Assembly (NCBI RefSeq): GCF_039888725.1
Contig: NZ_JBDQQN010000002.1
Span: 578,024 to 602,023 of the forward strand
Length of the DNA: 24,000 nt
Source: Solibacillus sp. CAU 1738
Lineage (GTDB): Bacteria > Bacillota > Bacilli > Bacillales_A > Planococcaceae
Reading direction: 5' to 3'
Shown: piece after piece, positions 1 to 24,000 of the stretch
Layout: the number at the start of each line of letters is the position of its first letter
Numbering within the stretch: position 1 is the first letter of the stretch
Position numbers and translations under genes: made by a program
Notes under the pieces: model-generated
The model's input: the letters and a program-made list of their open reading frames with translations, nothing else
Database searches by the model: none
Told to the model about the DNA's origin: nothing

Positions 1-218
1 GCTTTCTTCTTTAACGATTGAAACATCTTCTTTAATCCATCAAAAATGCTGTCATTAGTAAAAGTAACCGCATCACCATGCATTATTTCATTTGCTACGT
101 GTTTATCGAATAATTTCAACGCCTCTTTACCTACAAGAGCAACCATTTTCACCAATTCACGTTCGTAACTAACCGTGGCCGCTGTCGGAAACTTTGTTTT
201 AGGCACTTGCTTAGCCAT
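1..218 (-). CDS. Partial CDS (N-terminus only): probable head morphogenesis / minor head protein
   Basis: ATG at 218 overlaps the portal stop (ATGGCTAA). The frame stays open to the window edge (MAKQVPKTKFPTAATVSYERELVKMVALVGKEALKLF...). A gene directly downstream of the portal is typically SPP1 gp7 / Mu F-like. Not in the ORF track because it is truncated. Confidence 0.45.
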   Translation of the reverse strand, partial: MAKQVPKTKFPTAATVSYERELVKMVALVGKEALKLFDKHVANEIMHGDAVTFTNDSIFDGLKKMFQSLKKK

Positions 219-1542
219 TTGAACGCCAACCTTTGTACAAGTTATCCGCTAATTGTTTCAAATCTGCATCGTCACCACTAAATTTTAACGTTTCTTCAAG
301 ACCAAACTGTCCAAAACGACTTTCCCGAATCTCATCAGCAGTTAAAACATTGTTATTCATATAAATTTGGTCCGTCTCTGCTACAAGCTTGCGAATTTCG
401 GCATCTGTCTTAGCGTCCACGTTCCATAACGGATTAAACTGTATTTCCCATTCCAAGGATTCTGGATCGATACGACCACCGAGCTCTTTTTCAGCCATTA
501 ATAGCATACGGATGAGCTTTTCTAAATGCGGCTTCATCTCGTTTTCTTGGTCCGCCACAATGCGAGAATAATAGTTCATCACATCATACTGCGCTCCAGC
601 AATAGTGCCTGATTCTTGCCCTTTTATAACAGTTTTCGGCATACGTGCTGAACCAGCTAACAAATCCCACACAAAATCAAGTAAGTAATTTATACCACCA
701 ACAGATGTGGTTTCTTTTTTCAGTTCCTCACCATCAGCAATCATCGCTAACGCTTCAGTACGGAACATAAAATCCATAATCATGGATAGCTGTTGCTTAT
801 CCTGACTATTTAAATTTTCAATATCCTTTGATTTATAGACCTTGAAGGTAAAATCATGAAGGATTTGACCAACCGACCATACAGACGTATCAAAAACTGT
901 CAGAATGTCGTACAACGGCTCTAATAGGGAGCGACCTTGTGCTTCACCCTCGAATCGCCTTGTTTGGCTGTGGAGCAAGCGAGATACATGTACAGATGAT
1001 TCAATTGTTTGTATCTGTACTCCATGACTGGATGCACGATTGATACGTAATTGCTCTAATTGACCGTATTTAATATCAAAAACATCCTCGTTAATCAGGA
1101 ATTCATTAACTTTTTGCGAACTGAATGCGTGTAAATAATCAACTGAATACAATTTATCCATCTGTAACTCATCGCTTAATTCAAATTTTGAGCCCTGTGT
1201 TACGCCTAAACTAATAAAACCATCTCCACGGAGACGGTCATAAAGGAACATTTCTTTAAATGCTTTCTTTGCGTTTAAATCTGCTAATTTACTCATAATG
1301 TCGCGAGCTAGTTTCTCATCTTCCATTCGCAAGGTGAACCAATTTCGAGTCATATCCTCAGCTGGTATATCAATGATGTTTTGAACAATTCGACTGTCAC
1401 CATACAAATTCGTTATTTCATCGTGCGACAGCTTACGTCCAACACCAGCAACCTGTCTGGTTAGCTTATCTTTATGATTCGCCTTGCCGTTCCCTTGCAT
1501 GAAGTCCTCGCGCATTTCTTTTGCTCGGTCTAATGATTTCAT
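211..1542 (-). CDS. Phage portal protein
   Basis: 443-aa ORF immediately downstream of terL. SD TAGGTGAG precedes the ATG. Size and position are typical of a portal. The assignment rests on position and general sequence impression. Confidence 0.7.
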   Translation of the reverse strand: MKSLDRAKEMREDFMQGNGKANHKDKLTRQVAGVGRKLSHDEITNLYGDSRIVQNIIDIPAEDMTRNWFTLRMEDEKLARDIMSKLADLNAKKAFKEMFLYDRLRGDGFISLGVTQGSKFELSDELQMDKLYSVDYLHAFSSQKVNEFLINEDVFDIKYGQLEQLRINRASSHGVQIQTIESSVHVSRLLHSQTRRFEGEAQGRSLLEPLYDILTVFDTSVWSVGQILHDFTFKVYKSKDIENLNSQDKQQLSMIMDFMFRTEALAMIADGEELKKETTSVGGINYLLDFVWDLLAGSARMPKTVIKGQESGTIAGAQYDVMNYYSRIVADQENEMKPHLEKLIRMLLMAEKELGGRIDPESLEWEIQFNPLWNVDAKTDAEIRKLVAETDQIYMNNNVLTADEIRESRFGQFGLEETLKFSGDDADLKQLADNLYKGWRSNG

Positions 1543-1550
1543 ATTCTCAC

Positions 1551-3008
1551 CTACTTTCCTAATAAGTTTTTGTAGCGATCCAATGGATTGGACTTGCTTG
1601 TGTATAGTTGATTTAGAGCTTGTGTTGTCATATCAACTAAATCATCATGTGCTGCATTCGGGAATGAAACAAGCTCCTCGATAACATCCTCTGACCAACT
1701 GCATATATTCGGATGGGGTAAAAATACATTGCCTGCCTCAAATAAAGGAGACACCGCATTTGCGCGTGCCTCCTTACCACCATTTGGATTAACGGGAATG
1801 ATACCGCTGATTTCATCTTTCAGCATCTCGATGATAGCTGTACCGTTCGCTTTATCCTCAATATATTTACTGCGTGCATTGGGCCACTTGTCGGACATAG
1901 CTCGTATTGCTTTCATTGTGTCAGCAAAACCCATACGTCTGTGGTCAATGTCCAACAAGAAATACTGCGCTTGCTTACGTGCCCATACACCACCAGCAAC
2001 AAAATCACTTGCTGACGAATCTTTAAACGTACAGTCCCACGATTGTGCTACCTTATCTAAATGAGTAGGCAATACGACTACATCATCACTTAAGCCCCAT
2101 TCACGCTTTTGTTCAGCTGTACGCACATAATAACGCACCCATTCGCGCTTGAATATGTTACCGCCTGCTGGGGATGGACGTTGTTGATATAACGAAGCCC
2201 ATGTACGGGAACCGACCTCGAATTTTTTAGCTTCTGCCCATTGCTCGTTAAAACCAAGTTCAGGACATAGCGCTTCACCAAATGAACGGCCTAATAAATC
2301 ATCATCGTCCTCTGCGATGGCTGGTAAGCGTAATCGAATCCAATTACGAGGGCTACGAGTAAGCAGGCGACCAATTAAATCATCTTCATTCCAACGTGTC
2401 ATGATCACTATTAGGCTTGCACCATCATGTAAACGCGTAGAAAGCGTAGCCTCCCATTCATCCCAAATATTATCTCGGATAGTTTGAGAACTTGCTTCCT
2501 TCATATTTTTAATAGGGTCATCGATAATCATTAAGTCAGCACCTTGACCAGTAATACTACCTCCGATACCAGTAGCAATCATGCCCCCACGTCTATCTTG
2601 TACGCCCCAGTCCTTCATAGCCCCATTCGATTCGGATAACCTTAAGTCAAACAGATTAGAAAACTCATTGAATTTATTGCGATTCAATCGACCGAATTTT
2701 GTCGCAAGTCCATCCGAATATGCAGCAGCTATAACACGTTTATCTGGATTTTTAGCCAAATAAAAAGACGGGAACGATTCTGTCACCGTCATGGATTTAC
2801 CGTGCCTTGGTGGCATTTCAATCAAAACAGATAACTGTTCTCCATCTGCTATACGTTGTAAAACGTCACATATTAATTCTGTATGACGGTAATGTTCGTA
2901 ATGCCCATGATGTACAAATTCTACATATTCACGGTAATTACGCTTAGCAAGCTCTCTCTGGGCTTCATTCGCTAATGTTTCAAGTTCCTTTTTTGATAGA
3001 GTTGGCAA
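1551..3008 (-). CDS. terL: Terminase large subunit
   Basis: 485 aa with a Walker A-like PPRHGKS and a Walker B-like LMIIDDP, plus a C-terminal nuclease-like half. It lies between terS and the portal. TTG start at 3008 follows GAGGAG and overlaps the terS end. Confidence 0.9.
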   Translation of the reverse strand: MPTLSKKELETLANEAQRELAKRNYREYVEFVHHGHYEHYRHTELICDVLQRIADGEQLSVLIEMPPRHGKSMTVTESFPSFYLAKNPDKRVIAAAYSDGLATKFGRLNRNKFNEFSNLFDLRLSESNGAMKDWGVQDRRGGMIATGIGGSITGQGADLMIIDDPIKNMKEASSQTIRDNIWDEWEATLSTRLHDGASLIVIMTRWNEDDLIGRLLTRSPRNWIRLRLPAIAEDDDDLLGRSFGEALCPELGFNEQWAEAKKFEVGSRTWASLYQQRPSPAGGNIFKREWVRYYVRTAEQKREWGLSDDVVVLPTHLDKVAQSWDCTFKDSSASDFVAGGVWARKQAQYFLLDIDHRRMGFADTMKAIRAMSDKWPNARSKYIEDKANGTAIIEMLKDEISGIIPVNPNGGKEARANAVSPLFEAGNVFLPHPNICSWSEDVIEELVSFPNAAHDDLVDMTTQALNQLYTSKSNPLDRYKNLLGK

Positions 3009-3480
3009 TAGCTCTCAACTCCTCATCTGTTAACTTACTCAAATCCATTTTAGTTTCAATTTCTCCGCTATGCTCAATTTCTTGTTTGTCAGTCCATAGA
3101 GTAAAACGCTTACCAATGAGTTCTGCAGCTTTAATACGCTCGCCCATTGTGGGAGGCATCTTTTTATCAATCACTTGCTCACCCATACCAATACCTTTTA
3201 ATGTAGCCGCAGTTGCTTCGCCACGTAGAATCGCTGTAAGTGTTTCGAGTATTTCTTGTTGATCAGCTACCCTTTCAGATTTCAACTCTTCCATGCGTTC
3301 ATCTATATAAAATTTTACGCTAACATTTGTTAACATTCGACTTCCTGCAGCTCTCGCTGTAGCTCCCTTCTTCACATTCGGATACGCCTTCAAATATGCA
3401 TCCGTAGCATTTCCTAGTTCGATATAGAAATCAACAAAAGCCTGCTGTTTCACTGTTAATTTACGTTCAATCAATGGCAT
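2980..3480 (-). CDS. terS: Terminase small subunit
   Basis: N-terminus (LTVKQQAFVDFYIELGNATDAYLKAYP) is typical of HTH-type small terminases and sits directly upstream of terL. The start is ambiguous: GTG 3483, ATG 3480 or TTG 3474. TTG has the best spacing to the GGGG at 3483-3486. Confidence 0.8.
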   Translation of the reverse strand: MPLIERKLTVKQQAFVDFYIELGNATDAYLKAYPNVKKGATARAAGSRMLTNVSVKFYIDERMEELKSERVADQQEILETLTAILRGEATAATLKGIGMGEQVIDKKMPPTMGERIKAAELIGKRFTLWTDKQEIEHSGEIETKMDLSKLTDEELRAIANSIKKGT

Positions 3481-3501
3481 CACCCCATTATGCTAATTGC
3501 T
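3479..3501 (-). repeat. Junction box copy 1 (ATCACCCCATTATGCTAATTGCT on the plus strand), native terS 5' junction
   Basis: This 23-mer is identical to 5392-5414 and differs at 2 positions from 5044-5066. It contains the GGGG that can serve as the terS SD. Confidence 0.9.
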
Positions 3502-3507
3502 AAATTT

Positions 3508-3537
3508 ATATAAAAGAAAAAGCACCCTTAGGTACTT
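3508..3537 (-). terminator. Intrinsic terminator after the 226-aa gene
   Basis: Minus strand reads AAGTACC-TAAG-GGTGCTT followed by TTTTCTTTTAT. It overlaps the stop codon at 3537-3539. Confidence 0.6.
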
Positions 3538-4217
3538 TATTCGCTAGTATGAAGATTTTTTATAAGTTTTTTAAATGTCTTGTTTATTTTAATTTGCCCA
3601 CCAGAATAGTTCAAAAATCCTCCAGTAATTTCGGAAATCAATCCTGTATTTTCTAGCCTTTTTACAATAAAATCAATATCATCTTCTTGAATCAAACACT
3701 TTTCAATTAATAATTCTCTCCACTTTATTTTCACTGAAAACTGAAGTTCATTTTCATGTTCGGATTTTTCGTACGTATTAAATGCATGATATATTACCGC
3801 AAGGGCCTTTATTTCAATTGGTGATAAATCTTTTAGTGAATATAAAAACTCTTCTACCAACCCCAAATCTTCAACATCTCCACGCAAGGCTGACATCAAT
3901 AATTTTGCATTCATTAACGATTTTTCTCGACTTCTGTTTTGGACTGAAGATTCAATAGCAATATTAAATATGTCATAATTTTCTTCGGATTCTAACCAAT
4001 TTACCAGAGTTACATCCTTCATTGCATTTATTTCCGAATATAAATCCTGTATAAAAAACTCGATTCTAGCCTGAATAAATTTATTTTCTCTACTTGAAAT
4101 TTTCTCGCTAATATACGGACCTAACCACGGTATTATTTGAATAACCCCTTTAAATTCTGCAGAGTTCATAAATCGATCTATACGTTTTTCAGGTAATATA
4201 TTCAATTCCCTTTCCAT
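3537..4217 (-). CDS. Hypothetical soluble protein, 226 aa (cassette gene A)
   Basis: Long ORF in an AT-rich cassette. The ORF-track start at 4226 is a GTG embedded in the SD GGAGGAGTG, so the in-frame ATG at 4217 is preferred. I recognise no family. Confidence 0.55.
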   Translation of the reverse strand: MERELNILPEKRIDRFMNSAEFKGVIQIIPWLGPYISEKISSRENKFIQARIEFFIQDLYSEINAMKDVTLVNWLESEENYDIFNIAIESSVQNRSREKSLMNAKLLMSALRGDVEDLGLVEEFLYSLKDLSPIEIKALAVIYHAFNTYEKSEHENELQFSVKIKWRELLIEKCLIQEDDIDFIVKRLENTGLISEITGGFLNYSGGQIKINKTFKKLIKNLHTSE

Positions 4218-4351
4218 TTCATTCACTCCTCCATTTTATAATATTTCAAGATAGGAAGTAAAAATCTTCAAAAAAATTACAGTATGATCGATAATCATTT
4301 TTCAGAGTAAAACTATAACATCTCTTTTCTAAATCTTTATTTTCCTTTTCA

Positions 4352-4936
4352 TTAACCTAACTCATTTACAATATCTTTTTCGTATTCTTTAAGCATTTCA
4401 ATAAATTCTTTCAATTTTTTTCTTACTTCAAACTTCTTGATATCGCTTATTAAATTATATGACTTAGCTAATTGCCCCCCCATTAATTCAGATTGTTTTA
4501 ATTCTGATAAAGCTTGAACAATATCTTTATATTTGTAATACAAATGAATATCTACTTTCATACATTTATCGTAAACATCTATATAATCCTCTAGTAATCT
4601 ATCAATCTCTTTTGGATAGTCTGGGATAATTGGATGGAACAAAACATTGTTGATTAAATTATGTTTTGTTCTAAGTTCATTTATTAACCTTATTTTTTCC
4701 GGTAGAGCTTTGAGCCCTTCAGTATTCTTATCATGCTTAATTGTTAATTTCACTCCTAAAAAGGTAATTCCTCCAGAAATCAAACCACCTAATATCGCTC
4801 CAATAAAACCTATTAATACACCTCCATCTATAGCTAATCCCTTAATTAAAAAGATATCTATAAATGCTGTGGCTGCCATAAAGCACAATAATCCTAATAT
4901 AAAAAAAATTAAAACGTCTTTCCATCTTTCGTTCAT
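4352..4936 (-). CDS. Predicted 2-TM membrane protein, 194 aa (cassette gene B), paralog of gene E
   Basis: ATG follows GGAGTAGGAGG. Two N-terminal hydrophobic helices include a glycine-rich segment (GFIGAILGGLISGGITFLGV), then a charged helical tail. It shares the motif GAxxGGxI..T..GV..TI...(L/I)P..I.L(I/L)N...H with the ORF at 6260-6769. Confidence 0.65.
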   Translation of the reverse strand: MNERWKDVLIFFILGLLCFMAATAFIDIFLIKGLAIDGGVLIGFIGAILGGLISGGITFLGVKLTIKHDKNTEGLKALPEKIRLINELRTKHNLINNVLFHPIIPDYPKEIDRLLEDYIDVYDKCMKVDIHLYYKYKDIVQALSELKQSELMGGQLAKSYNLISDIKKFEVRKKLKEFIEMLKEYEKDIVNELG

Positions 4937-4943
4937 TATTCAA

Positions 4944-4997
4944 CCTCCTACTCCATATTAGAGCAAAAGTCATACAAATACACTAATGTTTTACTAT
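4944..4997 (-). repeat. Leader/SD repeat, type I (copy upstream of gene B)
   Basis: By manual alignment, 50 of 54 positions are identical to 6778-6831. The repeat includes the SD GGAGTRGGAGG. Confidence 0.85.
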
Positions 4998-5043
4998 TTT
5001 ACTATATTTAAAACCACCTCCACCATCATTTGTTTATTTTGTA

Positions 5044-5066
5044 ATCACCCCGTTATGCTAGTTGCT
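5044..5066 (-). repeat. Junction box copy 2 (ATCACCCCGTTATGCTAGTTGCT)
   Basis: Two A-to-G differences from copies 1 and 3. It sits just after the hairpin that follows the 72-aa gene. Confidence 0.85.
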
Positions 5067-5080
5067 TATAAAATTGAAAT

Positions 5081-5102
5081 GCCACTTATTCACATAAGCG
5101 GC
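5081..5102 (-). terminator. Probable terminator hairpin after the 72-aa gene
   Basis: Minus strand reads GCCGCTTAT-GTGA-ATAAGTGGC (one G-U pair) followed by ATTTCAATTTTAT. The U tract is interrupted. Confidence 0.4.
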
Positions 5103-5109
5103 GTTGGAT

Positions 5110-5328
5110 TTAACCTAAAATATTCTTCAGGTTTTCAGTATGTGCTTCAAGGAATTGACTTTGTTCAGTTTTGTTTCTTATTACAAACTCATGTCTTCCT
5201 AAACCTGAAGAATCTTTTTTATCTTGGAAGTGACCTACAATTACAGTTCCGTTACCCTCTTCTAGAACTGTATGTTCCATTAGATAATTTCCAGAATTCA
5301 AGTTTTCGATAATTGTTTTTATATCCAT
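5110..5328 (-). CDS. Hypothetical small protein, 72 aa (cassette gene C)
   Basis: The ATG at 5328 lies 6 nt after GGAGTGGGAGGTG. The 90-aa ORF-track version starts upstream with no SD and simply translates the SD as MEWEV. Confidence 0.5.
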   Translation of the reverse strand: MDIKTIIENLNSGNYLMEHTVLEEGNGTVIVGHFQDKKDSSGLGRHEFVIRNKTEQSQFLEAHTENLKNILG

Positions 5329-5391
5329 TTTTCTCACCTCCCACTCCATCATAAAACAAACTGGAAGGTAATTCTTTAACATGATTTTGCT

Positions 5392-5414
5392 ATCACCCCA
5401 TTATGCTAATTGCT
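5392..5414 (-). repeat. Junction box copy 3 (ATCACCCCATTATGCTAATTGCT)
   Basis: Identical 23-mer to 3479-3501. It lies immediately after the terminator of the 214-aa gene. Confidence 0.9.
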
Positions 5415-5416
5415 TT

Positions 5417-5448
5417 ACGAAATAAATAAGCACCTTTAGTAGGTGCTT
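5417..5448 (-). terminator. Intrinsic terminator after the 214-aa gene
   Basis: Minus strand reads AAGCACCT-ACTAA-AGGTGCTT followed by ATTTATTT. The stem abuts the stop codon. Confidence 0.65.
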
Positions 5449-6092
5449 TACTTTGAATTTAATATCCAATTTGATGGAATTACTTCCTTATCACTAATTA
5501 ACTCTTCTTGACCTTCAATTATTAAATATATTTTTTGATATAAATCTCTATGAGAATATACATACTTAAATTTTTCTTTACTTGTTGTCGAGTATTTCAA
5601 CTCAATATTATCAAATTCCACTTTTAGAATTCCCTCAATATCATTAATATAGAATGGCAAAGGGATAAATATCTCTACATTTCTTCTCATATGATCTAAA
5701 TAAAAATCATAACAATTTTCTTCGTAAACATTTGAGTCCATCGTTAATTTTATTTGACAATCCATAATATATTCTGGATCCCCTATGAACTTAAACATAA
5801 AAAAATTCATAAAACCTTCAGTATGTATAGTAGCAATGTCGATATTTTTTTCATAATACTCAGAAAAGAGAATCTTAGATTCTGGGTGTCTATTTATTTC
5901 TTGTAATTTATAACTTCCTCTGATCTCTTCACATATAATATAAGGTCTAGCCTTCTTTACCCCCTCTTTTTCAATGGTTTTTAATTGATGACTCATTTGC
6001 ATCGTTGCTATCCAATACGCACCCATAACACCTATTAAACCACCAAATAAACTCAATATACCACTTGTTAATGTTGCATCTTCTGGTGTCAT
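5448..6092 (-). CDS. Predicted single-pass membrane protein, 214 aa (cassette gene D)
   Basis: ATG follows GGGGGTGGAAGGG. One N-terminal glycine-rich TM helix (GILSLFGGLIGVMGAYWIA), then a roughly 170-aa soluble domain. I recognise no family. Confidence 0.6.
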   Translation of the reverse strand: MTPEDATLTSGILSLFGGLIGVMGAYWIATMQMSHQLKTIEKEGVKKARPYIICEEIRGSYKLQEINRHPESKILFSEYYEKNIDIATIHTEGFMNFFMFKFIGDPEYIMDCQIKLTMDSNVYEENCYDFYLDHMRRNVEIFIPLPFYINDIEGILKVEFDNIELKYSTTSKEKFKYVYSHRDLYQKIYLIIEGQEELISDKEVIPSNWILNSK

Positions 6093-6259
6093 ATAATCCC
6101 TTCCACCCCCATCTTAAATAAAAAAAGAAGGTAATTCCTAATCACCTTTTTGCTAGTAAAATCTGAAGGATATTATTATAAAATTTGATAATATTCTTCC
6201 TCTAATTCCTTTATTAAATTTCCACATTCTGCGTAATAAGTTAAACATGTGTCCAATAG

Positions 6260-6769
6260 TTATTGTGTATTTGTGATTGTAGGTTCAAAATTCTTAACTT
6301 TTACACCTTCCAAATGAATATACAAATCAGAAGTTTGCTTAATAATCTTTTTATATAAATTATACATATCTTTTCCCATTACTAATAATTCATTGTTACT
6401 CATCCTATCGTTTAATTCTGAGTTAATATTAAATAAAAAAGTTTTCAAAGAAGTTTTATCCTCATTATCTTTTTTCATGAGTTCGATTTGAAAATCTAAA
6501 ATATATTGATGTTCTTTATTTAATAGTTTGATTAATTGCGGAATTTGACTTAAACTTTCTTTTCTTCTAGCTTCAATTATGGTTTTGTTAACTCCAATTA
6601 ACGTAATAGAACCACCAATAACCGCTCCAAAAAAGGCTATTATTCCAGCAACTAACGTATAATCCTTCACATCAAAGAAGTATGTATAAACTCCAAAAAA
6701 TATCAGCAGCATATTCAATATCAAAAGTGAAATAAATATTATGTACATAGAATTTTTTATATTATTCAA
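6260..6769 (-). CDS. Predicted 2-TM membrane protein, about 169 aa (cassette gene E), paralog of gene B
   Basis: TTG at 6769 lies 6 nt after GGAGTGGGAGGTG (alternative ATG at 6748). The ORF-track start at 6817 translates the leader/SD as MEWEV. Two hydrophobic helices including GIIAFFGAVIGGSITLIGV. Confidence 0.6.
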   Translation of the reverse strand: MNNIKNSMYIIFISLLILNMLLIFFGVYTYFFDVKDYTLVAGIIAFFGAVIGGSITLIGVNKTIIEARRKESLSQIPQLIKLLNKEHQYILDFQIELMKKDNEDKTSLKTFLFNINSELNDRMSNNELLVMGKDMYNLYKKIIKQTSDLYIHLEGVKVKNFEPTITNTQ

Positions 6770-6777
6770 TTTTATCA

Positions 6778-6831
6778 CCTCCCACTCCATAATAGAGCAA
6801 AAGGCATACAAATACACTAATATTTTACTAT
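6778..6831 (-). repeat. Leader/SD repeat, type I (copy upstream of gene E)
   Basis: 50 of 54 positions identical to 4944-4997. A degenerate junction-box relative follows at about 6850-6880 (CCGCCCCTAGCCTTATGCTACTCATTGGCT). Confidence 0.85.
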
Positions 6832-6892
6832 CCTCAAAACCACACCAAACTCCGCCCCTAGCCTTATGCTACTCATTGGCTGTTTGATGCAG

Positions 6893-6932
6893 TTTTCAAA
6901 ATAGAAAAACCACCTACCGAAGTAGATGGTTT
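6893..6932 (-). terminator. Strong intrinsic terminator downstream of the HNH gene region
   Basis: Minus strand reads AAACCATCTAC-TTCG-GTAGGTGGTTT: an 11-bp stem with one G-U pair and a UUCG loop, followed by TTCTATTTT. Confidence 0.7.
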
Positions 6933-7139
6933 GAATTGTGTTAGGCTCTAGTAACTGAAGCCCCTCATATATTTTTGTAGGACGAAGTCTTACAACCTCG
7001 GGGATAAAGAGCAGCTCCGTGCCTATCTCATATGGTACATGGGATTTTTTAAAACAAAAAACATTTTACATTTGTTCCTTTTGTTACATCCGTTACATTT
7101 GTTCCGAGCTTCTATAAAAGTAACAAGGATACAGATACT

Positions 7140-8081
7140 TTATTTACCAAAAATTTCATTGTAATGATACTTAATAAAGTTAGGATTTAAATCTGTTCTA
7201 GAATATGCTAAATCTTTTCCATGAAACAAATTATCAGTATTAATATGTATGATTTTCCCTGTTGTAGGTTCAATCGCTATTATTCCGTAATCAAATTCAA
7301 CGTGATGATTGGGACATAAAATTATAATATTACTCTTAATATCAGGACCTTGATGAATTCCACCTAATTTCTTCAAATGATGCCCTTCTGAATATTTTTT
7401 TTCTGAAGGTAATATTATTTGCTCTCCGCAAATTTGACATTTCCCATCATATTCTTTTTTTAGTTCTCTTACAATCTTAGTATCTCTTACGATTCTATTA
7501 ATAACAGATGATACACGTGTTGTCTGCCCATCTTCATCTCTAGTAGTACTTTCCTCTTCATCTCCAACTCTAATTGAAGTTTTAGATTCTACATCCATTG
7601 AATCTAAATCTATATTTAAAAATTCCTTTAATTTATTAAATAGTTCATCACTTACAAGTGCTAAGTATTTTTGAGCAGTTTTAAATATATTATTTTCTTC
7701 TGTGTAAAAAGATCTTTGTTTTGTTATTTCTATAAGAAATTCTCGATATTCACTTAAAAAATCCTCAACCCGTTTTTTTTCTTCAAATTCATGGTACCCA
7801 ATTAAAGGTATACGATAGTAAGTTTCATAACCACCCCATTTACCAGGAATAGGTGGAGCTACATGAACAATAGTATAAGCACTACTTACAAATGAAATTC
7901 CCCAAAATCTATGATTTTTGCCTTCTTTTGAACCTTTAACAGAATGAATTACCAAGTCACCTTCTTTTGGCAATTTCATTATATTCCAACTACTTGCACA
8001 TGGACTCCATAATACTTCACCTAACTCCCAACCTTCACCACCATGAACTGGGTTTGTTAATTCAACAAAAATATTCATCAT
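7140..8081 (-). CDS. HNH endonuclease fusion protein, 313 aa, with an unassigned N-terminal domain
   Basis: The C-terminus carries an HNH/zinc signature (CQICGEQI...EGHHLKKL...NIIILCPNHHVEFD). The roughly 190-aa N-terminus has GGEGWELGEVLWSP...EGDLVIHSVKG, which resembles N-terminal domains I associate with restriction-type nucleases. SD is AGAGGGGGAAG. Confidence 0.8.
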   Translation of the reverse strand: MMNIFVELTNPVHGGEGWELGEVLWSPCASSWNIMKLPKEGDLVIHSVKGSKEGKNHRFWGISFVSSAYTIVHVAPPIPGKWGGYETYYRIPLIGYHEFEEKKRVEDFLSEYREFLIEITKQRSFYTEENNIFKTAQKYLALVSDELFNKLKEFLNIDLDSMDVESKTSIRVGDEEESTTRDEDGQTTRVSSVINRIVRDTKIVRELKKEYDGKCQICGEQIILPSEKKYSEGHHLKKLGGIHQGPDIKSNIIILCPNHHVEFDYGIIAIEPTTGKIIHINTDNLFHGKDLAYSRTDLNPNFIKYHYNEIFGK

Positions 8082-8281
8082 CTTCCCCCTCTATACTTCA
8101 TTTACTAAATTAGTATCACAAATAATTATAAACTATTCTGACAAATAATAATTTAACATTAGCATTCTCCTAGCTTTATTGGTATCAAAGCTGGTATCAC
8201 TAAACAAAAAAGCTTGGAATAACCCCCATAAATAAGGCTATCCAAACTTTTTCTAGTTGTTTTTTAATTATACCCGCTCTA

Positions 8282-8704
8282 TTACAACACTAGCATTTGT
8301 TTTAACACGTTGTTTCTGACCCTGAATATTGTTGTACTTGATAGCTTCATGTGCTTACCAATTGACCTCATACTATCACCATTCAGCAAACGATGCAGAA
8401 TCTCCATTTCTCTATCGCCTACTACTAACTGAATGCGCTTTTGTACCTCTGACACTTTCCGACGGTACTGTTGAATACGGAAGCCACCATATTGAGTACG
8501 ACGATGAACCTCGTAAAATACAGGATCACTTGTCCCACCACTTGCTTTTGGTAATGTTGAATCAATTCCATAACTAGCAACCTTTGCCCCTTTAATAACA
8601 GCTACATCCATTTCAGCCTCTTTGATTGTTTCAATCATCCAGTGATAATCTTCAATCCACTGCAATAAGTTGCCCTCTGATACAAATATTTGCCCTTTAC
8701 TCAT
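8282..8704 (-). CDS. Putative phage late-gene transcriptional activator (sigma-70 region-4-like / ArpU-RinA-like)
   Basis: 140 aa. The C-terminus (REMEILHRLLNGDSMRSIGKHMKLSSTTIFRVRNNVLKQM) looks like a region-4 HTH. It sits between the replication genes and the packaging genes. SD is AGGGGG. Confidence 0.6.
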   Translation of the reverse strand: MSKGQIFVSEGNLLQWIEDYHWMIETIKEAEMDVAVIKGAKVASYGIDSTLPKASGGTSDPVFYEVHRRTQYGGFRIQQYRRKVSEVQKRIQLVVGDREMEILHRLLNGDSMRSIGKHMKLSSTTIFRVRNNVLKQMLVL

Positions 8705-8732
8705 AAGCTGCCCCCTATGCTATAATAATAGT

Positions 8733-8796
8733 GTCATCCTTACATAAGAGGAACCTATCATCACCGCAGCGCCTTGTACTCGCTGCGGCTTTTTAT
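8733..8796 (+). ncRNA. Candidate about 65-nt antisense RNA opposite the 5' UTR of the late-activator gene
   Basis: Extended -10 TGCTATAAT at 8718-8726. Intrinsic terminator CCGCAGCG-N9-CGCTGCGG plus CTTTTTAT at 8764-8796, correctly oriented only for the plus strand. Confidence 0.3.
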
Positions 8797-8878
8797 ACTA
8801 AAAATTCCCTTCATAAATATTATCTATTTATTTAAAATTTACGATATAATGTACTAACATATATCTTAAGGGGCTAGT

Positions 8879-8968
8879 ATGCCTGGGACCAGGATTAGCA
8901 ACTTTATTTATTCTGCTAGTAACATTACAGTTACTCTTGAAAGCAAAAAAGAATCAGGTGGTGGTTAA
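8879..8968 (+). CDS. Candidate micro-ORF, 29 aa
   Basis: TATAAT at 8845-8850 and SD AAGGGG 5 nt before the ATG. Sequence MPGTRISNFIYSASNITVTLESKKESGGG. Below the ORF-track cutoff and speculative. Confidence 0.25.
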   Translation: MPGTRISNFIYSASNITVTLESKKESGGG

Positions 8969-8969
8969 T

Positions 8970-9068
8970 ATGGATAATAATTTCTTGTTTGAAACTTTAT
9001 CAGATATTGTTGGTCATTTAGCCGCTATTTGCGGCTCGGCTTTAGTAACAGTTGCTCTGGCGCCTTAA
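8970..9068 (+). CDS. Candidate micro-ORF, 32 aa with a hydrophobic C-terminus
   Basis: ATG lies 1 nt after the previous stop (TAATATG) and SD AGGTGGTGG sits inside the upstream ORF. Sequence MDNNFLFETLSDIVGHLAAICGSALVTVALAP. Speculative. Confidence 0.25.
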   Translation: MDNNFLFETLSDIVGHLAAICGSALVTVALAP

Positions 9069-9134
9069 GATATATCCTTTCGTTCCTTTCAAAGTTTTCA
9101 GTATTTAAATTCCCTATAAATGTAGTTCAAATAA

Positions 9135-9163
9135 TTTCCAAAAGAAATGAATTGTGATATAAT
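9135..9163 (+). promoter_or_regulatory. SigA-like promoter (TTTCCA, 17-nt spacer containing TGa, then TATAAT)
   Basis: -35 TTTCCA at 9135-9140, a 17-nt spacer and an extended -10 TGATATAAT at 9155-9163. No convincing CDS lies downstream. Confidence 0.4.
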
Positions 9164-9513
9164 TACATTGTCGAAACACTTTAGTGTCTAATGGAAGTGG
9201 CTTACCATTACTGATGATGACAGGCATTTTGATACCTACATTTTTAGTTTTTTGTATATTAACCGAACTTAAAGGAGTGGATATTATTTCTAAAATCCTT
9301 TATCACTTAAATCTGTTAAGTTCTATCATCACTATTTTTACCTTTCTTAAAGCCACTTCCTCTTCTTCTAGGTTTAACCTACTGATGAGCTTGTGAAATT
9401 CAAGCGAAAAGAAGGAATGTTTTTCGTTTTTTCCCTATCAATCGTTAATTCTGCTCTTGGCTGCATATCATAAAACTTCCTAATAACCACCTCTTACTAC
9501 TCAACAAAATATT

Positions 9514-9756
9514 TCAATTGCTCTCCACCGAGTAAGACCACTCAACCAAATACGGTAAATTACCCTGCAAATGAATCTTAAGGTTATGCTGCTCTTGCTC
9601 ACATCGGTAAAGATGCACTACCTTGTCCATAACACGCTTTGAGCCTTCGAAGGTATAAGTGTTACCCTCGAATGTAATTTCCTTGCTAGGAGCCGAGTAG
9701 TGCTCATATATTGCTTCTAAATCACGATATACATGTTCAACTGTTGCTGTTGGCAT
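9514..9756 (-). CDS. Hypothetical protein, 80 aa
   Basis: ORF with SD AAGGAGGA 6 nt upstream of the ATG. Confidence 0.6.
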   Translation of the reverse strand: MPTATVEHVYRDLEAIYEHYSAPSKEITFEGNTYTFEGSKRVMDKVVHLYRCEQEQHNLKIHLQGNLPYLVEWSYSVESN

Positions 9757-9791
9757 TAGTATTCCTCCTTGTTAGCACTCCCTGATTTGTT

Positions 9792-10094
9792 TTAAACTTT
9801 TTCAACGAAAGTATTCCATTCTTTTAGTAATGCTTCAATATTCGACTTAACAATTAACTCTCCTAATCTGCATTTCAGCTTCGTTTTATCGGATATTAGT
9901 TTAATTTCCTGCAGTGTATTCATAATTATGAAGCTGTTCGTATTGAAATAAATTTTGAAAGGTTTAGTGTTAACGAAAATCTTTTGGCCATCATTAGGTG
10001 TTTTGATGGCTATCTCTACTGATTCCTTTTCGAATTTAAGGATTCTAACATTTTCGAACGTCGTACATTCATCTGCATAAGGTGTAAAAACCAT
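9792..10094 (-). CDS. Hypothetical protein, 100 aa
   Basis: The ATG at 10094 follows AGGAGTG. The ORF-track start at 10166 overlaps the upstream gene and has no SD. Confidence 0.55.
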   Translation of the reverse strand: MVFTPYADECTTFENVRILKFEKESVEIAIKTPNDGQKIFVNTKPFKIYFNTNSFIIMNTLQEIKLISDKTKLKCRLGELIVKSNIEALLKEWNTFVEKV

Positions 10095-10143
10095 TAATAT
10101 CACTCCTGTTTTAATTTTGACTTTATAGCTGCAACCGTCGTTT

Positions 10144-10359
10144 TTAAGAAACCAACTTCGCCTCACCGCTATCTAAAACAGCAATCATATAATCAACAGC
10201 CTCATCAGCATCTTTAAGGCCTTTTTGCACTCGTAACTGCTCCAAGCGTCTGTAAGCCATTTGCTCATCGTATTTGTTGCCGAATCGATCGTATGTCCCG
10301 TAGTACAAAACTATTTGATCAATCAGGAATTTTTCAGTAATGTTGTTTATCTCCCTCAT
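10144..10359 (-). CDS. Hypothetical protein, 71 aa
   Basis: The ATG at 10359 follows TGGAGGG. The ORF-track TTG at 10371 lies inside the SD. Confidence 0.55.
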   Translation of the reverse strand: MREINNITEKFLIDQIVLYYGTYDRFGNKYDEQMAYRRLEQLRVQKGLKDADEAVDYMIAVLDSGEAKLVS

Positions 10360-10392
10360 ATTGCCCTCCAATCATGGGGCGTGGTGCCCCTC

Positions 10393-11313
10393 TTAATATC
10401 CTTCTAAAGGTCGTTTATCTTTAACGCGATCATCGAATAACACTGCTTTTCGATTTTTTGATAACCGAGAAAGCATCTTGCCATCATACATTTTGTTTAG
10501 TTGCTCCCCACCTAAATTGGTTGTAACAACTGTCACCTTCTGCTGACGGCTATTTACAACAGCTCTTAAAATTCGACCAGTGAAATCGGATGCTCTTTTT
10601 TCAGTCTGCTCGTTACCTGTTTCAGCCCCTAAATCATCAAGGACTAAAACATCAACTTCGCTCATTAAGCGTGTAAAATAAAGCTCTGTGTACTTACTCT
10701 CGGGATTATTGAACGAATCTCTTAATCTACGAAGCATCTCATCAATATCGATGAACAAGCAGCTCATTTGGTTATTCGAACGAACATTGATGTCGTAAAG
10801 TAATGAATAGCTAAGATGGCTTTTTCCGACACCTGGAGGACCATAAAGCAGGATGTTGAATTTTTCACCGTTTAAAATACCCGTAGCATGTTGCTTCATC
10901 ATTAGTAAATTTTGATAGGCAAGTGGTTCATCTTCTGTGCGGTAATTATCAAAACGAGCATATAAAATCGTCTCATCCTGCAAAACGCTTTGATTGTATA
11001 AGACAAGTGTTTTGTCATTTTTTTTTAAGTGATCAGCATACGACTGAAATTCTGCTGTCGTTTCGGCAGTATATTGCTCACACTTGCAACGTGGGCAAAC
11101 TACTTGTCCATCAATTATTATTTTTTGCACTTTGTATTTGTCACATAGCTTTTGCATTTCAACTTGGTATTCCGTCACTGCATCCCAATCATCATCGTTA
11201 GGCATTCTCGGTTTAATATGCGCTGGCACATGAGTCGCATTGGTGCAATACTCAGAAGCCCAAGTCAGCTTTGTAGCCATTGTTTGGTTTATTGCTTCCC
11301 CTATTGCTTGCAT
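10393..11313 (-). CDS. DnaC/IstB-like AAA+ helicase loader with an N-terminal zinc-ribbon region
   Basis: Walker A LLYGPPGVGKSH and Walker B VLVLDDLG. CPRCKC motif in the N-terminal half. Preferred start is the ATG at 11313 after AAGGGTGG. The longer ORF overlaps the DnaD-like gene by 100 nt. Confidence 0.85.
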   Translation of the reverse strand: MQAIGEAINQTMATKLTWASEYCTNATHVPAHIKPRMPNDDDWDAVTEYQVEMQKLCDKYKVQKIIIDGQVVCPRCKCEQYTAETTAEFQSYADHLKKNDKTLVLYNQSVLQDETILYARFDNYRTEDEPLAYQNLLMMKQHATGILNGEKFNILLYGPPGVGKSHLSYSLLYDINVRSNNQMSCLFIDIDEMLRRLRDSFNNPESKYTELYFTRLMSEVDVLVLDDLGAETGNEQTEKRASDFTGRILRAVVNSRQQKVTVVTTNLGGEQLNKMYDGKMLSRLSKNRKAVLFDDRVKDKRPLEGY

Positions 11314-12022
11314 TTCTCTGACCACCCTTCTTTTTATTAAACGCGTCATCATCCCGTAAAACTTCTGCTAAAGTGGCGATTCGTTTCTTCTGCCAGTCTA
11401 TTAAAATATTTTCGGTATATCGTAGAGCTGTTATATTGGCTAATGCAGTTCGCTTCATTGCTTCAATAATTAGCTCGTAAGGATATTCGTTTTCCCAATG
11501 CAAGATGGTTTCGATTTCAAAAGTCGATAAATTGAATCGAATATTTTCTTGAAAGAAGCGAATCGCATTTTTATCATTTGCAGTAGTAGGATTATTATCA
11601 GTATTTGGTTTATTCAATACTTGGTTAATATCAGTACTTAGTAGTGGCGGGTTTTCTACTTCTTGAAAACCTACTTCTTGGTTTTCTATTTCTTGCTTTT
11701 CTATTTCTAGAAAATCGGGTTCTAGAGAATTCATTGGAACTTCATGTACAATCGTTTCCCATTCTTTAATTCGTTGCCCTTCACGTATTGGCTTACGTTC
11801 CACATAACCAGAATCTTTTAATTCTTTAAAACCACTTTGAAATGAAGCTTTTCCATCAGTAGCGTGCGTTTGTAGCTCTTCCATGTAAAACACCCAATCA
11901 TCCGGCATCGAAAGGAGATATGCCATAATTCCTTTGGCCTTCCAAGATAGCCGTTTATCATTTAGTGCCGTACGATTCATGACTACGTAGTTGCTGTTCT
12001 TAGCTACTCTTACAATGCCCAT
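11252..12022 (-). CDS. Phage replication initiator / replisome organizer (winged-helix N-terminus, DnaD-like C-terminus)
   Basis: N-terminus (VVMNRTALNDKRLSWKAKGIMAYLLSMPDDW...GYVER) and C-terminus (FFQENI...IIEAMKRTALANITALRYTENILIDWQKK) match the usual architecture. It sits upstream of the DnaC-like loader. Confidence 0.8.
   Translation of the reverse strand: MGIVRVAKNSNYVVMNRTALNDKRLSWKAKGIMAYLLSMPDDWVFYMEELQTHATDGKASFQSGFKELKDSGYVERKPIREGQRIKEWETIVHEVPMNSLEPDFLEIEKQEIENQEVGFQEVENPPLLSTDINQVLNKPNTDNNPTTANDKNAIRFFQENIRFNLSTFEIETILHWENEYPYELIIEAMKRTALANITALRYTENILIDWQKKRIATLAEVLRDDDAFNKKKGGQRNASNRGSNKPNNGYKADLGF
11651..11710. repeat. Four tandem 15-bp repeats inside the initiator gene (candidate origin iterons)
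   Basis: GTTTTCTACTTCTTG / AAAACCTACTTCTTG / GTTTTCTATTTCTTG / CTTTTCTATTTCTAG, back to back. They are in frame and encode E(I/V)E(K/N)Q-like pentapeptides. Confidence 0.8.
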
Positions 12023-12027
12023 TTGCC

Positions 12028-12270
12028 CTAGTCCTCCTTGCTAAATATCATCAATATTCCATCTGCCGAACTAGCCAAATCTTTACCTGTATAACCCTTT
12101 GCAACCTCAAGAATGGCAAAAACTTCTTGTTCACCTTCATTTGTCACAATTGGTACTGCGCCATCTTTAAACTTTGTCGAAATCTCATACCATTGCTCTG
12201 ATGTTGCAAAAAGGGGTTTCACATCACCATTAACTGTGATTATAAATTTACCTTTTAGCTGTTCAGCCAT
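12028..12270 (-). CDS. Hypothetical protein, 80 aa
   Basis: ORF with SD GGAGGG upstream of the ATG. Confidence 0.6.
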   Translation of the reverse strand: MAEQLKGKFIITVNGDVKPLFATSEQWYEISTKFKDGAVPIVTNEGEQEVFAILEVAKGYTGKDLASSADGILMIFSKED

Positions 12271-12313
12271 GCCCTTGCCCTCCTAAAGATGAACGGGGAT
12301 TGCTCCCCATTCG

Positions 12314-12490
12314 TTATACTGTTTCTACTTCTGCAAACTCCTCATTTTCGCACCAGCTGCCATATGAATCCGTACCGACATAATTTCCGCAATCTTTGCA
12401 CGTGTAACTTGTTTCTACAATGTACCCTTCTTCGGAATACTGCGTCTTTTTCATCTCTCTGCTTTCGCATTTTTGGCATTCGATAACCAT
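12314..12490 (-). CDS. Small zinc-ribbon protein, 58 aa (not in the ORF track)
   Basis: The ATG at 12490 follows GGAAGG. Sequence MVIECQKCESREMKKTQYSEEGYIVETSYTCKDCGNYVGTDSYGSWCENEEFAEVETV has two CxxC pairs. It fills an otherwise empty gap in the minus-strand operon. Confidence 0.5.
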   Translation of the reverse strand: MVIECQKCESREMKKTQYSEEGYIVETSYTCKDCGNYVGTDSYGSWCENEEFAEVETV

Positions 12491-12532
12491 GTATAACCTT
12501 CCTAAATCGGAAGGGGAGCGCCCCCCTACCTG

Positions 12533-13330
12533 TTATTCTGTTACTTCATCAAATGTTGGTGCATCAATGAAAAATTCTGTATCTGGTGTGATATCCTTCA
12601 TTTCACGTTTCGGAGCTGTCCCCTCGTCATAAGCTACCTGCTGTTGCATTTCGACGCTAATCGGCAAGTACTTCCACATGTGACGTACAACCGTCTTTTT
12701 CGCCATTTCCTCGTAGTCTGTTGCCCAAGGTGAATATGAAGAATTAGCAGCCTTAGAACGTCCCTTCCGCTTTTCGATTTCACTCTTTGGCATAAATTCA
12801 AATTGATAACCGCCATCTTTAAAACGCGCTACTGCATAAGCACCAATGAATTGTCCTCGATCTGATTCCATCGATGGCTTGTGTACTAATTTTTGCTCAA
12901 GCCCAAGTTCAAACTCGAAGTGATCCTTTTCGTAAACTGCATGAGAATAGATGGATTCAATATGGCCAGAACGACGAGCTAGGTCAATCATGCCTTTATA
13001 GCCGATGATGAACTGGACTTCGGTAATACCTTTTTTATTGTTTTTGAATGGTAGCAAGTAACAGTGACCCATTAGCCCAGGCTCTAAACCTAATTGCGCA
13101 GCTTGCATTACAGCACCTAGAAGAGAAGAGACATCCGCTTCTCGTAATGCTGGAGTAGTACGAATTGTTGTCATTGCTAAACGCATTACTCTGTCGATAT
13201 CCATATGTTTTGGTAATGCCTGCGCCATTGCCGGAGCCATTTGTTTAAGATAATCCTCGATTGTTTTTGGTTTTTTTTGTTCAGCTGGTGCCTGTTGCAT
13301 TTGTTGTTTTAATTCGTCTGTAGTTGCCAT
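12533..13330 (-). CDS. recT: RecT-family single-strand annealing recombinase
   Basis: 265 aa with overall RecT-like sequence (ALREADVSSLLGAVMQAAQLGLEPG...GYKGMIDLARRSG). It is paired with a YqaJ exonuclease immediately upstream. Confidence 0.9.
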   Translation of the reverse strand: MATTDELKQQMQQAPAEQKKPKTIEDYLKQMAPAMAQALPKHMDIDRVMRLAMTTIRTTPALREADVSSLLGAVMQAAQLGLEPGLMGHCYLLPFKNNKKGITEVQFIIGYKGMIDLARRSGHIESIYSHAVYEKDHFEFELGLEQKLVHKPSMESDRGQFIGAYAVARFKDGGYQFEFMPKSEIEKRKGRSKAANSSYSPWATDYEEMAKKTVVRHMWKYLPISVEMQQQVAYDEGTAPKREMKDITPDTEFFIDAPTFDEVTE

Positions 13331-13332
13331 AA

Positions 13333-14262
13333 TTAGTTAGCCTCCTTAATCGATAACCGACGTGATAATGATTCATTGCAATATTTTTCATAAAGGTCTG
13401 GTTGCTCAGCCTTTAAACGTTTACTATCAATACGGTTAGACGTGATTGTTTTATAAGTAACTTTAAAACGATTTGAATGCCCTTCAGCAGCATCTTCCAA
13501 TATTATTTTCAGTTGATTTTCATAACCTTTACGTTGAGACTCTAGTTGCTTTTCTTCGGCTTTTATCGACTCAATCGCTTCAATCACTGTGTTCATTTGC
13601 TCGTCCAACATAATGGCCGAACCGTCATCTTGTGGGTACATCTTCGCTAAGAAGTCACTAGCCGATGAACTGCCATCGATTGCAGGAGGTACGTTCGCAA
13701 GTACGTGATTTTCCCAGAAGTCTTTCTCGCGATCAATCATGAGCTCAATAAACTCGTCATCACGTTCAACTTCTTTCCAAACAAAATTATTTCCGCCAAT
13801 TAATACTGCAATATACGCTTTTTCGTAACCTGTAACCGCGAGATAATGTTGCAACTGGCAAATGTACGCTGCCGGTACATCGTCACCTTCCCAAGCTTGA
13901 TTGTTATAAGTGGATGTAGTTTTACATTCGAGAATTGCTTTTTCACCTACAATTCGACGGTCAAGGTTAGCTGTCATAAACGGATAATCTGGATGACGTA
14001 GCATACGATTTACACGCTGAACTTTTTTACCTGTACGTTTTGCAAATTCTTGTGCCACAACATCTTCAAGCACATTGCCCCAATAAATAAATTCGTTGTC
14101 GAGTTCTTCAACAAAATCCGAAGTTTTTTCTATATATAACTGGAAAGCTGATTTCCAACGGTTAAAACCTAAGATTGCTGATGCGTCAGAACCACCAATA
14201 CCGCTTTTACGTAAATGTAGCCATTCAATACGACTCATTTCTTTTGTACTTACTGCTTCCAT
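13333..14262 (-). CDS. YqaJ-type (lambda Exo-like) recombination exonuclease
   Basis: 309 aa. N-terminal GIGGSDASAILG and the ILECKT PD-(D/E)xK-like motif. It is adjacent to recT. Confidence 0.9.
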   Translation of the reverse strand: MEAVSTKEMSRIEWLHLRKSGIGGSDASAILGFNRWKSAFQLYIEKTSDFVEELDNEFIYWGNVLEDVVAQEFAKRTGKKVQRVNRMLRHPDYPFMTANLDRRIVGEKAILECKTTSTYNNQAWEGDDVPAAYICQLQHYLAVTGYEKAYIAVLIGGNNFVWKEVERDDEFIELMIDREKDFWENHVLANVPPAIDGSSSASDFLAKMYPQDDGSAIMLDEQMNTVIEAIESIKAEEKQLESQRKGYENQLKIILEDAAEGHSNRFKVTYKTITSNRIDSKRLKAEQPDLYEKYCNESLSRRLSIKEAN

Positions 14263-14316
14263 ATCAATGCCCCCTATGTTAAAATTTCCGTAAATACATT
14301 TATTAAATTTCCGATG

Positions 14317-14346
14317 AAGGACGCTTTCGCAGAGCGTCCTTTTTTA
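14317..14346 (+). terminator. Intrinsic terminator oriented for the plus strand, inside the minus-strand operon
   Basis: AAGGACGCT-TTCGCAG-AGCGTCCTT followed by TTTTT on the plus strand. The minus-strand version has no U tract. Confidence 0.5.
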
Positions 14347-14538
14347 TGCGATTTTCTTAGCGTAGTCATTTTCAAGCAACCAACGGACCAAGCAATCCGT
14401 ACTACAAAATGTTAAACCTTCGAACTCAACAACTTGATCATCTTCACCACAGTGCTCACAGGCGACTACATCTGGAATACGACCGTCTGCATAACCTGTG
14501 CGCATCGTATTTTCAATAACTGGATGCATATTACTCAC
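14344..14538 (-). CDS. Small cysteine-rich protein, 64 aa
   Basis: SD AGGTGAG. The CEHCGE...FCSTDC pattern suggests zinc binding. Confidence 0.55.
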   Translation of the reverse strand: MSNMHPVIENTMRTGYADGRIPDVVACEHCGEDDQVVEFEGLTFCSTDCLVRWLLENDYAKKIA

Positions 14539-14673
14539 CTACTTTCTGATGGACCATCCCATCAAGCAGCCTACAAAGTTTTAGGGTGTACCAAGCCCTT
14601 TGAGGAGGTTTATAGACTGCTTGACGAGAGCGAAATTGCTTTCGCTACGTCGTAAATGTGTTATAATGGAACT

Positions 14674-14728
14674 TGTATATATGGTCATGCTGTTTAATCG
14701 TTGGAGCGATTAAGCAGTTTTTTTATTT
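14674..14728 (+). ncRNA. Candidate about 50-nt plus-strand small RNA
   Basis: Extended -10 TGTTATAAT at 14659-14667. Strong terminator CTGTTTAATCG-TTGGAG-CGATTAAGCAG plus TTTTTTTATTT at 14690-14728. It lies in a roughly 240-nt gap with no credible CDS. Confidence 0.3.
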
Positions 14729-14782
14729 GTGTGAAAGTGAATCATCACTAACCTTTGTTTAAGTGTCATGTGCTTCCACGCT

Positions 14783-15046
14783 CTAGGCTTGATACGCAAG
14801 TTTCTTCACCGCCTCTACTGAAATACCTCGATTTTTTAAATCACTGATTAACCCATAAAATTTGATTTGATCTTGCAAGTGAACTGAACGCATGTGTAAC
14901 TGGTTTGCAAGATATATAATTCGTTTACCGCATTCAGCAGCTTGTACATAATCGTTGCGCTTGTTGTGAACCGCTACTTCTGTCAATGCATCATCCAAGC
15001 GTGTTTTTAAGTTGGCTATTTCAGCTTGTAATTGTTTTACATCCAT
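14783..15046 (-). CDS. Hypothetical coiled-coil protein, 87 aa
   Basis: ORF with SD TGGAGGG. Confidence 0.55.
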   Translation of the reverse strand: MDVKQLQAEIANLKTRLDDALTEVAVHNKRNDYVQAAECGKRIIYLANQLHMRSVHLQDQIKFYGLISDLKNRGISVEAVKKLAYQA

Positions 15047-15092
15047 ATAAAGAACCCTCCATTAATGCTTGCATTCTTGACTTCCACTTTCC

Positions 15093-15383
15093 TCACATGA
15101 TGAACAACAACCGACCGACACCGATAGAAAATGCAGGCGCTAATGTTGCTAATTGTGCTGCTTGTGCGCATATCTCTGCGCCAAACATCACTAATGCTGC
15201 GTGCACTTCACAGTTCGTAATTTGTATCCATCTCGCTAATGTTTCATGGTCCAGTATTTTTCTCCCAGACTCATACTTTGACACGTGAGATTGAGTAATA
15301 TTAAGTTCTTCTGCCATATCTTCTTGGGTTAAGTTTGCTGATTTACGGAAATTCCGTAATACACTTGGGTTTAATAAATTCAT
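15093..15383 (-). CDS. XRE-family HTH protein, 96 aa
   Basis: LTQEDMAEELNITQSHVSKYESG is a classic XRE HTH. SD AAGGGGGGA. Confidence 0.7.
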   Translation of the reverse strand: MNLLNPSVLRNFRKSANLTQEDMAEELNITQSHVSKYESGRKILDHETLARWIQITNCEVHAALVMFGAEICAQAAQLATLAPAFSIGVGRLLFIM

Positions 15384-15537
15384 AGATCATTCCCCCCTTC
15401 TGAATCAGAATTAGTCGAAAATGGAATATAGTCCGATATGGATTACTCATGAGTAACAAAATTAGATATTATTAGTTCATAAGCAAGTTAACTTGCTTGT
15501 TGAGCAAATGCCCTTGCTCATTTAAAGCTGATTGCCC

Positions 15538-15894
15538 TCAGCTGCTAGTCCGCATTAAACGGAGGCTTTCCTGGTGAGTAACGTATATGCCTAGTCGTTC
15601 ATTCCAGTACATTTCGTTCTCCTCTTTCCATTGCAATACCTTATCTCTTGGATAACGAGCTGTTACTGCACGACACTTAGGAAAGCCATTCATACGAATT
15701 ATTTTTTCTACGGTAGGTAACTCAACATTAAATATTTTCGCTACATCTTCTTTTTTCAGATTGGTAGATAGAGAATTTTCAAATTTCACTAGTTCTCTAC
15801 CATCCTCTACACCTTGCTTGTAAGCTTGATTAAACATTTCTGCTAATTCTGCGTTTATCAACGCTTCACGCAGTTCGTCGATAGTTAGATTCAT
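15538..15894 (-). CDS. Putative DNA-binding protein, 118 aa (excisionase/MerR-like HTH)
   Basis: LKKEDVAKIFNVELPTVEKIIRMNGFP resembles an excisionase-type HTH. SD ACGGAGGA. The function is not established. Confidence 0.5.
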   Translation of the reverse strand: MNLTIDELREALINAELAEMFNQAYKQGVEDGRELVKFENSLSTNLKKEDVAKIFNVELPTVEKIIRMNGFPKCRAVTARYPRDKVLQWKEENEMYWNERLGIYVTHQESLRLMRTSS

Positions 15895-15934
15895 ACATTA
15901 TCCTCCGTTCTAAGGCGCATGCCCTGTGCCTTCT

Positions 15935-16693
15935 TTATATTGCTTTTTTGTGGACAAACTTGTTGATAAAATAGGCTTGTCCTTTGCCAGTTATTTTGCT
16001 TGTACGATTAATTGAAATCTCTCCACTGTTGTGATGGATAGGTGTTTCTTTTATCTCAAACAATCCAAGCTCCATACTCTTCTGCGTCGGACTGTTATAA
16101 TCACTACCTTTACGCTTTATTAAATAGCCATTTTCTCGAAGCCATTCGAATAAACGTTTCTGACCCATATCAACACTGTTTTGTTTTAGGATTTTTGCAA
16201 ACTCACCTATTAAGATTGATGTACTACTAGCTTGAATTGCTTCTGCGAATAACACTTTTGGTTTTTGTTCTTCAACCAGAGCAGTTAGCATCAACCGTTG
16301 TTTCTCTTCTTCAATCCATTTTTCTGCCCGAGCAACTGGATCTGATAATTCGTAAGAAGGTCGGCTCATATCGAGTAACTGCTGCTCCATTTGGTTAAAT
16401 GCTTGAATGTACTGCAATTTGAATTGAATTGCCTTTTTTCCTGTGAAGCCCATTGCTAATAAAGTGAAGCCGTCACGGTTCATGTAATACATGCGATACT
16501 GCTGTTTGTTTTGCGGATGTTCGTATGTGCCTTCGTGAAACATAGGACTATTTGAGTATGCGGGATTTTCCGCCACCCCTTCTATTAGTCCGTTAATGCT
16601 TTCTAATACGTCCTTGTGCTGTTTTCCAAACAATTCTGCAACTTGTAATGAAGTTGTAACTGCTTGGCGACGTTGAATAATTACTAAATTCAT
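15935..16693 (-). CDS. Phage regulatory protein Rha / KilAC-domain antirepressor
   Basis: The N-terminus (AVTTSLQVAELFGKQHKDVLESI) is typical of Rha. The C-terminus (EFAKILKQNSVDMGQKRLFEWLRENGYLI...) is typical of KilAC/ANT. Confidence 0.85.
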   Translation of the reverse strand: MNLVIIQRRQAVTTSLQVAELFGKQHKDVLESINGLIEGVAENPAYSNSPMFHEGTYEHPQNKQQYRMYYMNRDGFTLLAMGFTGKKAIQFKLQYIQAFNQMEQQLLDMSRPSYELSDPVARAEKWIEEEKQRLMLTALVEEQKPKVLFAEAIQASSTSILIGEFAKILKQNSVDMGQKRLFEWLRENGYLIKRKGSDYNSPTQKSMELGLFEIKETPIHHNSGEISINRTSKITGKGQAYFINKFVHKKAI

Positions 16694-16770
16694 GTTAAAA
16701 CCTCCTGAATTTTATTAAAGGCTTACTTCCTTTTATGTCGAACATTGACAATATAAGGAGGTGAATAAAA

Positions 16771-16986
16771 ATGACGATGGTTCCTGTAAGTTCGAGTAAT
16801 TTAGCATCAGTCGGATATGATATTAATACTCAAACGCTACGTGTAAGTTTTATTGGTGGAGGATTGTATGATTACCACCAAGTGCCAACGCATCACCATC
16901 AAGGATTAATGAGTGCAATCTCCAAGGGTGAATACTTAGATACTTACATCAAAAAAGGCGGATATCGATTCACTAAGCTTCGTTAG
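16771..16986 (+). CDS. KTSC-domain protein, 71 aa
   Basis: SSNLASVGYD...TLRVSF..GGLYDYHQVP...H.GLM.A.SKG.Y matches the KTSC pattern. Perfect SD AAGGAGGTG. It is on the opposite strand to the surrounding operon. Confidence 0.75.
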   Translation: MTMVPVSSSNLASVGYDINTQTLRVSFIGGGLYDYHQVPTHHHQGLMSAISKGEYLDTYIKKGGYRFTKLR

Positions 16987-17141
16987 TCTATATTGATCAA
17001 AACACGTGCGGGACCAGTAAACTCATAAATGCGCTGGTCTTGCACAATCTGAAATGTTTCATAAGGATCAATTACTATTTCTGTCACTCCCTCACGTGCA
17101 GCTAATGCTTCGTGAAGTTTTACTGTTGTTTTGTTTTCCAT
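16983..17141 (-). CDS. Hypothetical small protein, 52 aa (not in the ORF track)
   Basis: The ATG at 17141 follows GGAGGA. Sequence MENKTTVKLHEALAAREGVTEIVIDPYETFQIVQDQRIYEFTGPARVLINID. Its 3' end overlaps the KTSC gene end by 4 nt, convergently. Confidence 0.5.
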   Translation of the reverse strand: MENKTTVKLHEALAAREGVTEIVIDPYETFQIVQDQRIYEFTGPARVLINID

Positions 17142-17199
17142 GTTTATTCCTCCGCGTTAATATAAAATCGATTGAATTGTTGTAAACGGAACAACAAAT

Positions 17200-17424
17200 T
17201 CAAAGACACATTTTGTGTCCTAAATGGCCAAAAAAAACTACATCTACTGTCGTATCATAATAATCAGCTATTTTTTTTGCTAATTGTAAAGATGGGGTTC
17301 TATCTCCTCTTTCTATAGCCCCAAGCATTTGTGGTGTGATTTTTAAATCAAAAGCTACCTCTGATCTAGATTTATCACCACGAAGATTAATCAACATGTT
17401 CCTCTCTTTAATCGTGGTTTTCAT
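17200..17424 (-). CDS. Cro-like XRE-family HTH regulator
   Basis: 74 aa with SRSEVAFDLKITPQMLGAIERG. It diverges from the cI-like gene across the operator region. Confidence 0.8.
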   Translation of the reverse strand: MKTTIKERNMLINLRGDKSRSEVAFDLKITPQMLGAIERGDRTPSLQLAKKIADYYDTTVDVVFFGHLGHKMCL

Positions 17425-17446
17425 AGTATCGCTCCTTCCTTTTAAA

Positions 17447-17557
17447 GAAACACTTCGTTTCCTTAATTACATAATAATAGAAACACTTCGTTTCTGTCAA
17501 CCGTTTCTAGAAACTTTTTGTTTCTCTTTTAAACCATCAATAGAAACAAATAGTTTC
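17447..17557. promoter_or_regulatory. Immunity switch region with four GAAAC-N5-GTTTC operators and divergent promoters
   Basis: Operators at 17447-17461 and 17480-17494 (both GAAACACTTCGTTTC), 17510-17524 (GAAACTTTTTGTTTC) and 17543-17557 (GAAACAAATAGTTTC). The minus-strand TTGACA (17500-17495) - 18 nt - TATTAT promoter has the second operator in its spacer. A plus-strand TATAAT lies at 17564-17569. Confidence 0.7.
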
Positions 17558-17590
17558 TACCTATATAATTGGATACAAGAGGTGAAAACA

Positions 17591-18013
17591 ATGTTTGGGA
17601 AAATTTTAGCTAAATTACGTAAAGAAAGAAAAATGAGTCAATATGATTTAGCGGAAAAAATGGGTTTCTCGAGAGGTCAGCTAGCTAACTACGAACAAGG
17701 CACACGACAACCAGACTTTGACACACTGCAAAAGTTAGCTGATTATTTCGATGTATCCGTTGATTATTTGTTAGGAAGAGAGATAATAAATACCGCCAAA
17801 AATAATGAAATTTCTAAGGAAGAACGAGACATTGCAAAACGTTTAAAACAATTTGAAGAAGAAATTGAAAATAGTGGAGACTTAGCTTTTAACGGTGAAC
17901 CAATGTCACAAGAAGCTAAAGAATCTCTTTTAGAATCAATGGCATTATTATTTAGACAAACTCAACGTATCAATAGGAAATATACACCTAAGAAGTATCG
18001 AGAGGATGAATAA
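17591..18013 (+). CDS. cI-like / ImmR-like XRE-family repressor, 140 aa
   Basis: The ATG at 17591 follows AGAGGTG. HTH is MSQYDLAEKMGFSRGQLANYEQG. The ORF-track start at 17336 reads through the operator region and is rejected. Confidence 0.85.
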   Translation: MFGKILAKLRKERKMSQYDLAEKMGFSRGQLANYEQGTRQPDFDTLQKLADYFDVSVDYLLGREIINTAKNNEISKEERDIAKRLKQFEEEIENSGDLAFNGEPMSQEAKESLLESMALLFRQTQRINRKYTPKKYREDE

Positions 18014-18031
18014 TCTTTAGGGGGATATAAA

Positions 18032-18913
18032 GTGAAAGGTAGTAGAAACGAGGGCCTGAAAAATGGTTTTAATATGTTCTTTTCTCCATATTTAGAAGGT
18101 TACAGAAACCGTGTGAATGAATTATATGCAGATGAGTATAGAGAAAATAGAGAGTCGTTCTTTTTTATGAACCCTGTAAAATTACATGTACTACTAAATG
18201 ATATGAATACTCATTTGGTATTATCAGAAAATGACGTGGATCAAATAGGTTTTATCGATTGTAAAGATATGCAGCATGAAGAATTTTCTGTATTACGTAA
18301 AGGTCCAGAAAAATTAAAGATTGAGTTTATTAAGTCTGAATTTAGTATTACAGAATATATAACAGACTTTCATTATTATGATTTAGGTGAATATGCAGGT
18401 CTAATGTTTAATGAAGTGAATCACGGTGGGTTAATTGAACGGAGCAAAGTATGGGGAATTGAAAATGCTGATTCACACGAGATGAACTATCGTTTTAATA
18501 AAGCTTTACAATCAGCTTTTGAACCTTCGACATTATTATCAGATCTTAATACTGATTTAATCATTGAGAAAGTTAACACCCCCTCATTCGCATATGAATT
18601 CGGGGAATCCGTTAAGGCTTATAATGCAGGTATTTATTTAGCTGCTTCTACTACTGGTGGGATTGCATTAGAAAATATTTTACGTATTTTAATTAAAAAC
18701 AAAACCAGTGAACATCTACCGAAAGACACATATATTAAAGATTCATTAGCTGTTTTAAAACGAAATCATGTACTATCAAATCGACTAGCTGCGTCAGTAA
18801 GTAATTTAAGAGACATTAGGAATAGTAATTCGCATACTAATGAAGATCCAGTTCGTAAAACTACTGTAGATCATCTATATGCAACAATTGAAGATTTAGC
18901 GATGCTCCTGTAA
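18032..18913 (+). CDS. Hypothetical protein, 293 aa, with a C-terminal HEPN/DUF4145-like domain
   Basis: GTG start 6 nt after TAGGGGGA. The last roughly 100 aa follow the DUF4145/HEPN template (AYNAGIYLAASTTGGIALENILR...LSNRLAASVSNLRDIRNSNSHTNE...VDHLYATIEDL) and include an Rx4H motif (RNSNSH). I do not recognise the N-terminal 190 aa. Confidence 0.6.
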   Translation: MKGSRNEGLKNGFNMFFSPYLEGYRNRVNELYADEYRENRESFFFMNPVKLHVLLNDMNTHLVLSENDVDQIGFIDCKDMQHEEFSVLRKGPEKLKIEFIKSEFSITEYITDFHYYDLGEYAGLMFNEVNHGGLIERSKVWGIENADSHEMNYRFNKALQSAFEPSTLLSDLNTDLIIEKVNTPSFAYEFGESVKAYNAGIYLAASTTGGIALENILRILIKNKTSEHLPKDTYIKDSLAVLKRNHVLSNRLAASVSNLRDIRNSNSHTNEDPVRKTTVDHLYATIEDLAMLL

Positions 18914-19072
18914 CAATTCAAATTGAGCGTGTAATTTACGTGTAATAGCTTCGGCTTCATTACCGCAATCTTCGCTACACCAAATAGCACGTTGTAAATC
19001 TTCAATGATTGCAAATATCTCTTCTTTACTTAATGTAATGTTAATAAAATCTGTACCATTTACAATTATCAC
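18896..19072 (-). CDS. Hypothetical small acidic protein, about 58 aa
   Basis: Convergent with the 293-aa gene and overlapping its 3' end by 18 nt. The GTG at 19072 lies 5 nt after AAGGAG. The GTG at 19078 abuts the SD. Confidence 0.4.
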   Translation of the reverse strand: MIIVNGTDFINITLSKEEIFAIIEDLQRAIWCSEDCGNEAEAITRKLHAQFELLQEHR

Positions 19073-19153
19073 ATTCACTCCTTAAATTGTTTATATATTT
19101 ATTTTAATAGAATGTTTGTGATAAAGCACCCAAAACAGAAACGAAGTGATTGC

Positions 19154-19594
19154 ATGTGGATTAGAGAGAGAGTAAAGCAACTTACATCTAAATACAATAC
19201 GAGTTGTCCATATCAATTAGCTAAAAGTTTAAAAATACACGTTTTACAACATGATTTACATCCAGAGATTCGAGGTTACTACAAATATGAACGCCGAAAT
19301 AGGTTTATCGTAATAAATAGTAATCTTGATGAAAATTATCAGCGATTTGTTTGCGCACACGAACTCGGACATGCTGTGATGCATAAAAAAGTGAATACAC
19401 CGTTTATGCGCCAAAATACATTTTTATCTGTTGATCGAATTGAACGAGAAGCAAACAAATTCGCTGCTGAACTATTAATCTCCGACGCATGTTTAAAAGA
19501 TTGTATTTTCGAACAAATGACAACCTATGACATAGCTTCATTACATAATGTACCACTAGAGCTGGTAGAACTGAAATGTAAGGGGCTATTTTAA
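19154..19594 (+). CDS. immA: ImmA/IrrE-family zinc metalloprotease (anti-repressor protease)
   Basis: HELGHAVMH (HExxH), about 146-160 aa, directly upstream of the integrase as in ImmR-ImmA-Int modules. Start is the ATG at 19154 or 19112; neither has a strong SD. Confidence 0.85.
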   Translation: MWIRERVKQLTSKYNTSCPYQLAKSLKIHVLQHDLHPEIRGYYKYERRNRFIVINSNLDENYQRFVCAHELGHAVMHKKVNTPFMRQNTFLSVDRIEREANKFAAELLISDACLKDCIFEQMTTYDIASLHNVPLELVELKCKGLF

Positions 19595-19640
19595 TACATA
19601 AAAAAGAACATATATTCTTATTTATTGAAAGGAGACTTTA

Positions 19641-20849
19641 TTGATTATGGGATATTTCGTTAAATTAGAAAAAAATAAATACAAACTTATTGCTGATTTA
19701 GGGTACAGAGGAAATAAGCGTATTCGCAAAACACGTAGGGTTGAAGCTAAAAATGATCGTGAAGCCCAGCGACTTCTAGTATTATTTGAAGAAGAAGTTT
19801 TACAGGATAAAGATGTTCATTTTACAAACATAGATAACACTACGTTAGCTAATTTTTATCCAAAGTGGCGCGATAATCATGCTAAACAGTTTTACTCACC
19901 AAAAACATTTCAAAATTACTGTTCGTATATTGAAAATCGAATTTTACCTATGTTTGGCGAATTTAAAATTAAAGATATTAAAAAGGTTGATGTTGTATTT
20001 TTTGTTGCGGATCTGTCGAAAAACGGTAGACGTACAGATAACAAACGTTCTGATGGTCCAGATGGTAAACTAAGTGCTTCATCCATCAGGAATATTCATA
20101 AAGCCTTCTCAAACATGATGAATACCGCTTTTGAATGGAATATGATTACTGAAAATCCTTGTATTGGTGTTAGGTTACCAAAAGTTATTACTCCGGAAGG
20201 ACAAGCTTATTCTGAGTCAGAGGTTACTCAGTTGCTCGAAAGGTTGCAGCAAAGAGCAAAACCAATAAAAAGACTAATTGTTCAATTCGCTATTGTTAGT
20301 GGTGCACGTTTAGGTGAAATAGCAGCTCTAGAGTTAAAACATTTGGATGCAGAAAATAATTCTGTGCTTATTGAACAAACGATATCGACCATAGTTAGTG
20401 ATAACAAAGAAGAACGGCAATTTTTAAAAGAAACCAAAGGTAAAAAGAAACGTAGAGTTACTATTCCTCATTATGTTATGGAAGATTTATTATTACTAGC
20501 TAAAGTAAAAAAGTCTCAACTTGATGAAATTGGGGATGAACGAGAATGGAAAGGACATGTATTTTTATTCTCTAGTGATTTAGGTAAGCCTTATAACGTT
20601 TCCTCTCTTAGTGCATGGTGGCGAAAATTCATAAGAAAAAACCCTGATTTATCACAGATACGATTCCATGAATTACGTCACACATCAGCATCACTTTTAA
20701 TACATGCTGGCGAGCACCCGAGAGTTATTCAAGGACGACTTGGCCACGCAGATATAAAAATGACAATGAACACATACGGTCATTTATTACCTGAATCAGA
20801 TCAACGCGCTAGTTCGTATTTCGATAAATTTTTTGAAAAAGAAGAGTGA
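19641..20849 (+). CDS. int: Tyrosine recombinase / phage integrase
   Basis: 402 aa. The C-terminal catalytic pattern is ARLGEI...HELRHTSASLL...LGHADIKMTMNTYGHL. SD AGGAGA. Start is TTG 19641 or ATG 19647. Confidence 0.9.
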   Translation: MIMGYFVKLEKNKYKLIADLGYRGNKRIRKTRRVEAKNDREAQRLLVLFEEEVLQDKDVHFTNIDNTTLANFYPKWRDNHAKQFYSPKTFQNYCSYIENRILPMFGEFKIKDIKKVDVVFFVADLSKNGRRTDNKRSDGPDGKLSASSIRNIHKAFSNMMNTAFEWNMITENPCIGVRLPKVITPEGQAYSESEVTQLLERLQQRAKPIKRLIVQFAIVSGARLGEIAALELKHLDAENNSVLIEQTISTIVSDNKEERQFLKETKGKKKRRVTIPHYVMEDLLLLAKVKKSQLDEIGDEREWKGHVFLFSSDLGKPYNVSSLSAWWRKFIRKNPDLSQIRFHELRHTSASLLIHAGEHPRVIQGRLGHADIKMTMNTYGHLLPESDQRASSYFDKFFEKEE

Positions 20850-20895
20850 CTTGGGCACCTTTTGGGCACCTTATTCAAATAATCATGTAGGCGTA

Positions 20896-20934
20896 TAAAT
20901 ATAAAACCCCTACAAACCTAAGTGGCTGTAGGGG
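20896..20934 (-). terminator. Intrinsic terminator of ricA/ymcA
   Basis: Minus strand reads CCCCTACA-N12-TGTAGGGG followed by TTTTATATTTAT. Confidence 0.6.
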
Positions 20935-20964
20935 TTAAGGGATAGCTATTTCGTCATAAGTATA

Positions 20965-21399
20965 CTAAGAACAACTTCCTGGGACACTATTTCTAATTTT
21001 CGAGCCTGTTTCACCCATCAACACATCTCCGCCAGTGGATTCAATAATTTCGCTCGTTACTGAATTCGCAATCGCATTTGATACAAGCTGCAGCAAATCA
21101 TTTACATCCATTTGTGATTGTTTGAATTGTTGAACAACTGGTACTGCATCGATTTCATCTTCAATATTGGCAATTTTACCTTCGATCATTTTAAGCGCTT
21201 TTTCTTTACCTAAATGTTGGAAGTTAACTGCTTGCTTTTGTAAAGTTTTTAATGAAGCAATTTTTTCACGTATATTTTGGTTATCATTAATTTGCTCTTC
21301 AGCCTTTTTGAAAAACTCAACTTCTTCTGTATTTGCAATCATATGCGCGATCTCTTTTGCTTTTTCAATAATTTCGTCTTTAGTATATAATTTCGTCAT
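20965..21399 (-). CDS. ricA: YmcA/RicA (YlbF/YmcA-family regulatory protein)
   Basis: 144 aa immediately downstream of miaB, as in B. subtilis ymcB-ymcA. The sequence closely resembles my recollection of YmcA (…FFKKAEEQIN…LQKQAVN…GETGSK…SCS). Confidence 0.8.
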   Translation of the reverse strand: MTKLYTKDEIIEKAKEIAHMIANTEEVEFFKKAEEQINDNQNIREKIASLKTLQKQAVNFQHLGKEKALKMIEGKIANIEDEIDAVPVVQQFKQSQMDVNDLLQLVSNAIANSVTSEIIESTGGDVLMGETGSKIRNSVPGSCS

Positions 21400-21413
21400 T
21401 AAACTTGCACCCC

Positions 21414-22946
21414 TTATCGTTTTACTATTTCTAAAAACTCTCCTCTTAATGAGTAGCTTTTCGCTTCTAATACTTTCACTTTCACTATTTCCCCTACTAA
21501 TTCAACGGGACCTTCAAAGTTTACTAATTTATTTTTACGAGTATAGCCAGCTAGCACATCATCACGTTTTTTACTGCTACCTTCTACAAGAACTTCCACT
21601 ACTTCACCTTCGAGCTTTTTCAACGCAGCCTTTGAATACTCTCCTACAACTGCATTTAATCGGTGTAAACGTTCTTTTTTTACATCTTCCGGTACATTAT
21701 CAACCATTTTTGCAGCTGGTGTTCCTTCGCGCGGTGAGTAAATATATGTGAATGCCATTTCAAAGCCTACTTTACGATATAAATCAAGCGTTTCCTGGAA
21801 CTGCTCTTCTGTTTCGTTCGGATAACCAACGATAATATCTGTCGTTAAAGCTACATCTGGTATAGCAGCTTTAATTCGCGCCACTAAATCAAGGAAATGC
21901 TCGCGTGTATATTTTCGTGCCATAATTTTTAGAACTTCATTTGAACCTGATTGTACAGGTAAGTGTATATGTTCTAATAAGTTACCGCCTTTTGCGAGTA
22001 CTTTGATTAAATGATCATCAAAATCGCGAGGGTGGCTCGTTGTGAAACGTATGCGTGGAATATCGATTTTACTCAACTCGTCCATTAAATCACCAAGGCG
22101 ATATTCTATATCAGTGAAATCTTTTCCGTATGCGTTTACATTTTGACCTAACAGCATAATTTCTTGATAACCTTGAGCTGCTAATTCACGTACCTCTGCG
22201 ATAATTTCTTCTGGGCGACGAGAGCGCTCCTTACCACGTGTATATGGTACGATACAGTACGTGCAAAACTTGTCACAGCCATACATAATATTAACCCAAG
22301 CTTTAATGGAACCAAGTCGCTGCTTCGGAAGGTTTTCAATTACATCCCCTTCTTTTGACCATACTTCGATTACCATTTCTTTTGACATATATGCTTCTTT
22401 TAAAATATTTGGTAGACGGTGAATATTATGAGTACCAAAAATCATATCTACATGTGGATATTTTTTCAAAATCTTATTAACTACCGACTCTTCTTGGGAC
22501 ATGCAGCCACAAACGCCAATTATCATTTCAGGATTTTTTCGTTTATATTTCACGAGGAAGCCTAGTTCACCAAATACTTTGTTTTCCGCATTTTCACGAA
22601 TGGCACATGTATTTAGGAGCACAACATCAGCTTTTTCAATTTCTTCAGTCGGTTCATAGCCAAGCTGCATGAAAATTCCAGCCATTACTTCCGTATCGTG
22701 CTCATTCATTTGACAACCATACGTTCGAATATAAAACTTGCGACCTTCACCCATTTTTAAAAACTGTTCATCAACTGCGAAATCTTTATGGTACTTCACT
22801 TCTTCTTTCCCACGTTTTTTCGCATCTTTTAATGAAGGAGCAGTAAATACTTTTTCGAAATATTTACTGTAATCTTTTTCAGTTTTATTATTAGAAGGTT
22901 TTGGTTGATTAACTTGCGCGCTCGCCAGTCGTTGTTCCTCATTCAT
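21414..22946 (-). CDS. miaB: tRNA-i6A37 methylthiotransferase MiaB
   Basis: 510 aa. N-terminal [13 protein letters not shown], radical-SAM CDKFCTYC and a C-terminal TRAM-like end. Conserved synteny with ymcA. Confidence 0.95.
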
Positions 22947-23032
22947 TAAATCTATGAACTCCTTTCAAATGGTTTCGTACATTCGAATACCCATTTTACT
23001 ATTATAGCTAATGCACGTATGGTAGGACAAGT

Positions 23033-23377
23033 TCAGCCTATGAAATGTTCATAGCTTTCGGGGTCATTGTGCTTCAAAATTGTAAGAAATGTGACACTTA
23101 ATTTGACTACCTGAGTCCAGTTCATGCAATATTGTGCTTCAAATTGAAATTTAGGCAAGTTGATTACGTCTTTAAATAGTTGCTGTGCATTGATTTGTTG
23201 CTGTTCTAAGTAAGTGAGAAATGCGAGGAAAAGTTGATGATCATGGACAGCTAATTCTTTTTGCTGAATCAACAGATCTAACTTTTCACTATGCGAATTC
23301 GCCTTTTGAAATAATTTTTCGATTCGTTGCTCATCGTGTTCATGCTTTTTCTGAAGAAAATTAATAATATTCGTCAT
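23033..23377 (-). CDS. Hypothetical protein, 114 aa
   Basis: ORF only. I recognise no family. Confidence 0.5.
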   Translation of the reverse strand: MTNIINFLQKKHEHDEQRIEKLFQKANSHSEKLDLLIQQKELAVHDHQLFLAFLTYLEQQQINAQQLFKDVINLPKFQFEAQYCMNWTQVVKLSVTFLTILKHNDPESYEHFIG

Positions 23378-23409
23378 TTACAATCCCTCAATTTTTCGGT
23401 TAATAGGAT

Positions 23410-23500
23410 ATCCGCCGTTATTTGTGATTTATCCGCCACTTTTCGATGGATATCCGCCAAAAATCACGATATATCCGTCACTTTTCATGTTTTTTCCGCC
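23410..23500. repeat. Five direct repeats of (A/T)TCCG(C/T)C phased at exactly 21 bp
   Basis: ATCCGCC at 23410, 23431 and 23452; ATCCGTC at 23473; TTCCGCC at 23494. They lie upstream of the 114-aa gene and overlap the 3' end of the NERD-like gene. Confidence 0.85.
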
Positions 23501-24000
23501 AAACAGTTTCGGGTATTAAATATCGCCTACCTTTATTAGAACCTTCATAATAAAAGCCCGCTCTTGTTAAAAGTTTATTTGCTACGTCTGCACTGTCAAT
23601 CAAGAAAAATTCTCTCAATTCCTTATTCGTTATCCATTCATTTATTAATAGTCGATAATCATGTAAACCTTGAAGTAAAGCTTCTCGAGAAATCTGTCCG
23701 CAAGCACAAACAAATCTGCCGCGTGAATAGTACATCACGCTTCCACATTTACATAATGCACCACTCCTGATCGGAATTTTCCCAAAAGGATGCTTCCATT
23801 TACGTATTTTATATTTCTTTAATAATTCATCCTTTATTAAAAATACCATATTGTTTGAAACACGCACTGGATAAGACTTTAGCCAATCATGTAGTTTTAG
23901 CCTTAGTCCGGATAATTTAAAAACTTGAAAATGCGGTGGCATCATTTCAATAATTGATGAGGAGCTAGTTATAATAACGGCTGTCAAAATCGGTAACTCC
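23478..24000 (-). CDS. C-terminal part of a NERD-domain-like protein with a zinc ribbon (5' end outside the window)
   Basis: The frame stays open upstream of the ORF-track TTG at 23987 to the window edge. CKCGSVMYYSRGRFVCACG zinc ribbon. The general look is that of Bacillus NERD proteins. Confidence 0.5.
   Translation of the reverse strand, partial: ELPILTAVIITSSSSIIEMMPPHFQVFKLSGLRLKLHDWLKSYPVRVSNNMVFLIKDELLKKYKIRKWKHPFGKIPIRSGALCKCGSVMYYSRGRFVCACGQISREALLQGLHDYRLLINEWITNKELREFFLIDSADVANKLLTRAGFYYEGSNKGRRYLIPETVWRKKHEK

Follow-up and report, generated by a model that had tools for sequence, protein, structure and literature searches.

The window analysed here, a stretch of 24,000 nucleotides from Solibacillus sp. 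CAU 1738, carries on its minus strand a late regulator gene, a restriction gene, the cassette genes A to E with their leaders and terminators, and the packaging genes terS and terL (Table 1). The first-pass annotation took the interval to lie between the HNH gene and terS, which are not native neighbours: the HNH protein is matched by TagI and by type IV restriction enzymes (with further matches to PADLOC mREase_IV, NCBIfam PT-DNA restriction and Pfam HNH_2), its gene has a GC content of about 29%, and judged by these matches it is low-GC cargo and not a packaging HNH protein. Fixed landmarks are instead found in the late regulator gene and its promoter on one side and in terS on the other; terS probably starts at ATG 3480 or TTG 3474.

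Table 1. Features of the regulator-to-terS interval and its surroundings, in order of position within the window.
Feature	Position	Strand	Basis or remark
terL (Terminase_6, headful type)	1551-3008	-	Pfam, PHROGs
terS (Terminase_2)	2980-3483	-	Pfam E=2.5e-26, phrog_51
Box copy 1, exact	3479-3501	-	native packaging-operon head; terS junction
Intrinsic terminator	3519-3538	-	terminator scan
Gene E, 229 aa, soluble orphan	3537-4226	-	ORF; own leader 4227-4351
Gene D, 194 aa, 3 predicted TM	4352-4936	-	ORF
A-type cassette leader of D	4937-5012	-	joined to remnant at microhomology GTGGT(T)
'Type 4' terS leader remnant, ends in SD GGAGGTGGT	5013-5043	-	L048 match
Box copy 3, 2 mismatches	5044-5066	-	part of block C + terminator + box
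Intrinsic terminator	5081-5102	-	terminator scan
Gene C, 72 aa	5110-5328	-	86% amino-acid identity in L032
C-type leader, SD GGGAGGTGAG	5329-5391	-	directly after box copy 2
Box copy 2, exact	5392-5414	-	fused straight to cassette leader
Intrinsic terminator	5428-5448	-	terminator scan
Gene B, 214 aa, 1 predicted TM, orphan	5448-6092	-	ORF
B leader, C-type	6093-6259	-	repeat family D1, 71% to C leader
Gene A, 169 aa, 2 predicted TM, orphan	6260-6769	-	ORF
A-type leader, SD GGGAGGTGA	6770-6832	-	93% identical to D leader
HP-A hairpin, cassette A head	6833-6900	-	sense-strand folding + conservation
Intrinsic terminator ending leader RNA	6907-6932	-	T-tailed hairpin, terminator scan
Conserved noncoding leader/ncRNA after candidate promoter	6933-7026	-	~30 loci
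Candidate regulator-dependent late promoter	7027-7105	-	direct repeats GGAACAAATGTAAC 7105-7062; -10-like TATGAG 7032-7027
TagI-like type IV (modification-dependent) HNH restriction endonuclease	7140-8081	-	PDB 6ghs TagI E=2e-16
Intrinsic terminator after regulator gene	8217-8243	-	terminator scan
Late regulator, 140 aa	8282-8704	-	Pfam GerE, phrog_1058; LuxR/GerE-type HTH resembling sigma-70 region 4

As first noted by eye, the cassettes are AT-rich, with 26-32% GC over 3500-8100 against about 40% in terS, terL and portal. Gene A matched no family in Pfam, PHROGs, PADLOC or NCBIfam and has partial relatives in the related loci L024, L008, L055 and L052; gene E gave nothing in these four collections or in PDB. 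Gene B shares 41% identity over 211 aa with an ORF in the corresponding slot of L038, and gene D 34% identity over 173 aa in L008. The region holds 5 T-tailed terminator-like hairpins, with 2.0 expected, and one of them precedes each box in the minus-strand sense (3538-3519, 5102-5081 and 5448-5428), as the first-pass annotation had described. The reuse of a first leader type was likewise borne out (4943-4997 and 6777-6831, 93% over 55 nt); a second type is indeed reused, not at C and D as proposed but at C and B (5334-5392 and 6097-6155). B and E also possess leaders of their own, that of B without a preceding terminator, box or HP hairpin.

The 23-nt box ATCACCCCATTATGCTAATTGCT occurs in two exact copies and a third with 2 mismatches, while no copy appeared in 100 shuffles. 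Copy 1, which contains a -10-like CATAAT and the SD GGGGTGA, is the native terS junction, as originally claimed. The copies lie 350-1900 bp apart with genes between them. One explanation is local tandem duplication, in which the extra boxes are copies of the phage's own terS upstream sequence that arose through replication slippage or an unequal exchange between sisters, and the cassettes were inserted later; this would fit the 100% identity of copies 1 and 2, both of which carry the rarer T variant AGCAATTAG. However, the copies cease to match abruptly at either end of the 23-mer, with unrelated sequence beyond, and what comes after copy 3 is a leader from another terS family; copy 3 also forms a block with gene C that recurs in L032. 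Because of these foreign flanks tandem duplication is already largely refuted, and we regard it as highly improbable.

The flanks instead carry recombination scars at the box edges, in good agreement with the insertion or exchange at this junction suggested before. The block of C, terminator and box (window 5353-5044) shares 86.5% identity with L032 1727-2037, and in L032 its box stands directly before terS. At the head of D, a box with a type-4 terS leader (window 5074-5013) matches L048 at 93.7% identity over 63 nt (E=2e-19), and after this stretch the start of the D/E cassette switches into the A-type cassette leader. The fusion of copy 2 to a leader beginning with AGCA is found also in L018 (83%), and in L005, L020, L030, L034, L038 and L055 the box is followed by remnants of a truncated terS 5' end. 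The junctions lie at varied positions (terS leader, terS codons or leader start), which is typical of illegitimate and homologous recombination and not of a fixed crossover point. At the level of sequence comparison, a history of recombination is thereby demonstrated.

About 60 prophages of Lysinibacillus, Solibacillus and Bacillus have the box ahead of terS or of whichever packaging gene comes first, a conservation that is partly by construction, since the loci were collected on the basis of a perfect match to box or HP sequence. The box loci (21 genome and 35 viral) are almost always single-copy; multi-box arrays were found also in L018 and L038/L046. A search of 185,579 species genomes gave 21 matches, one per contig and all in prophages, indicating that the box is not a generic repeat scattered over the host genome. 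The 68 box instances fall into 48 upstream and 18 downstream flank clusters in 57 combinations, and because 48 unrelated upstream flanks pair with 18 downstream types, the box is a mosaic joint. At least 5 different first genes were found after it. Some Bacillus headful phages (SPP1) have their pac sites at the terS 5' end, and the position of the box would suit a pac or terS-binding site, repeated to guide terminase. It stands, however, before unrelated small-terminase families and one non-terminase first gene, the TerL proteins downstream are only about 30% identical, and the copies are spread out with genes between them, so that we give this reading hardly any credence.

The regulator-to-terS slot measures 1.4-4.8 kb in 23 loci, and its ORFs are hypervariable (80 ORFs in 66 clusters), the cargo of relatives including known defence systems (DarG, AbiLi/ii of AbiL, ShosA/T of Shosta) as well as RES and caspase. 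Cassette number and content vary around the conserved junction, and none of the relatives compared carries the same five genes, both as anticipated by the first-pass annotation. Of the four boxes in its layout only the three described above are boxes; the fourth, a supposed degenerate relative at 6850-6880, is the loop of the HP-A hairpin, which heads the A+B unit. A profile of the box gave no match there even at E<=10, and the loop sequence is quite different in relatives.

HP hairpins, which matched no Rfam entry, head cassettes in about 90 related loci, again partly by construction of the collection. In each, two conserved arms with imperfect complementarity enclose a centre that varies and spans 20-95 nt; the hairpins form two sequence families with a single architecture. 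The sense RNA of HP-A folds at -25.7 kcal/mol (z -5.3) and the antisense at -11.9, the sense form is more stable in all 95 of 95 instances, and the ratio of G.U to A.C in the stems is 146:6; the arms are too invariant for a covariation signal within a family. The hairpins would thus act as RNA, for example as processing or stabilising sites. An integron-like site-specific system, with box or HP as a recombinase site for capture and excision of cassettes, would be in line with self-contained units, short conserved bounding sites and sharp homology edges, and the HP arms with their variable centre are superficially attC-like. Against this stand the HP strand asymmetry, which fits RNA, the lack of dyad symmetry of the box, the varied junction positions, and the lack of a recombinase gene in the slot of the window and in 22 of 23 delimited loci. 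One relative has a slot ORF that matches Pfam Phage_integrase (5.6e-23); the only integrase of the window is that of the prophage, 12 kb off. Such a system is accordingly very unlikely.

The late regulator has 130 homologues in Lysinibacillus/Solibacillus prophages, some with Sigma70_r4 domains, and one, in the source organism, that is 100% identical. It is analogous to the Ltr activators (RinA/ArpU/LtrA-C) of Gram-positive phages, although it gave no match to the RinA or ArpU models. Ltr proteins bind to DNA repeats located ahead of terS, each recognising only its own sites, and one of their families is Sigma70_r4-like (Quiles-Puchalt et al. 2013, PMC3753634). A comparable regulator-specific repeat region lies upstream of the candidate late promoter, between the restriction gene and cassettes A-E: 13 of 18 loci with a regulator at least 61% identical to that of the window have the repeat cluster, against 0 of 25 at 50% or less, and other regulator subfamilies carry different repeats in the same place. 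The start site in staphylococcal and enterococcal phages is 28-118 bp from terS (PMC3753634), whereas here repeat promoter and terS are separated by 2-5 terminators and 1-5 kb of cargo as well as 0.1-0.4 kb of conserved noncoding RNA. The leader RNA, which spans about 100 nt in the window and reaches some 400 nt in relatives, retains a GGAGGTAGGWCGG... core and its ACTTCGTCC partner in about 30 loci; it matched nothing in Rfam, and no covariation was found in a sequence too invariant to show any within a family.

Taken as a whole, the interval is reasonably likely to be a moron/defence slot of a temperate Solibacillus/Lysinibacillus phage, built by recombination and transcribed by late readthrough. 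AT-rich accessory genes were apparently piled up by repeated recombination at short conserved heads common to many related phages. Slot units would be self-contained, each closed by an intrinsic terminator and opened by one of a few interchangeable conserved heads, namely HP with an SD-bearing leader, a leader alone, or the box, normally the single packaging-operon head on terS. Related phages would have recombined unequally to give the extra boxes: the terS head of one phage would be joined to the cassette leader of another by crossing over at a short homology, homologous exchange inside the common box would then move the resulting blocks, and the array would grow with the essential genes of both parents intact. 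Since the likely promoter of the regulator precedes all cassettes, late transcription probably crosses their terminators; the regulator would activate the promoter at 7105-7027 through its subfamily-specific direct repeats, and the transcript would begin with the leader RNA and pass on to terS, which the terminators would shield from cassette expression in the lysogen.

Morons, a concept of Hendrix and Juhala for lambdoid phages, are self-contained units of gene and terminator with odd composition in late operons. The cassettes resemble them as extra genes between genes adjacent in relatives, with deviant base composition, a factor-independent terminator downstream, a place inside a late operon where antiterminated transcription can ignore terminators, and often lysogen-benefit or defence functions; here, in contrast, they are stacked in tandem at one site with common conserved heads, and both the promoters and antitermination are putative. 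Prophage defence hotspots such as those of P2/P4 share the fixed position with highly variable anti-phage systems, while what sets this phage group apart is the site itself, from late regulator to terS, together with its conserved RNA and box heads. Modules of T4-like phages shuffle through promoter-early stem-loops (PeSLs), composite motifs of terminator and promoter (Arbiol et al. 2010, PMC2839356; Comeau et al. 2014, PMC4122927). As in that system, short conserved composite motifs including a terminator stem-loop flank orphan genes within a hyperplastic region, related phages differ by indels and replacements whose breakpoints coincide with the motifs, and recombination between motif copies leads to shuffling. 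The present phages differ in being temperate Gram-positive siphovirus-type prophages with a single slot from late regulator/promoter to terS, several head types (HP-A, HP-B, leaders, box), several joints that are illegitimate fusions and not clean motif-to-motif exchanges, and a conserved post-terminator part that is only a candidate promoter. The first-pass annotation knew of no described mechanism or named element, but morons and PeSLs (PMC2839356, PMC4122927) fit closely: the array consists of morons shuffled in the manner of PeSLs, and what is new is the Gram-positive variant.

A closer PeSL equivalence, in which terminator and box form a composite terminator/promoter, the box is a late or host sigma-A promoter and its copies shuffle cassettes, would give each copy its own transcript and co-regulate C, D/E and terS. 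The -10-like CATAAT (or overlapping TAGCAT) with a GGG discriminator follows a terminator in 54 of 63 distinct box instances, the promoter scan picked out TTTATA-16-CATAAT at copy 1, all cassette leaders and the candidate late promoter contain a similar motif (TATRAT + GGRG), and both activities were experimentally shown for PeSLs (PMC2839356). We nevertheless consider it possible but doubtful: the box has no -35 at 16-18 nt and no adjoining regulator-type repeats, a start 7 nt past CATAAT would leave the SD GGGGTGA outside the mRNA, and a constitutive promoter right on terS would harm the lysogen. The regulators of box-bearing loci range from 23% to 100% identical, indicating that the box is not regulator-specific, whereas Ltr activators are site-specific (PMC3753634). 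With a recombination-built slot and late readthrough, the box would mainly serve the first late gene as its boundary and translation-initiation sequence, and would not be the site of the regulator; against this counts that near-invariance over 23 nt exceeds the conservation usual for a ribosome-binding region. In support of readthrough, no room for a promoter is left in L073 and L092, where the gap from hairpin to start codon is only about 28 nt, or in L113, where terS would be expressed without any box behind a terminator that abuts its SD, which also speaks against the box as promoter.

The window is a prophage, in which all genes of the region from the late regulator to the portal are located on the minus strand (for positions see the table below), and the interval between the late regulator gene and the terS-proximal 23-mer (hereafter, the slot and the box) carries highly variable cargo. 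Among 23 non-redundant loci with both the regulator and the box, the slot ranges from 1.4 to 4.8 kb with unrelated content, and that of the window ties for the longest and holds the most boxes. A total of 80 slot ORFs fell into 66 clusters, including 56 singletons, and 24 of the 80 proteins have predicted TM segments. A conserved five-gene set is absent, as no relative has all of the window genes A to E, for which no family was found in Pfam, PHROGs, PADLOC or NCBIfam, and a PDB sequence search with E gave no match. The AT-richness noted by eye in the first-pass annotation was confirmed, with 26-32% GC at 3500-8100 versus about 40% on both sides, and terminator-like sites follow B, C, E and the leader RNA described below. 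As for the two leader types proposed there, the leaders of A and D are indeed 93% identical over 55 nt, but the second type stands before C and B and not, as proposed, before C and D.

Positions of features in the window and, where named, in related prophage or viral loci
Feature	Position	Strand	Remark
terL, headful-type	1551-3008	-	portal gene also present
terS	2980-3483	-	
Box copy 1	3479-3501	-	exact
Box copy 2	5392-5414	-	exact
Box copy 3	5044-5066	-	2 mismatches
Gene E	3537-4226	-	
Gene D	4352-4936	-	
Gene C	5110-5328	-	
Gene B	5448-6092	-	
Gene A	6260-6769	-	
Glycine-rich TM motif, DNA	4796-4822, 6018-6044, 6623-6649		visible even at DNA level
D/E head	5102-4937	-	
Block of gene C, its terminator and box copy 3	5353-5044	-	
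HP-A hairpin	6900-6833	-	
Terminator at end of leader RNA	6932-6907	-	
Candidate promoter + noncoding RNA	6933-7105	-	
Repeat element	7105-7027	-	direct repeats 7105-7062; TATGAG 7032-7027
TagI-like type IV restriction endonuclease	7140-8081	-	313 aa, N-terminal domain of unknown family
GATACCA pair	8180-8198	-	
Late regulator	8282-8704	-	
Hammerhead type III, sub-threshold	9367-9409	+	
Integrase	19641-20849		repressor, replication and recombination genes come next
Candidate promoter + noncoding RNA, L071	8293-8770		oriented
tRNA gene and group II intron domain V/VI-like fragment, L045	3993-4061, 9519-9592		stored orientation
Zinc-ribbon-like ORF, L111	about 12,900-13,120		
Zinc-ribbon-like ORF, L113	11190-11339		

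The gene called the HNH gene in the first-pass annotation belongs to the cargo and is no packaging HNH: its product matches models of type IV restriction enzymes as well as TagI (6ghs, E=2e-16), and the gene is low in GC and forms its own terminator-bounded unit. The cargo of relatives includes DarG, AbiLi/AbiLii, ShosA/ShosT, PDC-S31, RES, caspase and an AriA-like protein. Genes A, B and D encode predicted membrane proteins with a common glycine-rich TM motif, G..IGG.I..GV. As the motif is also present in slot proteins of the related loci L052, L055, L019 and L071, these small membrane proteins may form one family in which the C-terminal domain varies.

The search for the box in the window gave two exact copies and one with 2 mismatches (none in 100 shuffles), of which the identity ends at the edges of the 23-mer. 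As the first-pass annotation had described, every copy is preceded by a terminator-like hairpin with a T tail. Another such hairpin stands before HP, a conserved hairpin heading cassettes, giving three units of terminator plus box and one of terminator plus HP within 3.4 kb around orphan genes. By exact-match scan, the box was identified at 21 loci in 185,579 species genomes (Lysinibacillus, Solibacillus, Cytobacillus and Bacillus), one per contig and all at phage packaging genes, and on 35 viral contigs, although its own conservation is partly by construction since these loci were fetched by exact match. The box is single-copy nearly everywhere, indicating that it is not a generic host repeat, and it is often absent from relatives retrieved via the regulator or HP. 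A terminator and the T-rich ATTTTACAA precede 54 of 63 distinct boxes, and the sequence on the 3′ side varies among phages, being a Terminase_2 terS in two versions, an HTH-type small-terminase-like protein, an unknown protein of 110 aa, or a leader with a further terS type. For the 68 boxes with enough flank, 48 upstream clusters and 18 downstream clusters were found in 57 combinations, indicating, as judged from its flanking sequences, that the box both heads the packaging operon as a conserved sequence and serves as a mosaic joint. The conserved GCCATTG that follows the box in terS types 2 and 5 (related loci L011, L018 and L001) is in frame with neither ATG nor TTG, implying an ATT start codon or a start further downstream, and the nucleotide block is kept whatever the frame. 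In the related locus L045, the strand opposite to the box carries a tRNA gene at a distance of about 100 nt, and the contig ends with a fragment like group II intron domain V/VI.

The degenerate fourth box proposed at 6850-6880 was not recovered by the box profile (nhmmer, E<=10) and turned out to be the loop of a hairpin, UUUGAAAACUGCAUCAAACAGCC-loop-GGGCGGAGUUUGGUGUGGUUUUGAG in the minus sense, for which relatives have unrelated loops of about 20 nt or inserts of about 95 nt. In most related loci this hairpin (HP-A) is kept between a terminator, which it directly follows, and an SD-bearing leader, and a second family, HP-B, shows the same architecture with other arm sequences. A terminator precedes 89 of 94 HP instances; among the 89 loci with HP, 56 carry one copy, 32 two and 1 three. 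HP-A was found in 73 IMG/VR stretches, and neither family is in Rfam. The HP of the window folds to -25.7 kcal/mol (z -5.3) as sense RNA versus -11.9 for the antisense, and in all of 95 distinct instances the sense strand gives the more stable fold. The ratio of G.U to A.C in the stems, 146:6, argues for structure selected on the gene-sense strand, that is, as RNA. The RNAalifold fold of HP-A was plausible with essentially no covariation, because the arms are nearly invariant within a family. The loop inserts of some HP-A copies, without Rfam match, are of at least three sequence types (one in L045, L008, L037, L055, L028, L002 and L020, others in L015 and in L016/L051), and their internal hairpins look compensatory between types (for instance GUAUCU..AGAUAC vs GUAUCG..CGAUAC). 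HP as an attC site was rejected by eye, the outer arm ends GAAAAC/GUUUUG not matching RYYYAAC/GTTRRRY, and as an activator site on account of its variable distance (23-44 nt) to the -10-like element.

The history of the cassettes is recorded in their junctions. The head of D and E is composed of terminator, box and 31 nt of a type-4 terS leader up to its SD GGAGGTGGT, a stretch that is 93.7% identical to the related locus L048 over 63 nt (E=2e-19). Beyond it, at GTGGT(T), a microhomology with the 3′ arm of HP, the sequence changes to the A-type cassette leader. Gene C, together with its terminator and box copy 3, forms one block 86.5% identical to locus L032, in which the box stands directly before terS and gene C is headed by HP-B, not by the box. 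The head of C is a fusion of the box to AGCAAAA, exactly where leaders start after HP (..UUUUGAG followed by AGCAAAAAG), and the same fusion is present in L018. In L005, L020, L030, L034, L038 and L055, the box is followed by truncated terS 5′ codons and then by cargo; multiple boxes occur in L038/L046 (three, two of them visible in the shorter fragment L046) and L018 (two). Breakpoints between related genomes coincide with the terminator-box/HP motifs. These scars, in the window and in relatives, indicate unequal crossing-over that joined a terS head from one phage to a cassette leader from another, alongside homologous exchange within shared heads, and show the growth of arrays via unequal recombination at conserved heads. 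Local tandem duplication of the box is ruled out by its foreign flanks. Integron cassettes were also rejected, as the window slot has no recombinase, the box no inverted repeat, and the junction positions vary; one of 33 scanned cargo proteins of relatives matches Pfam Phage_integrase.

The closest known systems are the promoter-early stem-loops (PeSLs) of T4-like phages (PMC2839356, PMC4122927) and the morons, inserted units of gene plus terminator, of lambdoid phages. As in morons, variable extra genes of deviant base composition stand between fixed genes with a terminator after the unit, and as in PeSLs, a repeated terminator-bearing composite motif surrounds orphan genes and breakpoints fall at the motif. 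In contrast to both, the present slot is in Gram-positive temperate phages, is one single slot inside the late-operon leader, carries heads of several types, two of them unannotated hairpin RNA families, and has joints that are visibly illegitimate fusions. The shuffling is not a categorically new mechanism but a case in which the concepts of PeSL and moron carry over to temperate phages of Gram-positive hosts. The interval between late regulator and terS represents a previously undescribed anti-phage/accessory hotspot in Lysinibacillus, Solibacillus and Bacillus prophages, for which the box, HP-A, HP-B and the repeat promoter described below serve as landmarks for systematic harvest of the mostly orphan cargo.

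A protein of Solibacillus sp. CAU 1738 matches the regulator at 100% identity, and 130 homologues were found in Lysinibacillus and Solibacillus prophages; the locus search with the regulator as single protein gave one relative only. No record was found by exact-sequence look-up, nor any match by PDB sequence search or to the NCBIfam RinA and ArpU models, and megablast of window 2900-8800 against INPHARED phages gave none. Its HTH is GerE/Sigma70_r4-like, as in LtrA. The Ltr late activators of Gram-positive phages bind, upstream of terS, a region of DNA repeats specific to each regulator, with a terminator between ltr and the Ltr-dependent promoter (PMC3753634). In the window, direct repeats GGAACAAATGTAAC and a -10-like TATGAG lie upstream of the HP cassette, and next to them comes a noncoding stretch, likewise conserved, with a terminator at its end. 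This arrangement recurs in relatives, where the transcribed core (GGAGGTAGGTCGGCGCGG...) hardly varies and the repeats differ by regulator subfamily (for instance ACGCATATGACGCAA, TTGCCATAC, ATGTTCCAA and GGCACAAAT), the window-type repeats being found at 13 of 18 loci with a regulator at least 61% identical versus none of 25 at 50% or less. The repeat element thus resembles Ltr terS promoters in carrying regulator-specific repeats upstream of a promoter, unlike the box, which lacks repeats and is present with every regulator subfamily (23%-100% identical). Since the repeats follow the regulator subfamily and the box does not, we infer from these sequence associations that the promoter of the regulator is probably the repeat element, not the box. 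Immediately after the terminator of the regulator, two direct copies of GATACCA stand 5 nt apart, about 45 nt before the TATAAT that precedes the restriction gene.

What the box itself does is best described, tentatively and with slightly less than even confidence, as providing the first late gene with a translation-initiation and boundary segment, while transcription would come mainly from upstream. That the box is instead a PeSL-like promoter is in our estimate only somewhat less likely. CATAAT plus GGG directly after a terminator, and related TATRAT-GGRG motifs in all heads, would fit such a promoter; every head has a -10-like hexamer, and the leaders of some relatives carry the -35-like TTACAT/TTACAA at 17-18 nt. 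The window heads, however, have no convincing -35, the box containing a -10-like element but neither a -35 nor repeats; its presence is independent of the regulator subfamily, a start 7 nt downstream would leave out the SD, constitutive transcription of terS from such a promoter would be harmful, and box-less relatives still have the terminator directly before terS. By eye, the box was also rejected as a sigma-A promoter with TTTACA as -35 (spacing 7-10 nt), as a sporulation-sigma promoter (no matching -35) and as a pac site, and a leaderless terS mRNA from the ATG in the box would be out of frame for terS types 2 and 5.

Transcription of terS from the upstream repeat element would have to pass four intrinsic terminators in the window. 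In the related loci L073 and L092, HP is only about 28 nt from the start codon, and in L113 a terminator abuts the terS SD in the absence of the box, leaving no room for a promoter; together with the four terminators, this makes transcription across terminators seem built into this phage group. In the lysogen, the cassette terminators would keep cassette expression from reaching the late genes, and they would be ignored by late transcription, as with morons in antiterminated late operons. The source of antitermination may be the conserved noncoding leader RNA, with a length of about 100 nt in the window versus about 400 nt in L071, L091 and L099, and the HP hairpins may be processing or stabilising sites. 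RNAalifold gave a plausible fold of the leader RNA with essentially no covariation, the sequences being nearly invariant, and its long version had no Rfam match. It is conceivable, though improbable in our estimate, that the slot is a 'plug-and-play' platform in the late-operon leader, in which the 100-400 nt RNA from a regulator-dependent promoter makes RNA polymerase terminator-resistant (put-/EAR-like), and HP-A, HP-B and the box serve as processing and translation adaptors. If so, any terminator-bearing defence cassette could be inserted without silencing the packaging genes, and a processive antitermination RNA would exist in a Gram-positive phage. The three unannotated conserved RNA elements are candidates for the means by which late genes are transcribed across two to five intrinsic terminators.

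Small ORFs for zinc-ribbon-like proteins (about 50-73 aa, CxxC...CxC), absent from the window, are located 3′ of the late promoter and leader in some relatives, including L111 and L113. The Rfam search of the window, the relatives with long HP loops and the long leader RNA gave only tRNAs, noise and a sub-threshold match to hammerhead type III (35 bits versus gathering 48.5, E=3.3e-4). No such match was found in four related loci. In the window, the cores CUGAUGAG and CGAAA are intact, and the match occupies the antisense strand with respect to the phage genes, within a region of low coding potential upstream of the regulator.

What the first reader, a model, noticed from the sequence alone, without database searches (positions are those of the whole stretch)
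4352..6769. Paralogous 2-TM proteins, each followed by a partner gene: candidate exclusion or abortive-infection modules
Gene B (4352-4936) and gene E (6260-6769) share an architecture: two N-terminal TM helices, the second glycine-rich, followed by a charged helical tail. They also share the local motif GAxxGGxI..T..GV..TI...(L/I)P..I.L(I/L)N...H and nearly identical leaders. Neither is followed by a terminator. Each runs into a partner gene that is terminated: E then D (214 aa, one glycine-rich TM plus a soluble domain), and B then A (226 aa, soluble). That gives two parallel two-gene units, a membrane protein plus a divergent partner, in an accessory slot of a prophage. This is the pattern expected for membrane-acting superinfection-exclusion or Abi effectors. 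I recognise none of the four proteins as a named family.
Basis: partly seen in the sequence, partly recalled or inferred. Interest (0 to 1): 0.75.

Follow-up and report, generated by a model that had tools for sequence, protein, structure and literature searches.

The report
Stacked single-gene prophage accessory cassettes
B and E belong to one large, unnamed family of small two-pass membrane proteins that sit as stand-alone accessory genes just upstream of the DNA-packaging genes in Bacillus-group prophages; they may be phage-defence genes, but nothing shows that they work in pairs with the genes next to them.

Summary
B (4352-4936) and E (6260-6769) are true homologues with two N-terminal TM helices, a glycine-rich TM2, a helical tail and near-identical leaders.

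The two-gene-module reading is not supported:
- B's only homologue lacks A.
- A's only placed homologue lacks B.
- D's only placed homologue stands alone and has two TMs itself.
- E-family genes occur alone, or as tandem paralogues, in other prophages.

E is cut short by an in-frame TAA that removes its last 27 codons.

B and E belong to an unnamed family: 633 cluster representatives, about 200 aa, Bacillales. TM2 is conserved (60% mean pairwise identity) and the cytoplasmic bundle diverges fast (13-15%). No Pfam, PADLOC, PDB or holin match was found.

The shared leader is generic. A terminator plus a covarying 15-bp hairpin heads terS or many unrelated cargo genes in at least 68 viral contigs.

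The region is a low-GC stack of accessory cassettes between the late regulator and terS of a Solibacillus prophage. The HNH nuclease gene is included on composition and position alone. A membrane-acting defence role is plausible by analogy (PdpSau, AbiP, Abi-alpha) but untested. Expression timing is unknown.

The parts
8282..8704 (-). Late-gene regulator (140 aa) with a C-terminal GerE/sigma-region-4-like HTH. It marks the upstream border of the accessory slot.
   Evidence: phrog_1058 1.3e-33 and Pfam GerE 1.3e-5. Homologues at 42-66% identity sit upstream of the same slot in L003, L006-L008 and L010.
7140..8081 (-). 313-aa HNH_2 nuclease with an unassigned N-terminal domain of about 190 aa. 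It is the first gene of the low-GC island. It may be a type IV (modification-dependent) restriction enzyme or a packaging-associated HNH.
   Evidence: Pfam HNH_2 1.5e-6. PADLOC mREase_IV 2.9e-5. NCBIfam PT-DNA_restrict 5.9e-9, far below cutoff and covering the HNH part only. phrog_15103 2.4e-10.
7064..7105 (-). Conserved non-coding 42-mer GAACAAATGTAACGGATGTAACAAAAGGAACAAATGTAAAATG, containing three ATGTAA-type repeats. It could be a late promoter or regulator site. Function unknown.
   Evidence: 90-95% identical copies in L116, L074 (x2), L064, L031, L067 and L070; weaker copies (76-86%) in L061, L072 and L027.
6907..6932 (-). Intrinsic terminator immediately upstream of the E leader.
   Evidence: 11-bp stem plus T-run. 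Also present in the predicted fold.
6834..6897 (-). Type I leader hairpin 'P1': GAAAACTGCATCAAAC ... GTTTGGTGTGGTTTTGA. A 15-bp long-range helix encloses a variable insert.
   Evidence: Fold of 6830-6935: -41.8 kcal/mol, z = -5.5. The 19-mer of the 3' arm is exact in 68 viral contigs. Covariation with a second sequence type.
6770..6833 (-). 3' part of the E leader, with RBS GGGAGGTG. It is shared with the B leader.
   Evidence: Repeat D3, 6777-6831 vs 4943-4997, 93% identity.
6260..6769 (-). Gene E: a member of the 2-TM family, 169 aa, truncated by an in-frame TAA (6262-6260).
   Evidence: The alignment to P0004 runs through the stop: 47% identity over 178 aa, with the stop opposite Tyr.
6176..6259 (-). 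Former C-terminus of E (27 codons plus stop), now outside the ORF.
   Evidence: LLDTCLTYYAECGNLIKELEEEYYQIL aligns with the C-termini of P0004 and P0022.
5448..6092 (-). Gene D: 214 aa, one Gly-rich TM (11-29) plus a cytoplasmic domain of unknown fold. It has its own leader, related to that of C.
   Evidence: repeat D1. Its homologue L043:2818-3705 (41% identity) has two TMs and stands alone. No hit to the B/E HMM.
5428..5448 (-). Terminator after D.
5110..5328 (-). Gene C: 72 aa, soluble.
   Evidence: An 86%-identical homologue lies directly upstream of terS in L031.
5081..5102 (-). Terminator after C.
5036..5067 (-). Copy 2 of the 32-nt junction repeat 'D2' (AAGCAACTAGCATAACGGGGTGAT...). It forms the left border of the B-A insertion. 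Copy 1 is at 5384-5415.
4943..4997 (-). B leader. It matches the 3' part of the E leader but lacks the P1 5' arm.
4352..4936 (-). Gene B: an intact, divergent member of the 2-TM family, 194 aa.
3537..4217 (-). Gene A: 226 aa, soluble, helical. Weak sub-threshold similarity to Abi_alpha.
   Evidence: Pfam PF14337 E = 0.014, and 0.0027 / 0.072 for its two homologues, all in the same register. AF2 pLDDT 65.8 with no fold match.
3519..3538 (-). Terminator after A.
3471..3502 (-). Copy 3 of junction repeat D2. It carries the terS ribosome-binding site and forms the right border of the B-A insertion.
2980..3483 (-). terS (small terminase). It marks the downstream border of the slot.
   Evidence: Pfam Terminase_2 2.5e-26.

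Best explanation
SHOWN

Window 3500-8100 is a low-GC stack of accessory ('moron') genes (HNH, E, D, C, B, A). It fills the slot between the late-regulator gene and terS of a Solibacillus prophage. Independence rests on separate occurrence of homologues for B, A, D and the E family, and on its own terminator for C. HNH is placed in the stack on composition and position only.

B and E are two diverged copies of one large, unnamed Bacillales prophage family:
- about 200 aa;
- a predicted N-in/C-in hairpin of two TM helices;
- a highly conserved glycine-zipper TM2, consensus IAFxGAIIGGSITLIGVxxTI;
- TM2 continues as a long helix into a fast-diverging cytoplasmic helical bundle.

E has lost its last helix to a nonsense codon and is probably defective.

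D is a different membrane protein of the same architectural class. A is an unrelated soluble protein. Neither is a conserved partner of E or B.

The shared leader is a generic element of this phage group: a terminator, then a covarying 15-bp hairpin, then an RBS. It precedes terS itself or many unrelated cargo genes.

INFERRED

Each 2-TM protein acts alone as a membrane-anchored conflict protein. The variable cytoplasmic bundle would recognise a phage- or infection-derived cue. The invariant glycine-zipper TM2 would oligomerise and disturb the membrane. The result would be abortive infection or premature lysis, or less likely a block to DNA entry. This parallels the single-gene, membrane-anchored PdpSau and AbiP.

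Whether the genes are expressed from the prophage or only with the late operon is not known.
For: Architecture and homology.

Family size and shape:
- 633 representatives at E <= 1e-3 and 234 at <= 1e-10, matched over their full length.
- TM2 has 60% mean pairwise identity, against 24% for TM1 and 13-15% for the cytoplasmic part.

Accessory nature:
- Low GC.
- Presence/absence differs between relatives. L031 has C-terS where the window has C-[B-A]-terS.
- Tandem paralogues occur in L003 and L005.
- A distant member lies in a Bacillus atrophaeus island with integrase fragments, outside any late operon.
- No match to the two family members queried (P0011 and B) in 50,697 cultured phage genomes.

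Defence-type neighbours:
- a type IV-like HNH nuclease in the window;
- DarT-Macro beside the family gene in L004;
- a caspase-like Peptidase_C14 in L008;
- A's Abi_alpha-like signal.

Stand-alone status.

Not lysis or virion proteins: no consistent Pfam or PHROG family in 102 members, and only generic helical bundles in PDB and BFVD.

Precedents:
- PdpSau and AbiP, with an N-terminal TM, a cytoplasmic domain and membrane depolarisation (PMC10127798).
- The single-gene prophage Abi-alpha (PMC6356687).
- A conserved promoter with alternating defence cargo in Listeria prophages (10.1101/2025.02.27.640495).
Against: - No experiment and no homology link the family to defence. PADLOC has no hit.
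- Only 3 weak PADLOC hits appear among 42 other cargo genes of the same leader. The slot is therefore not demonstrably a defence island.
- The leader also heads terS and lies downstream of the late regulator (50 of 52 hairpins). The cargo may be late lytic genes rather than lysogen-expressed morons.
- No sigma-A-like promoter is evident in the E or B leaders, although 31 of 66 other leaders have TTGAGA-16-TATATT.
- Topology rests on hydropathy and the positive-inside rule only.
- Sampling is biased. Many loci were retrieved through the leader itself.
Confidence: 0.5

Rival explanations
1. E-D and B-A are two parallel two-gene systems: a membrane effector plus a divergent partner acting as sensor, antitoxin or co-effector. 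Each pair would work as an exclusion or Abi module.
For: - No terminator or significant hairpin lies between E and D or between B and A.
- B+A are present as a single 1565-bp block flanked by D2 direct repeats, relative to L031.
- Each pair ends in a terminator.
Against: - Homologues of B, A and D each occur without the supposed partner.
- E-family genes occur alone or with other family members, and never with A-, C- or D-like genes, in 11 protein-retrieved loci and about 140 further loci.
- D and A carry their own leader or 5'UTR, homologous to those of other cassettes.
- E is truncated.
- D has the same Gly-rich TM architecture, and its L043 homologue has two TMs. It looks like another effector-type protein, not a partner.
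Confidence: 0.12
2. The 2-TM proteins are late-expressed phage accessory functions serving the phage's own lytic cycle. Candidate roles are tuning lysis timing (antiholin- or holin-modulator-like), shutting the infected cell to superinfection late in infection, or countering host or satellite interference. They would not be lysogen-expressed host defence.
For: - The leader they carry is the one that directly precedes terS in several phages.
- The leader lies almost only downstream of the late regulator on the same strand.
- The E and B leaders lack a recognisable sigma-A promoter.
- They are membrane proteins at the head of the late operon.
Against: - Every cassette is preceded by an intrinsic terminator. 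About half of the leaders have a good sigma-A-like promoter, which is the typical moron design.
- The genes are dispensable and variable between close relatives.
- They are absent from cultured phages.
- One member lies outside any late operon.
- There is no holin-family similarity.
- At about 200 aa with a 130-aa folded cytoplasmic domain, they are unlike canonical holins.
Confidence: 0.25
3. The genes are decaying or selectively neutral cargo with no current function in this prophage.
For: - E carries a nonsense codon that removes its last helix.
- D lacks the first TM that its L043 homologue has.
- B, A and D have only one or two homologues among 5.8 billion clusters (for D).
Against: - B, A, D and C have intact ORFs with good RBSs.
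- The family is large, and TM2 is strongly conserved (60% identity, invariant Gly/Thr/Val positions), which implies purifying selection.
Confidence: 0.08
4. The 2-TM proteins are membrane-anchored anti-sigma-like regulators of the adjacent sigma-region-4-like late regulator.
For: - They lie downstream of the late regulator gene in several loci.
- The cytoplasmic domain is a helical bundle.
Against: - Copy number is variable (0-3).
- The genes are not always adjacent to the regulator.
- The cytoplasmic domain is the least conserved part.
- The topology, with a C-terminal cytoplasmic domain after two TMs, is unlike known anti-sigma factors.
- One member sits in an island without the regulator.
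Confidence: 0.03

Closest known systems
PdpSau (S. aureus prophages) and lactococcal AbiP: single-gene, membrane-anchored abortive-infection proteins (PMC10127798)
   Same: Each is a prophage or mobile accessory gene that acts alone. Each has an N-terminal membrane anchor (N-in) and a cytoplasmic C-terminal domain. PdpSau changes membrane potential and permeability on infection, which is the mechanism proposed here.
   Different: No sequence or fold similarity was found. PdpSau and AbiP have one TM and an OB-fold nucleic-acid-binding domain. B and E have two TMs, a glycine-zipper TM2 and an all-helical bundle. PdpSau sits next to the lysis genes, not upstream of terS.
Abi-alpha (EF2833, Pfam PF14337 Abi_alpha, formerly DUF4393) of E. 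faecalis V583 prophage 6 (PMC6356687)
   Same: It is a single prophage gene that causes premature lysis of infected cells. Gene A and both its homologues give Abi_alpha as their best or only Pfam hit, in the same register.
   Different: All three scores (13.5-18.2 bits) are below the 29-bit gathering cutoff. The three sequences are 65-69% identical, so they do not count as independent evidence. The A model is of low confidence and found no fold match. This comparison concerns A only, not B or E.
TERi locus of Listeria comK prophages: a conserved promoter region followed by alternating, unrelated defence genes (10.1101/2025.02.27.640495)
   Same: Both have a conserved non-coding head with interchangeable cargo genes at one fixed prophage locus. 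In Listeria the alternates tested were all anti-phage.
   Different: The leader sequence, host group and cargo all differ. The TerI proteins described there are small and target the terminase. Here the leader is a terminator plus a covarying hairpin, and it also heads terS.
Superinfection-exclusion membrane proteins (T4 Imm, P22 SieA, lactococcal Sie2009). From general knowledge, and PMC10883804 for SieA.
   Same: They are small phage- or prophage-encoded inner-membrane proteins that act alone and block DNA entry. They are often orphan families.
   Different: No homology is detectable. B and E are predicted to expose only a loop of about 6-9 residues outside the cell, with the bulk of the protein in the cytoplasm. 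This fits intracellular sensing better than a block at the cell surface.
GlsB/YeaQ/YmgE (transglycosylase-associated) small stress membrane proteins
   Same: They share a glycine-zipper TM motif. NCBI names one family member (P0043, Bacillus ndiopicus) this way.
   Different: None of the 102 members scanned matched a GlsB/YeaQ/YmgE-type Pfam model at E <= 0.01. Those proteins are about 80 aa and lack a cytoplasmic bundle.

Membership tests
Unnamed 2-TM prophage family (defined here by alignments A2-A4) | Full-length match of about 200 aa to the family profile, including the TM2 motif G-x3-GG..T..GV. | tested here: met
   E: 195 bits. B: 44.1 bits over residues 41-192 against the profile built without B. 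G46, G50, G51 and V62 of B are invariant in 102 members.
Unnamed 2-TM prophage family (applied to D) | A match to the family profile beyond the TM segment. | tested here: not met
   D scores -2.5 bits. Only the Gly-rich TM aligns locally. DNA-level similarity is limited to 27 nt of the TM at 78-81%.
Abi_alpha (PF14337), applied to gene A | Score at or above the Pfam gathering threshold (29 bits) over the domain. | tested here: not met
   15.8, 18.2 and 13.5 bits for A, P0024 and P0025. The register is consistent (protein ~95-200 to profile 45-146), but all scores are sub-threshold.
Abi_alpha (PF14337), applied to gene A | An abortive-infection phenotype (premature lysis) conferred by the single gene. 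| not testable with these tools
   Needs cloning and phage challenge.
Holins (Pfam, NCBIfam and PHROG holin families) | Sequence match to a holin family; small size (under about 150 aa) with a short charged C-tail; location in the lysis cassette. | tested here: not met
   - NCBIfam BlyA: E = 0.7.
- One of 102 members hits Phage_holin_5_2, at E = 0.0096.
- The proteins have a 130-aa folded bundle.
- The genes lie upstream of terS, not in a lysis cassette.
2-TM effector domains of CBASS and related systems (SLATT and similar), and other PADLOC defence proteins | Profile match, and linkage to a nucleotide cyclase or sensor gene. | tested here: not met
   No PADLOC or Pfam hit for B or E or for 102 members. 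No cyclase-type neighbour appears in any locus.
Two-gene toxin/immunity or effector/partner system | Conserved adjacency of the two gene families across genomes. | tested here: not met
   B without A (L001), A without B (L011), D without E (L043), and E-family genes without D (L002-L010). The sample is small: one placed homologue each for A, B and D.
Prophage 'moron' cassette | An accessory gene, dispensable between relatives, with atypical composition and bracketed by its own transcription signals. | tested here: inconclusive
   Met: low GC, the indel against L031, and terminators upstream and downstream.

Open: an own promoter. A sigma-A-like promoter is predicted in 31 of 66 related leaders, but not in the E or B leaders.
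Type IV modification-dependent restriction enzyme (applied to the neighbouring HNH gene) | An HNH nuclease fused to a modified-DNA reader domain. | tested here: inconclusive
   The HNH_2 domain is met (1.5e-6). PADLOC mREase_IV (2.9e-5) and the PT-DNA_restrict hit cover only the HNH part. The N-terminal ~190 aa are unassigned.
Rfam RNA families (applied to the leader hairpin) | A covariance-model match. | tested here: not met
   No hit at E <= 1 in window 3300-9000. Nothing over the leaders of six other loci.

The most novel reading that the evidence does not exclude
The conserved 'terminator + covarying 15-bp hairpin' leader may be an undescribed cis-element marking the boundaries of an exchangeable accessory-gene array at the entrance of the late operon in Lysinibacillus/Solibacillus/Bacillus prophages.

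It could be a structured RNA that lets late (antiterminated) transcription read through while gating cargo expression. It could also be a hairpin that promotes cassette shuffling.

Its commonest cargo, the 2-TM glycine-zipper family that includes B and E, would then be a new family of single-protein, membrane-permeabilising abortive-infection sensors. Their hypervariable cytoplasmic bundle would set phage specificity.
Probability: 0.15. Interest if true: 0.75.

Novelty: new variant of a known kind. Interest (0 to 1): 0.45.

Why it matters
If the 2-TM family is shown to protect against phages, it would add a widespread single-gene membrane defence family to the catalogue. The family has at least 633 sequence clusters, is restricted so far to Bacillales, and is absent from Pfam and PADLOC. 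Its design is clear: a conserved membrane 'effector' helix and a fast-evolving cytoplasmic 'sensor'.

The slot itself is easy to find through its conserved leader. It is a ready-made source of about 40 further unknown cargo families for defence or counter-defence screening, much as the TERi locus proved to be in Listeria.

The leader hairpin is a candidate new regulatory RNA tied to phage late transcription.

If the genes turn out to be ordinary late accessory genes, the finding is a routine piece of prophage mosaicism.

Tried and rejected
**Searches that found nothing useful**
- Named-family assignment of A-E with Pfam, PADLOC, PHROGs and NCBIfam: nothing at threshold.
- Nucleotide search of the whole window, tblastn of B, P0011 and D, and blastn of the leader against 50,697 cultured phages: no match.
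- D in IMG/VR by peptide patterns: nothing.
- Genome-collection scan with the E-family alignment: only one locus, L012. The 102-sequence alignment was too diverse to make patterns.
- AFDB fold search: library unavailable.
- Foldseek of the B model against PDB and BFVD: only generic helical bundles or uncharacterised phage proteins, best E = 0.29 and 0.008.
- Profile against PDB sequences: de novo four-helix bundles and apolipoprotein, a compositional effect.
- A: nothing in PDB by sequence. Its model (pLDDT 65.8) gave no BFVD match.
- Rfam for the leader: nothing. No tRNA or tmRNA in the window.

**Ideas considered and rejected**
- Holin or lysis protein: wrong size, wrong position and no family match.
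- Anti-sigma factor: the cytoplasmic domain is too variable and copy number varies.
- D as a family member: the HMM score is negative.
- The leader as a B/E-specific regulatory signal: it heads terS and dozens of unrelated genes.
- A sigma-A promoter in the E or B leaders: none convincing.
- Single-base variants of the type I hairpin, read by eye from the sequences, did not establish covariation (about 4 consistent, 4 inconsistent). The support comes from the type I against type II comparison and from variation within type II.

Full report
**1. What is in the window**

All relevant genes are on the minus strand. In transcription order they are:

- a late regulator (8704-8282; phrog_1058, GerE-type HTH);
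- an HNH_2 nuclease (8081-7140);
- a spacer of about 230 nt ending in a terminator (6932-6907);
- E (6769-6260);
- D (6092-5448), followed by a terminator;
- a 72-aa gene C (5328-5110), followed by a terminator;
- B (4936-4352);
- A (4217-3537), followed by a terminator;
- terS (3483-2980), terL and the portal gene.

Further along are RecT/YqaJ, a helicase loader, an antirepressor, the repressor and the integrase. The host gene miaB follows. This is a prophage of Solibacillus sp. CAU 1738. The stretch 3500-8100 has 27-31% GC, against about 40% in the flanking phage genes.

**2. Check of the observation**

- B and E each have two hydrophobic segments near the N-terminus, and the second is Gly-rich. 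D has one such segment. A and C have none.
- The residues after TM2 are strongly basic in both proteins. By the positive-inside rule the small N-terminus and the large C-terminal part are cytoplasmic. This is an inference; no topology predictor was available.
- An AF2 model of B built on 19 sequences (pLDDT 80.8) shows TM1, a short loop, and TM2 continuing as one helix to residue 99. A bundle of helices at 107-193 follows, with pLDDT above 90.
- B and E align at 35% over 72 residues, E = 8e-9.
- B scores 44.1 bits over residues 41-192 against a profile built only from E-type proteins. The best of 500 shuffles of B scores 7.9 bits. The similarity is therefore homology over the whole protein from TM2 onward, not just TM composition.
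- The leaders are 93% identical over 55 nt.
- Neither spacer (E-D, B-A) holds a significant hairpin (z = -0.9 and -0.4).

The description is correct. Three things were missed: gene C, the truncation of E, and the nature of the leader.

**3. E is truncated**

E stops at a TAA. The next 27 codons, in the same frame, read LLDTCLTYYAECGNLIKELEEEYYQIL. With the stop masked, E aligns to P0004 at 47% identity over 178 residues, straight through the stop. The stop lies opposite a Tyr, and the C-terminal D-C-YY-C...LE-EY residues are conserved. The extension also lengthens the match to P0022 from 51 to 178 residues. Intact relatives are 190-220 aa. E has lost the last helix of its bundle. The cause is either a one-base change or a sequencing error.

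**4. The family**

- Word-indexed searches found one homologue of B and 19 of E among 5.8 billion clusters.
- A full HMM scan of 1.84 billion representatives with the B+E alignment found 633 proteins at E <= 1e-3 and 234 at <= 1e-10. Nearly all are 185-255 aa and matched end to end.
- Named sources are Lysinibacillus, Solibacillus, Bacillus subtilis/atrophaeus/licheniformis, B. ndiopicus and Halobacillus. All are annotated 'hypothetical', except one called 'GlsB/YeaQ/YmgE family'.
- In 102 members four positions of TM2 are invariant (G46, G50, G51 and V62 of B), and T58 and G61 nearly so.
- Mean pairwise identity is 60% in TM2, 24% in the N-terminus plus TM1, 15% in the juxtamembrane helix and 13% in the bundle.
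- None of the 102 members has a consistent Pfam or PHROG family. B and E have no PADLOC hit.
- PDB and BFVD fold searches give only generic helical bundles and uncharacterised phage proteins.
- There is no support for a holin, lysis or virion role.

**5. Are there partners?**

| Gene | Homologue and locus | What surrounds it |
|---|---|---|
| B | 73% identity, L001 | WDGH-domain gene, B-like gene, two small ORFs, terS, terL. No A. |
| A | 65% identity, L011 | Directly upstream of terS, behind its own terminator. Upstream sequence TTGCAA-N16-TATAAT, read by eye as sigma-A-like. Neighbours unrelated to B/E. |
| D | 41% identity, L043 | Stands alone behind its own terminator. Has two TMs, the second Gly-rich. 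|
| E family | several loci | Only gene between late regulator and terS in L006/L007. Three tandem copies in L003, two in L005. Next to DarT-Macro in L004 and near a caspase-like protease in L008. |

No A-, C-, D- or HNH-like ORF occurs near any family gene in about 150 loci. At least 10 of 25 family genes are followed within 200 nt by the next leader hairpin, so they are monocistronic cassettes.

One point favours a B-A link. L031 is a close relative: its C is 86% identical and its terS is similar. There C is followed by a terminator, the D2 repeat and terS. The window has exactly the extra 1565 bp [B leader-B-A-terminator-D2] inserted at the ...GGGGTGAT junction. B and A therefore travel as one block here. 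A nevertheless keeps a 5'UTR homologous to that of the solitary A gene in L011.

On balance the genes are juxtaposed independent cassettes. The sample for A, B and D is only one placed homologue each.

**6. The leader**

Upstream of E lie, in order:

- a terminator;
- GAAAACTGCATCAAACAGCC;
- about 25 nt;
- GGGGCGGAGTTTGGTGTGGTTTTGA;
- about 55 nt;
- the RBS.

The two boxes pair over 15 bp, three of them G.U pairs. The region folds at -41.8 kcal/mol, z = -5.5. The 19-mer of the 3' box occurs exactly in 68 IMG/VR contigs.

The first ORF after it was examined in 55 non-redundant cases:

- a 2-TM family member in 13;
- a small terminase in at least 5;
- otherwise unrelated proteins, among them a pentapeptide-repeat protein, DUF6731, UPF0489, DUF4177 and many with no match;
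- 25 of the 55 have a TM segment.

A second sequence type (GAAAAGTGAGTATCGA ... TCGGTACTTACTTTTGA) occupies the same position and also forms 14-15 pairs.

On 33 distinct arm pairs:

| Measure | Observed | Control |
|---|---|---|
| Cells paired | 93.9% | 76% in shuffles (0/500 reach the observed value); 36-47% with slid partners |
| Pairs changed on both sides | 8 of 15 | not different from shuffles (mean 7.9; 448/500 reach the observed value) |
| Covariation score | 0.496 | 0.218 (0/500 reach the observed value) |

Caveats: instances were pre-filtered for at least 10 pairs, and most double changes trace to the single split between the two types. Some variation within a type is also compensatory.

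A strict pattern finds 111 such hairpins in the fetched loci, against 3 in reversed sequence. In loci with a late-regulator homologue, 50 of 52 lie downstream of it on the same strand. Rfam has no matching family.

In 31 of 66 distinct type I leaders the 3' arm supplies the -35 of a good sigma-A-like promoter, most often TTGAGA-16-TATATT (22 of the 31). The E and B leaders lack this.

The 'nearly identical leaders' of B and E therefore reflect a generic element that marks the entrance of the late operon and of each inserted cassette. They do not show a link between B and E. The element's function is open. It could be a promoter context, a read-through or processing signal, or a recombination linker.

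**7. Mechanism**

Shown:
- a large family with a constrained glycine-zipper TM2 and a hypervariable cytoplasmic bundle;
- accessory, mobile and often multi-copy genes at a fixed prophage hot spot, sometimes beside known defence genes;
- no conserved partner.

Inferred, by analogy with PdpSau and AbiP (PMC10127798) and with the single-gene prophage Abi-alpha (PMC6356687): a one-protein sensor-effector. The bundle would detect an infection cue. TM2 would oligomerise and compromise the membrane. The outcome would be abortive infection or premature lysis. I put this at about 0.5.

The main rival, at about 0.25, is a late-expressed function for the phage's own cycle. The leader is the late-operon leader, and no host-type promoter is evident for E or B.

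The two-gene model gets about 0.12.

**8. Gene A and the neighbours**

A and its two homologues each give Pfam Abi_alpha as best or only hit, in the same register, at 13.5-18.2 bits against a cutoff of 29. This is a lead, not membership. The A model was poor and matched nothing.

The HNH protein has an HNH_2 domain with weak type IV restriction signals and an unassigned N-terminal half.

**9. Novelty and verdict**

The kind of thing is well known: prophage accessory cassettes encoding small membrane proteins, possibly for exclusion or abortive infection. This particular family and the structured leader are undescribed in the libraries searched.

The pairing interpretation is not supported. The defence idea stays plausible and untested.

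Noticed in passing
window 6834-6897 (-), with terminator 6907-6932; also L001-L147, e.g. L013:4185-4247 and L019:3828-3886: A conserved leader made of an intrinsic terminator followed by a 15-bp long-range hairpin.
- It comes in two sequence types that covary: 93.9% of cells paired against 76% in shuffles.
- 111 copies occur in the fetched loci, against 3 in reversed-sequence controls.
- Almost all lie downstream of the late regulator.
- It heads terS or diverse cargo genes.
- Rfam has no matching family.
   Followed up: partly
window 6260-6262 and 6176-6259 (-): An in-frame TAA truncates E. The 27 codons after it still align with the C-termini of intact relatives, with the stop opposite a Tyr in P0004.
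   Followed up: yes
window 3471-3502, 5036-5067, 5384-5415: Three copies of a 32-nt junction repeat (AAGCAA(T/C)TAGCATAA(T/C)GGGGTGAT) that includes the terS ribosome-binding site. Copies 2 and 3 flank the B-A block. This block is exactly the 1565-bp difference from the related phage contig L031.
   Followed up: yes
window 7064-7105 (-): A conserved non-coding 42-mer with three ATGTAA-type repeats (GAACAAATGTAACGGATGTAACAAAAGGAACAAATGTAAAATG), just after the HNH gene. Copies at 90-95% identity occur in six other loci (seven copies), with weaker copies in three more. It may be a late promoter or regulator-binding array, and a terminator lies about 130 nt downstream.
   Followed up: partly
An 86%-identical copy lies directly upstream of terS in L031. 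No family match.
   Followed up: partly
window 7140-8081 (-): A 313-aa HNH_2 nuclease with an unassigned N-terminal ~190 aa. It gives weak hits to type IV and phosphorothioate-dependent restriction models, over the HNH part only. It could be a modification-dependent restriction enzyme or a packaging-associated HNH.
   Followed up: partly
L027:1459-2481 (-), L041:11454-12182 (-), L003:6724-7623 (+), L043:2818-3705 (+): Other cargo proteins of the same slot carry a similar Gly-rich TM (W/F-G-x-x-x-GG-I-x-G-x-x-A-V..TT) fused to quite different C-terminal domains of 240-340 aa. L043:2818-3705 is the D homologue; L003:6724-7623 scores as a member of the B/E family. The glycine-zipper helix may be a shared module across several cargo families.
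   Followed up: no
L004:3843-6666: In a Lysinibacillus fusiformis chromosome, a family member (P0016) lies immediately downstream of a Macro-domain gene and a DarT gene (the DarTG defence/toxin-antitoxin pair), inside a degraded prophage.
   Followed up: no
window 18032-18913 (+) and 19112-19594 (+): Two ORFs (293 and 160 aa) lie between the repressor and the integrase, on the lysogeny-module strand. This is the classic position for lysogen-expressed exclusion or Abi genes. The 293-aa protein has no Pfam match at E <= 1e-4; the 160-aa ORF was not searched.
   Followed up: no
type II leaders, e.g. L032:2900-2961, L044:1596-1658: The loop inside the type II hairpin carries a C-rich run (UUUCCUCCCCUUUGA), flanked by a short inner helix GCAG/CUGC. 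The run is complementary to the GGGAGG ribosome-binding sites downstream. It could be an anti-Shine-Dalgarno element. This was not tested.
   Followed up: no

What the first reader, a model, noticed from the sequence alone, without database searches (positions are those of the whole stretch)
18032..19078. HEPN/DUF4145-like protein and a small convergent gene inserted between the repressor and ImmA
In ImmR-ImmA-Int modules the repressor and protease genes are normally adjacent. Here a visibly AT-rich 1.05-kb insert separates them. It encodes a 293-aa protein whose last roughly 100 residues follow the DUF4145/HEPN template. That template is a helical pair with AYNAGIYLAAS...ALENILR, then LSNRLAASVSNLRDIRNSNSHTNE containing the Rx4H catalytic signature, then a closing helix. 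I do not recognise the N-terminal 190 aa, which could be a sensor. A 58-60-aa acidic protein is encoded convergently and overlaps the 3' end by 18 nt. HEPN domains are established RNase effectors in Abi and toxin-antitoxin systems. Co-orientation with the repressor gene also favours expression in the lysogen. Together these make it a candidate prophage-encoded abortive-infection gene, possibly with a small partner or antisense control.
Basis: partly seen in the sequence, partly recalled or inferred. Interest (0 to 1): 0.7.

Follow-up and report, generated by a model that had tools for sequence, protein, structure and literature searches.

The report
Prophage Tha/Ith-type HEPN defence cassette
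Between the repressor and ImmA genes of a Solibacillus prophage lies a two-gene cassette homologous to the Tha/Ith system of Staphylococcus aureus phages: an RNA-cutting defence protein plus a small antisense-encoded inhibitor thought to switch it off when the prophage itself awakens, so this is a new member of a system described in 2024, not a new kind.

Summary
A 293-aa ORF (18032-18913, +) has an invariant RNSNSH (Rx4H) motif. A convergent small acidic ORF overlaps its 3' end by 18 nt; its most likely start gives 58 aa (18896-19072, -). The region is barely more AT-rich than its neighbours.

The large protein is a full-length homologue of Tha, the tail-activated HEPN anti-phage RNase of S. 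aureus prophages (Rostol 2024, PMC11087260):
- It hits phrog_2039 (4e-14), the family that holds Tha-2.
- A profile built only from its close relatives retrieves Tha-2 and Tha-1 relatives from 1.84 billion proteins.
- hhalign gives 99.9% probability against Tha-2 and 98.9% against Tha-1, over both domains.
- Its R263/H268 align with the R265/H270 motif of Tha-1; the H270A mutant lost defence.

The gene layout matches 80alpha and phiNM2: repressor, then tha, then a small overlapping antisense gene (ith, once annotated xis), then integrase.

In all 12 Bacillales relatives examined the small ORF accompanies the HEPN gene. It is under purifying selection (dN/dS 0.07-0.30) and tracks the HEPN half, not the N-terminal half. 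The cassette also sits at other places in lysogeny modules.

Verdict: a new member of a known kind.

The parts
17446..17558 (.). Four operator-like palindromes AGAAAC-N5-GTTTCT, spaced 33/30/33 nt, between the divergent cro-like and repressor genes. This is the presumed switch region that would drive the repressor-tha operon.
   Evidence: three exact copies and one with 1 mismatch. That the repressor binds here is inferred.
17594..18013 (+). ImmR/Xre-type repressor gene (HTH_3). It lies directly upstream of the tha-like gene and in the same orientation.
   Evidence: HTH_3, E 1.5e-18. The long ORF from 17336 reads through the operator region; the start at ATG 17594 is inferred from the sequence.
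18032..18913 (+). tha-like gene, 293 aa. Family-specific alpha/beta N-terminal half plus a C-terminal HEPN (DUF4145-type) RNase domain.
18032..18550 (+). N-terminal half (about residues 1-173). Candidate trigger-sensing domain; variable, and exchanged among relatives independently of the C-terminal half.
   Evidence: AF2 blocks have pLDDT of about 81-98 over most of this half, with a dip to 66 at residues 161-170. No significant fold match. N versus C identity is discordant. [quoted passage not shown] The sensor role is inferred.
18551..18910 (+). HEPN domain (about residues 174-293).
   Evidence: Foldseek top hits are HepT, AF_0298, TT1696, Csm6, the AbiA HEPN domain and sacsin. DUF4145 is hit by 14 of 22 family members.
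18818..18835 (+). Codons for R263-N-S-N-S-H268, the Rx4H catalytic motif.
   Evidence: Invariant R, N and H. Conserved family-wide. Aligns with R265NSIMH270 of Tha-1, where H270A abolishes defence (PMC11087260).
18896..19072 (-). ith-like small gene, 58 aa, pI 4.6 (an alternative GTG at 19078 gives 60 aa). Candidate cognate inhibitor of the HEPN protein.
18896..18913 (.). 18-nt convergent overlap of the 3' ends of the two genes. The overlap is 18-48 nt in the Bacillales relatives, 64 nt in 80alpha and 21 nt in phiNM2.
19073..19153 (.). 81-nt AT-rich spacer between the small-gene start and the probable immA start. The small gene's own promoter would have to lie here or within the 5' end of immA; none was identified.
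   Evidence: Promoter-like matches are not above chance.
19154..19594 (+). ImmA/IrrE metalloprotease gene (Peptidase_M78); the ORF is open from 19112.
   Evidence: E 8e-26. Start inferred from the conserved GAAAYGAAGTGATTGMATGTGG region and from homologues that begin MW.
19641..20849 (+). Tyrosine integrase gene at the end of the prophage, next to host ymcA-like and miaB-like genes.
   Evidence: The names of the host genes rest on my own knowledge of Bacillus gene order and of the translations.

Best explanation
The 1.05-kb segment is a Tha/Ith-type prophage defence cassette.

Shown here by sequence and structure comparison:
- The 293-aa protein is a full-length homologue of Tha-1/Tha-2. It has a family-specific N-terminal half and a C-terminal HEPN domain with the catalytic Rx4H motif.
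- It sits immediately downstream of the repressor gene, in the same orientation.
- It is always accompanied by a small acidic protein gene that converges on it and overlaps its 3' end.

Inferred from experiments on the staphylococcal homologues (PMC11087260):
- In the lysogen the gene is transcribed with the repressor, and the protein waits in an inactive state.
- A structural protein of an infecting phage (minor tail proteins in S. aureus) activates it through the N-terminal half.
- The HEPN domain then degrades RNA non-specifically and stops the infected cell, an abortive-infection-like outcome.
- The small antisense gene encodes the cognate inhibitor. Strong repressor-operon transcription running head-on into its weak promoter keeps it low in the lysogen.
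- When the repressor operon shuts off on induction, the inhibitor rises and protects the prophage's own lytic cycle from autoimmunity. It would also let the phage infect cells carrying the same Tha type.

New here:
- The cassette occurs outside Staphylococcaceae, embedded in an ImmR-ImmA-Int module.
- The inhibitor's sequence tracks the HEPN half, which suggests it acts on that half.
For: Homology to Tha:
- The window protein hits phrog_2039 at 4.1e-14 over its full length. Tha-2 of phiNM2 is a member of phrog_2039 at 4e-162.
- An hmmsearch with a profile of only the 22 close relatives (A1) against 1.84e9 proteins found P0064 (6e-16) and P0087 (8e-10), as well as P0085 and P0100. P0064 is 59% and P0087 98% identical to Tha-2. 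P0085 and P0100 match Tha-1 at 1e-32 to 1e-38.
- hhalign of the family profile gives 99.94% probability and E 2e-36 over 288 columns against Tha-2. It gives 98.95% and E 1e-17 over 252 columns against Tha-1.
- BLASTP against Tha-1 gives E 2e-6 in a collinear alignment, with RNSNSH aligned to RNSIMH. BLASTP against Tha-2 gives 2e-8.

HEPN fold:
- The AF2 model has pLDDT 88, and all top Foldseek PDB hits are HEPN proteins.
- DUF4145 is hit by 14 of 22 members.

Same gene layout:
- 80alpha: cI, tha-1 and ith-1 with a 64-nt overlap, then int.
- phiNM2: cI, tha-2 and ith-2 with a 21-nt overlap, then int.
- S. pseudintermedius and Mammaliicoccus phages have the same layout.

The small gene:
- It is present in 12 of 12 prophage-type loci, always acidic, with dN/dS 0.07-0.30.
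- It shares an N-terminal [LF][ST]xx[ED]IxxI motif with Ith-1 and Ith-2.
- Its identity correlates with the HEPN half (rho 0.63) and not with the N-terminal half (rho -0.08).

Defence context:
- The cassette sits next to an Ltp lipoprotein gene in L012.
- A distant relative lies next to Hachiman HamA/HamB genes.
Against: - Nothing was measured for this locus: not expression, RNase activity, toxicity, inhibition or trigger.
- Homology of the small protein to Ith is not established. hhalign gives E 0.017 and 0.1 against the single Ith sequences, and E 0.0014 with probability 18% profile against profile. No PHROG or Pfam family is shared.
- No promoter for the small gene could be identified.
- The correlation between small protein and HEPN half could be due to physical linkage alone, because the genes overlap.
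- Pairwise identity to Tha is low (27%), so the trigger need not be a tail protein.
- In one relative (L004/L005) the small gene has lost its start codon while the tha-like ORF stays intact. The partner may therefore not always be essential.
Confidence: 0.8

Rival explanations
1. A conventional toxin-antitoxin addiction module. The HEPN protein would be an intrinsically active toxin, and the small acidic protein its labile antitoxin. Its role would be to stabilise the prophage rather than to sense incoming phages.
For: - The small acidic partner is always present in the prophage clade and co-varies with the HEPN half.
- The HEPN fold is closest to HepT toxins.
Against: - The genes are convergent, not co-transcribed as in classical type II modules.
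- In the homologous system Tha-1 alone is tolerated on a plasmid and becomes toxic only with its tail-protein trigger (PMC11087260).
- Distant family members stand alone without any overlapping small ORF.
- The L004 prophage keeps the tha-like ORF although the small gene lacks a start codon.
Confidence: 0.07
2. The small gene is an excisionase, as its staphylococcal counterparts were long annotated. The HEPN gene would then be an unrelated moron that happens to lie beside it.
For: - Ith-1 and Ith-2 fall in PHROGs labelled 'excisionase'.
- The gene lies in the integration/lysogeny module near int.
Against: - Rostol et al. showed that the 80alpha 'xis' is not needed for excision and instead inhibits Tha (PMC11087260).
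- The small protein here is acidic (pI 4.6) and has no Xis/HTH family hit.
- It stays attached to the HEPN gene, overlapping it, whatever the recombinase: tyrosine integrases in most loci and a serine recombinase in L003.
- It also stays attached when several kb of other genes separate it from int.
- Its sequence tracks the HEPN half.
Confidence: 0.03
3. The pair is part of the ImmR/ImmA switch itself, for example a sensor or modulator of repressor cleavage, which would explain its position between the two genes.
For: It lies between repressor and ImmA in most Bacillales loci examined.
Against: - In L009 and Lactobacillus phage JNU_P1 the repressor and ImmA genes are adjacent and the cassette is further downstream.
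- In L012 it lies after ImmA and an Ltp gene.
- In L006 and L018 other genes intervene.
- The staphylococcal homologues sit in cI-type modules with no ImmA annotated in the lysogeny region shown.
- Distant relatives lie in defence islands.
Confidence: 0.03

Closest known systems
Tha-2/Ith-2 of Staphylococcus phage phiNM2 (Rostol et al. 2024, PMC11087260)
   Same: - Same PHROG family, phrog_2039, and full-length profile homology.
- About 300 aa, with the HEPN domain in the C-terminal 110-120 residues and an R-N-x3-H motif.
- The gene lies directly downstream of the repressor gene in the same orientation.
- A 59-aa acidic antisense gene overlaps its 3' end by 21 nt (18 nt here), and the integrase lies beyond it.
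   Different: - Only about 27% identity, and only over the HEPN domain in pairwise BLAST.
- The host is Solibacillus, not Staphylococcus.
- The repressor is an Xre/ImmR type with a separate ImmA protease, and the cassette is inserted between them. phiNM2 has a cI annotated with a peptidase_S24 domain.
- Homology of the small protein to Ith-2 is not demonstrable.
- The trigger is unknown.
Tha-1/Ith-1 of Staphylococcus phage 80alpha / phi11
   Same: - Same architecture: 301 aa, HEPN at 184-296, R265NSIMH270 against R263NSNSH268.
- hhalign probability 98.95% over both halves.
- A convergent overlapping small acidic gene (66 aa, pI 4.1).
[quoted passage not shown]
   Different: - It belongs to a different PHROG, phrog_13276.
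- The overlap is 64 nt.
- Two small genes lie between cI and tha-1.
- The Tha-1 N-terminal half could not be modelled by AlphaFold2 in the paper, whereas most of it is confidently modelled here.
RAZR (PD-T7-4), zinc-finger + DUF4145 HEPN RNase (PMC13017515)
   Same: - DUF4145-type HEPN effector.
- An N-terminal sensing domain activated by a phage structural protein.
- An abortive-infection outcome, with R/H mutants that are inactive.
   Different: - No zinc-finger domain here, and no PADLOC PD-T7-4 hit for any of the 22 members at E <= 0.1.
- RAZR is a single gene without a cognate inhibitor.
HepT-MntA (HEPN-MNT) toxin-antitoxin systems
   Same: These are the best structural matches of the C-terminal domain (7bxo, 6m6u, 5yep). 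They have an Rx4-6H RNase toxin held in check by a cognate partner.
   Different: The partner here is a 58-aa acidic protein with no nucleotidyltransferase domain. The genes are convergent rather than in one operon, and the toxin carries an extra 170-aa N-terminal half.
Lysogeny-module morons of Firmicute prophages, such as Ltp of S. thermophilus phage TP-J34 and Sie2009 of lactococcal phages (own knowledge)
   Same: These are accessory defence genes placed between the repressor and integrase genes and expressed in the lysogen. An Ltp gene sits beside the cassette in L012.
   Different: They act at the membrane to block DNA entry. They are not RNases and have no antisense inhibitor.

Membership tests
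Tha (tail-activated HEPN anti-phage protein) | Sequence homology to Tha-1/Tha-2 over the whole protein | tested here: met
   - phrog_2039 at 4e-14; Tha-2 is in phrog_2039.
- The A1 profile retrieves Tha-2 and Tha-1 relatives.
- hhalign gives 99.94% and 98.95%.
- BLASTP gives 2e-8 and 2e-6.
Tha (tail-activated HEPN anti-phage protein) | About 300 aa, with an N-terminal half lacking any known domain and a C-terminal HEPN domain carrying an ArgX4His motif | tested here: met
   - 293 aa, with HEPN at about 174-293 and R263NSNSH268.
- No family hit confined to the N-terminal half except one spurious PADLOC match.
- No significant fold match for it in the whole-model searches.
Tha (tail-activated HEPN anti-phage protein) | Encoded in the prophage lysogeny module, downstream of the repressor gene in the same orientation (part of the repressor operon) | tested here: met
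   - Position and orientation: it starts 19 nt after the repressor stop, and no terminator-like site lies between.
- Co-transcription itself was not tested.
Tha (tail-activated HEPN anti-phage protein) | Non-specific RNase activity that depends on the HEPN His, and Abi-like phage defence | not testable with these tools
   Needs expression, plaque assays and RNA analysis with R263A/H268A mutants.
Tha (tail-activated HEPN anti-phage protein) | Activation by a minor tail protein of the infecting phage | not testable with these tools
   The tail genes of this prophage lie outside the window, which ends at the portal and terminase genes. Escape-mutant selection would be needed.
Ith (inhibitor of Tha) | Small gene (59-66 aa) antisense to tha, overlapping its 3' end, on the integrase side | tested here: met
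   - 58 aa with an 18-nt overlap.
- Present in 12 of 12 related prophage loci.
- Same layout in 80alpha and phiNM2.
Ith (inhibitor of Tha) | Sequence homology to Ith-1 or Ith-2 | tested here: inconclusive
   - hhalign gives E 0.017 and 0.1 against the single sequences, and E 0.0014 with probability 18% profile against profile.
- There is a shared N-terminal [LF][ST]xx[ED]IxxI motif, similar size and acidity.
- No shared PHROG. Ith-1 and Ith-2 are themselves in different PHROGs.
Ith (inhibitor of Tha) | The protein (not the RNA) inhibits its cognate Tha, and it is expressed from its own weak promoter subject to interference from the repressor operon | not testable with these tools
   - Coding constraint is shown (dN/dS 0.07-0.30).
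- Promoter not identified.
- Inhibition not tested.
HEPN superfamily / Pfam DUF4145 (PF13643) | Helical HEPN fold with the Rx4-6H motif, and a match to the family model | tested here: met
   - The window protein is below the Pfam cut-off (16.3 against 23.1 bits).
- 14 of 22 close relatives match, the best at 3e-5.
- Foldseek top hits are all HEPN, with TM about 0.6 to the targets.
- The motif is invariant.
RAZR / PD-T7-4 | N-terminal Cys4 zinc-ribbon domain fused to DUF4145 | tested here: not met
   There is no zinc-ribbon hit or Cys4 pattern in the N-terminal half, and no PADLOC PD-T7-4 hit.
PD-lambda-5 (ParB/HEPN protein plus Dam-like methyltransferase) | Match to the PD-lambda-5 component models and presence of the partner gene | tested here: not met
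   - The weak PD-Lambda-5_B hit (6e-4) is on the N-terminal half of the window protein only, in 1 of 22 family members.
- PD-lambda-5B is a D12 methyltransferase, and no methyltransferase hit or fold appears here.
HepT-MntA type VII toxin-antitoxin | Adjacent minimal nucleotidyltransferase antitoxin that AMPylates the HEPN toxin | tested here: not met
   No nucleotidyltransferase is among the neighbouring genes scanned: repressor, small ORF, ImmA, integrase and the cro-like gene.
Phage excisionase (Xis) | Small, usually basic DNA-binding protein (HTH/winged helix) working with a specific integrase | tested here: not met
   - pI 4.0-4.9, and no Xis/HTH family hit.
- It is associated with the HEPN gene regardless of recombinase type.
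- That excisionases are usually basic rests on my own knowledge.

The most novel reading that the evidence does not exclude
Tha/Ith may be a modular platform spread across Bacillales prophages, built from two units.

- One unit is the HEPN half together with its overlapping Ith-like gene, which would be inherited and co-evolve as a lock-and-key pair. This would mean the inhibitor binds the HEPN effector half directly.
- The other unit is the N-terminal sensor half, which would be swapped by recombination to change which phage protein is recognised.

In this ImmR-ImmA prophage there is a further possibility. The antisense unit lies between the repressor promoter and immA-int, so head-on transcription could also set the dose of the ImmA anti-repressor protease. 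That would couple the defence on/off switch to the induction threshold.
Probability: 0.3. Interest if true: 0.5.

Novelty: new member of a known kind. Interest (0 to 1): 0.35.

Why it matters
Tha/Ith has been described only in S. aureus phages, as the model case of how a prophage-borne abortive-infection system avoids killing its own phage.

This locus and its relatives show the following:
- The same two-gene design exists in Solibacillus, Lysinibacillus, Ammoniphilus and Peribacillus prophages.
- The design tolerates a different lysis-lysogeny switch (ImmR/ImmA).
- The small partner tracks the HEPN half while the putative sensor half is exchanged.

This gives testable hypotheses about where Ith acts and how specificity evolves. 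It also shows that small antisense genes next to integrases in Firmicute prophages should not be annotated as excisionases by default. For annotation, the family (phrog_2039 and about 100 clusters at 50% identity) can be named.

Tried and rejected
1. PADLOC hit of the N-terminal half to PD-Lambda-5_B (6e-4). PD-lambda-5B is a Dam-like methyltransferase, and the hit occurs in 1 of 22 family members. Judged spurious.

2. An exact 12-mer of the repressor operator (AGAAACGAAGTG) at 19137-19148, upstream of the small gene. It looked like repressor control of the small gene. The surrounding sequence GAAAYGAAGTGATTGMATGTGG is conserved in relatives whose operators differ, and it is the immA ribosome-binding and start region. 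Judged coincidental.

3. Inverted repeat 18876-18898 / 18995-19017, 87% complementary, considered as an RNA structure or terminator. It is found only in the window and weakly in L017. It arises because both proteins encode ...IEDL... on opposite strands.

4. The idea that the small protein mimics the C-terminal helix of the HEPN protein. hhalign finds no relationship.

5. Fold of the small protein. AF2 gives pLDDT of only 67 (a short strand plus two helices), and Foldseek finds nothing significant. A ribbon-helix-helix resemblance is my impression only and is unsupported.

6. The promoter and terminator scan is not above chance.

7. tblastn of the window protein against 50,697 phage genomes found nothing at 1e-3. 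Foldseek against BFVD found nothing, and a PDB sequence search found nothing.

9. The search for related loci with the divergent subfamily alignments failed for lack of conserved stretches.

Full report
**1. Observation**

The window is a prophage of Solibacillus sp. CAU 1738; the 293-aa protein is 100% identical to an NCBI hypothetical protein of that strain. Portal, terminase, HNH, replication, RecT and YqaJ genes lie on the minus strand. At the right end is a plus-strand lysogeny module: an HTH_3 repressor (17594-18013), the finding, a Peptidase_M78 ImmA gene, and a tyrosine integrase.

The 293-aa ORF (18032-18913) and the convergent small ORF (18896-19078) exist as described and overlap by 18 nt. 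The small gene most likely starts at the GTG at 19072, 5 nt after AAGGAG. That gives 58 aa, as NCBI annotates it. The claimed AT-richness is marginal: GC is 0.319 against 0.334 for the rest of the lysogeny module.

**2. The large protein**

Family libraries:
- Pfam gives sub-threshold hits to DUF4145 (E 0.011, residues 195-275) and HEPN_Swt1.
- Of 22 homologues, 14 hit DUF4145 (best 3e-5). Others hit HepT-like, Swt1, Apea or Ymh, all of which are HEPN families.
- DUF4145 is an established HEPN family (PMC3710099).

Conservation and structure:
- In the alignment of 22 homologues the C-terminal half is highly conserved, with invariant R263, N264, H268, T269 and N270. The N-terminal half is variable.
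- An AlphaFold2 model has mean pLDDT 88. The N-terminal half is alpha/beta and the C-terminal domain is helical.
- Foldseek against the PDB returns only HEPN proteins at the top: HepT toxins 7bxo, 6m6u and 5yep; AF_0298; TT1696; Csm6; the AbiA HEPN domain; and sacsin. E-values are modest (0.02-1), but probability is 1.0 and TM to the target is about 0.6.
- No significant match for the N-terminal half appeared in the whole-model searches.

Family size: an exhaustive profile search of 1.84 billion representative proteins finds only 109 clusters, mostly 290-340 aa and matched over their full length. Almost all full-length members keep R[NRH]xxxH.

**3. The small gene and the cassette**

I read the genomic context of 12 prophage-type relatives (28-76% identity in the HEPN half).
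- Every one has a minus-strand small ORF of 55-64 aa that overlaps the 3' end of the HEPN gene by 18-48 nt.
- The products align with each other, are all acidic (pI 4.0-4.9), and evolve under purifying selection (dN/dS 0.07-0.30). This is therefore a protein-coding gene, not just an antisense RNA.
- Its homologues detected by sequence search lie on the same contigs as the HEPN homologues.

The cassette usually sits between the repressor and ImmA genes, but not always.
- In L009 the repressor and ImmA genes abut, and the cassette lies just before the integrase.
- In L012 it follows ImmA and an Ltp lipoprotein gene.
- In L006 and L018 other genes intervene.
- The recombinase beyond the cassette can be a tyrosine integrase or a serine recombinase.

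The pair is therefore a mobile two-gene unit in a moron hotspot of the lysogeny module. It is not an obligate part of the ImmR/ImmA switch.

Pairwise identities show that the small protein tracks the HEPN half (Spearman 0.63) and not the N-terminal half (-0.08). For example, window against L017 gives N-terminal half 17%, C-terminal half 76% and small protein 74%. The N-terminal half has thus been exchanged independently of the unit formed by the HEPN half and the small gene. Two caveats apply: the pairs are not independent, and the small gene is physically linked to the HEPN-coding end.

**4. Identification as Tha/Ith**

A literature search led to Rostol et al. 2024 (PMC11087260). S. aureus prophages encode Tha.
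- Tha-1 is a 301-aa protein with no discernible N-terminal domain and a C-terminal HEPN domain (residues 184-296, R265NSIMH270).
- It is expressed from the cI operon in lysogens.
- It is activated by minor tail proteins of infecting phages.
- It acts as a non-specific RNase, giving Abi-like protection.
[quoted passage not shown] That gene was formerly annotated xis and has its own weak constitutive promoter.
- Head-on transcription from the cI promoter keeps ith low in lysogens. On induction the balance flips, which prevents autoimmunity.

I tested membership directly.
- The 80alpha layout is cI, two small genes, tha-1 (1662-2567) and ith-1 (1525-1725) with a 64-nt overlap, then int.
- The phiNM2 layout is cI, tha-2 and ith-2 with a 21-nt overlap, then int. 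This is the same order as in the window.
- Tha-2 is a member of phrog_2039 (4e-162), the family the window protein hits at 4e-14 over its full length.
- Among the proteins retrieved by the profile built only from the window protein's close relatives, P0087 is 98% and P0064 59% identical to Tha-2. P0100 and P0085 are Tha-1 relatives.
- hhalign of the family profile gives 99.94% probability (E 2e-36, 288 columns) against Tha-2 and 98.95% (E 1e-17, 252 columns) against Tha-1. Both alignments cover the N-terminal half as well. The family profile A6 contains Tha-2-like and Tha-1-like sequences, so the independent evidence is.
- BLASTP against Tha-1 is collinear (residues 93-268 against 95-270, E 2e-6) and aligns RNSNSH with RNSIMH.

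For the small protein, homology to Ith is only suggestive.
- There is a shared N-terminal [LF][ST]xx[ED]IxxI motif. Size (58 aa against 59-66) and acidity (pI 4.6 against 4.1-4.3) are similar.
- Profile-profile comparison gives E 0.0014 but only 18% probability.
- Ith-1 and Ith-2 themselves fall in different PHROGs, so fast divergence is expected.

**5. Mechanism**

Shown here:
- homology of the effector to Tha;
- the HEPN fold and catalytic motif;
- placement next to the repressor gene in the same orientation;
- a conserved, protein-coding, overlapping antisense partner;
- mobility of the cassette.

Inferred by homology:
- expression in the lysogen from the repressor operon;
- activation by a structural protein of the infecting phage through the N-terminal half;
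- non-specific RNA cleavage and abortive infection;
- inhibition by the small protein on induction, aided by transcriptional interference.

Inferred from my own covariation analysis: the inhibitor acts on the HEPN half.

**6. Wider family**

- Among isolated phage genomes, Tha-2 homologues are confined to Staphylococcus and Mammaliicoccus, plus one Lactobacillus phage. The S. pseudintermedius and Mammaliicoccus phages have the same overlapping small gene.
- In Lactobacillus phage JNU_P1 the tha-like gene follows an adjacent regulator-ImmA pair.
- More distant relatives stand alone without an overlapping small ORF. One is in Priestia megaterium, on a contig that also encodes an ArdC-N/Peptidase_M78 protein. 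Another lies beside Hachiman HamA/HamB genes.
- These contexts agree with a defence role for the effector. They also suggest that the inhibitor is an adaptation to residence in a prophage.

**7. Rivals**

- A plain toxin-antitoxin addiction module fits poorly. The genes are convergent, the Tha-1 homologue needs a trigger to become toxic, and relatives exist without a partner.
- An excisionase role for the small gene is contradicted by the 80alpha experiments, by the protein's acidity, and by its fidelity to the HEPN gene whatever the recombinase.
- A role inside the ImmR/ImmA switch is contradicted by the variable position of the cassette.

**8. Verdict**

The system is already known (2024). 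This is a new member in new genera and in a different type of lysogeny switch, with some added inferences about modularity. Interest is moderate to low for a specialist (0.35).

Noticed in passing
window 17446-17558: Four copies of the palindrome AGAAAC-N5-GTTTCT, spaced 33/30/33 nt, fill the divergent cro-like/repressor intergenic region. They are probably the repressor operators. The L011 prophage, whose repressor C-terminus is similar, has the same motif in its intergenic region.
   Followed up: partly
window 17336-18013: The 225-aa ORF listed here is an artefact of an open frame running through the operator region. The real repressor most likely starts at ATG 17594 (MFGKILAKL..., 139 aa), preceded by GAGGTGA.
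   Followed up: partly
window 19112-19175: The immA ORF is open from 19112, but the start is probably ATG 19154 (MWIRER...). The sequence GAAAYGAAGTGATTGMATGTGG around it is conserved in L001, L004, L007, L017 and L018, whose operators differ. It contains an exact 12-mer of this phage's operator, apparently by coincidence.
   Followed up: yes
window 18876-18898 and 18995-19017: A 23-nt inverted repeat (87% complementary) links the 3' end of the tha-like gene with the middle of the small gene. Both encode ...IEDL... on opposite strands. It is seen weakly in L017 and not in the other relatives.
   Followed up: yes
L004 6040-6095 (and L005), Lysinibacillus sp. Bpr_S20: The ith-like gene has lost its ATG: relative to L001 there is a 3-nt and a 1-nt deletion and no in-frame start codon. 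The tha-like ORF is intact. This could be a decaying inhibitor gene in a prophage that no longer needs to induce.
   Followed up: partly
L021/L022 880-6857; L023 3206-4309: Distant family member P0137 lies between a DUF6602 gene and a Hachiman pair (HamA plus DEAD/ResIII helicase). In L023 the convergent neighbour is a 367-aa protein with an RNDVAH motif near its C-terminus and no Pfam hit, possibly another HEPN protein.
   Followed up: partly
L012 3088-3771; L003 6795-8007; L007 4094-7272; L008 6823-10868: The stretch between ImmA and the recombinase gene in related prophages holds other accessory genes: an Ltp lipoprotein with three repeats; DUF6978 with DUF1828/DUF1829; a BRCT protein; and several genes with no hits. 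The region looks like a moron or defence hotspot.
   Followed up: partly
L009 about 4990-5001: The 241-aa 'truncated' homologue P0016 results from a run of N in the assembly. The N-terminal part (…YLKGYRNRVNELY…) is present in the ORF just upstream.
   Followed up: yes
window 20965-22946: The prophage ends next to host genes on the minus strand that look like ymcA/ricA and miaB (my reading of the translations). attL, attR and the core sequence were not sought.
   Followed up: no
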